Shown here: piece by piece, positions 1-64,000 of the stretch
How positions within the stretch are numbered: position 1 is the stretch's first letter
Layout of the letters: every line of letters begins with the position of its first letter
Assembly: GCA_965279515.1 (NCBI GenBank)
Contig: CBDIID010000003.1
Span: forward strand, 4,320,001-4,384,000
Length of the DNA: 64,000 bases
From: Turneriella sp.
GTDB taxonomy: Bacteria > Spirochaetota > Leptospiria > Turneriellales > Turneriellaceae
Reading direction: 5' to 3'
Program-made: the position numbers and the translations under genes
Notes under the pieces: model-generated
Seen by the model: the letters and a program-made list of their open reading frames with translations, nothing else
Databases searched by the model: none
What the model was told of the DNA's origin: nothing

Positions 1-1
1 T

Positions 2-1159
2 GTCGACCAGGTGCTCGATCAATATGTGCAGTCGGGGCGCGTCGCCGGTGCCGTGGCGCTGGTGTTGCGCGACGGCAAACTATTTTATGAACGAGCTACC
101 GGCTGGAGTGACCGCGAGGCCGCCCAACCGATGCGCATGGACAGTATTTTCCGCATCGCGTCGATGACGAAAGCGATGACGAGCGTGGCGGCGCTCATGC
201 TTGTCGAAGAGAAAAAACTCGCGCCGCATGAGAAAGTCGGAAAGTATATCCCCGAGTTTGAAAAACAGCAGGTGCTCGCGAAAGACCTTCTCACGGGTGT
301 TGTGAGCCTGCAACCCGCCACGACTGAGATGACCATACACCATTTGCTGACGCACACTTCCGGATTGTCGTATGGCGCCGAGCCTGAGCTCGCCGAAATT
401 TTCCGCAGTGTGGGCTTAGGCCCCGCACTGGGCGCCAACTGGAATCTCTCAGCCCTTAAAGAATCAATCTGTGAGACCGTGGCAACGCTGGCAAAGTTGC
501 CCTTAGCCGGACAACCCGGCGGCCCCTGGCTCTACGGTTACAGCACAGATGTCCTGGGTTGCGTCGTTGAGCAGGCGTCAAAAATGACGCTGGAGCAATT
601 TTTCAAAAAGCGGCTCACCGAACCTCTCGGTATGAAGGATACGCATTTTTTTATGCCCGCCGCCGATATTCCGCGGCTCACGGCGCTCTATGGTACGGGA
701 AAAAACGGTCTTGCCGAGCGCTCCGGCGGGAGTAAAACTTATCCCTATGTCGAAGGGCATCGCAAAAGTTTTTCGGGTGGGGCTGGTTTAGTTTCGACCG
801 CCGGTGATTATGCGAAGTTTCTTGAAATGATCCGGCGCGGCGGCGAATATAACGGCAAGCGCCTGCTCAAGGCCGAAACGGCGAAGCTCATGACTTATTC
901 GCAGGGCGGGGAAAATTCTCCCACGCCCTCTGGTTTCACTTACGGTTTCGAAATTTCCGCGCATCCGGGAGTTACCGGGCCCGAAGCGGTGGCGTCGTAT
1001 GGCTGGACAGGTGCGTACGGAACTTTTTATCGCGTCGATCCGCGCCAGAAACTGGTTATTATCCTCATGACACAGCTGGCACCCAACGGTACTGACATCC
1101 GCGACCGGTTTTGGCAGGCGCTTTACGATGCGCTGGCCGATGCCAAAGCTCTCTATTAG
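2..1159 (+). CDS. Serine hydrolase, beta-lactamase/class C-like family (probably 5'-truncated by the window edge)
   Basis: FRIASMTK (SxxK), LLTHTSGL, WLYGYSTDVLG, LGMKDT, SGGAGLVSTAGDY and YGWTGAYGT motifs. The frame is open from the window start. Confidence 0.88.
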   Translation, partial: VDQVLDQYVQSGRVAGAVALVLRDGKLFYERATGWSDREAAQPMRMDSIFRIASMTKAMTSVAALMLVEEKKLAPHEKVGKYIPEFEKQQVLAKDLLTGVVSLQPATTEMTIHHLLTHTSGLSYGAEPELAEIFRSVGLGPALGANWNLSALKESICETVATLAKLPLAGQPGGPWLYGYSTDVLGCVVEQASKMTLEQFFKKRLTEPLGMKDTHFFMPAADIPRLTALYGTGKNGLAERSGGSKTYPYVEGHRKSFSGGAGLVSTAGDYAKFLEMIRRGGEYNGKRLLKAETAKLMTYSQGGENSPTPSGFTYGFEISAHPGVTGPEAVASYGWTGAYGTFYRVDPRQKLVIILMTQLAPNGTDIRDRFWQALYDALADAKALY

Positions 1160-1161
1160 TT

Positions 1162-2130
1162 TTATTTGCCGCGAAAGCGGTCCGTAGCCTCGATCAGCGC
1201 CGAGCGGATGCCCGGCTCAAACGCGGCATGCCCCGCATCGGCTACCACCACCAGTTTTGCGCGCGGCATTTTTTCCTTCAGGTCAAAGGCATTCTTCACG
1301 GGGCAGACGATGTCATAACGGCCGTGGATGATTTCCGCCGAAAGGTGGGCAATCTTATGCGCGTTGTTCAGGATGTAATTATCCTCGGGATAAAAGCAGT
1401 TGTGCATGAAATAATGGCATTCGATGCGCGCCAGCGAGACGGCGATCTCGGTGAATTCGTGGAATACTTTCGCATCGGGTTTTAAACAGATCGTCGCGCC
1501 CTCCCACTGGCTCCATGCCTTTGCGGCTTCGATGCGCACCTTTTTATCCTTAGAAGTCAGGCGGCGGTAAAAGGCGCCCAGCATATCGTGGCGTTCCGCT
1601 TCGGGAATCACGCTGATATAATTTTTCCAGGCGTCGGGAAAAATCTGGTGCGCGCCGTACTGGTAAAACCACAAAATCTCTTCGTGGCGGCAGAGGAAAA
1701 TGCCGCGTACAATGAGGTGCAGAATCTGCTGCGGGTGGCTGATCGCATAGGTGAGCGCGAGAGTGCTGCCCCACGAGCCGCCGAACACCACCCATTTTGA
1801 GACTTTGAGTTTTTTGCGGATAATTTCGATATCGTCGATGAGATCCCAGAGCGTATTTTCCCTGAGCTCGGCATAGGGTTTGCTTTTACCCGCGCCGCGC
1901 TGGTCGAAGAGAATAATGCGGTATTTTTCCGGATTGAAAAAACGCCGGTGGTTTGCCGAAAGTCCCGCGCCCGGGCCGCCGTGCAGAAACAGGGCGGGGA
2001 TGCCCTTCGGGTTGCCGCACTCTTCGACATAGAGTGTATGCAGTGCTGAGACTTTAACAGAATACGATTTGACCTTTCTGATTTCGGGATAAAGTTCGCG
2101 CAGCGTTTTTTCTTTCATGGGATTTTCCAA
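1162..2130 (-). CDS. pip: Proline iminopeptidase (alpha/beta hydrolase)
   Basis: LHGGPG, FDQRGAGKS, VFGGSWGSTLAL nucleophile elbow, GRYDIVCP, AGH. Start may be 2118 (MKEKT). Confidence 0.93.
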   Translation of the reverse strand: MENPMKEKTLRELYPEIRKVKSYSVKVSALHTLYVEECGNPKGIPALFLHGGPGAGLSANHRRFFNPEKYRIILFDQRGAGKSKPYAELRENTLWDLIDDIEIIRKKLKVSKWVVFGGSWGSTLALTYAISHPQQILHLIVRGIFLCRHEEILWFYQYGAHQIFPDAWKNYISVIPEAERHDMLGAFYRRLTSKDKKVRIEAAKAWSQWEGATICLKPDAKVFHEFTEIAVSLARIECHYFMHNCFYPEDNYILNNAHKIAHLSAEIIHGRYDIVCPVKNAFDLKEKMPRAKLVVVADAGHAAFEPGIRSALIEATDRFRGK

Positions 2131-2891
2131 ATCGCTTCGTAAATACGATCTACCCCGTCGACAAAGAGAGCGGGGCCGGGCTGCAAAATTTCAGCCGAAT
2201 CGATTTCATAGAGACGCTCATTTGCGAGAGCCGCCGTGCCTTGCAGCTCGCTCCGGCTGCGCAGCCAGGCGAAATCCACCGGTTTACCGCACCACGACCC
2301 AATGATGATTTCGGGGTTACCTTTTGCTACGGCCTGAAGGTCGATAATGCGGTCTTTTGCCATCGAGTGGGATTTCCCCTTGAAGATATTATCTCCGCCG
2401 CAGATAGCGATCAGTTCCGAAACCCAGCCTATCGCTGTGATCACAGGTTCATCCCATTCCTGGAAAAATACCCGCGGCTTTTTCCGTTTTCGCGTTTTTG
2501 CCGCGATGGCTGCGAGTTTTTTTTTCCAGCCGAGGATGAGTTTTTGCCCGCGCTCGCGTTTACCGACGATAGTGGCGATGAGCAGCAGGGTATCGGTGAT
2601 TTCGGCCAATGTGCGTTGGTTCGTAATCAAAACGTTTAATCCTGCTTTGATGAGTTTTTGCGCGAGGTCGGCCTGGATGTCAGAGAAACCGATGACCAGG
2701 TCGGGTTTCAGCTTCTGGATTTTCGCGACGTTGCCTGAAATGAAGGCGCTGACTTTGGGTTTCTCTTTCGCCGCGCGTTCGGGCCTGACAGTATAGGCGC
2801 TGATGCCGACGATGCGTTTCTCTTCGCCCAGCAGGTAGAGCCATTCGCAGGTCTCTTCGGTGAGGCAGACGATGCGTTCAGCGTTTGCCAT
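2115..2891 (-). CDS. Cobalamin/Fe-siderophore-type substrate-binding protein (BtuF-like helical backbone)
   Basis: RIVCLTEETCEWLYLLG, KPDLVIGFSDIQ, FQEWDEP, SWCGK, ILQPGPA. Start set at ATG 2891 (MANAERIV) directly after the upstream stop. Confidence 0.82.
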   Translation of the reverse strand: MANAERIVCLTEETCEWLYLLGEEKRIVGISAYTVRPERAAKEKPKVSAFISGNVAKIQKLKPDLVIGFSDIQADLAQKLIKAGLNVLITNQRTLAEITDTLLLIATIVGKRERGQKLILGWKKKLAAIAAKTRKRKKPRVFFQEWDEPVITAIGWVSELIAICGGDNIFKGKSHSMAKDRIIDLQAVAKGNPEIIIGSWCGKPVDFAWLRSRSELQGTAALANERLYEIDSAEILQPGPALFVDGVDRIYEAIWKIP

Positions 2892-2892
2892 A

Positions 2893-4635
2893 TCACGACT
2901 GGCCGTAGAGAATATCGAGGGCGATGAGCCGCGCCTTTTCGAGCCGCTCGATTTCGTCATCGATTTTGAGAATTTCCCGCGCAAATTTTCGGCACGTGTC
3001 GAGCGTCAGGGCCTGCAGCATATTCGTGATGACACCGATACGGTGCGTCGGAACGACAAAGTCGCTGAAACCAAAATAACGGAACCAGGCAATCGCCCAC
3101 GGCTCTCCGGCCACTTCACCGCAGATCGTCACGGGCTTTTTGGCAGAGAGCGATTTCAGGACGCGGCAAATGGCCGCAGAGCCGTCACCCAGGAGGGTGC
3201 GGTGCAAAACTTCGTTGTGCTCGCGTTTATCCATGGCGAGTGCACTTAAAAGGTCTGAAGTACCGGCATAAAAAAAATCCACGCGGGTGAGCCAGCGTTC
3301 TGCGGCAAAGACGGCCGCAGGGCTCTCGAGCATGGCGCCGATTTCAATGGCCACCTTTTTCTTACCGGAGTTTATCCCCCTGACGATATCGAGCACCGCG
3401 TTCAGTTCATGGCTTTCCGAAAGGTAGGGAATCAGCAACCGCAGTGGCCGTCTTGTCTCTTGCGCTGCTTTGACAAGGGCCGCTATCTGGCTTTCGAGAA
3501 TTTTTTTCTCGTGCAGCAGAAAACGGATACCTCTCAGGTCCCGGTCGCTTTCGATGAGGGGGCTCTTGAGAAAATTCTTATCTTCGGAGAAGTCGAAGAG
3601 CCTGAACGTGATTTCGGTACCGGCATGTTGGGTCAGCAGTTCTTCGTATTGCCGACCCAGCTGCCGCGTCGAAGGCAACTCGCCCGCTTCGCTTACCTGG
3701 TATTCGGTACGGTAGAGACCGATGCGCTGCTTTGCCTGTTTCTTGTCGTTACCGCTCTGAAGCTCGGAGAGGAAATGCAGGGTACCCGAAAGCTGAATCT
3801 TCTCGCCGGATTTCATCCGCACGGTATCTGACCAGCGTGGTGACGCACTCTCGGTATGCGTTTCGGTGAAACGCGCCGCCCTGCGCGGGTTGAGAACAAT
3901 GTAGCCGATGTCGGCGTCGATGAGTACGGGCAGCGATTTCCGCATACGAAAAAAGCGCGTATCGCTGACCGAGACGCAGGGAATCTGCATTGCGCGCAAC
4001 ATCACCAGTTCGTGTGCGGTGTCGCTGGTTTCGCCGATGACAATACCGCGCACCCCCGCGCGCTTTAAGGCCAGAACTTCGCTGACAGTGAGTTTAGGCG
4101 CGGCGATAATGGAAACACCTTCGGGCAGGGTCAGGTCTTGCTGCAGCCCGAGAAAATAGAGAATACGCCGCTTCATATCGCTCATGTCTTTGATGAAGTG
4201 CCGGTTCTGGCTGCCGTCGAATTTTTGTCCCGAAGGCTCGAAGGCAAATTGCCGCGAAACCATGCCAATGACTGCGCCCAGGGCCGCGGCGCCCGTTGCA
4301 CCGGTCTCGAAAATCCGGTTCTTGATTTCACCCAGAAAGTAGGGGTCTTCAAGGGTCATGATATGGGACTCGAGCACATTGATGGCATCGTCAATGGCAT
4401 GTATTTCGCCGGGATTTTTGCTGCGCCGGTCGAGCATCATCTTCTTTTCGGCGGCGAGTTGCAGCTGCGCCGACCTGAGCGCACTCTTAAAGTGGCGGAA
4501 CTCCGCGCGCGGGTTTGCGGCCGGCTTTTCAACCGCAGAAAAGCGTTCACGGCGGAACTCCGCCATGATGCCCCGCACCCGGCCGGGATAGATTGCTTTT
4601 GCCCTGAGATGGCGCATATCGCGGTCTGCCGGCAT
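2893..4635 (-). CDS. PEP-protein phosphotransferase (PTS enzyme I)-like protein, divergent
   Basis: SDTAHELV (phospho-His motif position), IGLYRTEY, RGIRF, GAMLESPAAV, GTSDL and ICGE in enzyme I order. Confidence 0.8.
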   Translation of the reverse strand: MPADRDMRHLRAKAIYPGRVRGIMAEFRRERFSAVEKPAANPRAEFRHFKSALRSAQLQLAAEKKMMLDRRSKNPGEIHAIDDAINVLESHIMTLEDPYFLGEIKNRIFETGATGAAALGAVIGMVSRQFAFEPSGQKFDGSQNRHFIKDMSDMKRRILYFLGLQQDLTLPEGVSIIAAPKLTVSEVLALKRAGVRGIVIGETSDTAHELVMLRAMQIPCVSVSDTRFFRMRKSLPVLIDADIGYIVLNPRRAARFTETHTESASPRWSDTVRMKSGEKIQLSGTLHFLSELQSGNDKKQAKQRIGLYRTEYQVSEAGELPSTRQLGRQYEELLTQHAGTEITFRLFDFSEDKNFLKSPLIESDRDLRGIRFLLHEKKILESQIAALVKAAQETRRPLRLLIPYLSESHELNAVLDIVRGINSGKKKVAIEIGAMLESPAAVFAAERWLTRVDFFYAGTSDLLSALAMDKREHNEVLHRTLLGDGSAAICRVLKSLSAKKPVTICGEVAGEPWAIAWFRYFGFSDFVVPTHRIGVITNMLQALTLDTCRKFAREILKIDDEIERLEKARLIALDILYGQS

Positions 4636-4734
4636 TCGTGTAATTCGAACTCGGCGCTACAAGAATTAACAATAAAGCCGTCGCGCAGCCAAAAAGCACT
4701 CATAGAAGAGACATATTCCGGCCGATATTCAACC

Positions 4735-5745
4735 ATGTCCCGGGCATTCCGCCTCATTATTGCCTGCGCCGCCGTCACCTCGCTGGGGGCGGCCTCATGG
4801 CGCAACAACAAGGTCGACCAGCACGGCAATGCGACCGAAAACTTCAGTTCCAGCGGCCTGAAACTCTATTTGAATTCCCACAAGCTGCGCTTTGCAAAAA
4901 ACGAAGAGGTCGTCTTCAACGTTTCCCTGGTCAATGAAGGGGCTTACCCGATCACGATCTACCTGCACGAAAATCCGCTGCGCAATTTTACGATTATCGC
5001 CCGCGACCACGAGGGCCGGTCCCTCAATGTAAAAGAAGAGATGTATTACCGGGGGACATCCGACTGGCGCGACCCGCACCACACAAAGTATACCGGTGAA
5101 ACCTACCCGATGCGTAAGATGATCATCCATGCGGGTGAAAAGTACGAGAAACGCATTAAACTCGCGGACTATGTCGACTGGGAGGATTTCTCCCCGAAGC
5201 TGAAGAATCTCGACATTACCGCGCATTTTTACCCCAACCCCCTGCAGGCAGAGCGCTACTTTTTGCCTTCGGCATCGTCGCTGCAGCTGATCTATGACCG
5301 TAGCCGCGAGGTCCTGAAAGAAAAGGATAACCTGATGGATGCAGCGACCGATACGCTGCATATCAGCGCGCGCGAGATCGTCTACCTGATGCTGTCAGCC
5401 GAATACACGAAAAACTGGTCGCAGTACTTTAAATACGTTTCTTTAAAGGATATCATCCGCGACTACCCGGAGTTCTCACGCCTGTACGCGAACGAAGCCG
5501 GGGAAGACCAGATGAGCGCGCTGGCGGAGTTCAGAAAATACCTGAGCGGCCGCGGTTCGCATAAGCTCATTAAATTCCGCGTGCTGGCCGGCGAAAGCCG
5601 CGAGGGCGGTGATACCGCGCAGGTGCGCGTGCGGGCGCGCCGCGACGTCGAGGGTTTTGAGCGCGATTACCTGACGACATATTATTTGACGAAGCGGGAT
5701 ACCCTGTGGCAGATTACCGGTATCGAATCGAGGTTGGCAGATTGA
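4735..5745 (+). CDS. Exported hypothetical protein, 336 aa
   Basis: ATG at 4735 is followed by the signal-like MSRAFRLIIACAAVTSLGA. The upstream part of the 535-aa ORF is antisense to the ptsI-like gene. Ends 42 bp before fliM. Confidence 0.75.
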   Translation: MSRAFRLIIACAAVTSLGAASWRNNKVDQHGNATENFSSSGLKLYLNSHKLRFAKNEEVVFNVSLVNEGAYPITIYLHENPLRNFTIIARDHEGRSLNVKEEMYYRGTSDWRDPHHTKYTGETYPMRKMIIHAGEKYEKRIKLADYVDWEDFSPKLKNLDITAHFYPNPLQAERYFLPSASSLQLIYDRSREVLKEKDNLMDAATDTLHISAREIVYLMLSAEYTKNWSQYFKYVSLKDIIRDYPEFSRLYANEAGEDQMSALAEFRKYLSGRGSHKLIKFRVLAGESREGGDTAQVRVRARRDVEGFERDYLTTYYLTKRDTLWQITGIESRLAD

Positions 5746-5787
5746 TTCTTCTGCAGGGCAAAATGACGGCGTTTGTAAGGAAAACAC

Positions 5788-6816
5788 ATGACTGATATTC
5801 TCTCGCAAGACGAAATAGACCAGTTACTCTCGGCGATCTCGTCCGGTGACGCGCAGCAAGAAGATTTTTCTGCGACACAGGCCGAACAAAAGAAAGTCAA
5901 GATCTACGACTTTAAACGTCCGGATAAGTTCAGTAAGGACCAGATCCGTACGGTCCAGATGATGCATGAAACCTTTGCGCGTCTGACGACAACTGCGCTC
6001 TCGGCAAAATTGCGTGCGATGGTTTCGGTGCACGTTCAGTCGGTGGATCAGCTGACTTATGAAGAATTCATCCGTTCGATCCCGAACCCAACGACCCTGT
6101 CACTCATCAACATGGACCCGTTAAAGGGGTCGGCGATTCTTGAGGTCGACCCTTCGATCACGTTCACGATCATCGACCGCCTCTTCGGTGGTGCCGGCGA
6201 GCATGCAAAGCTGACCCGCGAACTCACCGATATCGAGATGTCAGTCGTCGAAGGTATCATCGTTCATATTCTGGGTAACCTGCGTGAAGCCTGGTCGACG
6301 GTTATCGACCTGCGCCCACGCCTCGGCACCATTGAGACAAACCCGCAGTTCGCGCAGATCGTTCCACCGAACGAGATGGTGATGCTGATTACGCTCGAGA
6401 CGAAGATTGGTGAATCAGAAGGGATGATGAATCTTTGTATTCCCTATATTACGATCGAGCCGATCATTCAGAAACTTTCGGCGCAGTATTGGTTCTCGTC
6501 GATCCGCCGCGGCGAAAGCGACGTCAACCGCACAATGATCCAAAGCCGGCTTGATAATGTTCAGGTGCAGATTTCTGTTGAAATTGGTACGGTGAACCTC
6601 GGCTTCAAGGATATCATGAACCTGAAGGTCGGCAATATCATCAAGATGCCGAAGACGACGGTGCGTGAAGAATTTACCTTTAAAGTCGAAGAGCGCGCGA
6701 AATTCAAATGCCGTCCGGGCCGAATCGGTTCGCGTCTCGCGGTGCAGATCGGCGAAGCGGTAGTCGATACGCCGGACGAACTCTTGATCGGTACACGCAG
6801 CGAAGAAGAAGGATAA
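5788..6816 (+). CDS. fliM: Flagellar motor switch protein FliM
   Basis: MTDILSQDEIDQLL N-terminus, YDFKRPDKFSKDQIR, DRLFGG, IETNPQF, C-terminal SpoA-like domain. Confidence 0.97.
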   Translation: MTDILSQDEIDQLLSAISSGDAQQEDFSATQAEQKKVKIYDFKRPDKFSKDQIRTVQMMHETFARLTTTALSAKLRAMVSVHVQSVDQLTYEEFIRSIPNPTTLSLINMDPLKGSAILEVDPSITFTIIDRLFGGAGEHAKLTRELTDIEMSVVEGIIVHILGNLREAWSTVIDLRPRLGTIETNPQFAQIVPPNEMVMLITLETKIGESEGMMNLCIPYITIEPIIQKLSAQYWFSSIRRGESDVNRTMIQSRLDNVQVQISVEIGTVNLGFKDIMNLKVGNIIKMPKTTVREEFTFKVEERAKFKCRPGRIGSRLAVQIGEAVVDTPDELLIGTRSEEEG

Positions 6817-6823
6817 TGAAAAT

Positions 6824-6854
6824 TTAAGGGGGCTTCGCCCCCTTAACAACCCCG
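6824..6854. repeat. Palindromic element copy 1 (REP-like hairpin between convergent genes)
   Basis: TTAAGGGGGC-TTC-GCCCCCTTAA then CAACCCCG. Same architecture at 38316-38349. Confidence 0.7.
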
Positions 6855-6856
6855 TC

Positions 6857-7201
6857 TTACTGTCGGGTTAATTTTTCCTTACCCTTGCCACCAGGTCCCC
6901 AGCGGCCTTTGAGTTCAGAACCATCTGCATTCACTTTGTAAATGACCGGGTCAGGCTGACCCCAGTCAACGGTGAGTTTTTTACCGCTCAGCGTTCCAGA
7001 GCCTGAATACTGGCTTGCCCCGACAGTCCAGTTGAAGGCATAACCTGATGCTTCATCGCCTGAGATGACGCAAGTTCCATTGTAGCCGCTACCGTCCGGG
7101 TTTGTACCTTCCACGGTGTAAGTACCGCCCACACCTTGAGCATAGAGAGTGACGATCGGTGTTAACAGGGCTAAGACCGAAAATAACAATAGTTTTTTCA
7201 T
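6857..7201 (-). CDS. Small secreted beta-rich protein (GxYxVxGTNPDGSxY family)
   Basis: Signal peptide MKKLLLFSVLALL..LYA, GTYTVEGTNPDGSGY motif, GGAGG RBS upstream. Confidence 0.8.
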   Translation of the reverse strand: MKKLLLFSVLALLTPIVTLYAQGVGGTYTVEGTNPDGSGYNGTCVISGDEASGYAFNWTVGASQYSGSGTLSGKKLTVDWGQPDPVIYKVNADGSELKGRWGPGGKGKEKLTRQ

Positions 7202-7228
7202 TCAATTTCCTCCTGCCGGATTTTCCGG

Positions 7229-8710
7229 ATGGTGTTAAGAACAGCCTATTTGTACTGTGTCAACCGCTTAGGAGACCGGCCTATGGTGCAAATGACCTAT
7301 GTATTAAAAAGGAGTTTTCATCGTGTTTCAAAATCAGGTTTTCAAAGGAGAGTGACCGGGACCAAAAAACAGTTTTATATCGAAACCTACGGTTGCCAGA
7401 TGAACGAATACGATTCGCTCTTGGCCGGCAAGATTCTCGAGAAAGATGCCGCACAGACTTCCGATGTCGCTGCGGCGGATGTCATATTGCTCAATACCTG
7501 CGCGATCCGTGAGAACGCACACCAGACCGTATACAACCGCCTGAAAGAACTAGGGCATCTGCACAAACAGGGCGCGAAGATCGGTATTTTGGGCTGCATG
7601 GCGCAGAACCTGCGCGAAGACCTTCTGTATGAAAACCTGCCGATCGATTTTATCATGGGGCCCGATGCCTTCCGCAATCTGGGGTCGCTGCTGTCAGAAA
7701 ACGGTAGCCAGGCGCCCGAGACGGCGCAGCAGAGTTTTCTGAATCTGTCGCGCACCGAAACCTACGATGATATTGTGCCGTCGTTCGAGTACCATATGCG
7801 CGACCGGCGGAACAAGACGACTGCGTTTATCACGGTACAGCGCGGCTGCGACAATTTCTGCGCCTTTTGCGTGGTGCCCTACACACGCGGCCGCGAGCGC
7901 TCGCGCCCGGTCGCAAGCATCGTCAGTGAAATCGCCAATCTCGTCGACAACGGTGTGAAGTCGGTAGTACTCCTCGGGCAGAACGTGAATTCTTACCGGC
8001 ACGAAACGGCGCGCTTTGTCGACCTGATCGAAACCTTGCTCGCGAAAACCCGCATCGAGCGCATCTATTTCAGCTCGCCGCATCCCAAAGATTTTCCATC
8101 GGAGCTCATCGAGCTCATGGCTGCGGAGCCGCGCTTCTGCAATCAGGTGCATATGCCGTTGCAGGCGGGGGCCGACAGAACGCTCAAACGCATGAAACGC
8201 AATTATACCCGCGCGGAGTTCCTCAAGATCGTCGAGCATGTCCGTAGCCGTGTCGTCGACGTGGCGATCAGCACGGATGTCATCGTCGGTTTTCCGGGTG
8301 AAACCGACGCCGATTTCCGCGAGACCCTCGAAGTGATGGAGCTCGCGAACTTTGACACCGCCTTTATGTTTGCCTATTCCGAACGCAAGGGTACCATCGC
8401 GAACCGTCTCTATCCCGACGATATTCCGCTCGAGATCAAGAAGGCCCGCCTTGCCGAACTCATCGACCGCCAGCTCGAACGGGCGCTGAAAAATAACAGC
8501 AGGTATATCGGCAGAACTGTCGAGGCGATGGTCGAGCAGCCGTCGAAGCGCAATGCCGCCGAGTGGGTGGGGCGCCTCAGTAACGGTAAAAGAATCATCT
8601 TTGATCCACGGCGCTCCGTTCCGGTAGATTTCTCCGGCACGCTGGTATCGTTGACGGTGGAAAGCGCATCAAGCCAGGTGCTCAAAGGTTCGCCGGATGC
8701 ACCGCTCTGA
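7229..8710 (+). CDS. miaB: tRNA-2-methylthio-N6-dimethylallyladenosine synthase
   Basis: YIETYGCQMNEYDS, NTCAIRE, GCMAQ, radical-SAM GCDNFCAFC, C-terminal TRAM region. True start is probably downstream (7283-7352). Confidence 0.95.
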   Translation: MVLRTAYLYCVNRLGDRPMVQMTYVLKRSFHRVSKSGFQRRVTGTKKQFYIETYGCQMNEYDSLLAGKILEKDAAQTSDVAAADVILLNTCAIRENAHQTVYNRLKELGHLHKQGAKIGILGCMAQNLREDLLYENLPIDFIMGPDAFRNLGSLLSENGSQAPETAQQSFLNLSRTETYDDIVPSFEYHMRDRRNKTTAFITVQRGCDNFCAFCVVPYTRGRERSRPVASIVSEIANLVDNGVKSVVLLGQNVNSYRHETARFVDLIETLLAKTRIERIYFSSPHPKDFPSELIELMAAEPRFCNQVHMPLQAGADRTLKRMKRNYTRAEFLKIVEHVRSRVVDVAISTDVIVGFPGETDADFRETLEVMELANFDTAFMFAYSERKGTIANRLYPDDIPLEIKKARLAELIDRQLERALKNNSRYIGRTVEAMVEQPSKRNAAEWVGRLSNGKRIIFDPRRSVPVDFSGTLVSLTVESASSQVLKGSPDAPL

Positions 8711-9476
8711 AGAAGTCTTACGTTTTGAGAATGTCTGGTACAACGACGGAGTTAGCAGCGACCATGTCGACAATGTCAGTTTCACGCTGAAGCGCGGCGA
8801 AGGCCTTTTAATCTCGGGCCCCGAAGGCGCCGGCAAGAGCCAGATGATGGCGCTGATTGTCGCCAAGAACATGCCTAAATCGGGGCAGATCTTCCACGAC
8901 GGGGTGAATCTCGGCTTACAGTCTGAGGATGATATCGAAAGGCTGCGGTTTTCCATCGGTTATGTGACAAAAACCTCAGGCCTCATCAACAACCTCTCGG
9001 TCATGGAGAATATCATTCTACCGCTGCGTTACCATACGGCTCTCAAGGACGATGAGCTTTTTGCCGCCGCCGATCTCTGGCTCGAGCGCTATGAACTCAA
9101 GCACAAAGAGAAGGCGCGTCCCGTTGCGCTGTCCGATTCCGAGGCAATCCGCACCGCGCTGATACGGGCGCTGATCGTCGATCCGCGCCTGATACTGCTC
9201 GACGGCATTATCGATGGTGTTTGCCCGCTGGCTTCGCGGCGTATGCTTGAGCTGATGTTTGAGGATATCCGCCTCAGGGGGATATCCTACGTGATTTCGA
9301 CATACCACCCTGCGATCTTTGAAGGCCGCGACATGCAGTTCATTCTGCTTTACCGCGGCGCAGTGGTGTTTCAGGGCTCTTTGGCCGATATTAAAATGGC
9401 AGACAATGTATACCTCGACCAATACCGCGCCCTGAGAACCGAGGGACCCATGCGCTGCTTTAACGATATATTATGA
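8697..9476 (+). CDS. MlaF-like ABC ATP-binding protein with degenerate motifs
   Basis: Walker A GPEGAGKS, NLSVMENIILPL, signature LSDSE, Walker B LILLDG. Overlaps the downstream MlaD gene. Confidence 0.78.
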   Translation: MHRSEEVLRFENVWYNDGVSSDHVDNVSFTLKRGEGLLISGPEGAGKSQMMALIVAKNMPKSGQIFHDGVNLGLQSEDDIERLRFSIGYVTKTSGLINNLSVMENIILPLRYHTALKDDELFAAADLWLERYELKHKEKARPVALSDSEAIRTALIRALIVDPRLILLDGIIDGVCPLASRRMLELMFEDIRLRGISYVISTYHPAIFEGRDMQFILLYRGAVVFQGSLADIKMADNVYLDQYRALRTEGPMRCFNDIL

Positions 9477-10195
9477 AGTTTGAACGCAACGATATTTTTA
9501 CCGGTCTCTTTGTCCTCGTAGGCACCGTATTCGGTCTTTCTGTGCTGCTCTTTATCGCGGGTTATAACCTGCTCGATGACCGTACCGAATACTGGGTGCG
9601 CTTTGAGAAACTTGCGGGTGTCAAAAAGGGCACCCAGATGAAGATCAAGAATTTTACCATCGGCGAAGTCAAGGAAGTCGTGCCTATATACGGCACTGAC
9701 CTGCACTTCAAGGCCCGTGTCCTTATTAATAAAGAGTTTGCGATCTACCAGGGCACCAAGGTCACCATTACGAATCAGAACGTCATCGGCGACGCAGTGA
9801 TCGACCTGACGCCTTCGCTGGTTAAAAAATATATCCTGAAACCCCATGATACACTCTTTGCCACGAATATTGTCAACCTCGAGCAGATGGTGACGCAGAT
9901 CTCGAATCTGGTGGCGACGATCAATAAACTCGTGGATACTTTTGCGGCGCTGGCCGGCGACAATAAGAACGACGTCAAAATGATTCTCACTAATCTCAAC
10001 GGTTCGATTGCGAAAATCAACGGCTTACTCGATTCATCGCAGGGTGAAATTGTCGCGATTATGCGCAATATCCGCAGCACGTCGAGCACGCTCGACAAGT
10101 TCACGAAAGATCTCGCAAAAAACCCGATGATGATTCTCAACAAGAAGGGGCCGGGCGGGGTTGATGCGCCTGGCGAAGCCGCGGCGCTGCCGTAG
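9473..10195 (+). CDS. MlaD/MCE family protein
   Basis: N-terminal TM helix (TGLFVLVG), F..LAGVKKGTQMKI..IGEV, VIGDAVIDL, helical C-terminus ending LAKNP. Confidence 0.85.
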   Translation: MKFERNDIFTGLFVLVGTVFGLSVLLFIAGYNLLDDRTEYWVRFEKLAGVKKGTQMKIKNFTIGEVKEVVPIYGTDLHFKARVLINKEFAIYQGTKVTITNQNVIGDAVIDLTPSLVKKYILKPHDTLFATNIVNLEQMVTQISNLVATINKLVDTFAALAGDNKNDVKMILTNLNGSIAKINGLLDSSQGEIVAIMRNIRSTSSTLDKFTKDLAKNPMMILNKKGPGGVDAPGEAAALP

Positions 10196-10203
10196 TCACT
10201 GCA

Positions 10204-10602
10204 TTAATTAACCACGGCGGCCCGGCGGGCACGGCGAATTTGCCAGAGCCCCACTGCGAAGCTAATCAGCGCGCCCAGGAACTCGCGGCCCAGCTCAATA
10301 TAGGGTTTTTCCGCCGTCATCTTCGCGGTGATCAGGTTTTCCTTACCGAACCTGATCCATGTCAAAAAGCCATCCCCCGTCATCGCCATCTCAATGACGG
10401 CCATGCCGATGAGCGCATAGAGCAGGCCAACCTTGTCTTTCCCCATGGCCGCCAGCACGCAGCAGAGCGCTGAAGTCAGGTAGAGCAGCATCCAATGCAC
10501 CGGGTCGGGGTCATTGTATTGCACTGCCGCCGCAAAGAGAAAATAGAGGGTGAGTAGGATGGATACCGCGATGAAGAGTACGGAACGGGGGGGATTCGGC
10601 AT
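10204..10602 (-). CDS. TMEM220-family membrane protein
   Basis: AAVQYNDPDP.HW..LY and ELGREFLG motifs, four hydrophobic segments. Confidence 0.8.
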   Translation of the reverse strand: MPNPPRSVLFIAVSILLTLYFLFAAAVQYNDPDPVHWMLLYLTSALCCVLAAMGKDKVGLLYALIGMAVIEMAMTGDGFLTWIRFGKENLITAKMTAEKPYIELGREFLGALISFAVGLWQIRRARRAAVVN

Positions 10603-10764
10603 TGTTTAGGTTTTGGGGTCGATTTGGCGTGCCAAGTGGTTAATCGCTACCTCAATCGGGCACATATGTTCTTTTTTTGGCACCGCACCCCGCAAAAGTG
10701 ACATAAGTGTTCAGTGATTAGCGGTATTCCGCGGCACAAATAAGGCGTGAAGAGGATTTACTCA

Positions 10765-11685
10765 ATGAAAATCAAAGGAATATTGCTGGGGGCGGTTTTT
10801 TCCGGTTCACAGCTATTTGCCGGTTCCGGTGGCTCGACGCCTTCTCTCAATGGTTCTTATCCCATCGTGTTTTCACACGGTATGTTCGGCTGGGGTGCTA
10901 ACGACACCAGCTCACTGATCGGTATTTTTAAATATTGGGGCGGTATGGACGATTATCTGCGTTCACGCGGCGCTGTGGTCTATGCACCGGGTAAATCCGC
11001 GCTGCAATCGAATGCCTTCAGAGCGCAAGAACTCAAAGACAAAATCAACACATTCATGGCTGCGGGTGGATACTCCAAAGTTCACATCATTGGCCACTCA
11101 CAGGGCGGGCTCGATAGCCGCTACATGGTGGCGAATCTCAGCATGGCTTCGAAAGTTGCCACACTGACAACGCTCAGCACGCCGCATTATGGTGCGCCGA
11201 TCGCCGACGTGATTCTGGGCGTAGTGCCATCGTGGCTGTTGCCCTTCGTGAATACGACTGTGAATACACTCGTGAAAGTTGTCTGGGGCGGTAGCTCAAA
11301 CAACCTGACAGCGTCGCTGAGCTCGCTCACAACGACAAACGCCGCATCGTTCAATTCAACGACACCCAACTCAGGCTCCGTGAAGTATTACTCATACGGC
11401 TCTAAGGTGACATTGCCCGACCTGATCCAGCATCCGCTGATGGGGCTTCTGGTACCAGTTACCGGCGTCGGTGGTGTTGCGAAAGGCCAGGGCTTAGACA
11501 ACGACGGCCTCGTGCCGCTCAGCTCTGCGAAGTGGGGCACATGGAAAGGCAGCCCAAGCTATGGTATTCTGACTACGGGTCTCGATCACCTCGAAGTATC
11601 GAACACACTTTCTCTCGGCGAACCATGGTTCGATGTGCGGGCATTCTGGCTGACAATGGCCGTGAACGCCAAAACGAACCAGTAA
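10765..11685 (+). CDS. Secreted triacylglycerol lipase (family I-like alpha/beta hydrolase)
   Basis: Signal peptide, YPIVFSHG, IGHSQGGLDSRY, STPHYG, NDGLVP, LDHL. GAGG RBS before ATG 10765. Confidence 0.9.
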   Translation: MKIKGILLGAVFSGSQLFAGSGGSTPSLNGSYPIVFSHGMFGWGANDTSSLIGIFKYWGGMDDYLRSRGAVVYAPGKSALQSNAFRAQELKDKINTFMAAGGYSKVHIIGHSQGGLDSRYMVANLSMASKVATLTTLSTPHYGAPIADVILGVVPSWLLPFVNTTVNTLVKVVWGGSSNNLTASLSSLTTTNAASFNSTTPNSGSVKYYSYGSKVTLPDLIQHPLMGLLVPVTGVGGVAKGQGLDNDGLVPLSSAKWGTWKGSPSYGILTTGLDHLEVSNTLSLGEPWFDVRAFWLTMAVNAKTNQ

Positions 11686-11703
11686 TTTCTCCTAAAAACT
11701 GGC

Positions 11704-11740
11704 AAAAAATCCCGGTTCCGTCAGGGCCGGGATTTTTTTT
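11704..11740. terminator. Bidirectional intrinsic terminator between lipase and nth
   Basis: AAAAAATCCCGGTTC-CGTCA-GGGCCGGGATTTTTTTT: GC stem flanked by A and T tracts between convergent genes. Confidence 0.8.
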
Positions 11741-12392
11741 GTTTTAGCAAAGCCTTACCGCCGGGGCAAAATGCAAAAATTCCACAGGTATTGCATGCGG
11801 GCCGGCGCGCAATACAGGTTTTGCGGCCGTGGAAAATAATCAACAGCGGCAAATCACGCCATATTTCTTTGGGAAAAATCGCCATGAGTTCACGCTCGAC
11901 AATGATCGCGTTATCGCTCTTGGTAAAACCCAGGAGGCCTGCGATGCGCTTCACATGCGTGTCGACGGTGATGCCGGGCGCTTCGCCGAATGCCTCGGCC
12001 ATGATGACGTTTGCGGTTTTGCGGCCAATGCCAGGCAGGGTGGGCAGGATAGCAAAGTCGCGGGGGATTTTTCCACCATAGTCTGCGACAAGTATTTTGG
12101 CCAGGGCGACGATATTTTTCACCTTGTTGCGGAAAAAACCTGTGCTGTAGATGAGCTTCTCCACCTCGGAGACATCCGCCTGGGCAAATGCCGGCATGTC
12201 AGGGAAACGCGCAAAGAGCGCCGGTGTGACGAGGTTGACGCGTTCATCGGTGCACTGCGCCGAGAGAATCACAGCGATAGCCAGCTGCTCGGTGCTCTTG
12301 AAGGTCAGGGGGCAGGCGGGCGACCCGAATTCTTTGCGTAGCGTGTCGAAGACCTGGCGGGCGCGCGCCTTGAGCGCGGTGTTATTTTTCAT
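11721..12392 (-). CDS. nth: Endonuclease III
   Basis: ILSAQCTDERVN, HhH LPGIGRKTANV, VDTHV, FeS motif C-x6-C-x2-C-x5-C. Confidence 0.95.
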   Translation of the reverse strand: MKNNTALKARARQVFDTLRKEFGSPACPLTFKSTEQLAIAVILSAQCTDERVNLVTPALFARFPDMPAFAQADVSEVEKLIYSTGFFRNKVKNIVALAKILVADYGGKIPRDFAILPTLPGIGRKTANVIMAEAFGEAPGITVDTHVKRIAGLLGFTKSDNAIIVERELMAIFPKEIWRDLPLLIIFHGRKTCIARRPACNTCGIFAFCPGGKALLKQKKSRP

Positions 12393-14241
12393 CGGGTAAG
12401 AGTTCGTAGATTTTCACAGATTGCTGTTTTCCTTTCACGCGGATGGTATCGAGTTCACGGTTCGGCTGGTCTTTGCCGAGATTTTTTAAAACAGCATGGC
12501 TGATAACGATGGAGGCTGCGAATTCGCTGCAGAGATTTTCGATGCGTGAGGCGAGGTTGACTGTATCGCCGATGACTGTGCCCTCCCAGCGTTCGTTTTC
12601 GCCGATGGTACCGAGCCTGACGGAGCCTGTATGGATACCGATACCGATGTCGATCGGCTCATAACCCTGGGCTGTGCGGTGCTCATTATATTTAATCAGC
12701 TCTTCGCGCATCGCCAGGGCCGCATGCGCGGCGTTTTCGGGTGTGCCGGGAAATAACGCCATAATGGCGTCGCCGATAAACTTATCGATAAAACCGCCGT
12801 GGTCGCGTATAATCGGGCCCATGCGGCTCAGGTATGAATTCAGAAATTTGAAGTTCTCCTCTGGGTTCATTTTTTCGGAAAGCGAGGTGAAACTGCGGAT
12901 GTCTGAAAACAGGATCGTGATTTCGCGTGTCGTGGATTTGCCGAGCTCGAGCTTGGTAAAATCCGTTTCACCCGCCAGTTCAAGGAATTTTTGCGGTACA
13001 AATAACTGGAAGGCGCGGTTCATTTCGCGCTCGCGGTCGATGACCTGTTTTTGCGCCTGCTCCTTTTCGTCGCGCCAGATGTTGATCTTGTCCGCGAGCG
13101 CGAGGGAGAGAAGTATCACTTCGAGGGCAGAGCCAATTTGCGCAGAGTAGGTACTGACCAGCGAGTAGTTCAGAATGCCGAGGTTGCGCAGGGCGAGAAA
13201 AATAATGCCCGTGATGAGCGTAGTATAGGCGATAAGAAAGAAACGTGCGGCCTTTACTCTCTTAACGTATAAAGTTAGCCCCATAATGAACATCAGGAAG
13301 GCCGTTCCCATACCGCTGAAAATCCCAACGGTGATGAAGATGCGGTACGGTAATAAACCACCGACAAGCAGCGAGATAAATGTGAGAAAAGAAAGATAAC
13401 CTGAAATTCTGTATAACCACGGAATCAGAGACCTTGCCTGAAAAAATTGCGAAGCGAAAAGCAACTGAAAAATGGTGGCGAGATGGAGAAAAACCGGAAG
13501 CGCGTATTTTGCCATACGCGGAGATCCGGGCAGGATCAGTTCATGGAAAAAGCCCCAGAGCGCAAACTGGAACAACAGAAAAAACAGGATGTAGAAGACG
13601 TAGAACGCATACGAGCGTTCGCGTGTCGCGGCATAGAGGAACAGGTTATACAGCACCATGACAACCATGATGCCGAAATAGATCCCAAAGATCAGCTGCT
13701 CCTGCCGGTCGGCTTCGGTGAAATAAGTTTCCGGTATGAGCTTCAGTGGCACAAGCATGCTACCCTGGCTCATGAGGCGCATGAGAATGGTACCGCGTGG
13801 CGCACTGTCGGTATTTACCGGGAAAACGAAGTTATGGTGCACGATCGGCCGCGTGCTGACCGGAAAATCGCGGCCGGTGTGCCAGCTTTCGAGAATAAGC
13901 CCCCGGTCACTGAGAACACTGAACTGAATCGAATCAATGAGGGAGGCGATCTCGAGTATCAGTTTGTCGTCGGGAGCGCCCTCCGCGGAAAAGGGAATAG
14001 CCACCCATACAGCTTTTGCGGTGTACCCCAGCGAGAGCCGCGCCGATTCACTGCGCGTGAAATACCCCGCCTTCAGTAGCTCGAGTGCCTCATGCGGCAA
14101 TTGTTCATTATATTCCTCGATGTAGTAGTGGACTTTGCCTTTCAGGTCAAATTCACGCGCCGGCTTGTCGTACGCCGCGACGTCTGCGGCGTAATGCGCC
14201 CCGGTGGAAAAAAATACCGCAGCAAGCACCAAAGCGCGCAT
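12382..14241 (-). CDS. 7TM-DISM sensor class III adenylate/guanylate cyclase
   Basis: Extracellular domain, GIYFGIMVVMVLYNLFLY 7TM block, ILFSDIRSFT, DKFIGDAIMALF, GIGIHTG, TVIGDTVNLASRIE. Confidence 0.92.
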   Translation of the reverse strand: MRALVLAAVFFSTGAHYAADVAAYDKPAREFDLKGKVHYYIEEYNEQLPHEALELLKAGYFTRSESARLSLGYTAKAVWVAIPFSAEGAPDDKLILEIASLIDSIQFSVLSDRGLILESWHTGRDFPVSTRPIVHHNFVFPVNTDSAPRGTILMRLMSQGSMLVPLKLIPETYFTEADRQEQLIFGIYFGIMVVMVLYNLFLYAATRERSYAFYVFYILFFLLFQFALWGFFHELILPGSPRMAKYALPVFLHLATIFQLLFASQFFQARSLIPWLYRISGYLSFLTFISLLVGGLLPYRIFITVGIFSGMGTAFLMFIMGLTLYVKRVKAARFFLIAYTTLITGIIFLALRNLGILNYSLVSTYSAQIGSALEVILLSLALADKINIWRDEKEQAQKQVIDREREMNRAFQLFVPQKFLELAGETDFTKLELGKSTTREITILFSDIRSFTSLSEKMNPEENFKFLNSYLSRMGPIIRDHGGFIDKFIGDAIMALFPGTPENAAHAALAMREELIKYNEHRTAQGYEPIDIGIGIHTGSVRLGTIGENERWEGTVIGDTVNLASRIENLCSEFAASIVISHAVLKNLGKDQPNRELDTIRVKGKQQSVKIYELLPDEK

Positions 14242-14252
14242 GCCGCGATGAA

Positions 14253-14268
14253 CGGGGGAAATCCCCCT
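14253..14268. repeat. Short palindrome CGGGGGAAATCCCCCT (copy 1)
   Basis: Lies between the rpoD stop and the cyclase start. Differs by one base from 49831-49846. Confidence 0.5.
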
Positions 14269-14281
14269 TTGTAAAGAAAGT

Positions 14282-16237
14282 TTAGTTCTGGTCGAGAAAG
14301 TCTCTCAGGCGGCGCATACGCGTCGGTGCCCTGAGGCGCCTCAAAGCCTTCGCTTCAATCTGGCGTATCCGTTCGCGCGTGACCTTGAAGACGTAACCCA
14401 CTTCTTCGAGAGTGTGCGTATAACCGTCGTCGAGGCCGAAGCGCATGCGGATGACCTTTTGTTCACGTGCCGGCAGCGTAGCGAGAACCTGCTTCAGCTG
14501 CTCTGCGAGAATCGATTGCGCCGTGGATTGCAGCGGGCTCGGTGCCTTCTTGTCTTCGACAAAGTCGCCCAGCTCTGAATCTTCATCCTCACCCACAGGG
14601 GTTTCGAGCGATACCGGGTCTTTCGCGACGCTTTTGACTTGCTTGACCTTGATGACGGGCCAGCCTAAACGTTCGCCGATCTCATCGTCAGACGGCTCGC
14701 GGCCCGTTTCTTGCAGAAAGATGCGCGCTTCGCGGTTCACCTTGTTGATCTGTTCGATCATGTGCGAAGGAATGCGGATGGTGCGCGCCTGCTCAGAGAG
14801 GGCGCGTGTGATGGCCTGGCGGATCCACCAGGTCGCGTACGTCGAAAATTTATACCCCTTGCGGTATTCGAATTTTTCGACGGCACGCATGAGGCCAATA
14901 TTGCCTTCCTGGATCAGGTCGAAAAAGTGCATGCCGCGGTTCGCAAAACGTTTTGCGATAGAAACCACGAGACGCAGGTTGGCGTTGATAAGTTCTTTTT
15001 TCGCAGCGTCAATTTCACGACCACCGCGCGCGATCTTTTCGCCCCAGAGCAGAATGATCAGGGTGGGAGAGCCCGCTTCCTGTTCCATACGGCGCAGTTT
15101 GCGTTCGTTGTTACGAATATCTTTGATGATGTTTTTCACATCTTCTACAGTACAGCCGAGTTCGCGCTCGACGATGTGCAGATCTTCGTTGCGTTCGATA
15201 TAACGGTTAAAGGCTTTGATGCCTTTGACGTCGTGGCCATAACGTTCTTTGAGTTTCAGGAAGTGGCGTTTGATTTCCTTGATACGGAAAACCATGCTCT
15301 TGATTTTGTTGACGTGCTTCTGCAGTTCTTTCTGCGAAACGCCGACGCGGATGACGTGCTCGGCCGCGAGACCTTCGAGTTTGAGAATCTGTGCCCAGAC
15401 TTCCTGGTGTTTTTTACTCTTATGCGTGTAGCGTTTGAGTTTTGCTTTCAGAGACGAAATCTGTTTGTCAAAATCGGTGACGGGTTTGATTTCGCGCAGG
15501 AATTTTTCGCGCAGCTCTTTCTGTTCGTTCGTGCTGATGTAGTAAGTCTTCGATGCGCGCGCGATATCCGTGATGCGCAGCGTACCCTTGTCGATGCGGT
15601 TGTATGCCTTGATGAAGGCGCTGCGCAGCAACGACGAACGCAGAACCGCATCTTCGATGATGTTCTCGCCGCCTTCGATACGGCGTGCAAGTTCAACTTC
15701 TTTGTCGCCTGAAATGAGTGATATCTTACCGATTTCTTTCAGGTAGAGACGTATCGGGTCATCAGCGGCGCTGGCTCCAGCGCTGCCGGTGGATTTCTTT
15801 TTCTTCGCGGCAGCAGGACGGAATTCGGGCTTTTGCAGTAAAAGTTGCAGAGAGTCGAGGTCGTAACCGCGCGTCAGCATCTGCATCGCGAGGTCTTGTA
15901 TGGTCAGCGCGGCTTTATTTTCCGGCTGCTTGATTTCATAACCCTGTGCCTTGAGTTCGGTGACGAGTGCCTTGGGGACCTTTTGTTCTCCCAATGAGCC
16001 AAAATTGCCAGGGACTACGGCTGAAGAAGTATCGCCGCGGCGACCGACCTGTTTCTTCTCGTATTCTTCGACGATCTCAATGCCGTACTGGTTAAGCAGG
16101 ATAAAGACGTCATCGATCTTGTCCGAATTGGTGAGCTTTTCGGGCAGAATGTCGTTGATTTCGTCGTAAGTGATTTCGCCGTTGGCTTTGCCGATGTGGA
16201 TGATTTTCTGTATTTCCGGAAGTTGTTCGAGCTCCAC
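14282..16237 (-). CDS. rpoD: Primary RNA polymerase sigma factor
   Basis: Region 1.1 [91 protein letters not shown] start with GAGGAG RBS. Confidence 0.97.
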
Positions 16238-16468
16238 TAAATCTCCTCTTTATATAACAGGCCTAATGGCTGATTATTACAATATCGGGTGCAAATTAAA
16301 TCCAAGTTAACCGCACCTGCCAGTTTTAATTTATGAGACACCGCATCAAGCTTTGTCAACCTTTATTAGCCATACGCCTGCGGCGTCTGCGCCAATGGGT
16401 CTCTCTTTATTAAAGTGCCTGCCCGCAAAGGCAGTGCCAGAATATGCTCAATGAGGCATAATGCCGGT

Positions 16469-18151
16469 TCAGGCCCGGCGCATGCGCCAGAAACGCAGGG
16501 AATACCAGCCGGCGACGACGAAGCTGAGCGCTGAAAGCACGGGGATATGCAGGCTGCGGCTGAGCGAAAGGTCGCCGCCGAGGGGGTTATCCGCCGATAG
16601 CAGAACCACACCCAGAATGACGGCTGCAAAAGGTATCCAAAGCTTCCAGATCGGCTCTTGCGGCTTTTTGTCGTTCTTTTTCTCAACCATCTCAATCTGG
16701 AATTTGCCGCTCGAAACCATGCCGAGGGTTTTCAGGATCGTGGCTGGCGCCTGTTCCAGGAAATCGAGGTAGTCGGGCAGGGCGCGCAGGATCGGTTTAG
16801 CCATGCGCACAGGAGAGATGCGGCCAATGAAGATTTCGCTCATCATGGGGAGTGAAACCTTTGCGAGATTCATCTGCGGATCGAGAATATAACCCACGGC
16901 TTCGATCGTGACGATCGCCTTGATCGCAAGCATGATGTCTTTGTTGAAATAGAGTTTATAACGCGCACCCATGTTCATGGAGTTGAGAATGAGCTTGCCC
17001 AGTGAATAATTCTTAAACCCGGCGCCTATCCAGCGTTTGCCGATCTCTTCAATCTCGGCGCGGAAGCCCGCGACATCGGAATGCGGCGTAGTTTCGGTGA
17101 GACCGACCATATACTTCGATGCCGTTTCAAAATCACGGATGATCAGGTAGTAGTAGTACAGGAACATTGCATTCATCGTCTTCGGAGTAAACTGGCCGAT
17201 CATTCCGAGGTCGATCATGCAGAATTTTTCGGTGCCCACGATGAAAATGTTTCCCGGATGCGGGTCGCCGTGGAAAAAGCCGTCGATGAAAAGCTGTTTG
17301 ATGACAACGCGCGCACCGAGCGCGGCGACGCGCGGGCCGTTGATGCCGAGCTTCTTCAGCTTCTCTGTGTCGTCGGGTTTTACGCCTTCGATGAATTCGA
17401 GGGTGAGTACCTTTTTTGTCGTGTATTCCCAGTAGATTTTCGGTAGAATAACGTCGGTGTCTTCTTTGAAATTTTCGCGGAAGATATCCGCATGCTTGCC
17501 TTCTTGATTGAAGTCGAGCTCTTTCATGGTATAATCAGAAAATTCCTGGATGAGTTTGCGCGGTTGGAAATCCTGAATGTAAGGAATCTGCTGCAGAACC
17601 CAGGCAAGGCGCTTCATGATACGAAGGTCGTTCGTCATGATCGGAATAATGCCGGGGCGCTGGACTTTGACGACAACCTTCTGGCCGTTTCTGAGGTAGG
17701 CGATGTGTGCTTGTGCGAGCGATGCAGCCCCGACGGGTTTGGGCGCGAATTCTTTGAAAATGTGGCGCAGTGGAACGTTGAATTCCTGCTCGACGACCAT
17801 CTTAGCTTCTTCGTAGCTGATGGGTGGCACTTTGGTTTGCAGGTTGCGGAGTTCGTAGGTAATCCGGCGTGGCAGGAGATCTTCACGTAGCGAGAGAATT
17901 TGCCCGAGCTTTACGTACGTTGGGCCGAGGCGTTCGATCGTTTGCCTCAGTTTCACAGGAAAGCGTATGATGCCCGCTGGTCGGCGAAGAATCAGGCGCA
18001 CGATGACGGCAAGAACGCGCCGGCTGAGCGAGCGCTTGCGCAGGCCGCGCGGGCGGTAGAGACTCGAGACGAGCATATCCAGCGAAAATTGGATAATAAT
18101 CGACGTCACTGCTAAGAGGCGCCGTATTTCTGAATAAGTTTTGAGGTTCAT
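16469..18151 (-). CDS. ABC1/UbiB (AarF) family kinase
   Basis: LGPTYVKLGQILS, AASLAQAH, VVVKVQRPG, FFHGDPHPGN, IDLGMIG, two C-terminal TM helices. Confidence 0.92.
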   Translation of the reverse strand: MNLKTYSEIRRLLAVTSIIIQFSLDMLVSSLYRPRGLRKRSLSRRVLAVIVRLILRRPAGIIRFPVKLRQTIERLGPTYVKLGQILSLREDLLPRRITYELRNLQTKVPPISYEEAKMVVEQEFNVPLRHIFKEFAPKPVGAASLAQAHIAYLRNGQKVVVKVQRPGIIPIMTNDLRIMKRLAWVLQQIPYIQDFQPRKLIQEFSDYTMKELDFNQEGKHADIFRENFKEDTDVILPKIYWEYTTKKVLTLEFIEGVKPDDTEKLKKLGINGPRVAALGARVVIKQLFIDGFFHGDPHPGNIFIVGTEKFCMIDLGMIGQFTPKTMNAMFLYYYYLIIRDFETASKYMVGLTETTPHSDVAGFRAEIEEIGKRWIGAGFKNYSLGKLILNSMNMGARYKLYFNKDIMLAIKAIVTIEAVGYILDPQMNLAKVSLPMMSEIFIGRISPVRMAKPILRALPDYLDFLEQAPATILKTLGMVSSGKFQIEMVEKKNDKKPQEPIWKLWIPFAAVILGVVLLSADNPLGGDLSLSRSLHIPVLSALSFVVAGWYSLRFWRMRRA

Positions 18152-18290
18152 GCCGCGGTAAACACAGTTAAATTAAGACCGCGCGAGACAAGAAATTTTC
18201 CGGCTGCGCTGTGGCAGCGTTTTGGAGAATTTCAGCGCAGTAGAGAGAAAAAAACGGGAATTTTTGGTATTTCTCTTATAGGAGACCTGC

Positions 18291-18827
18291 ATGCAATGTA
18301 GAAAACAGCCCCGGTTTTTGCAAGAGAAAGCCATCCCGATCGCCAATCTTTTAGAGGTGCGTTTGGCACCGATCCACTGGAATAAAATTAAGCTGGCAGT
18401 CTGGCAGCGTCGCCGCACGTATTCCACGATTACGCGGTACTGTACTTTGCGATTAGCCCGCAAGTGCTCACTCCGTTGGACGCCGAAGCTGCGGCAGGTT
18501 GCGGGGCAGGTGCGGGAGGGGCTTGCAATCGCGAAGGATATCCATCGCCATGTGATGTGCCTTTATGGAGAAGATGAAAAGATTATCCGTCTTGCGGCGA
18601 TGGAGTTGGGGTTGACCATCACCGCATTTGTTAGATTGGCGATAGAACTATACCTCCCGATGCTGGCTATGGAAAAACATAGCCAGGATTTAGTTACTAA
18701 TGATGAACTCACGTGGGAGGGAATTCGTGTTATTGAAAGCGTGCAAATCTTCGCCGTAAATGCCGGCTCCCGGCCATTTTACCGCAATCTAAGCTGCATA
18801 TACTTCGACGTTGAGAGTTACTGGTAA
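18291..18827 (+). CDS. Hypothetical protein, possible ribbon-helix-helix DNA-binding (DUF1564-like)
   Basis: GGAG RBS before the ATG; fills the gap between ubiB-like and pirin; IIRLAAMELGLTITAFVRLAIELY resembles RHH helices. Confidence 0.5.
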   Translation: MQCRKQPRFLQEKAIPIANLLEVRLAPIHWNKIKLAVWQRRRTYSTITRYCTLRLARKCSLRWTPKLRQVAGQVREGLAIAKDIHRHVMCLYGEDEKIIRLAAMELGLTITAFVRLAIELYLPMLAMEKHSQDLVTNDELTWEGIRVIESVQIFAVNAGSRPFYRNLSCIYFDVESYW

Positions 18828-18845
18828 CCCAAACGCGCCCGCAGT

Positions 18846-20012
18846 CTAACCCGACGCCGTTTCCTCTTTACCATCGGCATGCCGCGCAAAGCGGCCACGG
18901 GCCCGGTCATGCACAGGCTCAGATGTCTTCCACGGCCAGCCGCCGAACTGGGTGCGGCGGTAATCCGCGAAAGCCTGCTCGATTTCACCGTGCGTATTCA
19001 TGACGAAGGGGCCGTATTGGACCACGGGCTCGGCAATGGGTTTACCTTCAAGCAGCAGCAGTTGAGCTGTTTTGTTGCCGTTTTTCAGCGGAACATCGAC
19101 CGTCGAATCGAGGCGCATACCGTTTGAGGCGCCGATGGCGGTGCCGGCCGCGCTAATCTGTTCGCCATTATAGAAATAAAGAAAACGATTTGTTTTTGCC
19201 GAAGCAGGGGGGAGTGTCCATTCAGCCAGCGCTTCGAGCTCAATATGCCAGATCGCCACGGCGTTATCGGCGTCAGCCGCCCATGAATCCGGCGGCGGCG
19301 CGGCGGCGCGCGTGTCGCCGTAATTTCCCGCGATGATTTCGAGGCGCGCCATGCGGCCTGCGGCGTCTTTAACCGAGATTTTCGGGACGTCGTTATTCCA
19401 GAGCATCTTAAAATGCGGATTTACGAATTTGTTTTTCTTCGGTAGATTCAGCCAGATCTGGAAGAGTTCGAGGGTGTTTTCCTTTTCGCCATCGATCAGC
19501 GGAAACATCTCGGCATGTTGCACGCCGGCGCCGGCCGTCATCCACTGTGTGTCGCCCGCGCCATAACGCCCCGCGGCGCCCATCGAGTCGGAGTGATCGA
19601 TAAAGCCCTTGCGCACGACGGTGACGGTTTCAAAACCGCGGTGCGGATGGTTGGGAAAACCCGGGACCTTTTCGCCGTGGTACATCCGCCAGGCATTGCC
19701 CGACTTTGGGTCGGTGTCTTTGAGCGTGAAATCTTCACCGATTTGCCGGCCGGCCAGCGAAGCCGCAGGGCCCATAACTTCGTTGCCTTTGGGATAAAAA
19801 TCGTGGTGGTGAACGCAGAAGAGAAAGGGATCGGCGGTCTCCCATTGAAAGCCCAGGGGGCGGACATCTAGAATCGGCGACGTTGACATGGTTTTATTTC
19901 TCCCGAAACCGGATTTAAAGAGGTAGGAAATCCCCGTTGCGGCCCCAACGACCGCCGCGATGGCGCCCAAGCCCTTCGTCAGGAAGCTTTTCCTTGTGAT
20001 GTGTAAATCCAT
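18846..20012 (-). CDS. Pirin family protein
   Basis: DPFLFCVHH, GFPNHPHRGFETVT, QWMTAGAGVQHAEM, FQIWLNLP, YGPFVMN. Start is 20012 or 19889 (GGAG RBS). Confidence 0.92.
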   Translation of the reverse strand: MDLHITRKSFLTKGLGAIAAVVGAATGISYLFKSGFGRNKTMSTSPILDVRPLGFQWETADPFLFCVHHHDFYPKGNEVMGPAASLAGRQIGEDFTLKDTDPKSGNAWRMYHGEKVPGFPNHPHRGFETVTVVRKGFIDHSDSMGAAGRYGAGDTQWMTAGAGVQHAEMFPLIDGEKENTLELFQIWLNLPKKNKFVNPHFKMLWNNDVPKISVKDAAGRMARLEIIAGNYGDTRAAAPPPDSWAADADNAVAIWHIELEALAEWTLPPASAKTNRFLYFYNGEQISAAGTAIGASNGMRLDSTVDVPLKNGNKTAQLLLLEGKPIAEPVVQYGPFVMNTHGEIEQAFADYRRTQFGGWPWKTSEPVHDRARGRFARHADGKEETASG

Positions 20013-20145
20013 CCGGCGTTGTGAAAGTACATAGAGGTGGGTAAAAAGCCAAAGAAAAAGCGATGCATGAAACCTGCGGTAAACTATCCATGATGCAATA
20101 GTTTTATTTTGTTTTACGGCCATAGTGCGTTGTGCAAAATAGCGC

Positions 20146-21039
20146 ATGGCAGACAGATTCGGCGCATTAAAGCATATCGAGACCCTCGACGCGGAGAAGA
20201 ACGCGCACGAGATCGTGGCGGTCTCGAGCGCCTACGATTTCGCCCAGGATACCGAAATTTCCCTGGGGCTTGCGTTTTTCCGTACTTTTGCCATCCCCTC
20301 GATTGCGAAGATTCTCGATGAGACAAAGCAGTTTGAGAAGTTCGGGCAGAAGCGCTACGATGACACAACTTTATTGCTCGCCGAATTTCTCGAGAACGGT
20401 CTCGACAGCGAACGCGGCAAAGAGGCGATCCGCCGCCTGAACCAAATCCATAACGAATACGATATTCCGAACGAAGATTTTATCTATACACTGACCACTT
20501 TCATTTTCGAACCTATTCGCTGGAATGCCCGTTTTGGCTGGCGCCCGCTCAGCGAAAAAGAAAAGCTGGCAGCGTTCTATTTCTGGCTGCGTGTCGGCAA
20601 GATGATGGGGATTAAAAAATTACCCCAAACTTATGCAGCGATGGAAAGTTTCAACGTGACTTTCGAGAGAGAGCATTTCGGTTATACGCCTGAATCGGAA
20701 CGCGTGAGCCGTGCGACCTTGAATGTGCTGGCGAATTTTCTGCCTAAGTTGCCGCTCTTGAAAGAACTCACTTTCGAAACCATCTATGCCCTGCTCGATG
20801 AGCCGCTGCGCCGTGCTGTGGGCTTTCCTGACCCGAACCCGGCTGTAGTGGTTGCTACAGAGGCTTTGTTCAAGGCACGCGCGCTCTATTTGCGCCATCT
20901 GGGCGCCTCCGCCACGGAACCCGTGTATGTCACTAAACGAAAATTCCCGTCCTATCCTGACGGTTATGCCATCTCTGAGCTGGGTCCGAAGCTGCCTGCT
21001 GGCCGCAAAGAATCTCAACGCGGAAAACAATCCGCCTGA
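20146..21039 (+). CDS. MpaB/DUF2236-type oxygenase family protein
   Basis: FFRTFAIPSIAKIL, KRYDDT, RLNQIH, DFIYTL, VGKMMGI. Confidence 0.82.
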   Translation: MADRFGALKHIETLDAEKNAHEIVAVSSAYDFAQDTEISLGLAFFRTFAIPSIAKILDETKQFEKFGQKRYDDTTLLLAEFLENGLDSERGKEAIRRLNQIHNEYDIPNEDFIYTLTTFIFEPIRWNARFGWRPLSEKEKLAAFYFWLRVGKMMGIKKLPQTYAAMESFNVTFEREHFGYTPESERVSRATLNVLANFLPKLPLLKELTFETIYALLDEPLRRAVGFPDPNPAVVVATEALFKARALYLRHLGASATEPVYVTKRKFPSYPDGYAISELGPKLPAGRKESQRGKQSA

Positions 21040-21122
21040 TTTTTTGCGTTGGCTGTGAGCGAAAAATCGCGTTCAAGCTCAGAAAAAGGTTGCCTTCCCG
21101 ATGGGCCATCCGGGTCTGAGAG

Positions 21123-24062
21123 ATGGCCGAGACTGATCGGATTACCAATCTCGAGCGAAAGCTCGAACAGGCGCAGAAGCAGATCTCTGATATTCAGGCA
21201 GAGCTTGCCGAAATTAAGCGCGATCCGGCCGCCACAAAGTCTGCCGTAAAACTCACCCAGGCACCCAAACCCAAACCCCCGGCGGCGCCGAAAGTAAGAT
21301 CGCGCGAGTGGGAGTTCTTTTTTGGCGGGAATATTCTCGGCAAAGCCGGCGTACTGTCGATGGTCATCGCGCTGTCATGGTTTATCAAATATGCATTCGA
21401 TAACAACTGGGTGAATGAATCGGGAAAGATCTTTTTTGGAAGCCTGATCTCTGCCACGCTGGGCTTTTTTGGCCTGTGGACAGCGAAGAAAAAATTCCAG
21501 GCGCTGCCGCTGGCTCTGTTCGGCGGCTCCATCGCCGGTTTTCTGATGACGATTTTTGCGGCGTATTATTTATACGATTTGTTCGGGCGCACGGAAGCTT
21601 TCCTTTATCTGGCCGGCGTGCTGCTGTCGGGGTTTTTACTTTCTTACCGGACGGCGTCGCAGTCGTTGTTCGTGTTTTCTTTGCTCGGCGCCTTTGGGCT
21701 ACCGGTCATGTTTTCGCAGGGTGAAAATTCGTATCGGTTCCTGTTCTCTTACCTGCTACTCGTTAACCTCGGCTACCATGCTATTAACCGTAAATTCCGC
21801 TGGCGCATCTCGTCTGCGGTTATGGCTGTGCTCAATATTACGGTTTGGATGGGATGGTATGCGGCGAACGGCCAACATAGTTCTTTCCTCATCCCATTTT
21901 CTTACCTCAGCGTCGTCAGCATCGCCTATTTATTTGCAGAGAACCCGTTCCGAAATCCCAGGAGTGGTGATTTTGCTCTGCTGACAGCTCTGCTCTTTAT
22001 GGTTTTTTTCTTTTTTTACGGGGGCACCGGTTACCAGATCCTCATGTTTCACCACGCGGATTATGCGCCGCACTTTCTTGCCTTCGCATCGCTTTTACCG
22101 GTTTGGCAATTCAGGAATATTGCCAAACAACCGGAAGCGACTCCCGGTATCCTGTTATTTATCTGTTCAAAAGCCGGCGCAACGCTGGCGCTTCTGGCTT
22201 TTTTCAAAGGCAATGACCTGACGCTTGCTCTTCTCGCCGCCATCGCCTTCTACCTGCACCTTTTTGCCGCGCGCAGGTTTACTCTGTCTTATATCACTTC
22301 GCTTCCTCTGGTTCTGGTTTTCGTGGCCCGCCTGTTTACTTTGAATTTTGATCGCGATGCCTGGCCTTTTCTGAATTACCGCTTTATGCTGTTTGCATTA
22401 TCAGCGGCACTTTTTGCTTATACGCACCTGCGGGCCCGTGATTTCGGCAAACAATGGTATTGGAAGATTCCCGGCGGTTTTGCCTTAACGATGCTGATCA
22501 TCGGCACGTGTGTTCAGGTCGATCTCGTCGTTTCGAATGCGCACTATAGAAATCTGGGTTATTCCTATGTTCTCGCCTTTTATGCGGCGGTATTTCTGGG
22601 CGCCGGTTTTTGGAAACAAGGCCGCTTTCTGCGGCAGAGCGGATTTATCCTCGCGCTGCTCCTGGTGGCGAAATTATACCTCTACGATATCTGGACGCTG
22701 AGCCTGCTTCCCCGGATCATCGCGGGGCTTTCCTTGGGCGCAGGGCTCGTCGTTCTCAGTTTAATGTATCAGAAATTCAGGGAGCAACTTATGAAATCAT
22801 TCGGTAAAACGCCGGTAGCGCTATTCTTAATCGGTGCGGTAGCCTTGGGCGGTGGGCTGAGAGCCGAGAGCATCAAGGGTTATCATTTTGTAAAAAAAAT
22901 TCAACCTGCGACCGGTGCCGCGGCAAAATCGAACCGCCTTTTTGGATGGCTGCGCATCGACGATGAAATTTACCGCAACTCGGGCGACTACGATATACGC
23001 CTGCGTTATAAGAACCGCTCGCTGCCATACCTGGTTCGGGGTGAACTTACCGCCCAAAAATCAGAGCTGACCAAACAGCCCACAGTTACCTATTCTGATG
23101 CGACGGAAAATGTGCAGACCTATGTATTGCGTATGCCTCAGCTTCCCGAGGGTTATGTTTACGATGTTCTTACGCTGCAGCGCTACGATACGTTTGAATC
23201 GAATGTCATCATCTCTGCCACGGATTTTGACGGCTCGGTTTCTTCTGCCGGCGAGCAACGGCTTTTCCGTCACCGCGATGAGGAAAATCTGAAAATCCGT
23301 CTCGCCGCGCGTGGTGTCAAAAGCCTGCGTTTGGAAATCTCGCCGCCGGGGCAATTCGAGGTGGTGTCCGCCACGGCACGTGCGGCAACAAAAGATACGG
23401 AAATCCCCGTGGCTGTAGACCTGGCGTCGCTGAAAATGGAACTCAATAAAGATATCCGTTATTCGGTGGTCTATTTTAATAACCCCGATGGCCGCAAGCT
23501 CAGCCGCGTGCGCATCAAATTTAAGGAATCCCGTTACCGCCGCGAAGTGAAAGTGTATGAGCAGACTGCAGAATCGCGCCGTTATGCTTTGACCGATAGC
23601 CGTGTGGTGACGCGGGGCAAAAGCGAAAAAGAAGTTTCGCCCTGGGTTGAGTTCACTTTCAACGGCAACAGGGCCCGCAAATTAAAGCTCGAGATCGCCT
23701 ACGCGGATGATGCACCGTTAACGGTCGATGGTTTTGAAACCTGGGCGTTGTCAGAGAATATTCTTTTTGAAATACCTGCGGAGCTCGAAGCGAATGAAGA
23801 CATTCTGCTCTATTACGGCAACCGCTATGCCCGGCAGCCATCGTATGATCTTGCGAGCCGCATCGACGCCAACTCGCCCTTGACCCAGTTCAGCGCCGCC
23901 AAAGGAGAGGCGAATCCTGATTTCGGTTATGCCCTGGTCGAGCCGCCGCTGTCGACCTGGGTGATCCGCATTACTTTTGGAATCTTATTGGCTGCCTTGG
24001 TTCTCGCCGCGTGGAAAATTCTTGGCAAGTACGCTGAAACCAACAAGCCGGCCGAGAGTTAA
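21123..24062 (+). CDS. DUF2339-like polytopic membrane protein fused to a DUF3999-like soluble domain
   Basis: N-terminal coiled coil, WEFFFGGNILGKAG, KYAFDNNWV, KLYLYDIW..RII, then a soluble domain ending LLYYGN...PSYDL and a C-terminal TM. Confidence 0.8.
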   Translation: MAETDRITNLERKLEQAQKQISDIQAELAEIKRDPAATKSAVKLTQAPKPKPPAAPKVRSREWEFFFGGNILGKAGVLSMVIALSWFIKYAFDNNWVNESGKIFFGSLISATLGFFGLWTAKKKFQALPLALFGGSIAGFLMTIFAAYYLYDLFGRTEAFLYLAGVLLSGFLLSYRTASQSLFVFSLLGAFGLPVMFSQGENSYRFLFSYLLLVNLGYHAINRKFRWRISSAVMAVLNITVWMGWYAANGQHSSFLIPFSYLSVVSIAYLFAENPFRNPRSGDFALLTALLFMVFFFFYGGTGYQILMFHHADYAPHFLAFASLLPVWQFRNIAKQPEATPGILLFICSKAGATLALLAFFKGNDLTLALLAAIAFYLHLFAARRFTLSYITSLPLVLVFVARLFTLNFDRDAWPFLNYRFMLFALSAALFAYTHLRARDFGKQWYWKIPGGFALTMLIIGTCVQVDLVVSNAHYRNLGYSYVLAFYAAVFLGAGFWKQGRFLRQSGFILALLLVAKLYLYDIWTLSLLPRIIAGLSLGAGLVVLSLMYQKFREQLMKSFGKTPVALFLIGAVALGGGLRAESIKGYHFVKKIQPATGAAAKSNRLFGWLRIDDEIYRNSGDYDIRLRYKNRSLPYLVRGELTAQKSELTKQPTVTYSDATENVQTYVLRMPQLPEGYVYDVLTLQRYDTFESNVIISATDFDGSVSSAGEQRLFRHRDEENLKIRLAARGVKSLRLEISPPGQFEVVSATARAATKDTEIPVAVDLASLKMELNKDIRYSVVYFNNPDGRKLSRVRIKFKESRYRREVKVYEQTAESRRYALTDSRVVTRGKSEKEVSPWVEFTFNGNRARKLKLEIAYADDAPLTVDGFETWALSENILFEIPAELEANEDILLYYGNRYARQPSYDLASRIDANSPLTQFSAAKGEANPDFGYALVEPPLSTWVIRITFGILLAALVLAAWKILGKYAETNKPAES

Positions 24063-24346
24063 GGCGCCGGCGGCGGCCTGAAACCAAACCGTTTCAGCGC
24101 CTTCTCTTTGGCCTTCGCGGCTTCGACGGCGCGGTAGCGCGGCGGCGCCTGCGTGACCAGCGCCGCTAGCAGGCGTTCGGCGATAGCGGTGGTTTCCTGC
24201 ACAGCAGCATCAAACGCCGGTTCATTGGCTTTTGAAGGTTTCGTGAAGCCGCTGAGCTTGCGCACAAACTGAATGCTCGCCGCCTCGATTTCTTCGTGGG
24301 TCGCGGGTGGATCAAAATTAAACAGAGTCTTGATGTTCCTGCACAT
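24059..24346 (-). CDS. DUF2277 family protein
   Basis: MCRNIKTLFNFDPPAT.EEI.AAS.QFVRKLSGF.KPS..N. Confidence 0.88.
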   Translation of the reverse strand: MCRNIKTLFNFDPPATHEEIEAASIQFVRKLSGFTKPSKANEPAFDAAVQETTAIAERLLAALVTQAPPRYRAVEAAKAKEKALKRFGFRPPPAP

Positions 24347-24389
24347 GGCTCAGCGCTGACCGCGCTCATGCCCGGTCAATAAACTTGTT

Positions 24390-25643
24390 TCAGCGATGCT
24401 CAGCGCCCCGGGCGCGGCGGAACTCTTCAGCCATACGAATCCGCGAGATGGGATCGGGATGGCTCGCGCGCCAAAGGTAGGGCAGAACGCGTGGATTCGG
24501 ATCGGAGAGATTGTCCTGCGTGAGTTTCGTTTCCATACGGATGGCCGCGTCAGGATCCAGCGTTACATTGAGACCGAATAGGTCGGCATCGGCCTCCGCG
24601 CGCCGTGAGACGCTGGCGACTGCCGGTTCAATAGCGAAATTGGCCAGGCTGAAAACCATGAGCACCAGGGGCAGCAATACCCCGACATGGCCTTCTTGAA
24701 CCGGGTCGGGGAATATCTTTGTCAGCCACCGAATCAACATTCCCGCAGCAGGAATCGCCAGCCAGATCATGGCCACACTGAAGAACAGGTTTTTCCAGAT
24801 GTGGTTGAAATGTGAGTGACCCATCTCGTGGCCGACGATCGCGAGAATCTCGTCTTCAGAAAATTTTTTCATGAGGTTATCGAACAGGACAACCCGGTGT
24901 GTGCCCCAGAGGCCTGAAACGTAGGCATTGGTGCGGTTTGTTTTTGCCGACGCTTTCATGACGAGAATGTTTTCGAGCCGCATATTCTGCGACAGGGCCA
25001 GCCGTTCGATACGGGTGCGCAGCGCGCCTGCGGGGAGATCCTTGTAATCGAAGAACATCGGCTCGATAAGCAGTGGAATGATAAAAGTTGCGAATATCGT
25101 AAAGATCGTGAAGCTGATCCCGGTCAACCAAACCCAGCTGCGCCGGAATTTGCCGTAAAGCCACACGAACAATGCTGTCAGCGCCACTGCAATAACCAGC
25201 CCGAGCAGTAGCCCCTTCGTGTAATCGGCAACAAACCCGGCGGCAGTCTGGTTTGAAAAACCGAATTCTTTTTCGAGGCGGTGGCCGAAAAAAAAGTATA
25301 TCGGTAAACGCAGCAGGTTTTCAAAGAGTACCATCGCCGCTATGATCGCCGCACCCTGAGTGACAGCTGACCAACGCGTACGCGCCAGCCGGCGGTACAG
25401 CCAGAGCAACGGACCACCGAAGATAAAAAGCAGGTCGATCAGAATCTGGCCAGGGACGGTAAATCTCTGCGCCTGCAGCCGGCGCTCTTTGTAAACCTCG
25501 GCCTTTTCAATATACTCGGCGGAAAAGTATTCTTTGACGGCGCTTTCGGAATAAAGCCTGGGCGAAAATTGCGAGCAAAGCGAAAACGCCCCGCGCAGAA
25601 GGGCAAGTGTTATGAGCAGCCAGGCAAGTTTTTTCCAGGTCAT
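24390..25643 (-). CDS. M48 (Ste24-like) membrane metallopeptidase
   Basis: NAYVSG, VVLFDNL, HEMGH, E.DAD, SHP...RI, multiple TM helices. Confidence 0.92.
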   Translation of the reverse strand: MTWKKLAWLLITLALLRGAFSLCSQFSPRLYSESAVKEYFSAEYIEKAEVYKERRLQAQRFTVPGQILIDLLFIFGGPLLWLYRRLARTRWSAVTQGAAIIAAMVLFENLLRLPIYFFFGHRLEKEFGFSNQTAAGFVADYTKGLLLGLVIAVALTALFVWLYGKFRRSWVWLTGISFTIFTIFATFIIPLLIEPMFFDYKDLPAGALRTRIERLALSQNMRLENILVMKASAKTNRTNAYVSGLWGTHRVVLFDNLMKKFSEDEILAIVGHEMGHSHFNHIWKNLFFSVAMIWLAIPAAGMLIRWLTKIFPDPVQEGHVGVLLPLVLMVFSLANFAIEPAVASVSRRAEADADLFGLNVTLDPDAAIRMETKLTQDNLSDPNPRVLPYLWRASHPDPISRIRMAEEFRRARGAEHR

Positions 25644-25692
25644 TTGATAAAACCTTACTTTACGCTATGGAACAGAGGTATCTCTTGTTTTC

Positions 25693-27414
25693 ATGGTCGC
25701 CGCTTTTTCCCTGAAAAGATATTTATTCGTCTGTGTCATCTTGTTTTCCTGTAAGGGCGAAATTTCGCACAGCTTTGCCGGCGCATGGCAATCTTTACCC
25801 GCCGAGCTGCAGGGTGAAGTGCAGGGCATGCCTGGCCACTGGTCGGTCGAGGGTAAGGGCGGCGCCGTCTCCGCGGCAAATGCGCTGGCGACCGAAGCGG
25901 GCATCCGGATTTTAACGCGCGGCGGTAACGCGATTGAAGCGCTCTTGGCCGTGCAGTGGTCCTTGGCGGTCGCTGAACCACAGTCTTCGGGCCTGGGCGG
26001 CGGCGGATTTCTTCTTTATTACGATGCAAAAACCAAAAAGGTCTATGCCTTCGACGGCCGCGAAGAGCTGCCAGAAAATGCGGATGAAAACCTTTTCCTG
26101 GACAGCGCGGGCAAACCCCTGCCTTTTCCCGAACGCATTCAAGGTGCGCGCGCCGTGGGTGTGCCCGGCACCGTGGCTCTGATGGAGTATGCCTTTAAGC
26201 GTTTCAATTCAGGCAAAATTCCATTCGCGGAGACGTTTAAGCGCGCCATCGAATTAGCGCGCCATGGCATCAGAGTTTCGCCGCGGCTGCACCAGGCGAT
26301 GAAGCTGAACCGTGAGCGGCTCATCAGGCAAAACGGCGGTTATAATCCCTACCTGCGTTTGCAAGAGGCGTATGCGATTGCAGAACCCTTTTACCAGCGC
26401 GATCTCGCCTCGACGCTTGAGCTGATTTCTGAGAAGGGAGCGGCGGCGTTTTATTCGGGTGTGATTGCCAAAGACATCTTATCGACTGTAACCAGCAACC
26501 GTGATTATCCTTCGGCGATGACTACGGCGGATCTGACGAATTACCGGGTAGCAGAGCGCAAAGTCGCCGAATTCGCCGCAGGGCAAAGCCGCGTCTTTTC
26601 CATGCCCGCGCCCGCGTCGGGGGCTTTTGTTCTCACTGCGATAAGGCCGATGCCACTTGCGGGTGATGCCGAGTTCCTTGCGGGATCGCTTGCGGTGCAG
26701 CGGAATGCGTTCGTGATGCGTGAAAGATTTCTCGAAGACCCGGATTTTGCCGCCGCTAAGACCGCGGCGGCCGCCGGTAAGGAAGCAGAGAACACCACAC
26801 ATGTTTCGATTGCCGACGCCGAGGGCAATATCGTGAGTTATACATCGTCGGTTGAAACGAGCATGGGCTCGGCACTGGTCGTTTCCGGCCGCGGCTTTCT
26901 GCTCAATAACCAGCTGAGCGATTTTGCCGCTGAAAAAGGTAAAGTGAATTCTGTGCAGAAGGGACGCCGCGTCCGCGCCACGGCGATTAATGCCGAAGCT
27001 AAAGAAACCCGGGGCGCAAAGCGGCCGAAAAGTTCGATGTCGCCGCTCATTATCCTGAAAAACGACGGTTCATTTGCCGCGTTGGGGTCACCCGGCGGCC
27101 CCACGATCGTCGGTACCAATGCGCTGGTCGCTTCGCGGTTTTTATCGGGCGATGAATTGCAGGATGCCATCAATAAGCCGCGCGCACTCATGATGCCGAA
27201 TGGCAAGGCGATTGTGGAATTGCCTGTCAAACGCAATGCCGCACTTGTCGCGGCACTCAGGGCGCGCGGTTTTGACATCGATCTGCGCCGCAATATTATT
27301 TCATTGGGCTCGGTGCAGGCAGTGGGTTACAATGCCCTAACGAAAAGATTTACCGCCGCTTCCGATTTGCGGCGCGAAGGTTTGGGGCTCGTCGTCACAG
27401 CCGTCGTGGAATAA
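25693..27414 (+). CDS. ggt: Gamma-glutamyltransferase (probable lipoprotein)
   Basis: GGNAIEA, EPQSSGLGGGGF, DGRE, VGVPG, autocleavage NTTHVS, LNNQLSDF, SSMSP, GSPGG. LFSC lipobox-like. Confidence 0.9.
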   Translation: MVAAFSLKRYLFVCVILFSCKGEISHSFAGAWQSLPAELQGEVQGMPGHWSVEGKGGAVSAANALATEAGIRILTRGGNAIEALLAVQWSLAVAEPQSSGLGGGGFLLYYDAKTKKVYAFDGREELPENADENLFLDSAGKPLPFPERIQGARAVGVPGTVALMEYAFKRFNSGKIPFAETFKRAIELARHGIRVSPRLHQAMKLNRERLIRQNGGYNPYLRLQEAYAIAEPFYQRDLASTLELISEKGAAAFYSGVIAKDILSTVTSNRDYPSAMTTADLTNYRVAERKVAEFAAGQSRVFSMPAPASGAFVLTAIRPMPLAGDAEFLAGSLAVQRNAFVMRERFLEDPDFAAAKTAAAAGKEAENTTHVSIADAEGNIVSYTSSVETSMGSALVVSGRGFLLNNQLSDFAAEKGKVNSVQKGRRVRATAINAEAKETRGAKRPKSSMSPLIILKNDGSFAALGSPGGPTIVGTNALVASRFLSGDELQDAINKPRALMMPNGKAIVELPVKRNAALVAALRARGFDIDLRRNIISLGSVQAVGYNALTKRFTAASDLRREGLGLVVTAVVE

Positions 27415-27422
27415 GGAAACAA

Positions 27423-29072
27423 ATGCAATTTGCAGATTTTATTGTCATCGGCGCCTATTTTATCCTGACCTTCGGCGTCGGCGTACTCGCGCTCAGGCGC
27501 AAAAATGAAACCACCGAAGATTATTTTCTCTCGGGCCGCAAGCTGCCCTGGCATCTTGCAGGCCTGTCGATGGTGGCGACGACCTTCGCGGCGGATACGC
27601 CGCTCGCCGTCACCGGCATTACGCTGGAACGCGGCATCGCCGGCAACTTTCTCTGGCTCTCGCTGATTCCCGCCGGGCTCATGACGGCCGTTTTTTATGC
27701 ACGGCTCTGGCGCCGCTCGGGCGTCATGACCGACGCCGAGTTCGCGACGCTGCGCTATTCCGGCACTTCGGCGGCATTCCTGCGGCGCTTCCGCGCGCTG
27801 TACCTCGCCGTACCAGTGAATCTCATCATCATGGGCTGGGTAACAACAGGCATGGCAAAGGTTATGGCCGTATTCTTTGATTATCCGACCTGGGCAACAA
27901 TGGGCATCCTCTACGCCTTTACCGTTGTCTACATCATTCTCTCAGGCCTCTGGGGCGTCGTCGTCACCGATGCGCTGCAATTTATTATCGCGATGGTAGG
28001 ATGTATTATTTTGTCGGTGGTGTCCGTTGAAAAGGTCGGCGGCCTCGCAGAGCTTTGGCAAAAAGCCGGCGCGATGTTGCCGCAAGGGTTCACCGAAGTC
28101 TATCCCTGGTATTTTACCGGGCCCGTCTATGTCGTCGCTGTCTGGCTCGGCGTGCAGTGGTGGGCTTCGTGGTATCCGGGGTTTGAGCCGGGCGGCGGCG
28201 GCTATGTCGTGCAGCGCCTTTTATCGACCAAGGATGAAAACCATGCGGTCGGGGCCTCTATCCTCTTTAATGTGCTGCACTTTGTGGTGCGTCCCTGGCC
28301 GTGGATCATCACTGCGCTCTGCGCCGCAGTGGCGCTGCCGGCCGGCGGCGACAAAGAGTTACTCTACCCGCAGGCGATTCTCGCGTGGTTGCCGCCGGGT
28401 CTTAAGGGCCTGCTCATCGCCTCGTTTCTCGCCGCATTCATGTCGACGATCGCCACACACCTGAACTGGGGGGCATCCTACATTGTGAACGATGTCGCCG
28501 GTGGTACAAAATTTCTGCCGGCAACGGACCACGGCAAGGTTCTGCTGTCACGTGTTGTCATTTTGCTGCTGGCGACTGCAGCGATCGGCGTCTCTTATCT
28601 GATGAGTTCTGTCAGCCAGGGGTGGGAACTCATCCTCATGCTCTCTGCCGGTACCGGGCCCGTGTATTTGCTCCGCTGGTACTGGAAAAAGGTGAATGCA
28701 TGGAGCGAGATTTCGGCGATGTGCGCCTCGTTCGTATTCTCGCTGGTGATACAGCGTTTTGCGCTGCCGCAGGAAATCCGCCTGTGTTTTGTGGCCGCTG
28801 CGACGTCTATTGTCTGGGTACTCGTGACGCTCATTGTGCGGTCTGATACTCCGGAAAAAATACGTGATTTTGAAATGCGCACAAGGCCGACGCCGTGGCG
28901 CTTGCCTGAAATTCTGATTTTTATTTCGGGCGTCGTGGTTATTTACGCGGCATTTTTCGCGCTGGGTGAACTCTTAAAAGCGCATTATACGAAGGCGGCG
29001 ATCAACTTTGCTGTCGTCTGCACCGGTGGTGCGGTTGCCTTTCTCGCTCTGAAACGCCGCAGTCTCAGTTGA
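27423..29072 (+). CDS. Sodium:solute symporter family protein
   Basis: DYFLSGRKLPW, SMVATTFAADTPL, GLWGVVVTD, VQRLLS, AAFMST, many TM helices. Confidence 0.9.
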   Translation: MQFADFIVIGAYFILTFGVGVLALRRKNETTEDYFLSGRKLPWHLAGLSMVATTFAADTPLAVTGITLERGIAGNFLWLSLIPAGLMTAVFYARLWRRSGVMTDAEFATLRYSGTSAAFLRRFRALYLAVPVNLIIMGWVTTGMAKVMAVFFDYPTWATMGILYAFTVVYIILSGLWGVVVTDALQFIIAMVGCIILSVVSVEKVGGLAELWQKAGAMLPQGFTEVYPWYFTGPVYVVAVWLGVQWWASWYPGFEPGGGGYVVQRLLSTKDENHAVGASILFNVLHFVVRPWPWIITALCAAVALPAGGDKELLYPQAILAWLPPGLKGLLIASFLAAFMSTIATHLNWGASYIVNDVAGGTKFLPATDHGKVLLSRVVILLLATAAIGVSYLMSSVSQGWELILMLSAGTGPVYLLRWYWKKVNAWSEISAMCASFVFSLVIQRFALPQEIRLCFVAAATSIVWVLVTLIVRSDTPEKIRDFEMRTRPTPWRLPEILIFISGVVVIYAAFFALGELLKAHYTKAAINFAVVCTGGAVAFLALKRRSLS

Positions 29073-29616
29073 GCATGATGCTCTTGTGCGTGCGCGCAAA
29101 GTGGCGGTAGAGTCCGCCTTTTTCGACGAGGCAGCGGCGCCAGAGATCGGCATCGGGGTCGTGGAAGATCAGATCGGCGCGCGCGTCGATCACTGTCCAG
29201 CTGTTGGTTCTCAGTTCATATTCAAGCTGGCCTGTCGCCCAGCCGGCATAACCCGCGTAACGCCGGTACGGTAATTTTTCGCCGGCAAGTTCGGTGATGA
29301 GGTCGTCAGAGCTTTCAAAATAAACCCCGTCGATAACCGCCTGGTCGGTGGCAAGCTGCGCCGAGCTGTGCAAAAGCGAACGGTGGTCGGGGTCGACCGG
29401 GCCACCCTTGAAGAGCGGGTGTTTGCGGCGGCGGTCACCGGGCAGCAAATGGTTGAGAACGAGGCCCAGCGAACCCCGGGCGTCATGGTCGACGATCAGC
29501 ACAACGCTTTTATTAAAATGCCCGTCGAGTATAGCTGAGCTGGCGATGAGCAGCTTACCCTTGAGAGGAGGAAAGTCGTCCATGGTCCATGGCTGGACGC
29601 GGGTTTGCGCTGGCAA
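29065..29616 (-). CDS. YqgE/AlgH (UPF0301) family protein
   Basis: LLIAS, FNKSVVLI, GLVLN, GGPV, GYAGWATGQLEYE...SW. Confidence 0.9.
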   Translation of the reverse strand: MPAQTRVQPWTMDDFPPLKGKLLIASSAILDGHFNKSVVLIVDHDARGSLGLVLNHLLPGDRRRKHPLFKGGPVDPDHRSLLHSSAQLATDQAVIDGVYFESSDDLITELAGEKLPYRRYAGYAGWATGQLEYELRTNSWTVIDARADLIFHDPDADLWRRCLVEKGGLYRHFARTHKSIMLN

Positions 29617-29636
29617 GAAGTCAGCGGAGAGATTTT

Positions 29637-31652
29637 TTAGCCGTGGATAGATTTAAGCTGCTCGATGAGCGATAGCTGTATATACTGGTTGAGCGCCCTG
29701 GTATCCGCTGCATCGTTGCCGAATTTGCGCACAATCTGCGTCGCGGCATTGCCGATCTCGTTTGAGAGAAAGCTTTGCGTGATCTCGGGCAATTTACGCG
29801 TCATCGAATAGAGGCGTTTCGCGCGGGTCGAAACCTCGCTCTCTACCCGCTCGGTGAGTTGTTTGCGTGCATCGCCGAGTTTGATATTCCATAACTCCGC
29901 GAATTTGCGGATCATTTCGGGTGCGGTTTTTTCGCCGATGAGCCGGGTCTCGACCATCGCCAGGATACGGTGCCAGTCTGTGTCTTTAAGCAGGCCTGCG
30001 CCACGCGCAGCCGGCTCTTCTTCTTTTTCCGGTGCAGGCGCGGCAGCCGTACTGATGAGTCCGAACAGGCTTGCGAGAAAACGCAGCAGAGGGTAGCGGT
30101 AGAGGAACGGCAGTTCGGCACGTACACGGCCATAGATCTCGCGGCGGTTGAGTTCGAGCAACAGGTGTATTGGTTTGAAGATCACGCGGTTACCTATAAT
30201 GAAGTAGGTCTCCTGCAGGTTGGTGCTCACGGGGTGGCGGGTGACGACGTGGAAGGCATTGATGATTGCCTGTGGGTTGAGCAGCAACGCCGAAAAAACC
30301 GGTTCCTGGTTTTTCACATACTTGGCCACATCTTCGGCGAAAAATTCGTCGAATTCCATCGCCGAGCGGCTTTCGTTCTTCAGCATCAGCGCATACCACA
30401 TCTTGCGGAAACGCGTGAGCAGTTCAGTGCGCACGCGCTTGCGTTCCGATTCGAAAAAGATCAGCAACGCCTCGCGGTGAATAAAAAATTCCTCTTCGTG
30501 CAGCCGGAATTTCAGCAGCGCCGGCAATAGCTCGCGCTCTTCGGCCTGGAAGACCGAGAATTCGGCGAGCATTTCCTGCACGACGTTTTCAATCTCGTTT
30601 GAGTTGAGAATCGAAGCCATGACTTCGAGTCCCGAAGTTCCTTTTACGACTTTCTGTATGATGTCTGTGCGGTTGAGCAGGGCAGGATAATCCGCCATCA
30701 TGTTGAGAAGTTTTAAGGCATTCTCGCGCACCTTGTCGCGGTTGTTTTTTTCGGATTCGAGCCAGGCTTCATAACCCTTGAATGCCTCGACAATACGCGC
30801 CGCCTGGATCAGGGTCAGCATGCCCTTCTTGTCTTTATCGATCGTAAAATATGCAGCGAGCCGGTTTGCGAGATTCACAAAGTAGAGCGGTATCTCCGCT
30901 TCGTTGTGTGAAAGAATATGCGTGATACGTTCGATGCTCGTCGATTTCTGCGGCATGATGCTCATCATATCTTTGACGAGGTCTTCGCCGAGGCGGTTCT
31001 GCGCCGCGGTCATGATCACGTTTTTCAGTTTCATGAGACTGACTTCCATGAGGATGTCGATCGTCGGCGCTGTCACGGCGACAGGCATGGGCACATCCGT
31101 AAAGCGGAGCAGAATGATGCGTTTTTCTTCTTTCAGACGATGGTTTGAACCGCTGGCGATTTCCTGGACCGGGACTTCGATATGGTTTTCGGGCAGAAGG
31201 TAACGGCGCAGCATATCGTCATCGGGGAAGGGCAATGCCGAATTCGACTGCATCTGCCCGTAATAATCGTCGATAAAGAGCGACGCCGGGTCCGTGAGGC
31301 GGATACGCAGGATCTCCCCGCCGTCGACCTCGATCTCTATGAATTTTTTGTCGCGCAGCCCGTAAGCCGTCTGCGTGATGAGGCGGCGCACGTTGGGCAG
31401 CGTTTTGAGTTTCTGGATATTTTCATCATTGCCGCGGCTGAGCAGGGAGTCGGTGACGCGCGCCGCTGAAAAAGAAATCGTATCATTCTCCACGGCATAG
31501 CGCGCATACGATTCGAGTACGATGAGTTCGTCTTCCAGCAGGGGAATTGCGCGTGCAAACTCCTTGAATTGAATCTCGTCCAGATCTACGTAAAATGGCT
31601 TAAAGTCTGAGGCCACTGTTTCTATTTTCGACACATTGGGCCCAAAATTCAA
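29637..31652 (-). CDS. Hypothetical mostly helical cytoplasmic protein, 671 aa
   Basis: Long ORF that fits tightly between sppA and algH-like on the same strand. TTG start. No recognised motif. Confidence 0.75.
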   Translation of the reverse strand: MNFGPNVSKIETVASDFKPFYVDLDEIQFKEFARAIPLLEDELIVLESYARYAVENDTISFSAARVTDSLLSRGNDENIQKLKTLPNVRRLITQTAYGLRDKKFIEIEVDGGEILRIRLTDPASLFIDDYYGQMQSNSALPFPDDDMLRRYLLPENHIEVPVQEIASGSNHRLKEEKRIILLRFTDVPMPVAVTAPTIDILMEVSLMKLKNVIMTAAQNRLGEDLVKDMMSIMPQKSTSIERITHILSHNEAEIPLYFVNLANRLAAYFTIDKDKKGMLTLIQAARIVEAFKGYEAWLESEKNNRDKVRENALKLLNMMADYPALLNRTDIIQKVVKGTSGLEVMASILNSNEIENVVQEMLAEFSVFQAEERELLPALLKFRLHEEEFFIHREALLIFFESERKRVRTELLTRFRKMWYALMLKNESRSAMEFDEFFAEDVAKYVKNQEPVFSALLLNPQAIINAFHVVTRHPVSTNLQETYFIIGNRVIFKPIHLLLELNRREIYGRVRAELPFLYRYPLLRFLASLFGLISTAAAPAPEKEEEPAARGAGLLKDTDWHRILAMVETRLIGEKTAPEMIRKFAELWNIKLGDARKQLTERVESEVSTRAKRLYSMTRKLPEITQSFLSNEIGNAATQIVRKFGNDAADTRALNQYIQLSLIEQLKSIHG

Positions 31653-31675
31653 GCCATCGCCGGGGCTAAAGAAAA

Positions 31676-33388
31676 TTAAAAGTGCAGAAAGCGGGTTTCG
31701 AGCGCATACACGCCCGCCTTGGCAAAATCCGCGAAGGCCATGACGCGTGAGAGGCCGAACGGCAGCATCGAGCGGTTAAAGAGCGATTCCCTGACTGCTG
31801 GCAAAATAACGACGTCGACGGCCCGGTTCGCGGGAATACCCAGATCATGGCGCAATGCCTGGAGCGTGCCGGATATCCCCCCCTCGGCGTCGGTCAGGCC
31901 CAAGGCCTGCGCCTTTTTACCGGAAAAGACCCTGCCCGAGGCATGGCGCTCGATCGCAGCCACATCGCGCTTGCGGCCGATGGCGACATCGCGTAAGAAC
32001 TGTCCATAAACTTCGTGCATGTTGTCGCGGATGGCCTTTTTATGTTCGCCGTTGAAATCGGAAAAGGCTGAAAAAGCCGGTGAGGGATTTTTCTTTGGTG
32101 CGCGGTCGATGCTGACTCCCCATTTGTTGAGTAGCGGTGCGACATTGAATTTGCCGCCGACGACGCCGATCGAACCTGTGATGCTCATCGGCGTCGAAAA
32201 TACCCTGTCGCCTACCGCCGAGAGATAATAGCCGCCCGAGGCTGCAACATTGCCCTGTGAAACATAGACGGGGATGGATTCCTTTTCAGATTTTTCTTTT
32301 TTCTTTGCGTCTGCTTCGTGCCGTTCGCTTTCTATTTTACCCGTGGAAAGCATCCATTCGCGCCACAACAGTTGCGATACCAATGCTGAGCCCCCGGGAC
32401 TGTTCACGCGCAAAAGGACAGCGTCAAAACCGTCTTCGGCCAGCGCGTCAGAAATCTGCTCGTAATCCGGCCAGTTAATCGTGCCGGGCCGCGACTCAGC
32501 GCTTTCAATGATATTTCCTTCGGCGACGACAAGCGCGATCCGCTCATTCTTACGGAAATTAAAAAGCCTGAAGTTTTTTCTGCGGATGATTTTGCTGAGC
32601 GAATATTCGTCGACGATTCGCATCTTCTTTTCAGCATCTCCGCCATCGCGGAACTCTGTGAGGCTGAGCGTTGCGTCGACAAACTGATAACCGCGTGCAG
32701 CGACGGCTCCCATAATTTTGCGGTTCTTTCTGGCCATAAGGGCAGGCGATTTTTCTGCAATGGCGCTGAAAAAAGTCGATTCGAGATCGGCTATGAGTTC
32801 TTCTGTTTGGCGCCTTGCCGCGGGCGACATGCCGGTGCGGGTGAAAATTTCAGCGGCGCTTTTAAATTCGCCTACCGATAAAAATTGCGGGCGGATGCCC
32901 AGTTTTGCCAGCAGGCTTTGTATAAAGAGTGACTCGCTTGTGAACGGAGAGAAATCAAAGGCCGCCGTTTCGGGCGTCACGATCTTATCGGCGCCGCTGG
33001 CGATGAATGCGGATATTTTATCGTCGGCCAGAAGATATGTCTCGACCGTGACGCCTGCGGCGCGCAGTTTTTTAACAAGGTCACGCAGCTCCCAGGCCTG
33101 CGCCCAGCCGAGATTGTGCGGCTCGATGGTCATCCGCATTTTTTTCAGGCGGATTTTTTTCTGTTCCACCGCCGCTAAGGCCTCGGCAAGATCGAGCGCC
33201 AGAAGATAGAAGCGGTCTTTCGCCGGTTTAAAATAGGACCAGATACCGTGCGACAGGGGCGCTTCGGTAAAATCCGCTTTCAGCGTTATCTCAAGCAACA
33301 GATTACGGTGCCGCGCGCGGACTTTGACGACGAGAAACCAAATGAACCGCAGCGGAAGGACCAGGACAAGAAATGCTATGCGGAACAT
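31676..33388 (-). CDS. sppA: Signal peptide peptidase SppA (S49, two-domain type)
   Basis: VGEFKSAAE, LRVNSPGGSAL, VAASGGYY, TGSIGV, GRVFSG. Start set at ATG 33388 (MFRIAF..TM). Confidence 0.88.
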   Translation of the reverse strand: MFRIAFLVLVLPLRFIWFLVVKVRARHRNLLLEITLKADFTEAPLSHGIWSYFKPAKDRFYLLALDLAEALAAVEQKKIRLKKMRMTIEPHNLGWAQAWELRDLVKKLRAAGVTVETYLLADDKISAFIASGADKIVTPETAAFDFSPFTSESLFIQSLLAKLGIRPQFLSVGEFKSAAEIFTRTGMSPAARRQTEELIADLESTFFSAIAEKSPALMARKNRKIMGAVAARGYQFVDATLSLTEFRDGGDAEKKMRIVDEYSLSKIIRRKNFRLFNFRKNERIALVVAEGNIIESAESRPGTINWPDYEQISDALAEDGFDAVLLRVNSPGGSALVSQLLWREWMLSTGKIESERHEADAKKKEKSEKESIPVYVSQGNVAASGGYYLSAVGDRVFSTPMSITGSIGVVGGKFNVAPLLNKWGVSIDRAPKKNPSPAFSAFSDFNGEHKKAIRDNMHEVYGQFLRDVAIGRKRDVAAIERHASGRVFSGKKAQALGLTDAEGGISGTLQALRHDLGIPANRAVDVVILPAVRESLFNRSMLPFGLSRVMAFADFAKAGVYALETRFLHF

Positions 33389-33499
33389 GGGTTTGAAACA
33401 GGGCTTTGCATCAGGCCGCAAAGTAAGAAATAGCCCGGGCCGGGACAACAGATCGTTGTACAGAACCGGGCCCGTCAGGTCGATATTTGTAAGGCCGCT

Positions 33500-34537
33500 A
33501 TGATCACAACTTTTCCCCATCCGCGCCTGGCGCTGTTTCTTGTTTATCTCACCTGCTTTGTTTTTTGCGCGGGTAAAACCACGCGTCCCCCGGTTGGTAC
33601 AGAACCCGGTTTCGCGCGCGCTTCGGCCAACGTGGCCACATTTCCCGAAGGCGCCGACAAAAGCCTGCCGCAGGTCAAAAAATTTACGCACGAAGATATC
33701 ACGTTTTATGCCTGGTCGAAAGATTTCGCGCGCGGCCACGCCATTCTGCTGGAAATTGAATCAACGAAGAGCCTTTCAGGGCTGGGCCTCTTTGTCAACG
33801 CGCGCGAGTTAAAACTCATTCGCGGCGAGGGCTGCATGTTTGCACTGTACGCCAATTCGCCCGACAGCAAACGGACGAAAAACGAAATTGAAATCCGGCG
33901 CGCGGGCAGCATGGTCACACAATTTGAATTGCCCGTCGTGCAGCTTGAATATCCGGTTGCGAAATCGAAATTGACTGTGAATAATTTCTCCAACGCCACG
34001 AAGCCGGCGTCGAAAGAGACCCTCGAATGGATCGAAGAAAGCCGAAAAAAGAAAATCAAGGCTTTCGTTTCTGTAGATGAAAATTTCCTCTCTTCAGAAA
34101 TCCGTTACCCGCGCGACGAGCATAAGATCACGTCGCCTTTTCATATCAAACGCGTCTACGAACGTTTCAAGGTAGTTAAGGGGAAAAAAAAGGCGCTGCC
34201 CGGCAAGACCTCATTCCACGGCGGCACCGACCTCAAGGGACTCACCGGAGCGCCCATTTTTGCAATCGCTGACGGTCACGTAAATCTCTCAGACCACCTG
34301 TTTTACGATGGTAAGGTCGTTATTCTTGATCACGGCTATGGTGTGCTCAGCGGCTACCTGCACCAAAGTGAACTTCTGGTAAAGAACGGCGAGCGCGTAA
34401 AGGCCGGCCAGTTGCTGGGTAAAACCGGCGCCACCGGAATGGTACAAGGACCGCACCTGCATCTTTTTCTGAACATCCACGGTGTAAAAACTGACCCATT
34501 AAGTTTTCTCGTGTTGCCGATCCGGCCCGCGAAGTAA
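33500..34537 (+). CDS. M23 family metallopeptidase
   Basis: HGGTD (HxxxD), ILDHG, YLH, GPHLH; N-terminal hydrophobic segment. Confidence 0.9.
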   Translation: MITTFPHPRLALFLVYLTCFVFCAGKTTRPPVGTEPGFARASANVATFPEGADKSLPQVKKFTHEDITFYAWSKDFARGHAILLEIESTKSLSGLGLFVNARELKLIRGEGCMFALYANSPDSKRTKNEIEIRRAGSMVTQFELPVVQLEYPVAKSKLTVNNFSNATKPASKETLEWIEESRKKKIKAFVSVDENFLSSEIRYPRDEHKITSPFHIKRVYERFKVVKGKKKALPGKTSFHGGTDLKGLTGAPIFAIADGHVNLSDHLFYDGKVVILDHGYGVLSGYLHQSELLVKNGERVKAGQLLGKTGATGMVQGPHLHLFLNIHGVKTDPLSFLVLPIRPAK

Positions 34538-35031
34538 TGGCGGCGCCAGGCAATCAGCTGCCGCTTCTCGTCGCGGCAGCGGTTATTCTCATCGCCGCGG
34601 GGATTCTTATCGGCATGTCGCTGGCGCGCCTCAGGGCAGAGCATCGCTTTGTGGAAATTCTGCGGCAAAAAGAAACCGAGTGGATGGCTGTGGCGGAAGA
34701 AAATAAGCGCGTTTCGCTCGCCAAATCACGCGCCGTGATCGGCGGTCATTTTAGCGAACAGCTCGCACCGTTTCTGCCCGATTTTCCGTTTGATCCGACA
34801 GAGGCGCGTTTCGTCGGTAAACCTGTCGACTTTGTTGTTTTCCGCGGTCTCGCCGAAGGGCGCGTCAGCAGCGTCGCTTTTGTCGAAGTGAAATCGGGTT
34901 CCAGCCGGCTGAATCGCAATGAAATCTCCGTGCGCGACGCGATAGAAAATAAACGCGTTGAGTTTGTCGAGTACCGGGTTCCGGCGGGTCTTACGGCCCC
35001 TGAAAAAAATGCCGCCTCAGAGCACGGCTAA
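34537..35031 (+). CDS. Membrane-anchored Holliday-junction-resolvase-like endonuclease (Endonuc_Holl type)
   Basis: N-terminal TM, SRAVIGG..SEQLAPFLPDF, RFVGKPVDFVVF.G, FVEVKSG (PD-D/ExK). Confidence 0.85.
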   Translation: MAAPGNQLPLLVAAAVILIAAGILIGMSLARLRAEHRFVEILRQKETEWMAVAEENKRVSLAKSRAVIGGHFSEQLAPFLPDFPFDPTEARFVGKPVDFVVFRGLAEGRVSSVAFVEVKSGSSRLNRNEISVRDAIENKRVEFVEYRVPAGLTAPEKNAASEHG

Positions 35032-35724
35032 AATCGCATTCCGCACAACCGGGTAAACTTCCGCAAGGGGTAATCCGCGCTCGATTTCAAATGTGATCGT
35101 CGGTATCTGTCTTTCCCAGCCAGCATAGGTGCCCAATGAACCCGGTGTCGGGTAACCGATGTCTTCGGTGATTTCATATTTCAGATGTTCATGCATCTTT
35201 TCAGCAAAGCTGCGCGCCGGGCCGTTGATGTTGAACATCGGTTTCCAGGAATGCAGCGAGAGAATGAACTCGGGTTTAAATTCTTCGAGAATGTTCAGCA
35301 GCAGCTTTGTTTCGGGCTCTGAGTTCGCTTCGGGCCCCGAATAATATTTCTCGCCAGGTTCGTTCTTTTTCCAGTCTTTGGTAGCCATGTTGCGGTTGAG
35401 GTCGACAGCATTGCCATTGTGACGCGAGCAGGCGAGAAAACCATCGGGGCTCAGCACGGGAATAAAAAGCAGGTCGCTTGAGGTTGCAGGTGTTTTGCCG
35501 CCGCTCATAAATTCGTCGAAAAAACCTTTTGTCGCGGCGACACCTTCAGTTTCATTGCCATGCACCCCGCCGACGAAAAGCACGCGCCTTGTTCCCGAGG
35601 TGAATCTTTTGCCATAAATTGGATTTCTCCCGGCGGAAAGACCCAGGGTATCCAGTGTGGCAAATGATGCGAGAACGTTTTGGGGAGATGCGAATTTTTC
35701 GGAGGCTTTGAGTTCTTCGGCCAT
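35017..35724 (-). CDS. M14 zinc carboxypeptidase, MpaA (murein peptide amidase A)-like
   Basis: GGVHGNETEG, PDG, N.NAVDLNRN, SEPET, LSLHS, IGYPTPGSLGTY, ITFE. Confidence 0.85.
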   Translation of the reverse strand: MAEELKASEKFASPQNVLASFATLDTLGLSAGRNPIYGKRFTSGTRRVLFVGGVHGNETEGVAATKGFFDEFMSGGKTPATSSDLLFIPVLSPDGFLACSRHNGNAVDLNRNMATKDWKKNEPGEKYYSGPEANSEPETKLLLNILEEFKPEFILSLHSWKPMFNINGPARSFAEKMHEHLKYEITEDIGYPTPGSLGTYAGWERQIPTITFEIERGLPLAEVYPVVRNAILAVL

Positions 35725-35731
35725 AAATATC

Positions 35732-36640
35732 CTAGGCAATGAGCTGCGGCGACTGCAGTGCCACGGCGTTGCGGTATGTGTTATAGAGAAGCATGGCGAT
35801 TGTCATCGGTCCCACACCGCCCGGCACGGGCGTATAAAAAGAAGCCTTTTCCGCAACGGGGCCGAGGTCGAGGTCTCCTGTAACCTTGCCATCGATGCGG
35901 TGCATCCCCACGTCGACGACAATGGCCCCGGGCTTGATGTCGCGGGTATCGACAACGCCGCGCACCCCTGTGGCGCTGACGAGAATGTCGGCATCGCGCA
36001 CCAACGCGGAAAGATTCTGGGTTTTAGAATGGCAGGTTGTCACTGTCATATTGAGTACCGACAACAGCAACTGCGCCATGGGTTTACCCACAATGTTCGA
36101 ACGCCCGACGACCACGGCATGCTTACCCGTCAGGTTTTGCCCGAGTTGCATCAGCATGAGCATGATACCGGCTGGTGTGCACGATAGCACTGTTTCTTCG
36201 CCGGCAAGCAGTTTACCCTGATTTACATAGTGGAAGCCGTCTGCGTCTTTTTCGGGAATGATGGCCTGCAGAATCTGGCGCTCATTGAGGTGTTTGGGCA
36301 GGGGTAGCTGTACGAGAATACCATGCACGTTCGGGTCGTGGTTGAATTCATGGATTTTAGCCACGATCTCTTCTTGTTGTGTTTGCGCGGGCAGGCGTAC
36401 GAGCTGCGAAAAATAACCCAGTTCCTGCGCTGCTTTTTCCTTGCTGGCAACATAGATCTGCGATGCTGCATCGTCGCCGACCAGAATCACGGCAAGGCCG
36501 GGTTTTATTGCATGGGCAGCGGTTTCTTCCTTAAGATGGCCGCGCACCAGCTCGGCGAGCTTTTTGCCCATGAGTTTTTTCCCGTCGATCCAGCTTTCGG
36601 GAGCAAACTTCACTTTGGGCAGGGAGTCAATTAACGGCAC
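35732..36640 (-). CDS. folD: Methylenetetrahydrofolate dehydrogenase/cyclohydrolase
   Basis: PGLAVILVG, YVASK, GILVQLPLP, KDADG, CTPAG, GRSNIVGKP, TPVPGGVGPMT. Confidence 0.97.
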   Translation of the reverse strand: MPLIDSLPKVKFAPESWIDGKKLMGKKLAELVRGHLKEETAAHAIKPGLAVILVGDDAASQIYVASKEKAAQELGYFSQLVRLPAQTQQEEIVAKIHEFNHDPNVHGILVQLPLPKHLNERQILQAIIPEKDADGFHYVNQGKLLAGEETVLSCTPAGIMLMLMQLGQNLTGKHAVVVGRSNIVGKPMAQLLLSVLNMTVTTCHSKTQNLSALVRDADILVSATGVRGVVDTRDIKPGAIVVDVGMHRIDGKVTGDLDLGPVAEKASFYTPVPGGVGPMTIAMLLYNTYRNAVALQSPQLIA

Positions 36641-36678
36641 GCCGCAACAAACGGAGGGGGAGACATGCCTTCAAGCAG

Positions 36679-38283
36679 TTACGATTTGAACAACAGCTCA
36701 AACGGGATCGCCTGAATATGCGGCCGTGCATAGATTTTATGCTGGTAGATCGGCCGGCGGTCTTCGTCCGTATACGATTTTCCTGCCTGTTTTTGCAGCA
36801 TGCGAGAAAGCCGCCATGCATCGCCGGCCTCTTTTTGTCTAAGCACGCTGACGAAATGCCCGTGAAAGGCTTCGGTAGAAAAATCCTGCGCTTCCATAAT
36901 CTCGCGCAGCGTCTTCCGGGTGAAATCCCTGATCTCGGCGGCAAAGCTGTCGCCGTGCAGGTTTTGCAGCCGGGTGTAATTCATGAGACTGGTGACAATC
37001 ACCGCGTAGGGTTCGTCAGATTTCGCCAGGCTGTCTTCGCAGGCGGTGATAAAATTCCGGATTGCCATGACGGGGTTATCCGCATGTTTTAATGCCGATG
37101 TGGCGTGGTCCCTGAGGCGTGAGACGTGGTTCTGCATCACGTAGTGATCGATCATCGAGCCCAGTGCTGTGACCTTTTCTTTTTCGCCGTCGGCGATAAA
37201 CGCCACGGCAAGAATTTCCTGGCGATGCAGTACTTTGTGCGCAAAAACCTGGCGGTATTTGGCGAGAAAAGAAAAACCTTCCGAGCTTTCGAAATCCGCT
37301 GCGGCAAATGAGGTCTGCCCGTTTTTAATTTTCTCGATGATGGCATCGACGAGATTGACTTCGAGGTGCGCCACCTGTTCGGCCGGAAAGCCCGTGGCAA
37401 AATGCCGCCTCAGGAAAAAATCTTCGCGCGTCATGAGCAGCAGCGCGGTGTCGGGAAAATGGCGGGTCAGCTCGGCCTCGAGCACGTCTTTCAGCGATTC
37501 GTGGTTGTCGAGCTTGCCGAGGTTTGTGACAAACTCTGCCGCGTAATCCTGGAACATCTGGGCACGGCTGAGCTTTTGGTTTTTTTCTTCGGCGCCCGAA
37601 ACCAGTTTCAGCTGGGCTTCCATAGCGCCGAGCAGCTCGCCGCAGATTTTCAGATAGAAGAGGTCGTCTGAGCTTAAGAGCGATGCGCCCTGCGGCGGGT
37701 TGATGAGAATGACACCGCGGAGTTCCTCATAACGGAATACCGGCGCGGCATAACGTGCGCCCAGCGAACCGAGAAATTTGACTTCGCGCTCGGAAAATGA
37801 CGCCAGGAAGTCGTCCACGAGAATTGCTTTCTTCTCTTTTGCCAGCGCCTCGCAGAGTTTATTGTTTGCGGCAAAGGAATGGTCTGAAGCGAGAGTGAAG
37901 CCGAGCGCGTATTTGAGTTCCATGCGCGTGTCGTCTTCCATGAAGAGAGCGATGTATTTGGTGCCGAGCTGCGCCATCAGCGAGTAGGCGATGACCTGCC
38001 AGAGATCGGCCGCCGAGCGCACCTGGCCAAATTCCTTGTAGATTTCAATCAGGTTCAGCATCGAATCGAGGCGCGATTTATGCCCCATGGTTTCGGGGAA
38101 ATCAGCCGCGGCAACGACGGCTTTCTTCATTTCGGGGCGCGCAGCCTCGCCCTGCGGTGCGCTTGCCTCAGGCGGATGGCTCTTGGGTTTGTTGAGGTCG
38201 GGCTTGAGTTCGAGGCCTAAATCGACGCCCTGCGAAGATCCAACGGCTTTAGAATAGTCGCTGGCCCGCTCGCGGAGTCCCAT
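36679..38283 (-). CDS. GAF-domain protein with C-terminal degenerate GGDEF-like domain
   Basis: GAF-like AAPVFRYEELRGVILI..DDLFYL, a second GAF-like segment, then YAVIVTSLMNY..LQNLHG...DFSTEAFHGHFVSVL in GGDEF-fold spacing. Confidence 0.62.
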   Translation of the reverse strand: MGLRERASDYSKAVGSSQGVDLGLELKPDLNKPKSHPPEASAPQGEAARPEMKKAVVAAADFPETMGHKSRLDSMLNLIEIYKEFGQVRSAADLWQVIAYSLMAQLGTKYIALFMEDDTRMELKYALGFTLASDHSFAANNKLCEALAKEKKAILVDDFLASFSEREVKFLGSLGARYAAPVFRYEELRGVILINPPQGASLLSSDDLFYLKICGELLGAMEAQLKLVSGAEEKNQKLSRAQMFQDYAAEFVTNLGKLDNHESLKDVLEAELTRHFPDTALLLMTREDFFLRRHFATGFPAEQVAHLEVNLVDAIIEKIKNGQTSFAAADFESSEGFSFLAKYRQVFAHKVLHRQEILAVAFIADGEKEKVTALGSMIDHYVMQNHVSRLRDHATSALKHADNPVMAIRNFITACEDSLAKSDEPYAVIVTSLMNYTRLQNLHGDSFAAEIRDFTRKTLREIMEAQDFSTEAFHGHFVSVLRQKEAGDAWRLSRMLQKQAGKSYTDEDRRPIYQHKIYARPHIQAIPFELLFKS

Positions 38284-38315
38284 GGCTTAAGCTCCCCTGA
38301 CGGGGAGGTTATGTT

Positions 38316-38349
38316 TTAAGGGGGTCATGCGACCCCCTTAATAACCCCG
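38316..38349. repeat. Palindromic element copy 2
   Basis: TTAAGGGGGTC-ATGC-GACCCCCTTAA then TAACCCCG. Matches the 6824-6854 architecture. Confidence 0.7.
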
Positions 38350-38368
38350 CAAAAATTTGCCGGCATGC

Positions 38369-40246
38369 TTATAATCCCAGTTTATCCATAATTTTCTGGT
38401 ACATTTTAAAGTACTCTGACTGCGCAAACTTCTCGATCACGTCGTCCGGCAGTTCACCGAGCAGGTTGTCGAGGTACGTCATCACCGATTTTAATTCTTC
38501 GGTATCCGGTGCCGGCGCTGCAGCATCGGCGTGCGCGTCTTCGTGGATGAGTGTGGCTGCATCGAGGTCTTCTTCGAATACGGTGGCGGGTTTATCCGTG
38601 TTGTCGGCGAGGCTGGGTTCGTCGGCACCCGTATCCATATGCGAGAGCGGCATCATCGGCGCTTCGGGCGTGACTTCGCGTGAGTCAGCGACGATGCCGT
38701 CGAGTTCGTCGGAAGAAAGGGCTATCGGGCCGTCTTCGTCGCCGTCTGCCGGTACGGCGGGCGTGCCTGTGCTGAGCTCAGTCGAAGCATCTTCCATGTG
38801 GTCGACATCTGCATAGCGCGAATCAATCGCCATGGGGTCAGGCGTGGAAGCGTCCATGCCTTCGGCCGCGGCATCCATGCCTTCGGGTGGGAGTTCCGCC
38901 AGCGGCGCCACTTCCGGAGCATCTTCTATTTCCGCCGTCGCGGCGATGCCGTCGAGTTCGTCGGCCGAGAGGGCAATGGGTTCATCCGCATCGCTGTCAA
39001 AAAAGTCGTCGCTGCCGGCATGAGCGTGGTCATCGGCTGCGGCTGCTTGCCCCGCGTCCATATCGGCCGCAGGAACTTCTTCGGCGTCCATGAGAATGCC
39101 GTCGAGCTCTTCGTTGGAAAGTGCGATGGGTTCGTCGTCTTCGACCTCGACCATGCCGTCGGATGGCAGGTCGGCGAGGGCGACTTCATCCGTCTGTTTC
39201 GGCGCCTCTTCTTCGGGCGCGCTGCTTAAAATGCCGTCGAGTTCTTCATCGGAAAGCGTGATCGGTTCGTCTTCATCGCTGTCAAAAAATCCGGCGCTGT
39301 CGTTGGCAGCGGGCGAAGAAGTCTCTTCAAGTGTGGGCGAACCATCGTCGATCATCGTGATCGCCGGATCATCGTCGAGAGTCAGCACCTCGTCTTCATC
39401 GTTGACGGGTAAGAGCTCGGGCGCGCCGGTATGCGTTTCAGCATGGCCTGCTTCAGCGTCGGCTAAAATATTATCGAGTTCGTCGTCTGAGAGCGCAATC
39501 GGTTCTTCATCCTCGCCAAAATCTTCGGCGATCGAGGGTGGCGGCGGCGGTGCCATCGCCGGAGAACTGCTGACCGGGGCGGGGCGGGGTGCTGCTGCCG
39601 GGGAGGCAGGCGTGTGCGCGCCTTCTTCTTCTAATAAAATTTCATCGAGATCTTCGTCTGATAGCGCAATCGGCAATTCATCGTCGTCGAAGTTATGTTC
39701 GGCTTCCGGCATTGGCGGAGCGTCATAGGGATCGGCCTCTGGCATTGCCGGCGTCGCAGATGCGCTTTCATGTTCTACCGGAAAATCGGGATGGAATTCT
39801 TCTTCTGTCGCCGGCCCCATTTCCAGGATGCCATCGAGCTCTTCACTCGAAAGCGCGATTGGGCCGTCGTCTTCATCACTGTGTTCGGCCAGGGTCTGAT
39901 CATGGCTTACGGGCGCGACTTCAGCAGGCGCGTCGAGGGGATCTATATCGTCGGAAGATAAAATATCGTCAATGTAAGCATCTTCGGGATGTACCTGCGG
40001 CATGGGCGCCATCGCATGGCTCTCGTCGATATCCTCAAGAGTGGGTGCGGTAATCGTCTCTGCCTGTGCTTGCTCTGAAGCTGCGTGGTGCATTTCGTCT
40101 TCGTGCTGTGTCAGCTGCGGATTTTCTTTTGAGGAATCGTAAAGTACGACAAAGGATTTATCGTCAGATTCCGTGACGGCCAAATCGCCGTGGATGTCGA
40201 ATTCGTCGTCTTTGATTTTGGTCTTTTCAGCCACAGCTTCAGCCAT
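38369..40246 (-). CDS. Highly acidic, probably disordered 625-aa repeat protein with a compact C-terminal helical domain
   Basis: Start set at ATG 40246 (MAEAVAEK). Seven P-I-[AT]-L-S-x-[ED]-[ED]-L-D-x-I repeats. C-terminus ELKSVMTYLDNLLGELPDDVIEKFAQSEYF. Confidence 0.85.
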   Translation of the reverse strand: MAEAVAEKTKIKDDEFDIHGDLAVTESDDKSFVVLYDSSKENPQLTQHEDEMHHAASEQAQAETITAPTLEDIDESHAMAPMPQVHPEDAYIDDILSSDDIDPLDAPAEVAPVSHDQTLAEHSDEDDGPIALSSEELDGILEMGPATEEEFHPDFPVEHESASATPAMPEADPYDAPPMPEAEHNFDDDELPIALSDEDLDEILLEEEGAHTPASPAAAPRPAPVSSSPAMAPPPPPSIAEDFGEDEEPIALSDDELDNILADAEAGHAETHTGAPELLPVNDEDEVLTLDDDPAITMIDDGSPTLEETSSPAANDSAGFFDSDEDEPITLSDEELDGILSSAPEEEAPKQTDEVALADLPSDGMVEVEDDEPIALSNEELDGILMDAEEVPAADMDAGQAAAADDHAHAGSDDFFDSDADEPIALSADELDGIAATAEIEDAPEVAPLAELPPEGMDAAAEGMDASTPDPMAIDSRYADVDHMEDASTELSTGTPAVPADGDEDGPIALSSDELDGIVADSREVTPEAPMMPLSHMDTGADEPSLADNTDKPATVFEEDLDAATLIHEDAHADAAAPAPDTEELKSVMTYLDNLLGELPDDVIEKFAQSEYFKMYQKIMDKLGL

Positions 40247-40447
40247 ATTATATACCCGATTTATTATCGGTTTTGAGGCGAGCAATCTTAAATTGACTAC
40301 CAGATAAGGTTCAAAATCGGAAACATTGGTGCGCTGAACTCGTATGAATGGCGAGGCGTCCGTTTTCCCGGACGGGATATTGATCCGGGAGGGAGTGTAT
40401 GGTTGGCTTGGGTGTCGGGAAAATGAGTAACAAGTGTTTACAAACAA

Positions 40448-40462
40448 TGAACAGTATGTTCA
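40448..40462. promoter_or_regulatory. Perfect inverted repeat TGAACA-GTA-TGTTCA, candidate operator
   Basis: Read directly; lies in the AT-rich divergent intergenic region about 75 bp upstream of the giant lipoprotein. Confidence 0.55.
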
Positions 40463-40537
40463 CTTTTTTGGCCCAATAACCGGCACGGCTGTCATTTTCT
40501 ATTACGGTGTGTTACGGCCTTGAAGAAAGGGGTATGC

Positions 40538-43500
40538 GTGTTTAATATACAAATGTTTACTAAATTAAGACTATTGCGGTTATCCAGCTTCTTGATGATT
40601 TCATTGAGTTGGGTCGCCTGTAAATCCAGTGATCTGGAATTTCAGCAGTTCAAACCCAAATCAGAGACAGCGCTCTCTGATATCTTTAATAACACACCCG
40701 CAATCCGTGCCGCGTTCACAACGATCGATCCCCACGAGTTCAATGTCCGTTTAGATAATTTAATCCATACCGACCCGGTGATGGGGGTGAAATCGATGCA
40801 CGCCCTCGGCGCCCTTTCGCATACCCGACCGGCCCTGCCTCAGCTGGCAGATTCCGTTTCTTCTGTCATTGATCGTTTTGCCCGCTATTACCAGGCCACA
40901 CCTGCACGGCAGACTGAATATAATGCCGCGATCGATCTTGTGAACACCCTGCTCGACGTTGATCCCAAGGCGATCACCGATGGCTCCAAGCTGGGCGCGC
41001 AGGCCATCCGTTATATAGGCGAAAGCCAGGCGCTTTTTCCCCTCAGCGTCACACACCCTGATGTCAATCGCCTGAACGAATACCATTTCCCGCAACTGAC
41101 AACCTGGCAGACCTGCGATGATCCGGGTTCAGTATTCCTCAGTGGACGTCCCGAATCCGACGTAACCGATTTAGAGGCACGCGATTCTTTATGGGCACTC
41201 TTTGATATCCTGCGTACTGGTTTTTGTATCTATGCTAACCGGTCGGGCCCGCGCATTGAGATTTTGGGCACGGGTGGTTCTGGTGCGACAGCCGAGGCTG
41301 TCATCAATGAGAGTGTTATCACAGGCATCAATGTGACAAATCCTGGCAGTGGTTATCCTGCCGGCACAACCGTCGTCAATATCGATTCAACGCCCGGCCC
41401 AGGTTCAGGGGCGACAGCGACGGCAAACGTTGTCGGTGGTCAGGTCGTCAGCATCACCCTCAATGCGGGTGGCTCTGCCTACGTGCCGAAGAGCGATAAT
41501 ACACCGGGTGCCTACATGCGTAATGCCACCGCCGTGCTTAAAAACAGCGGCGATATAGAGCTGCGCATCAGAAACATGATCTATGACCTCGAGAACAAGC
41601 TTTCCGACTACTCGACCAGCGAGCACCGCATTGCCGACTGGACGGTGAATAATTCCAATATTGTGTTCCAGTCGCAGATCGCCGTGACGGATTACCTCAT
41701 CGACTATGTCTATCCGATCACACGGAAAGATTTTGTCTTTAATCAGGGTAAAGAAGTTCTCGACCGCGAAGCGGAACACCTTTCGATGAAGAACCCGGGT
41801 GGCGCTTCTGGTACCAACGATGAATACCTCACTGAATGGCTGCTGAAATCTCTTTATGCAGATGCACCCAAGATCGATGACCTTGAGAATTTTTCCAATA
41901 TTGATACAACGAGCAAGCTTTATGTATTTGGTAAAGATATTGTGGAGAACGGCACTTACGGTATTAATAGTGTAACTTCACGCTACTCTAAAGCTCTGCT
42001 GAAGCAACACTTGTGGGGACCATCTTCATATACGAACGTAGCGACCCCGCCCACAACCTTCAACTTTTCCGGTTTGATTTACAGCGACGGTACTCTTCCA
42101 GGGGCCGGATATATCAGTCGCCTAGCGCTCGTAAAATCCACGCAAAACTATCTGAATCCTTTCCGTCAGTTTATGGCGCCGCGCGTCAATTCGCTCGTCA
42201 CTGTGCCGTCGACGTACAACAATGAGCTCTACCTCGAATCAGCGCTCAAGAATTTTTATTTCCATATTTTAGAGCGTTATTACGATCAAGGCACTAACCA
42301 GTGGGCGCTGACCACGGAAGACGCGGCGACATTGTTTCCGACCGATCCCGACCCGGCAGACAGAAATTTGCAGAGCTATATCGGTCAGATGCAGTACTCG
42401 ATGCGCAACATGGCAGTGCTGGATAAATTTGGTAAGCTGAACCCTTCTGCCCCCGGATACAATGCCGTCACTGATGCGGGGTATGACCAGCAACGTGTCC
42501 CGTATTTGACATCTTTCCTCTACACGATTGCAGCAGCAAACGGGTATGTTGATCATATCAATGCGCCCGGACAGTTAACCCTGCAAACCTGCTTGAAAGC
42601 CATGGGTAGTCCCTTGGCCACGAATGGCACGATCAGCATTTCTGCGCTCGCAGGCCTTATCAACATGACGGTTGCGGTCACAAATGCGCCGGATCCATTT
42701 CCCGGTTTTCACGCAGCCTCACGGCAAGATCAACCGGCTTCCACGTCGTTGAATATGTTTGCTTTCGAACTCATCAGCCCGGGTCGTTTTATTCCACGTA
42801 CTGATACAGAGACTTACCCGGGTGATCTGGTCAACGGTAAGTTGCGCGGCATCTTTTCGCAACACCAGGGTGATATTGAATCGACCAATTTGAAAACTTC
42901 AGAATGGATGGTTTCAGAGTTTTCTCTCAGCGCGTGGGAAGGTTACGGTCCCTATTCTGTGAAAGGTAAGGCTGCAAATGGTAGCGTCGTTAAGTATGAG
43001 AATGATTATTATACAGATGGTTACCGCGCTGCACTAGGGACTTCAGTTCCGCTGTTTGGAACCCCTGACTCGTACTCAGAAGTAGCGATGGGTGAGAACG
43101 GTGGTGATGGTGGCGGTACATTGGGAGCCGGACGGAATGGCTCTTATCACATGTACGAGATGATTTATCGTCCGATGTCGAGCAGCGATCCATGCTGGAC
43201 CCAGGCACAAGGCCCCACATACGGCTATGCGCGTTATGGTTGGTTACGCCAGACGAATAATCCTAACTATTCTAATCTAACCTCGGTGACCAACAGCTGT
43301 GATACCAGCACCATGGTTCGCCTTGACTTTGATACGCGAGACGAGGCAATCCGTGCCAACGTCGAATGGGTACTCAAATACAAAAAGTTTATCTTCGTTA
43401 TTCCTATTTCAAGTTCCTCATCGGCTACCCTGGGGCAGGGCGCTTCTTTTGCCGTATTTTCGACGATCAACGCAAACGGCCTTTGGGGCGTTACCACCGC

Positions 43501-46500
43501 ACACCGTGCTGGTGGCAGCCAAACTGATAACGGCCGTTGGAATAAATCGGCAGCTTCGATGGGCGCGGACGGCGACGGTTATGTGTCAAACTCTGGCAAT
43601 GGGTTTATTGGAGAATGCACCAACGGTGCAGGTGCGTGCCCGGGAACTCGCTCAAATGTTCCGATACATAAAACTACGCGTTTTGGCGTTACATCCTTTG
43701 TCGCCGGCGATTCTATGGTGCTCCTCGACATAACGATGCGCACCTTTGGTTTCGCAATTAACTGGATTGTCGACCTCTGGCAACAAATCTGGGATAGTTT
43801 AGGCAATGGCCCGGTAACACCGGCGATGATCAAAGATAACTTTGATTCCGTACTGACCTTGGCCGAGGCCGTCTATGTAAAGGCCAACCTCATGACTGGC
43901 GCCTTTACGGGCCTTGAACAAAACATGGCAAAATTCCGGTTGTTCTATGACACCTATTTTCCCACGGATGATACGACCTGCACAGCTGGTGTATTGACGA
44001 ACACAGCCAATGGCAGTGCTGATCTCTTTGAAAATTATCTCAATGGTTGTGGTGTAACCGCGCGCGATTTGCCACCCGTACCGAAGGTAAATCCGAACAC
44101 TTCGACCTGCAATGAATTTACCCAAGCCGGGTGTTTTCAATATCCAAAGGCCTATGATTCTGCGGGTGCAGTACTTGCCGGCGCAGCAGGTTGGTACTCT
44201 TACAAGGGGCCAAGCGATGGCAAACTCACGGGTATGTTGACACCGTTGATCATGCTGTTCGGAACAATGCACGAAGACGGTGCTGTGATGAAGGTGACTT
44301 CGTACCCAAATGCGACACCTTTGGCCGCGGGTGAAAACCGCGACAACGTTACGATCCGCAACTTCTGCAGCTCCGGCTATCCCGGCTGCGTAACTGCAAA
44401 TTTAGGCTATCGCGTCGAATTGACCACACTCTTTAATGCCCTTGCTTCTCTAAATGAAAGTGTGATGTATAATAACGGACAAACTTGCGATCCCTATGGG
44501 CACCAGCCGGGCGCAACCCCTTGCAATAACTTCCCTGTTTATAACACCAATGCGCTGACCAATATTGTCACCGAGTCGGCTGTTGGCCTCAGAAATGGTC
44601 TTGTACCAAAAATGACCAATAATAAATATGCAAATATTGCATATGTTGACCCCCTCGTCCGCGACATAGAAGGTCTGATTGCAGATAACGTGCGCAAGGC
44701 CGAGGATAACTTTACCATAACGACGGGCACGAATGCAGGTGCCAGTGTGCTTAAAAACAAAGACAGGTTAAGGTATCTTGCAACCAAAAATGCAGTTAAT
44801 CCGACCTTTACGGCTAAGACTATCGTCAATGGCTATGTCAGCGCAGATCGCCACGGTCTTGAGATCGGCGATAAAGTTTACCTGACAGGTGCGGTGCCGG
44901 CGGGGATTACCCCCAATGAGCCGAACTATTATTATGTTGTCGCTCCTGTCACGGCAGATACCTTCAGGCTGAGCACCACATTTGGTGGGGGTGCCATGGC
45001 TCTGGGGCTCGCTGCATCATACAGTGTCAATCAGGCGCTCTTCAAAACAAACCGTTTTAATGCGAGCGTGAACGGTACGGCGCTCAATGGAATTCCAATC
45101 AATATGATGAAGGAATTTATCGGCTACCTGCGCACCCTGACTTCTGACGCGGAAATTGTCGCGGCGATCAAAGCGGCGATTCCGATGTTGAACAATTACC
45201 TGACTTATGTGCAGGGGAGCACATCGCAAATTACTTTGACGAATCAGGATATTGATCACATTGTTGATTTCATCAAAGATACGAACTCGAGCGGAAGCAA
45301 CTCCGTCGACAGCTTTCTGGATATGCTGGTTTCAACTAAGATGGATGACCTCAATACGCTCCGAAGCTTTAACTTTGATCAGTTCAAGACTTTGGGGTCG
45401 TACCAGGCGATCTTTGACGACATGAATGACAAGATCAATAAGTATTTCGAAATCAATATCAAGAAAGATATTCTTTATAGTTCATTGATGCTCGGTGAGC
45501 CCACTTGCCCTGGTGGTGCTGCGAATGGTTTCTATGACCATAACAAAGATGGCGTATGGAATCCCGGGACTTTCACTTTCATCTCTGCAGCCTATGTCGG
45601 CGCATCGACCTTTACAGATACGGCTAACGTGAATGGCACTTGTACCATAAACACGCAGGTGCCCAATATTTACGATAAAGATTATTACATGCTCGATATG
45701 GGTGGCGTGGGGCGCAATATCGAAAAGGCGGTGAATACGCTGACAGTTGCAGATGTCGACGGGAAGCTGGATTGGCTCTACGGCCGAACACTCACGGGCT
45801 CGCCGACAGATGTGATTCAGGTTACCGATGCCGCGAATCAGCCTAACCCTGCTACAGGCAAGACAGAATGTTACATTAAGTCTACTGGTTCAGGTGGTGG
45901 CATTAACTTTGACCGGGAGCTCAAAGCCTATAAAAATTTACTGCTCTGCGACGTGTATAATAAGAAGATTGCCGAACCGCACTATGATCGCAACGGCAAT
46001 AATATCATTGAAGCCGGTGAGTATACAGATATCAATGGCAACGGTCAATATGACGATGAGAACGTGACTGTTGCCGCGGATATCATGAATTTGCGTAAAA
46101 CGCTTCATTATTATCTCGAAGACGTTTTTATGCCTAAGTACGCTGAATATATTCAGCCGGATCCTTTGAGCCCGAGTAAGAATTATGTCCACTTCGGCGC
46201 CAAGGCACTTGAGGACCTGCTTGCTCCAACGATTTGCGATTCACAAGGGTTGAATTGCGCAACGAATTCAAATTACCTGACAGCCAAGTTGCTGGATGCA
46301 CGTACAACCTTCTATGCGAGCACGAACTTTACTTCTGCTGAGTTAAAATCGGTGAAGAATGTTGTGGGTAATTTCCTCTATGATACCGATACCGGTACCT
46401 ACACCGACCTGTTCGTTCGCATAGGGCCGTCGCTCGTGACGTTTCTGCGGGAGTTCCAGGGCGATTATAATGATTTGCTGACCATGGGGCTCGAAGGTTT

Positions 46501-46813
46501 CAAACCCAATGGGTTTATGACTTACTTCTCGACAAACCTGAAGAACAAGGCCCCGTATACATCGCTCGACATACTCACGGATGTCAGAACGCTCTTTAAC
46601 ACGCAGACGATGCGCTGTTATCCGGGAATCACAGGGGAATATCCTGGTGGGCCGCTGTATTGCAAGAAATACAAGGCACAGGATACTTTCTGGGGACAAT
46701 TTGGTCTGTTGATGGATCAGTTCTCGACGGCGGCGTATAATAAATATAAAGCACAATGGCAGTCGCAGATGGCGTCACCTTACTACTCGCGCCTCGTTTC
46801 GATTTTCGAATGA
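40538..46813 (+). CDS. Giant (~2,090 aa) predicted lipoprotein of unknown function
   Basis: Uninterrupted ORF. AAAGGGG RBS before GTG 40538 (alternative ATG 40553). Lipobox-like SWVAC. Many Cys pairs and Dx[DN]xxG loops. Confidence 0.85.
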   Translation: MFNIQMFTKLRLLRLSSFLMISLSWVACKSSDLEFQQFKPKSETALSDIFNNTPAIRAAFTTIDPHEFNVRLDNLIHTDPVMGVKSMHALGALSHTRPALPQLADSVSSVIDRFARYYQATPARQTEYNAAIDLVNTLLDVDPKAITDGSKLGAQAIRYIGESQALFPLSVTHPDVNRLNEYHFPQLTTWQTCDDPGSVFLSGRPESDVTDLEARDSLWALFDILRTGFCIYANRSGPRIEILGTGGSGATAEAVINESVITGINVTNPGSGYPAGTTVVNIDSTPGPGSGATATANVVGGQVVSITLNAGGSAYVPKSDNTPGAYMRNATAVLKNSGDIELRIRNMIYDLENKLSDYSTSEHRIADWTVNNSNIVFQSQIAVTDYLIDYVYPITRKDFVFNQGKEVLDREAEHLSMKNPGGASGTNDEYLTEWLLKSLYADAPKIDDLENFSNIDTTSKLYVFGKDIVENGTYGINSVTSRYSKALLKQHLWGPSSYTNVATPPTTFNFSGLIYSDGTLPGAGYISRLALVKSTQNYLNPFRQFMAPRVNSLVTVPSTYNNELYLESALKNFYFHILERYYDQGTNQWALTTEDAATLFPTDPDPADRNLQSYIGQMQYSMRNMAVLDKFGKLNPSAPGYNAVTDAGYDQQRVPYLTSFLYTIAAANGYVDHINAPGQLTLQTCLKAMGSPLATNGTISISALAGLINMTVAVTNAPDPFPGFHAASRQDQPASTSLNMFAFELISPGRFIPRTDTETYPGDLVNGKLRGIFSQHQGDIESTNLKTSEWMVSEFSLSAWEGYGPYSVKGKAANGSVVKYENDYYTDGYRAALGTSVPLFGTPDSYSEVAMGENGGDGGGTLGAGRNGSYHMYEMIYRPMSSSDPCWTQAQGPTYGYARYGWLRQTNNPNYSNLTSVTNSCDTSTMVRLDFDTRDEAIRANVEWVLKYKKFIFVIPISSSSSATLGQGASFAVFSTINANGLWGVTTAHRAGGSQTDNGRWNKSAASMGADGDGYVSNSGNGFIGECTNGAGACPGTRSNVPIHKTTRFGVTSFVAGDSMVLLDITMRTFGFAINWIVDLWQQIWDSLGNGPVTPAMIKDNFDSVLTLAEAVYVKANLMTGAFTGLEQNMAKFRLFYDTYFPTDDTTCTAGVLTNTANGSADLFENYLNGCGVTARDLPPVPKVNPNTSTCNEFTQAGCFQYPKAYDSAGAVLAGAAGWYSYKGPSDGKLTGMLTPLIMLFGTMHEDGAVMKVTSYPNATPLAAGENRDNVTIRNFCSSGYPGCVTANLGYRVELTTLFNALASLNESVMYNNGQTCDPYGHQPGATPCNNFPVYNTNALTNIVTESAVGLRNGLVPKMTNNKYANIAYVDPLVRDIEGLIADNVRKAEDNFTITTGTNAGASVLKNKDRLRYLATKNAVNPTFTAKTIVNGYVSADRHGLEIGDKVYLTGAVPAGITPNEPNYYYVVAPVTADTFRLSTTFGGGAMALGLAASYSVNQALFKTNRFNASVNGTALNGIPINMMKEFIGYLRTLTSDAEIVAAIKAAIPMLNNYLTYVQGSTSQITLTNQDIDHIVDFIKDTNSSGSNSVDSFLDMLVSTKMDDLNTLRSFNFDQFKTLGSYQAIFDDMNDKINKYFEINIKKDILYSSLMLGEPTCPGGAANGFYDHNKDGVWNPGTFTFISAAYVGASTFTDTANVNGTCTINTQVPNIYDKDYYMLDMGGVGRNIEKAVNTLTVADVDGKLDWLYGRTLTGSPTDVIQVTDAANQPNPATGKTECYIKSTGSGGGINFDRELKAYKNLLLCDVYNKKIAEPHYDRNGNNIIEAGEYTDINGNGQYDDENVTVAADIMNLRKTLHYYLEDVFMPKYAEYIQPDPLSPSKNYVHFGAKALEDLLAPTICDSQGLNCATNSNYLTAKLLDARTTFYASTNFTSAELKSVKNVVGNFLYDTDTGTYTDLFVRIGPSLVTFLREFQGDYNDLLTMGLEGFKPNGFMTYFSTNLKNKAPYTSLDILTDVRTLFNTQTMRCYPGITGEYPGGPLYCKKYKAQDTFWGQFGLLMDQFSTAAYNKYKAQWQSQMASPYYSRLVSIFE

Positions 46814-46841
46814 TGGCGACGCATTGCATTGAGGAGTTCTC

Positions 46842-48368
46842 TTGAATCGAATTGCCCGGCTGAGCGCCATTGCCCTGGTCTTTACGTTTTCGCCGATCTT
46901 TGCCGAGATGGCCGAAAGCTTCGGCCTGGGGCCGCGCATGATTGGCTTCTCCGGCGCCGGTGTCGCCAGCGTCAGCGACTGGACATCGACTTTTTATAAC
47001 GTTGCAGGCCTGACTTCACCCACGAGTGAACGGGCAATTTTTGGAAACCAGGAAAAATCCGAAGAGGCGTCGGGAAAGATCAAACTCCTTAAAGATGATG
47101 GATCATTGCAGAGCGACGAAAAGGGCAACAAAGACGCTATCGATAAGAAACTCGAAGCCGAGGTGCTGGCCAAAGAAGACAAGCCCACACATCAGGTGGG
47201 GATGAATTATATGCTGCAGGCGTCGCTGATGACATTGGCGCCTAAGACGAGCAATGATACCGTCAAAGCTAACACAGATCTTGCCAAGAAAAGTCTAACT
47301 TACGGCGCCATACAGATGGGCCTGGTGTTTGATACGCGCACTCTGATGAATACCCCGAAGAATATTCCCGTACGTTTAGGGGTTGCATTGTCGGTGCGGG
47401 ATAACGGTACGATTGCGACGGTCAACGATACTACAATTGAATCTTACAACTTCATGCGCCTCGGCCGCGAAGCACAGCGCATTCTTATTATTTCCGGCTT
47501 GTCTGCCCAGGTTTGGCGCAATCGTCTGAGCATCGGCGTGGGTTACAACATGTTTACGGGAGGTAAGGGGCGATTCCAGATGGACAACGTGGAAATCGAT
47601 CCGACCGGTGCCACGCAGGTACCCAATGCAGAGGTGCAGATGGATCTGACTCCGTCAGGTGCGCCTGTAGCCGGTTTTCAATACCGTCAGAATTTTAAGA
47701 ACCGCATTCTCATGGTGGGATTCAACTGGCGCGGTGAAACTTATATGGAGATGAATCCTCTGGATGCCAACGCGACAACTCAGCTGTTAAGGGTGAGTTT
47801 GCCCTTGCGTTTGGCAATTCTCGATTTCTATTCGCCGCATACCTTTACCTTGGGCGTCACTTACTTCCACGATGAGGCATTGAAGCTCTCGCTCGACGGG
47901 GAATTTCAGTGGTGGAATCGTTTTCAGGTCAACAGTGCGCGCCAGGAATATTTGAATAAGGTTAATGAGTCCTTTGATAAATTTAAGAATATTATCCTGG
48001 TGAAATTTGGGGTGGAGAGCAGGCCCGGACGTTACATTCCGAAGCTGCGCGAGGTGCCGCTTTTTGTGCGCGCCGGGTTTACTTATATTCCGGCATTTAC
48101 CCCCGACCAGAATAGTTTTTCCAACTTTCTGGATAATAACAAAATCGGTTATTCGCTCGGTGCCTCGTTCTTCCTGAATTCCAATTCCATCGTCAAGGTT
48201 CCGGTTGAGCTGATCTTCGGCTTCCAGCACCAGATTTGGATGGAGCGCAGCAGTGTGAAATCAGGCGCCGTTACAGGGTCGACATCATATTTAGCAGGCA
48301 ACCAGCCGGATTATGCCTATAGCGGTCACGTTATTATTGTCTCCATCGGCGCCCTGATGAAATTCTGA
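46842..48368 (+). CDS. OmpP1/FadL/TodX-family outer-membrane transporter
   Basis: Signal peptide, FGLGPRMIGFSGAGVASVSDWTSTFYNVAGL (FadL hatch-like NPA position), amphipathic beta strands, C-terminal Phe. Confidence 0.75.
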   Translation: MNRIARLSAIALVFTFSPIFAEMAESFGLGPRMIGFSGAGVASVSDWTSTFYNVAGLTSPTSERAIFGNQEKSEEASGKIKLLKDDGSLQSDEKGNKDAIDKKLEAEVLAKEDKPTHQVGMNYMLQASLMTLAPKTSNDTVKANTDLAKKSLTYGAIQMGLVFDTRTLMNTPKNIPVRLGVALSVRDNGTIATVNDTTIESYNFMRLGREAQRILIISGLSAQVWRNRLSIGVGYNMFTGGKGRFQMDNVEIDPTGATQVPNAEVQMDLTPSGAPVAGFQYRQNFKNRILMVGFNWRGETYMEMNPLDANATTQLLRVSLPLRLAILDFYSPHTFTLGVTYFHDEALKLSLDGEFQWWNRFQVNSARQEYLNKVNESFDKFKNIILVKFGVESRPGRYIPKLREVPLFVRAGFTYIPAFTPDQNSFSNFLDNNKIGYSLGASFFLNSNSIVKVPVELIFGFQHQIWMERSSVKSGAVTGSTSYLAGNQPDYAYSGHVIIVSIGALMKF

Positions 48369-48407
48369 TCCCGGTGGCTTGCGCGCGAAACGCGCGTGAT
48401 GCTACTG

Positions 48408-49856
48408 CTATTTTTTGATTTCGATGGGCGCCAGAAAGACAGACGTTTTCTTATCCGCTTTAGATTTCTGCGTCATGAAAATGAATAACGCATGGCTGTT
48501 ATCGGCGTTCGTGACGGCTTTGAAAATGCCGTAGGCCGGTGCAGTGATGCGGGCAATTTCCTGTTTGGAGAAATCTTTATTTCCGCCATAAACAGTGATG
48601 CCGTTGATCTCGGTGCCGAGAATAAAATCGGTCTGCCCGTCGTTGTTGAAGTCGCCGTAGGTGAAGCCGGGCACCGCCGATTCCTTAGAGTCAAAGGTCA
48701 GCGTTGTCTTTTCCAGCGGGTTATCCTTGGTTTCGATGGGATCGATCAGCTGCAATGTCAGCGACACCTTGGAGCGAATAATATAATTCATGAAAAAGCC
48801 GAGCCCGGTATCGACGGTCGGCAGTAGCAGAAGTTTACGGTTTCTCATCGAAGCCACGAGGGGGGAAAACACGCCGCCTTTGATCGAATGTTCGATGGTT
48901 TTCCCGGGTTCAGGGATGAAATTTACACCTTTGAAAATTTTCATATCGACCCGGATATTGAGGCCTAAGCCCTTCACGGCGGAGTAAACCAGATCCAGAT
49001 TGCCGTCACCGTCAAAGTCGACGAATTCTGAGTAAGCCACATAGATGTCTTCTTGCGGCATCGGGTAGATTTTCAGAATCGTTTCTGAGAAAGGTTTAAT
49101 CGGCTTGCCTGAACTCAGAAAATAGTAGATGCGTTCGTCGACACGGGCGGCTGCGTCTAGAATTCCGTCGTTATTAAAATCGAGAAACGCAGGCTGGGGT
49201 ATGATGACACTCGAACGGATGCTGTTCGAGGGTAGGTCGGAATTCTGCCAAAGGCGGTTGGTAAAACTGCCGCGCGGCTGGTAAGGTAAAATTTTTTCAC
49301 GCGTAAATTTCTTTCCGCCATCGTTGTGGTAGACGAGGAATTTGCCCTCTGCCGGCAGGAAAAAATCCGTGAAGCCGTCGCGGTCATAGTCGAGGGTTAA
49401 GCGGCTCTGTTCGAGGTTATCGACATAGAGCGGCAGTGCCAGTCTATCGTGGATGATACGTTCTGCTTCGCCGAACTTTCCCGAGTGCAGTGTTCTTTTA
49501 TAGATGCCGTTCTGCGTCATTTCAATGAGATCGTCGTTCAGATCGCCGTCGAGGTCGGCGAAGTCGATCGCCGAGGTTTCGTTGAGCAGAGATATCGTTT
49601 GTATGATTTTCAGCTGATCGTCGAGAATGACCAGGCGTTTTTCGCGGCCGACATAGAAAAAATTCCGGGGTGCCGCGCCGCCGGCTTTCGCCTTGAAGCT
49701 GCCACCCATTTCAGGCACAAAACCCACATCCTGTGTCAGAACCGGGGATTCTGAGAAGACTGCCGTGGTAATAAATAAAAAAGCCCAGAGGCGTTTCCTA
49801 AGAAACGCCGGCCGGGCTTTTTTACAGTTTCGGGGGAGATCCCCCTCTGCTGTCAT
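48408..49856 (-). CDS. FG-GAP/VCBS repeat exported protein
   Basis: Repeated DLDGDLNDDL, DYDRDGFTDF, DFNNDGILD, DFDGDGNLDL, GDFNNDGQTDF. TGATG overlap with the fabG stop. Start uncertain. Confidence 0.82.
   Translation of the reverse strand: MTAEGDLPRNCKKARPAFLRKRLWAFLFITTAVFSESPVLTQDVGFVPEMGGSFKAKAGGAAPRNFFYVGREKRLVILDDQLKIIQTISLLNETSAIDFADLDGDLNDDLIEMTQNGIYKRTLHSGKFGEAERIIHDRLALPLYVDNLEQSRLTLDYDRDGFTDFFLPAEGKFLVYHNDGGKKFTREKILPYQPRGSFTNRLWQNSDLPSNSIRSSVIIPQPAFLDFNNDGILDAAARVDERIYYFLSSGKPIKPFSETILKIYPMPQEDIYVAYSEFVDFDGDGNLDLVYSAVKGLGLNIRVDMKIFKGVNFIPEPGKTIEHSIKGGVFSPLVASMRNRKLLLLPTVDTGLGFFMNYIIRSKVSLTLQLIDPIETKDNPLEKTTLTFDSKESAVPGFTYGDFNNDGQTDFILGTEINGITVYGGNKDFSKQEIARITAPAYGIFKAVTNADNSHALFIFMTQKSKADKKTSVFLAPIEIKK
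49831..49846. repeat. Short palindrome CGGGGGAGATCCCCCT (copy 2)
   Basis: Just downstream of the fabG stop. One mismatch to 14253-14268. Confidence 0.5.
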
Positions 49857-50608
49857 CAGAGACCGATCGCGGCCCCGCCGTCTACGCGGAGGACTACCCC
49901 GGTGATAAAATCGGCTTCGGAAGATGCGAGAAAGCGCACGGCTTTCGCAATGTCGCCCGGTGAACCTTTGTGGGGTAAGGGTGACATTTTTGCCAGCTCT
50001 TCTTTGATTTTATCGTTAAGAACACCGGTCATACCTGTTGGAATGAAACCGGGAGCGATGGCGTTGATGCAGATATTGCGCGAAGCATATTCACGCGCCG
50101 AAGTTTTCGTAAGCGCAATCACACCGGCTTTTGCCGAAGCGTAGTTCGCCTGACCGGGGCTACCGACGAGACCTGCGACGGACGAGATGTTGACGATTTT
50201 GCCGTATTTGGCTTTCATCATGACTTTGGTTGCCGCCTGAATGCCGAAGAACACGCCCTTGAGGCAGACATTCTGTACGAGGTCCCAGTCTTCTTCAGAC
50301 ATGCGCATGAAGAGATCGTCGCGCAGAACGCCGGCGTTGTTAACCCAGATGTCGAGGCGGCCGAGCTTTTCGACGGCTGCTGCAGCGAGCGCGGTATTGT
50401 CGGCTTTTTTTGTGACGTTGGCCGCGAAACCGATAGCTTTCACACCGTATTTGGCAGCGATCATCGCTGCGGTTTTATCGCAATTTTCCTGGCTGATATC
50501 GGAAATGACGATATTGCAACCTTGCTCGGCGAGGTGTTCAGCTGTTGCACAGCCGAGACCTTGGGGTGATGCGGAACCTGTGATTACCGCGACTCTGTCT
50601 TTGAACAT
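49856..50608 (-). CDS. fabG: 3-oxoacyl-ACP reductase (SDR)
   Basis: VITGSASPQGLG, NNAGVLRD..FMRM, NISSV, GQANYASAK (YxxxK), IAPGFI.T.MT, ITG.VL.VDGG. Confidence 0.88.
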   Translation of the reverse strand: MFKDRVAVITGSASPQGLGCATAEHLAEQGCNIVISDISQENCDKTAAMIAAKYGVKAIGFAANVTKKADNTALAAAAVEKLGRLDIWVNNAGVLRDDLFMRMSEEDWDLVQNVCLKGVFFGIQAATKVMMKAKYGKIVNISSVAGLVGSPGQANYASAKAGVIALTKTSAREYASRNICINAIAPGFIPTGMTGVLNDKIKEELAKMSPLPHKGSPGDIAKAVRFLASSEADFITGVVLRVDGGAAIGL

Positions 50609-50758
50609 AGCGGTCTGATTAGGCTGTCGAGACAGTTTGTCAAGTTCATTGCTGTAGCGCTTGCTACAATATAAAGCGTGCGACGCCGGCTATGCCAACG
50701 CCTTGACGGTGTATTAGCTCAAGCGACATAATCCGGGCGCAGTCTGGAGAGCAGTTAT

Positions 50759-52396
50759 ATGAAAAGAACGCGGTACATCTTTGTCACAGGCGGGGTGGCG
50801 AGCTCTCTCGGCAAAGGCGTCTCGATCGCATCGATCGGCGCGCTGCTCGAGGCACGCGGCTTCAAAGTCACGATCCAGAAAATGGATCCCTATATCAACA
50901 TCGACCCGGGCACGATGAGCCCTTTTCAGCATGGCGAAGTCTATGTCACCGAAGACGGCGCCGAAACTGATCTCGACCTGGGCTATTACGAACGTTTTAC
51001 CAGCGCGAATTTGGGCCGCGAAAATTCTGTTTCGACCGGCCAGATCTACCATAGTGTGATCTCGCGTGAGCGCCGCGGCGAATATCTCGGCCGCACGGTG
51101 CAGGTGATTCCGCACATCACCAATGAAATCAAGAACCGCATACAGCTTCTGGCGCAGATGAATCCCGGGTTGGATTTCGTGCTGGTGGAAATCGGCGGCA
51201 CTGTCGGCGATATTGAATCCGTGCCGTTTCTCGAAGCGATACGCCAGTTCCGTCTCGACCAGGGGCAGGAGAACACCATGTTCATCCACCTGACACTCGT
51301 GCCTTCGATCGTCGACGGCGGAGAGATCAAGACGAAGCCGACACAACACTCGGTGAAAGAACTTCTGAAGCAGGGTATTCAACCCGATATTCTCATCTGC
51401 CGCACCACGTCGCCATTAGATGCCGAAGTGAAAGAAAAGATTTCGCTGTTTTGCAATGTTTCTAAAAAACGCGTTTTCTCTGCGCCCGACATAGAGCATA
51501 CGATTTACGAGATTCCCCAGATTTTTCACAGCGAAGATCTCGATCGCGAAATTTTGCAATACTTCCATATGGAAAACCAGTCGGGGGAGTACCTGCTGAA
51601 CCTCAACCCCATGCTGGCGAAGTGGGACCAGGTCGTCGATGTCTTCAAACATCCCCGACACCATGTGAAGATTGCCGTTGTCGGCAAATACATGGCGCTG
51701 CACGATGCCTACCGCTCACTCTATGAAGCGCTGACGCATGGCGGCTTTCCCCGGCATATAGCCGTGGAGTTTATCAAAATTGATTCCGAGAAAGTGGATA
51801 CCGGGAATTTTGAAGAGTTGCTTGAGAATGCGCAGGGGATTCTGGTTCCCGGCGGTTTCGGCGAGCGCGGTGTCGAAGGTAAGTTGCTGGCGATTCGTTA
51901 TGCGCGTGAGAGAAAGATTCCGTATTTTGGCATCTGTCTCGGCATGCAGTGTGCGGTGATTGAATTTGCGCGGAATATACTGGGCTATAAAGATGCTCAC
52001 TCCACGGAGTTTGATCCCGATTCTACCTACCCGGTGATCAGCCTGATGGAAGAGCAGACTGCGGTGGTGAACAAGGGCGGTACGATGCGCCTCGGGGCTT
52101 ATCCCACGAAACTCGCACAGGGCTCGCTCATGGCGGAATGTTACATGCAATCGCTGATACATGAGCGGCACCGCCACCGTTTTGAATTTAACAACAAATA
52201 CCGTGCGGCCTTTGAAGCGGAAGGTATGCGGCTCTCTGGTTTGTCGCCTGACGAGACTCTCGTGGAGACTGTAGAGCTCGACCGTAAACTGCACCCGTTC
52301 TTTGTCGGTACGCAGTATCACCCGGAATTTAAATCAAAACCATTGCAGCCGCACCCTGTCTTTACACGTTTTATCGAAAAAAGCGCCGGGCTGTGA
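50759..52396 (+). CDS. pyrG: CTP synthase
   Basis: YIFVTGGVASSLGKG, DPYINIDPGTMSPFQHGE, KTKPTQHSV, GICLGMQ, ERHRHRFE, QYHPE. Confidence 0.98.
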   Translation: MKRTRYIFVTGGVASSLGKGVSIASIGALLEARGFKVTIQKMDPYINIDPGTMSPFQHGEVYVTEDGAETDLDLGYYERFTSANLGRENSVSTGQIYHSVISRERRGEYLGRTVQVIPHITNEIKNRIQLLAQMNPGLDFVLVEIGGTVGDIESVPFLEAIRQFRLDQGQENTMFIHLTLVPSIVDGGEIKTKPTQHSVKELLKQGIQPDILICRTTSPLDAEVKEKISLFCNVSKKRVFSAPDIEHTIYEIPQIFHSEDLDREILQYFHMENQSGEYLLNLNPMLAKWDQVVDVFKHPRHHVKIAVVGKYMALHDAYRSLYEALTHGGFPRHIAVEFIKIDSEKVDTGNFEELLENAQGILVPGGFGERGVEGKLLAIRYARERKIPYFGICLGMQCAVIEFARNILGYKDAHSTEFDPDSTYPVISLMEEQTAVVNKGGTMRLGAYPTKLAQGSLMAECYMQSLIHERHRHRFEFNNKYRAAFEAEGMRLSGLSPDETLVETVELDRKLHPFFVGTQYHPEFKSKPLQPHPVFTRFIEKSAGL

Positions 52397-52402
52397 CCTG
52401 CG

Positions 52403-52888
52403 GTGAGTAGCGCAGCGTACCGAACCGTGCTCTTCGATGAACATAAATTATTTGCTGAAGAAATAGAAGAGCTTTGGCGTGAAATGAACGCTATGAAGGC
52501 GAAAGCGACGTTACCGCTGGAAATCCCCCCGCCGAGTTTCCGTGATATGGAGGGGGAGTTCTGGCGTTACCGTTCCCGCAAGGCGATCCTGGTTAAATTT
52601 CCCGTCCTCGCGAAACAGCTGAACCCGATTGGTGTTATGCAGGGTGGCTTTATGGCAGCGGCTTTTGACAATACTCTGGGTCCCCTTTCGTATGCTGCCG
52701 CGCAAAAGCCTGCCGTGACGCTCGACATGTCGCAGACATACCTGCGCGCGGCGCGCGCCGGCGACATTCTCTGCTGCGAGGCTGAGGTTGTGGCGCGCGG
52801 GCAAAGGACGCTTTATATGACAGCGTCGATGTACGATGCGCGTAAAAAGCTGATTGCCACCGCGCAGACACAGATTCTGATTCTATAA
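52403..52888 (+). CDS. PaaI family (hotdog-fold) thioesterase
   Basis: LNPIGVMQGGFMAAAFD, TLDMSQTYLR. Confidence 0.85.
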   Translation: MSSAAYRTVLFDEHKLFAEEIEELWREMNAMKAKATLPLEIPPPSFRDMEGEFWRYRSRKAILVKFPVLAKQLNPIGVMQGGFMAAAFDNTLGPLSYAAAQKPAVTLDMSQTYLRAARAGDILCCEAEVVARGQRTLYMTASMYDARKKLIATAQTQILIL

Positions 52889-52889
52889 A

Positions 52890-54287
52890 ATGCCGGAAAG
52901 GATTCTGCTCTTGGGTGCCGGCGGAAAGACCGGCGAATCGTATGCGCGGCTTTTACAGTCGCACGGCCACCATGTGCTCTGGTATGACAAAAATCCGGAC
53001 CAGGCGCCGAAAAACCTGGAGCCAGGGCTTCTGACACATGTCGCTTCGGCTGCATTGGTGTTTTCAGCGCTCAGGGATAGCTTTGATACCCTGACGCTCA
53101 CCCCGGGAGTTCCTCTTGCGCAGGCCTTTATCCAGGAAGCGCGCGCAGCCGGGAAGCGTGTGATTTCCGAAGTCGCCTATACTGCACCTTACCTCGCGGA
53201 TTTTAAAATTGTCGGTATCACCGGAACCGACGGTAAGAGTACAACGACTACGCTGATCGCGCAAATACTCCGCGGCCTGGGACACGAGGCGATGGAGTGC
53301 GGTAATTTTGGCGTGCCGCTCTCAGAGATTGCGCTTGAGCGTGATAAATTTCACGGCAAGATTCTTGTCTGCGAGCTTTCGAGCTACCAGCTCGAAGAGC
53401 CGGGAGAGCTGAGACTCGATGCCGGTATTTTTCTGAACCTCGCGCCTGACCATTTGAACCGCTATGCCGGTGTCGAAGAGTATGGCCGCGCCAAGTGGAA
53501 TATTGCGCGCTGTCTTAAGGGTGACGCGCCCCTGGTCGTTGCGCAAAATCTCTTGCCCGGCAAAACGGCATACTGGAAAGATAAGCATCCGCTGGTGGAT
53601 TTCACGCATCCGTTGATTAGCGTCGATACGGAACATCTGACCTCGAGACATTTCAGCGTGACCGGCGATATGGTGCGCAACGCCGAGGTAACACTGGGTG
53701 ATCTCGCGCGTTCGGCGATTGCCGGCAAACATAACTACTCGAATCTGCTTTTTGCCCTGGAGGCCGTGCGTGGGCTGTTGGGAGAAAATTTTGCGGTTAA
53801 CCTCGACGCCGTATTTGCTGCTATTAAGCCGCTGCCACACCGCTTTGAGCTGATACCGCAGACGGCGCTGCCGCAGGTTACCTTCATCAACGATAGCAAG
53901 GCAACGACCACACAGGCAACTATGACGGCGCTGCAAAATACCAGGCAGCCGGTATTTATCTTTTTAGGCGGGCAAGGAAAGGGAGAGCGCTACCTCAGTC
54001 TTGGAGAAAAACTCAACGCCCTTAAAGCGCATGCCTGCATATTCGGGGAATGCCGCAACGACATGGCCGCCGACTTTACGCAGGTGGGTTTTACCAATTT
54101 TACGCTGCACGAGAATCTTTTTAAGGCCTTTCACACCGCCAAGCGTATGGTCGTGCAGCAGAAACTGCCACACGCGACGCTATTGTTGTCTCCCGCAGTC
54201 ACATCATGGGATCAGTTTTCGAGCTTTGAAGAACGCGGGGATTATTTCCGATCGCTGGTCGCAGCGCTCGGGATCGAAACTAAATAA
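52890..54287 (+). CDS. murD: UDP-N-acetylmuramoyl-L-alanine--D-glutamate ligase
   Basis: LLLGAGGKTG, TPGVP, GITGTDGKSTTT, ELSSYQL, DHLNRY, INDSKAT, LLSPA..SWDQFSSFEERG. Confidence 0.95.
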   Translation: MPERILLLGAGGKTGESYARLLQSHGHHVLWYDKNPDQAPKNLEPGLLTHVASAALVFSALRDSFDTLTLTPGVPLAQAFIQEARAAGKRVISEVAYTAPYLADFKIVGITGTDGKSTTTTLIAQILRGLGHEAMECGNFGVPLSEIALERDKFHGKILVCELSSYQLEEPGELRLDAGIFLNLAPDHLNRYAGVEEYGRAKWNIARCLKGDAPLVVAQNLLPGKTAYWKDKHPLVDFTHPLISVDTEHLTSRHFSVTGDMVRNAEVTLGDLARSAIAGKHNYSNLLFALEAVRGLLGENFAVNLDAVFAAIKPLPHRFELIPQTALPQVTFINDSKATTTQATMTALQNTRQPVFIFLGGQGKGERYLSLGEKLNALKAHACIFGECRNDMAADFTQVGFTNFTLHENLFKAFHTAKRMVVQQKLPHATLLLSPAVTSWDQFSSFEERGDYFRSLVAALGIETK

Positions 54288-54741
54288 CGGTCAGCGACTG
54301 AAGAATTTTACCGACCAGCGCAGCTTCTTGCGGTTCAGGCTCACCCTTGCAGTTGTAGAGGGCGAGCACGAAGATGCGGTTGCGCTCTGCCATGAGTGCG
54401 AGGTAAAAATGACCGCCGTTGCGGTATTCGCAGGCGCCCATTTGGGTATTATCGCGCTCAAAGAACTGCGCGGCTTCGTTTGAAACTCCCTGCTTGCTGA
54501 GGAACAGGGCGAGTTTGTCCGGTATGTCTTTACCGATCAGAAAGGGCGATTGACTTACCAGTTCGCGGTTCTCCGCGCCGGCAAGGTTTGCCGCCATCAG
54601 CTGCAGCACACCGCCCGTGCCATAGGGATTGATACCATCGAAAAAACTGGGAATCCCTTCGATGACCTCCATCTCCCACGTGCGTGGGTATTCCAGGGAA
54701 TACCAGTTTTCGGGAGAAACGAAGGTTTGTGTAGAAGCCAT
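54280..54741 (-). CDS. Hypothetical protein (DUF3805-like N-terminus)
   Basis: FVSPENWYSLEYP..W motif. Starts immediately after the argG stop. Confidence 0.6.
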   Translation of the reverse strand: MASTQTFVSPENWYSLEYPRTWEMEVIEGIPSFFDGINPYGTGGVLQLMAANLAGAENRELVSQSPFLIGKDIPDKLALFLSKQGVSNEAAQFFERDNTQMGACEYRNGGHFYLALMAERNRIFVLALYNCKGEPEPQEAALVGKILQSLTVI

Positions 54742-54742
54742 A

Positions 54743-55969
<1,227 letters not shown>

Positions 55970-56009
55970 ACATCCGCATTGGAGAGGCGAAACACGCCGT
56001 AAATGAATC

Positions 56010-57635
56010 TCAGTAGGGGAGTTGGAGCACCTTCGCCCGGTTATTGCCGCCGTCGGCGGCCCAGATATAGCCGTTGTCAAAAATCAGGCCTTTCACGAGA
56101 TTGAAGGTTGTTTGCGTTGTACCGGAATTTGCCGTGGTAAACAGGGTTTGGCCGAGCAACTGTTGCGCAGCCTGGCCGTCGCCCGTGATCGGTAGGTCGT
56201 AAAAAACTACCCGGTTGTTGACCTCGTCGGCGATGGCGAGCTTGTTGTTCTGCGCCGCCATGCTGGCGGGAAAATTGAGGCTGGTTGCCGAGGGGCTCGC
56301 AAATCCCTGATTTGCAAGAACTGCGGTCGGACCCGTATGGCCGATGACAAAGGCCGGCCTGGCGTTGGAAACCGTGGGTATCGTGGTAAAAACCAGAACG
56401 CGGTGATGGCCGGTATCCGCGACATAAAGCCTGTTCGAATAGACCAGAACGTCATACGGAGTACTCATGTAATCGGTATTGGCGCCAAAGGTATAATCGG
56501 CACCACCCGTACCGGTACCGGTAAAATTCGACTGTCCGATTACAAAGTCCGCGCCGGCAGCGGTTGTGGTGGGCAGGGAGTTAAAGACGACAACGCGGTT
56601 GTTATCTTTATCGGCGATATAAAGTTTGCCGGCAATAGCATGCGTTGCGTAAGGGTGGTTCAAATTGCGGGAATCTCCCGCACCAAATGCATTGGCGGTA
56701 TTATTGCCCATGCTGTTTTGCCCCAAAACAAAATCTGCCGTTGCGCCGTGTGTTTTAGGAATCGTATTGAAACCGAGAACGCGGTTATTCTGGTTATCGG
56801 TGACATAGAGTACGCCGGCGTTTGAGACTGAGGCGTGTACGGGTTCGTTAAAACCCTGGTCATTGGCAACCGCGCCGGCACCGGCATTCATGCCGCTGGC
56901 AGTAAAGCTGGTTTGCCCGACAACCACATCTGCCGCGGCAGTTGCCGAGGCGGGAATCTGGTTGAAGATGAGCACCCGGTGGTTTCCGCGGTCTGCGACG
57001 ATGTATTTAAAGCGGTAGTTGTCGTTCGGGTCGATATAGACCCCGTGGCTATAGGGATTTGAGGCGCCGTTCGCAGCAACGGTACCGCCGCGGTTGGCTG
57101 TACCCGAGGTGAAGTTGGCCTGCAGCACCGGGAATGCCACCGCCGCACCGCTGTCGATATTGGCGCCACCGCCGCCATAACTTTCGTTAAGCTGTGAAAC
57201 TGCAGCACTGAGTGCCGCGGAGAGACCCGTTGCAAAATTTTTCACGAGCGCTGCCGATTTGTATGCTGCAGTATCCTGCGCGCAGATCACGATATCTTTT
57301 CCATAGAGGACAACATCGTCGTAGCTCAACTGAATGGCAGCGCTGTTCGTTGCAGCCTTGATGAGTGTTCCGCTTGTCCCCGTGCCGCCGGCGATGCGGC
57401 TACCATTACAATCCGCTGCGTGCAGAATGCGGAAACTACCATTTCGGTCGACGGTGAAAGAAAGCGAGAAGGTGACAAGGCGGGTATTTGCTGAATAGCC
57501 CGGCGAAGCCGTGGTATCGGATTGAATCCGGATGCTCAGGTCTTTATCTTCGTCAGTGAATTGCTGTAGGTACTGGCCGCAGGCGAAAACGCCAGGCAGT
57601 AAAAAGGCGCCGGCAAAGGGGGAAATCCGCCTCAT
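56010..57635 (-). CDS. NHL-repeat beta-propeller lipoprotein
   Basis: Lipobox-like GVFAC; six [AT]D..N/H.RV repeats, most followed by AD.V.GQ. Confidence 0.85.
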
Positions 57636-57678
57636 TGCCTATGAGACGATCGAGATGGTAGGCAGGCAACTCATTTTG

Positions 57679-57882
57679 TTATTTTTTCAGGATAAACCAA
57701 AGCATGCTGCTCAGTGAGAACACCAGGCAGATGACAAAACCGCCGATGTTGAAGGGGGTTGGGTCTTCGCTCATACGGAAGCCGAAGATGAGCAGCGGAA
57801 TTTTGATGAAGATGATCGAATTGAGGAAGATCATCACCATCGACCGCACGTTAAGCGGTTTTTCTTCTTCGTTTGGGTTCAT
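57679..57882 (-). CDS. Small two-TM membrane protein
   Basis: 67 aa, two hydrophobic helices, fills the gap on the operon strand. Confidence 0.55.
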   Translation of the reverse strand: MNPNEEEKPLNVRSMVMIFLNSIIFIKIPLLIFGFRMSEDPTPFNIGGFVICLVFSLSSMLWFILKK

Positions 57883-57900
57883 GGCGCCGCGCTGCGCCGT

Positions 57901-58959
57901 TCAGGAAAAATAAACCCAGAAACCCGCAATGAGCAGGTTGATCATCGCCAGCGGCACGAGTTTTTTCCAGCCCAGGTTCATGAGCTGGTCATAACGAAAG
58001 CGCGGAATCGACCAGCGTACCCAGACAAACAGGAAGACGAAGCCGAAGGCTTTGGCGAAAAAGAATGCCGAGCCGATGAGCGGCGCATACCATGTCGCCT
58101 TGATCCAGTCAGGTATGAAACCCGGGATGTTGTAGCCGCCGAAGAACAGCAACGCCGCCAGCAGCGAGAGCGTAATCATATTCATGTATTCGGCGATGAA
58201 GAACAACGCAAATTTAAAGGCGCCGTATTCGGTGTGGAAACCGACGACGAGTTCGCTTTCGGCTTCAGCGAGGTCAAAGGGCAGGCGGTTGGTTTCGGCG
58301 AACATTGTGACGAGAAAAATTAAAAATGCGATTGCCCCGGGTAGCGTTGCGACAAACCAGCGGTTCTCCTGCGCTTTGACAATGCGCGTCAGGTCAAGGC
58401 TGCCGGCGAGAATGACGACGACGGCGAGGCTTAAGGCCAGAGCCAGTTCATAAGAGATCATCTGCGCGGTTGAGCGCACCGAGCCCAACAGTGCATACTT
58501 GTTATTCGACGACCAGCCCGCGAGCATGATGCCGTAAACTGCCAGTGAGGCCACCGCCGACATATAGAGCAAACCGCCGCCGGGATTCATCACCTGGAAA
58601 ACAAACTCGCGCTGCCCGGTGGCTTCGCGCATAAAATCCGGAAGCTGCGTAAAAACCGGTGTGAAAGGGATCGCCGCCCACAACATAATGGCGGTCGTCA
58701 TCGACAACGCCGGCGCCAGTACAAAAATCCATTTGTCGGCATTGCGTGGTATGGTTTCCTGTTTGGTGAGGAATTTAATACCGTCAGCGAGCGGCTGAAG
58801 CAGGCCCCAAAGTCCCGCGCGGTTGGGCCCGTAGCGGTCCTGTATGTAGCCCGCCCATTTGCGTTCGAGCAAGGTGTAATAGGCCGCGCCGGTCATCATC
58901 GCGCCGAACAGGATAACGATCTTAATCACGACCCAGAGAATTTCACTGTGGTACCACAT
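57901..58959 (-). CDS. nuoH: NADH-quinone oxidoreductase subunit H
   Basis: ERK..IQDRYGPNR, GLLQPLADGIK, AQMISYE, AETNRLPFDLAEAESELVVG, RFRYDQLM. GGGAG RBS before ATG 58959. Confidence 0.96.
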   Translation of the reverse strand: MWYHSEILWVVIKIVILFGAMMTGAAYYTLLERKWAGYIQDRYGPNRAGLWGLLQPLADGIKFLTKQETIPRNADKWIFVLAPALSMTTAIMLWAAIPFTPVFTQLPDFMREATGQREFVFQVMNPGGGLLYMSAVASLAVYGIMLAGWSSNNKYALLGSVRSTAQMISYELALALSLAVVVILAGSLDLTRIVKAQENRWFVATLPGAIAFLIFLVTMFAETNRLPFDLAEAESELVVGFHTEYGAFKFALFFIAEYMNMITLSLLAALLFFGGYNIPGFIPDWIKATWYAPLIGSAFFFAKAFGFVFLFVWVRWSIPRFRYDQLMNLGWKKLVPLAMINLLIAGFWVYFS

Positions 58960-59010
58960 ACTCCCGTCCAACCCCGCTCAGTTAGCGCGCATGTCGAGCA
59001 GAATGATATT

Positions 59011-59946
59011 TCATGTGCTCCACAGCGGAAAAAAACGGAAAAAGAAACTGTAAAACACCGCCTGCTGGTTGAGCGGCCGGTTCCCGAAGATCCGCACTTC
59101 GAGGTTCCTGAGGTATTCCTGCACGAAATTCGCCGCCTGCACGGCCGCAACCGGCGTCATGCGCGTCAGTACAATCGGGGCAACAGGGGGGATCACCCCC
59201 TGGGTCGCCCGGTCGCGGAGCGCGGCCAGCAGAGGCAGGGCCGCAAACGCGAGCGCCCGGTTCTGCCGTGACACAGTCTCTTTTTCGAAGGCTTTTTTGG
59301 GCGTGAGGAAAAGTATCTTTTCCAGGGCGGAGAAATCATCTGCAGTATAAGTCATCTCATCGTAGGCCGTGCGCTGCGCGGCGACGATGCCTTCCATTGT
59401 GTCATCGAGATCGCGTTCACCGGAAAGAAAATAAAAACGCTTCCAGGGATCCGATGGTAAGTTCTCGCCGGCGGAAGGCTCGACGAAGCGCGTGATGATG
59501 GCGCGCGAGCGTATGGTTTCCTTGAGCAGGTCGGCGGTCTGCGCGCTCAGAAAAAAGTAATGCCGCAAATTGGGTTCTTCGAGTGTTTTCAGGAGCGCGG
59601 TTTCTGCTTCGTCTTTGATGCCGGCCGCGTTCTGGAAAATAATCACGCGTGCTTCGGATTTCCACGGTGCATAGGGTAATATTTTCCGCAGCAGGTGCCG
59701 CACCGTGCCTTCGGGGGCTTCCTTTTCCGGGCCGATCAGTACGCTCTCTCCCGCAAATTCCACAAGATCGGGATGCCGGCCTTCATTGACGAGTGTCGAG
59801 GTGAGCGCTTCGCTGTCGGCTTTTTCACGTCGGTTGAGGTGCAGAATGTCGCGGCCGAGATGGCGCAGGTAAGCGGCCTTCGCGGGTGAAGTATCGCCCT
59901 CGAAGATCACCGTCTGCGGCGCGTTCTGGGCCGTAATCTTCAGCAT
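59011..59946 (-). CDS. holB: DNA polymerase III delta-prime-like protein, divergent
   Basis: HPDL, AETALLKTLEEP, TIRSR motifs. P-loop degenerate. Confidence 0.7.
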   Translation of the reverse strand: MLKITAQNAPQTVIFEGDTSPAKAAYLRHLGRDILHLNRREKADSEALTSTLVNEGRHPDLVEFAGESVLIGPEKEAPEGTVRHLLRKILPYAPWKSEARVIIFQNAAGIKDEAETALLKTLEEPNLRHYFFLSAQTADLLKETIRSRAIITRFVEPSAGENLPSDPWKRFYFLSGERDLDDTMEGIVAAQRTAYDEMTYTADDFSALEKILFLTPKKAFEKETVSRQNRALAFAALPLLAALRDRATQGVIPPVAPIVLTRMTPVAAVQAANFVQEYLRNLEVRIFGNRPLNQQAVFYSFFFRFFPLWST

Positions 59947-59952
59947 CAGCTG

Positions 59953-60900
59953 TTAGCCATGCTGGCTACCAGCCGGCTGGTAGACGGGGGTCAGCCAGTG
60001 CATGTATTCGGGCATTTCACCGGATACCAGGGAGAAGAAGCGCTGCTGGATCTTCGCCGTTATCGGGCCGATTTTGCCGTCGCCGATCTGGCGGCGGTCG
60101 ATGCTTTCGATCCAGGCGATTTGCGCCCCAGTGCCGCAGAAGAAGACTTCGTCGGCGACATAGAGTTCGGTGCGGCTGATATCGCGCTCTTCGCTGGCGA
60201 GGCCCAGATCGGCGGCCAGCTGCAGAACACTGCGCCGCGTAATACCTTCGAGAATCGCCGAAGCGGTGCCGGGTGTGATGAGCTTGCCGTTGCGGATGAT
60301 GAAAATATTTTCCGCTGAACCTTCGGAAACCATGCCGCGGTGGTCCAGGAAGATCGCCTCGTCAAAACCGTTTTCGAGCGCTTCAGATTTTGCCAGCGCC
60401 GAATTGATATAACCGCCGGTGGCCTTCGCTCGCGCGGGAATCTGGTTGTCTGACAGGCGCACCCATGAGGATACCTGAACATTCATGCCGCGTTTGGTGT
60501 CGAGGTAGTCGTTTAGAGGGATAGCATAAAGCGCAAATTTATCTTCGACATTGTGGAGGCGCGGCGACATCGAGAGGTCTGATTTATAGATGAACGGACG
60601 CAGGTAGCAGTTCTCTTTCCATTCACCGTCGCGCAGCATCTGGAGCGTGATGTTTTTGAATTCCTCATACGGCATCGCCCAGTGCATGCGCAGAATTTTC
60701 GCCGACTGCCTCAGGCGTGTGTGGTGATCTTCAAGGCGGAAAAGGAAGAGATTTTTTTTATTTGCATTGTAGTATGCGCGCATGCCGCCGAAAAAAGCCG
60801 TGGCATACTGCAGCGCATGCGTCCGGATATTTACATTGGCGTCTTTGAGCGGAACAAATTTCCCTTCAAAGTACGCCGGCTTTTTTTCAAATTCTTCCAT
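59953..60900 (-). CDS. ilvE: Branched-chain amino acid aminotransferase
   Basis: HALQYATAFF, LFRL..H..RL, YLRP, AKATGGY, SEGSAENIF, ILEGITR, ADEVFFCGT. Start set at ATG 60900. Confidence 0.93.
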   Translation of the reverse strand: MEEFEKKPAYFEGKFVPLKDANVNIRTHALQYATAFFGGMRAYYNANKKNLFLFRLEDHHTRLRQSAKILRMHWAMPYEEFKNITLQMLRDGEWKENCYLRPFIYKSDLSMSPRLHNVEDKFALYAIPLNDYLDTKRGMNVQVSSWVRLSDNQIPARAKATGGYINSALAKSEALENGFDEAIFLDHRGMVSEGSAENIFIIRNGKLITPGTASAILEGITRRSVLQLAADLGLASEERDISRTELYVADEVFFCGTGAQIAWIESIDRRQIGDGKIGPITAKIQQRFFSLVSGEMPEYMHWLTPVYQPAGSQHG

Positions 60901-60910
60901 CAAAATTTCC

Positions 60911-61882
60911 TTACGCCGACTTGCGGGCCCCGAGACCCTCGAGGTAACGTTCGGCTTCGATCGCGGCCATGCAGCCCGAACCTGCAGCGGTGATGGCTTG
61001 GCGGTAGAAGTGGTCTTTGACGTCACCCGCGGCGAACACCCCCGGAATATTTGTTGCGGTTCTGTCGGGTTGTGTCACGAGATAGCCGGTTTCGTCCATA
61101 TCGAGCTGCCCCTTAAAAAGCGAGGTATTTGGCACGTGGCCGATGGCGATAAAAAGTCCCTGCACGGGAAAATCTTCAATGGCGCCGGTGCGCGGGTCTT
61201 TGAGTTTTAAACCCGTGACCGTTCCGGTCTTCTCTTCGCCATAGACTTCGTCGACAGTGGCAAAAGTTTTAAAGACAATTTTCGGATTATTCTTCGCGCG
61301 ATCGACCATGATCTTGCTGGCGCGGAAATTATCGCTGCGGTGCAGCAATGTGACTTTGCTCGCAAACTTGGTTAAGAAGTTCGCTTCTTCAAAGGCCGAA
61401 TCGCCGCCGCCGACAACCGCAACTTCCTTGCCGCGGAAAAAAAAGCCGTCGCAGGTGGCGCAGGCCGAGACGCCCTTGCCTTTATACGCGAGTTCCGATG
61501 GAATTCCCAGGAAACGTGCCGTTGCGCCCGTAGCGACGATGACGGTATCGCCGGTGTAGGTGACACCTTCGGCGGTAACCTTGAAGGGCGCGCCGCCCTT
61601 GAGTTCGGCTTTGTCCGCCAGCACCGATTTCAGCTCAGCACCGAACCTCTGTGCCTGCTTGCGAAACTCTTCCATGATCTCAGGTCCCTGGATGCCCGCG
61701 GCAAAACCGGGGTAATTCTCGACTTCGCTCGTGATCATGAGCTGCCCGCCGCGTTCAATCCCCTCGAGCACCAGCGTTTTCAGGTTCGCGCGCCCCGCGT
61801 AGATGGCCGCGGTATAACCTGCAGGGCCCGACCCGACAATAATCGTATCGTAGTGGTTGTTTTCATTGCTTCCGGCGCTCAT
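60911..61882 (-). CDS. trxB: Thioredoxin-disulfide reductase
   Basis: IVGSGPAGYTAAIY, GGQL..T.EVENYPG, GVSACATCDG, GGGDSA.EEA, GDV..YRQAITAAGSG. Confidence 0.97.
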   Translation of the reverse strand: MSAGSNENNHYDTIIVGSGPAGYTAAIYAGRANLKTLVLEGIERGGQLMITSEVENYPGFAAGIQGPEIMEEFRKQAQRFGAELKSVLADKAELKGGAPFKVTAEGVTYTGDTVIVATGATARFLGIPSELAYKGKGVSACATCDGFFFRGKEVAVVGGGDSAFEEANFLTKFASKVTLLHRSDNFRASKIMVDRAKNNPKIVFKTFATVDEVYGEEKTGTVTGLKLKDPRTGAIEDFPVQGLFIAIGHVPNTSLFKGQLDMDETGYLVTQPDRTATNIPGVFAAGDVKDHFYRQAITAAGSGCMAAIEAERYLEGLGARKSA

Positions 61883-61961
61883 AGAATGAAAATAATGGAA
61901 ATCGACTCATGCGGACAAGATTTTGTGTTTTCTGCCTAAAGCGCCGCGCGAATGGTGGCGC

Positions 61962-62462
61962 ATGAGGCTGCTTAGCGTTCTTTTGATCGTTTTTGGGGTG
62001 TGCGGCCTTACCCATTGTACCGCGGGCGTCGCGCACAATGTCGCAGTGATTCTCCCGACGCCGCACCTCAACGCAGAGGGCGGGGGGGCCAAACAATTCG
62101 GTAACCTGTTCTTTTACACCGACCGTAACATGCCCGATACGAGTCTGGCCTATGGTGCCCTGGTGTCGGGTAAACCCGCCGAAGCGATGACCCTGCTTGC
62201 GCGCATTGAGGCTTCGAACCTGCCCGAGATCCAGCGCGCGTACTGGCAGACCGACGTGGCAGTATGTTTTATTCTTGAGGGCCGCTATAAAGAGGCGGAT
62301 GAACTCCTGGTACAGGCCGGCATGACCGCCGATGAAGAGGCGATACGGCACAACCACCGCGTCAGCGTCTATTTAAATGAATCACAGAGACTTTCGAAAA
62401 AGAAACAGGCGCCGCCAACCATTGCGCCCGATGCTGCCAAAGAAAAGGATGCGAAAAAATAA
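61962..62462 (+). CDS. Putative lipoprotein with TPR-like helices
   Basis: MRLLSVLLIVFGVCGLTHC signal; AVCFILEGRYKEADELL TPR-like segment. Confidence 0.65.
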   Translation: MRLLSVLLIVFGVCGLTHCTAGVAHNVAVILPTPHLNAEGGGAKQFGNLFFYTDRNMPDTSLAYGALVSGKPAEAMTLLARIEASNLPEIQRAYWQTDVAVCFILEGRYKEADELLVQAGMTADEEAIRHNHRVSVYLNESQRLSKKKQAPPTIAPDAAKEKDAKK

Positions 62463-62874
62463 ACGTTGCTTCGTCGCGCTACTGGCGATCGTGGCATCTT
62501 TGGCAGGTTGTACGCTCAGCGAACCCTTACCGCAGGATTATTATTCCGGTACGGCAAAAATCGGCGGTGGTAATCCGCCGTCGGTGCCGGTGGTTACTTT
62601 TACTGCGGCGCAACTGCGTTTTGATTTTTCAGCATCGATCGATCCCGAAAGCGGCGGTGAAGTCGGCACCTACCTGATCTATACCTATGATGGAGAGCCG
62701 TCCACTTATTATGCTCCGCGCGATATTGTACTCACGATAACACCGCCCGCAGCGCGTACGTTCTACTACACCGGACTACAAAGTGGGGTGCGAACGGCGG
62801 TTGTAACCGGTTTTGACGGTTACCGCGAATCTGCGGTCACAACGCAGAATAAAATTACTTTCAGTTTTCCGTAA
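62449..62874 (+). CDS. Lipoprotein with FN3-like beta sandwich
   Basis: MRKNKR..VASLAGC lipobox; SASIDPE..GTYLIY, VVTGFDG.RES. AAGGA RBS. Confidence 0.7.
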   Translation: MRKNKRCFVALLAIVASLAGCTLSEPLPQDYYSGTAKIGGGNPPSVPVVTFTAAQLRFDFSASIDPESGGEVGTYLIYTYDGEPSTYYAPRDIVLTITPPAARTFYYTGLQSGVRTAVVTGFDGYRESAVTTQNKITFSFP

Positions 62875-62884
62875 CGAAACTTCG

Positions 62885-63826
62885 TCAGAACCGCGACTGG
62901 AATTGCAGCGCAACATTTAAACTGCGAAACTGCCGCGTCAGTTCGCGGAATTCCGTATCGCCCAGCTCTTCATTATACTTGCGCGCGGTGCGGTAACTCG
63001 AATAGATTTGCCCGATGTAGGCGCCGGTGGCAAAAGTCGTGAACAGAATCGATTGTACCGCGCTGTCACGCATGAAGCCGTCGTAGGCCAGAAACGCCGC
63101 GCCGCCCACGAGGCTAAAACTGACGATGCCGGTATCCCATTCGCCGAGCAGAAAATGGCCGCCGCCGGGCAGCAGCGCTGAAAAGGCGATCGCCCAATAA
63201 GGACTTTTCGCAGAAAGCTCCCTGGCTTTTTCAAGAATCGGCAGCGTCTTTTCGAAAAATTCACCGTATTGCGGATTCATCACCGCGCCCGCATCTTTTT
63301 TCGCTGACCAGTTTTTTTTCGCCGCCGTCATCCGCTCGAAGGCATCGCTAAATTTGCGGTTTCCCGCCGCCGCCATGCCGGCATAGATCGTATAATCGAG
63401 CACGTAAGGAGCTCCCTCGACGTCTGCCTGCAAATCCGTGAAGAGCCTGTCGGCGTTCGAATATTCATGGTTCTCGTAATAGCTTAGGGCAATATAATTC
63501 AGGGCGACAAATTTCAGCCTTGAGTCCTTCGATTCCGTCAGCGGCAAAAGTTCGTGTTTGGCCTGCGGAAACCTGCCGCCCTCATAATACATTTTGCCGA
63601 TCTGGAAATGTACCCATTCGAGTTTATCATAATCGGGAAACAGAAAGATGACTTTTTTGTATTCCGTGATGGCACGGTAATAATCCTGCTCATCGGCAAA
63701 TGCGTCGGCGAGGGTCAGGAAGGTTTGCGGTTTGGAAAAGTCGGGCTTGGTTTTGCCGGCGGCTTCCAGGGCTGAGGCATTCAGCGACAGGGCTGTGATC
63801 AGTACAAAAAGAGAGCGGGGGAGCAT
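62885..63826 (-). CDS. TPR protein with a TM2-like C-terminal region
   Basis: DYYRAITEYKKVIFLFP TPRs; KSPYWAIAFSALLPGGGHFLLG. Confidence 0.78.
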   Translation of the reverse strand: MLPRSLFVLITALSLNASALEAAGKTKPDFSKPQTFLTLADAFADEQDYYRAITEYKKVIFLFPDYDKLEWVHFQIGKMYYEGGRFPQAKHELLPLTESKDSRLKFVALNYIALSYYENHEYSNADRLFTDLQADVEGAPYVLDYTIYAGMAAAGNRKFSDAFERMTAAKKNWSAKKDAGAVMNPQYGEFFEKTLPILEKARELSAKSPYWAIAFSALLPGGGHFLLGEWDTGIVSFSLVGGAAFLAYDGFMRDSAVQSILFTTFATGAYIGQIYSSYRTARKYNEELGDTEFRELTRQFRSLNVALQFQSRF

Positions 63827-63999
63827 CAGTATTCTTTCGGCGGGTCTACCGGGTAATCGCGTTGGCCCGGGTGGCAGCGGATTAGGCGGTCGGTACCCAT
63901 GACGATACCCTTAAAGAGGCCGAATTTGCGGATCGCTTCGCCAGTATAGCGTGAGCAGGTCGGTGTGTAGTGGCAGGTTGCGCCTGACAGCGGGCTGAC
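63826..63999 (-). CDS. yidD: Membrane protein insertion efficiency factor YidD-like (5'-truncated; absent from the ORF track)
   Basis: Manual translation gives VSPLSGATCHYTPTCSRYTGEAIRKFGLFKGIVMGTDRLIRCHPG...DPPKEY*, with the three conserved Cys. Its TGA overlaps the next ATG. Confidence 0.88.
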   Translation of the reverse strand, partial: VSPLSGATCHYTPTCSRYTGEAIRKFGLFKGIVMGTDRLIRCHPGQRDYPVDPPKEY

Positions 64000-64000
64000 A

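Follow-up and report, generated by a model that had tools for sequence, protein, structure and literature searches.

The window analysed here, a stretch of 64,000 nucleotides of Turneriella sp. DNA, encodes an acidic protein in which a short conserved motif occurs seven times in front of a small C-terminal domain predicted to be helical, and its sequence places it in a catalogued, uncharacterised family, TP_0179 (PF27359). Judged from gene content, the family tracks flagella and not chemoreceptors. The reading favoured here, with about an even chance of being right, is that the protein would be a cytoplasmic hub of the flagellar system, PopZ-like or like the cytoplasmic part of HubP. The features concerned are collected in Table 1.

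Table 1. Positions in the window of the TP_0179-family gene, its motifs and the related genes
Feature	Residues (aa)	Positions	Strand	Remarks
TP_0179-family (PF27359) gene		38369..40246	minus	acidic, probably disordered protein, 625 aa
C-terminal TP_0179 domain		38372..38524	minus	three predicted helices, mean pLDDT 91
Motif copy 1	129-141	39824..39862	minus	
Motif copy 2	192-204	39635..39673	minus	weakest copy, 16 bits vs 34-41
Motif copy 3	249-261	39464..39502	minus	
Motif copy 4	328-340	39227..39265	minus	upstream GFF-acidic extension, also in single-copy homologues
Motif copy 5	373-385	39092..39130	minus	
Motif copy 6	423-435	38942..38980	minus	FF upstream
Motif copy 7	507-519	38690..38728	minus	predicted extended segment, then helix after conserved Ser, pLDDT ~81 over core
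Extra FliM-peptide-like site DILSSDDIDP	94-107	39926..39967	minus	absent from the count of the initial annotation
Conserved downstream gene		36679..38283	minus	534 aa; MGL-R-x-R-A segment at the N-terminus, one or more GAF regions, GGDEF-like domain without catalytic signature
fliM		5788..6816	plus	N-terminal CheY-binding peptide
Frame holding the gene before fliM, of unknown function		4138..5745	plus	42% identical to the relative's gene between the GAF gene and fliM

Composition of the protein and its C-terminal domain

The 625-aa product starts at the ATG at 40246. A longer frame opening with TTG at 40447 was unsupported, since the close homologues (P0004 and P0014) share the ATG-type start; the closest homologues carry the name Turneriella. 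Asp and Glu make up 28% of the residues, Lys and Arg 2.4% and Pro 9.6%, which gives a pI of 4.05. Neither a hydrophobic or membrane segment nor a signal peptide was found by inspection or with Pfam and NCBIfam, no polar cue or membrane anchor was visible in the sequence, and the repeat region was assigned to no Pfam, NCBIfam or Atlas family. The acidic protein with seven motif copies that the initial annotation had described was confirmed by ORF, composition and motif matrix.

No RNA holder was listed at the locus, and the scan for promoters and terminators around the gene stayed at about chance level. The 85-bp gap to the downstream gene (38284-38368) contains two short inverted repeats, one of which scored as terminator-like on the plus strand. 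Divergent from the TP_0179 gene lies a plus-strand gene (40520-46813) for a probably exported protein of 2097 aa with no Pfam match, and its homologues occupy the same position in several Turneriella loci. Another protein of the window, of 671 aa and encoded on the minus strand (29637-31652), had zero Pfam matches as well.

The last ~45 residues of the 625-aa protein matched PF27359, named TP_0179 in the Atlas, in the precomputed assignments, and the family profile matched the T. pallidum protein annotated Y179_TREPA with an E of 1.8e-16. The C-terminus had been proposed to be compact and helical, which was borne out by the model (Table 1). That the scaffold was undescribed held in so far as no function was found for the family, but the Pfam entry already exists. 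Further members are ABZ96938.1 of the saprophyte Leptospira biflexa and AFM13474.1 of Turneriella parva. The C-terminal domain and the motif are common to the Turneriella protein and T. pallidum TP0179, while the motif is present in seven copies in the former and in one in the latter. The Treponema forms also have an N-terminal YGVWVK-type segment and a likely coiled-coil segment, both of which the Turneriella protein lacks; among the Treponema-type homologues (L125, L126 and L103-L111) the YGVWVK-type motif near the N-terminus is conserved, and the coiled-coil segment comes before the shared motif.

When the model of the C-terminal domain was compared with known folds, the best VIA match had a Z of 4.9 (rmsd 3.5, 50 aligned), which falls inside the background for small helical models, and Foldseek gave no match at E 0.001. 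Sequence searches of the PDB returned chance-level matches only, including one to the FliG middle domain (E 1.3) that was discounted. The domain, often in tandem, was also observed in unrelated proteins (P0107, P0109, P0113, P0119, P0143 and P0189), some of them with membrane segments, and two clusters of such proteins have archaeal members (Thermoplasmatota and Altiarchaeales).

The repeated motif and the FliM peptide

A motif matrix trained on the family found seven copies in the Turneriella protein, zero in each of 200 shuffles and zero in the other frames of at least 100 aa of the Turneriella genome. For the 258 homologues (a deduplicated set, with rows holding masked stretches left out) there were 1227 copies, 702 of them distinct, against 0 after one shuffle of each sequence. 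The consensus is [EG]-P-I-[ATS]-L-[ST]-x-[DE]-E-L-x-x-I-L, frequently with FF and acidic residues ahead of it, and the signature that belongs to the repeat itself is I-[ATS]-L-S-x-x-E-L-x-x-I. Conservation over the 702 instances was 95% for I/V, 99% for L, 98% for S/T, 98% for E, 98% for the second L and 98% for I/L/V.

The homologues range from ~300 to >2000 aa and hold 0 to 15 copies each; near-complete proteins from Turneriella have 6-7 and those from named Leptospira 4-15. Their linkers drift between conserved motifs. This pattern, proposed beforehand as a check on homologues found through the C-terminus, was recovered. Since the motif is kept inside linkers that are free in length and sequence, it is best read as a binding element. 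Among the 23 homologues from outside the class, 13 had one motif, three had 2-3 and seven had none; the single copy was seen in T. pallidum TP0179 and in T. denticola. Going by these homologues, the motif is ancient and phylum-wide, with usually one copy outside the class. The AlphaFold model of the last motif has an extended segment followed by a helix directly after the conserved Ser, and the motif is predicted to consist of a short extended I-x-L segment and then a Ser-capped amphipathic helix.

The FliM of the same window starts with ILSQDEIDQLL, and the core of the repeat had been said to parallel this N-terminus. An explanation built on this likeness, which we hold to be unlikely, is that the repeats act as copies of the FliM peptide, with phosphorylated CheY or other single-domain receivers as the proteins that they tether or buffer. 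Profile-profile alignment of the repeat with FliM/FliY peptides covered 16 columns with a probability of 59% (pairwise E 9e-5), and the loose pattern LS..E[LI]D.[IL]L was limited to FliM, a FliY-like protein and the TP_0179 protein among 2414 stop-to-stop frames of at least 300 aa in the genome. The Asp of FliM, reported to pair with K119 of CheY through a salt bridge (10.1101/781468), is kept in all seven Turneriella copies, and the eighth site at residues 94-107 is closer still: it was the best site of the protein on the FliM/FliY peptide matrix with 16.9 bits, where FliM reached 47.9 and the FliY-like protein 26.6. Sites like it were present, by eye, in several order-level homologues.

Against such docking, none of the 702 instances fitted LSQxEIDxLL and 147 fitted its loose form; LSQ occurred in four, and ID at the two critical positions in none. 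Change of the Ile-Asp pair of FliM was reported to abolish switching and the binding of the CheY-like CleA (PMC5677366). The Ile is always replaced in the repeat, with Leu in 98%, the Asp is kept in 258/702 (~37%), and neither Q nor I of LSQxEIDxLL is found in any of the seven Turneriella copies. FliM/FliY peptides scored from -15.5 to -0.9 on the repeat matrix, where the repeats had a median of 32, and the repeats had a median of 1.2 on the FliM matrix. All 11 FliM/FliY peptides keep L, S, Q, I, L and L, a count that is partly circular, as they were picked by a pattern requiring these residues.

Both elements share the helix start L-S-x-x-E-[IL]-x-x-[LI]-L, whose L-S-x-x-E-L core would be common (L[ST]..EL..[IL] was present in 16 of the 2414 frames). 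The repeat differs from the FliM peptide in the invariant I/V two residues before LS, often with FF, which has no counterpart in FliM, and in being internal and multiple where the FliM/FliY peptide is N-terminal. The parallel stood as far as the alignment and the shared loose pattern go, and failed at the lost Q and I and the incompletely kept Asp. By sequence comparison, the repeat does resemble the FliM peptide, though in part only, and we take it for another binding surface that makes use of a widespread helix start.

Distribution and gene neighbourhood in the Spirochaetota

The C-terminal domain was detected in 337 of 401 Spirochaetota genomes, in nearly all of them as a single copy, and in 60 of 61 relatives; the same 401 genomes contained FliM in 386 cases and CheW in 380. 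A wider profile, run at E 0.001 on 40 hand-picked, mostly negative genomes, recovered the domain in 11/11 genomes of family f21 and 2/2 of family f57. From gene content, we take family f47 to be Borrelia-like, f60 Sphaerochaeta-like and f21 Brachyspira-like.

Nine genomes had a full-length FliM and no CheW, and TP_0179 was kept in seven of them. Chemoreceptors were found in none of the five of these seven that were tested, and a FlhF-type match was present in all seven, with a profile that separates FlhF only imperfectly from FtsY/Ffh. The motif was counted 14 times in G021, 6 times in G027, 8 times in G032 and once each in G101 and G092; G136 had one motif in an adjoining frame, and G117 was masked. 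Retention of TP_0179 in genomes without CheW or receptors, which speaks against CheY docking, indicates that the protein is independent of receptor arrays.

The FliM peptide was intact in all CheW-less genomes checked, and G021, G027 and G032 hold CheY-like receivers flanked by CheX, beside genes for adenylate-cyclase-like proteins or CheW-less kinases (L133, G032:C2:43629-46955; L134, G021:C5:1333262-1336588; L142 and L137 in G027). The use of the CheW-less genomes as a refutation of CheY binding was dropped, as CheY-like and CheX genes are retained there, and CheY docking keeps some weight because the receptor-less lineages retain CheY-like proteins. The small-genome flagellated Leptospirae without CheW and chemoreceptors possibly run a receptor-free motor-switching circuit.

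The wider profile did not find TP_0179 in any of the eight FliM-less, CheW-less genomes of family f60, where one match came at E 0.04; this absence is one lineage and essentially one event. A FlhF-type match was present in one f60 genome (G385). Five genomes without a FliM match (G191, G234, G260, G314 and G383) had FlhF-type matches and were not counted as non-flagellated. G392, without FliM and CheW, has as homologue a 210-aa frame without motif. This genome belongs to family f49 (G165, G240 and G392; 1.5-1.7 Mb), in which the FliM match is weak or missing, CheW is absent and TP_0179 is shrunken or undetected, and which we read as flagellar decay in progress.

Family f47, bipolarly flagellated and positive for FliM, FlhF and CheW, had the domain in 0/16 genomes, with 0/7 for the wider profile and 0/3 for a motif profile that found 3/3 controls. 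Thus flagellation in spirochaetes does not as such require TP_0179, and this absence counts against the hub reading and the CheY reading alike. The motif was weak or missing in 7 of the 23 out-of-class homologues and in the Brachyspira-like giants, all of which come from FliM-positive genomes except G392. The Brachyspira-like homologues (G156, G176, G192 and G196; L167-L170 and L178) lie in open frames 2100-3000 aa long whose repeats are of another kind, and fliM and fliY lie close to the homologue in the three regions examined (G156, G176 and G212).

Among 114 TP_0179 loci, some of which repeat a genome, fliM was present in 22 and cheA or cheW in none, the latter being a further point against CheY docking. 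In order-level relatives fliM lies two to three genes downstream of the TP_0179 gene. The gene before fliM in the window is similar to the relative's gene in between (Table 1), which indicates that the TP_0179-fliM cluster was split by ~30 kb in the Turneriella genome. The TP_0179 gene has fliS and fapA as neighbours in another lineage and fliL-fliM-fliY in a third.

Most Leptospira loci have the gene after the ATP synthase operon and Treponema has it near a divIC-like gene, neither of them flagellar, and these are the two best-sampled groups. Such neighbours would fit a role outside the flagellum, as a scaffold of cell shape or division or as an acidic chaperone or spacer, its motif engaging its own C-terminal domain or a housekeeping complex, with loss in one non-flagellated lineage for other reasons. 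The presence of the C-terminal domain in unrelated proteins, the archaeal clusters included, and the lack of detected family members in flagellated f47 point the same way. Flagellar neighbours in three separate lineages and the loss of the motif in FliM-less G392 argue against it, and the single-chain model of the last motif with the C-terminal domain (pTM 0.26) gave no hint of mutual docking, which is weak evidence. On balance a non-flagellar role seems rather doubtful.

Directly downstream of TP_0179, a gene with an MGL-type start was found in 87 of 103 loci (9/23 outside the class), a set biased to Leptospirae in which certain genomes are represented by more than one locus. The product of this gene in Leptospirae and some other lineages is a GAF and GGDEF-like protein without catalytic signature, and G[GA][DE]E[FL] was absent from all 43 homologues. 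The MGL-[LR]-x-[RK]-A segment at its N-terminus (38100-38283, minus strand; L021-L126) is the most widely conserved part of the protein, with SLLxKA as the Leptospira counterpart, and is possibly an amphipathic targeting helix, to judge from its residues. LIC_11247 of L. interrogans was reported to be a degenerate GGDEF protein (PMC12943098), and from gene order it would be the same gene; LIC11246/LA2773 was listed as a conserved hypothetical protein (PMC2387172). An apparent fusion of TP_0179 with the downstream gene (P0232, 1195 aa) was a single Logan sequence and was discounted as evidence.

This gene order and the missing signature would suit a dedicated scaffold of the downstream protein, with the motif or the C-terminal domain binding the inactive GGDEF or GAF, and a precedent is given by the inactive GGDEF of PdeB, reported to bind HubP's C-terminal domain (PMC9061725). 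The partner is not universal, however: some genomes retain the motif with no such neighbour beside it and no clear orthologue found, as in G027 with no match and the f16 genomes with partial matches (47-73 bits vs 225-428 for clear orthologues). For the downstream protein of T. pallidum the profile match spans 13 residues only, and homology was seen for the N-terminus. When the downstream protein was modelled in complex with the last motif and C-terminal domain (score 0.03, mark 0.32), this gave no evidence either way. A scaffold dedicated to this partner thus looks improbable.

A candidate flagellar hub and its comparison with known systems

The initial annotation had offered either a tether or sponge for CheY-like receivers or a PopZ/FimV-like hub; the disordered scaffold, the repeated motifs and the conserved C-terminus were upheld and the hub became the best reading, but CheY docking was weakened. 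For a hub of the flagellar system, each motif would fold on binding a client, the acidic linkers would space the copies, and the copy number would tune avidity. The C-terminal domain would drive oligomerisation or serve as the anchor of the chain, as its tandem copies in archaeal proteins suggest. In spirochaetes the flagella are inserted at both cell poles, and the hub would be located there. The client would be a flagellar positioning or regulatory protein, with FlhG as the leading candidate, which is a guess. FlhG, with a locus at G000:C3:2695400-2696251, is chosen because it was also reported to bind the FliM N-terminus (PMC12826062), which would explain the partial likeness to FliM without CheY.

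A fuller version is possible, and we would put it forward only tentatively: TP_0179 would organise the poles in most flagellated spirochaetes, as a hub without membrane in which the motif was expanded from one copy to up to 15 in Leptospirae as a FliM mimic capturing FlhG (or CheY), with the C-terminal domain assembling the hub and the dead-GGDEF partner linking it to signalling.

No function for TP0179 was found in the open texts available, where it appears as a hypothetical gene with a recombinant region in treponemal genomics, and no description of the motif was found in the open literature, which is what the search covered. The Leptospira Tn-seq literature held nothing specific to the gene. 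Among the matches listed from the T. pallidum two-hybrid supplements (PMC2386257), TP0177 was found and TP0179, TP0178 and TP0366 were not. The family is already known through its Pfam entry, and its function is here inferred. According to a 2026 paper (PMC13712777), the positioning of FlhG in spirochaetes is an open question and no HubP homologue is known in Borrelia. For Leptospira, Treponema and most other lineages TP_0179, usually present once, would offer a candidate hub whose motif of 14-16 residues is well delimited and could be tested as a peptide, and it would leave the question of FlhG positioning unanswered for Borrelia, where the family was not found.

Two known systems can be compared. 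PopZ, of the Alphaproteobacteria, has a helical C-terminal part, and its family is presumably the one called DUF2497 in Pfam. It was reported to assemble itself into an organiser of the pole, to have a recognition feature at the N-terminus and to bind CpdR, a response regulator (PMC11519897); receivers can thus be bound by hubs, a point in favour of CheY docking. The homologues of G101 and G092, with one motif near the N-terminus, an acidic linker and a helical C-terminus, have a PopZ-like layout. A short recognition helix, an acidic Pro-containing linker, a helical C-terminal domain and the lack of a membrane anchor are common to PopZ and TP_0179, in layout only. The TP_0179 protein differs from PopZ in its multiple recognition motifs, and the Turneriella protein gave no match to DUF2497 at E 0.01 or 10.

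HubP and FimV are polar landmarks of Gammaproteobacteria. HubP was reported to have imperfect acidic repeats in variable number and a small conserved C-terminal domain (PMC12918733), and HubP/FimV and TP_0179 have in common a long acidic region, imperfect repeats of variable number and such a C-terminal domain. No LysM domain, membrane segment or FimV C-terminal TPR domain was found in the Turneriella protein with Pfam and NCBIfam. JGI gives the label 'FimV' to 6 of 47 close homologues, which their composition has probably brought about artefactually. By the tests run, the Turneriella protein is not a homologue of PopZ, HubP or FimV, but it may work like them.
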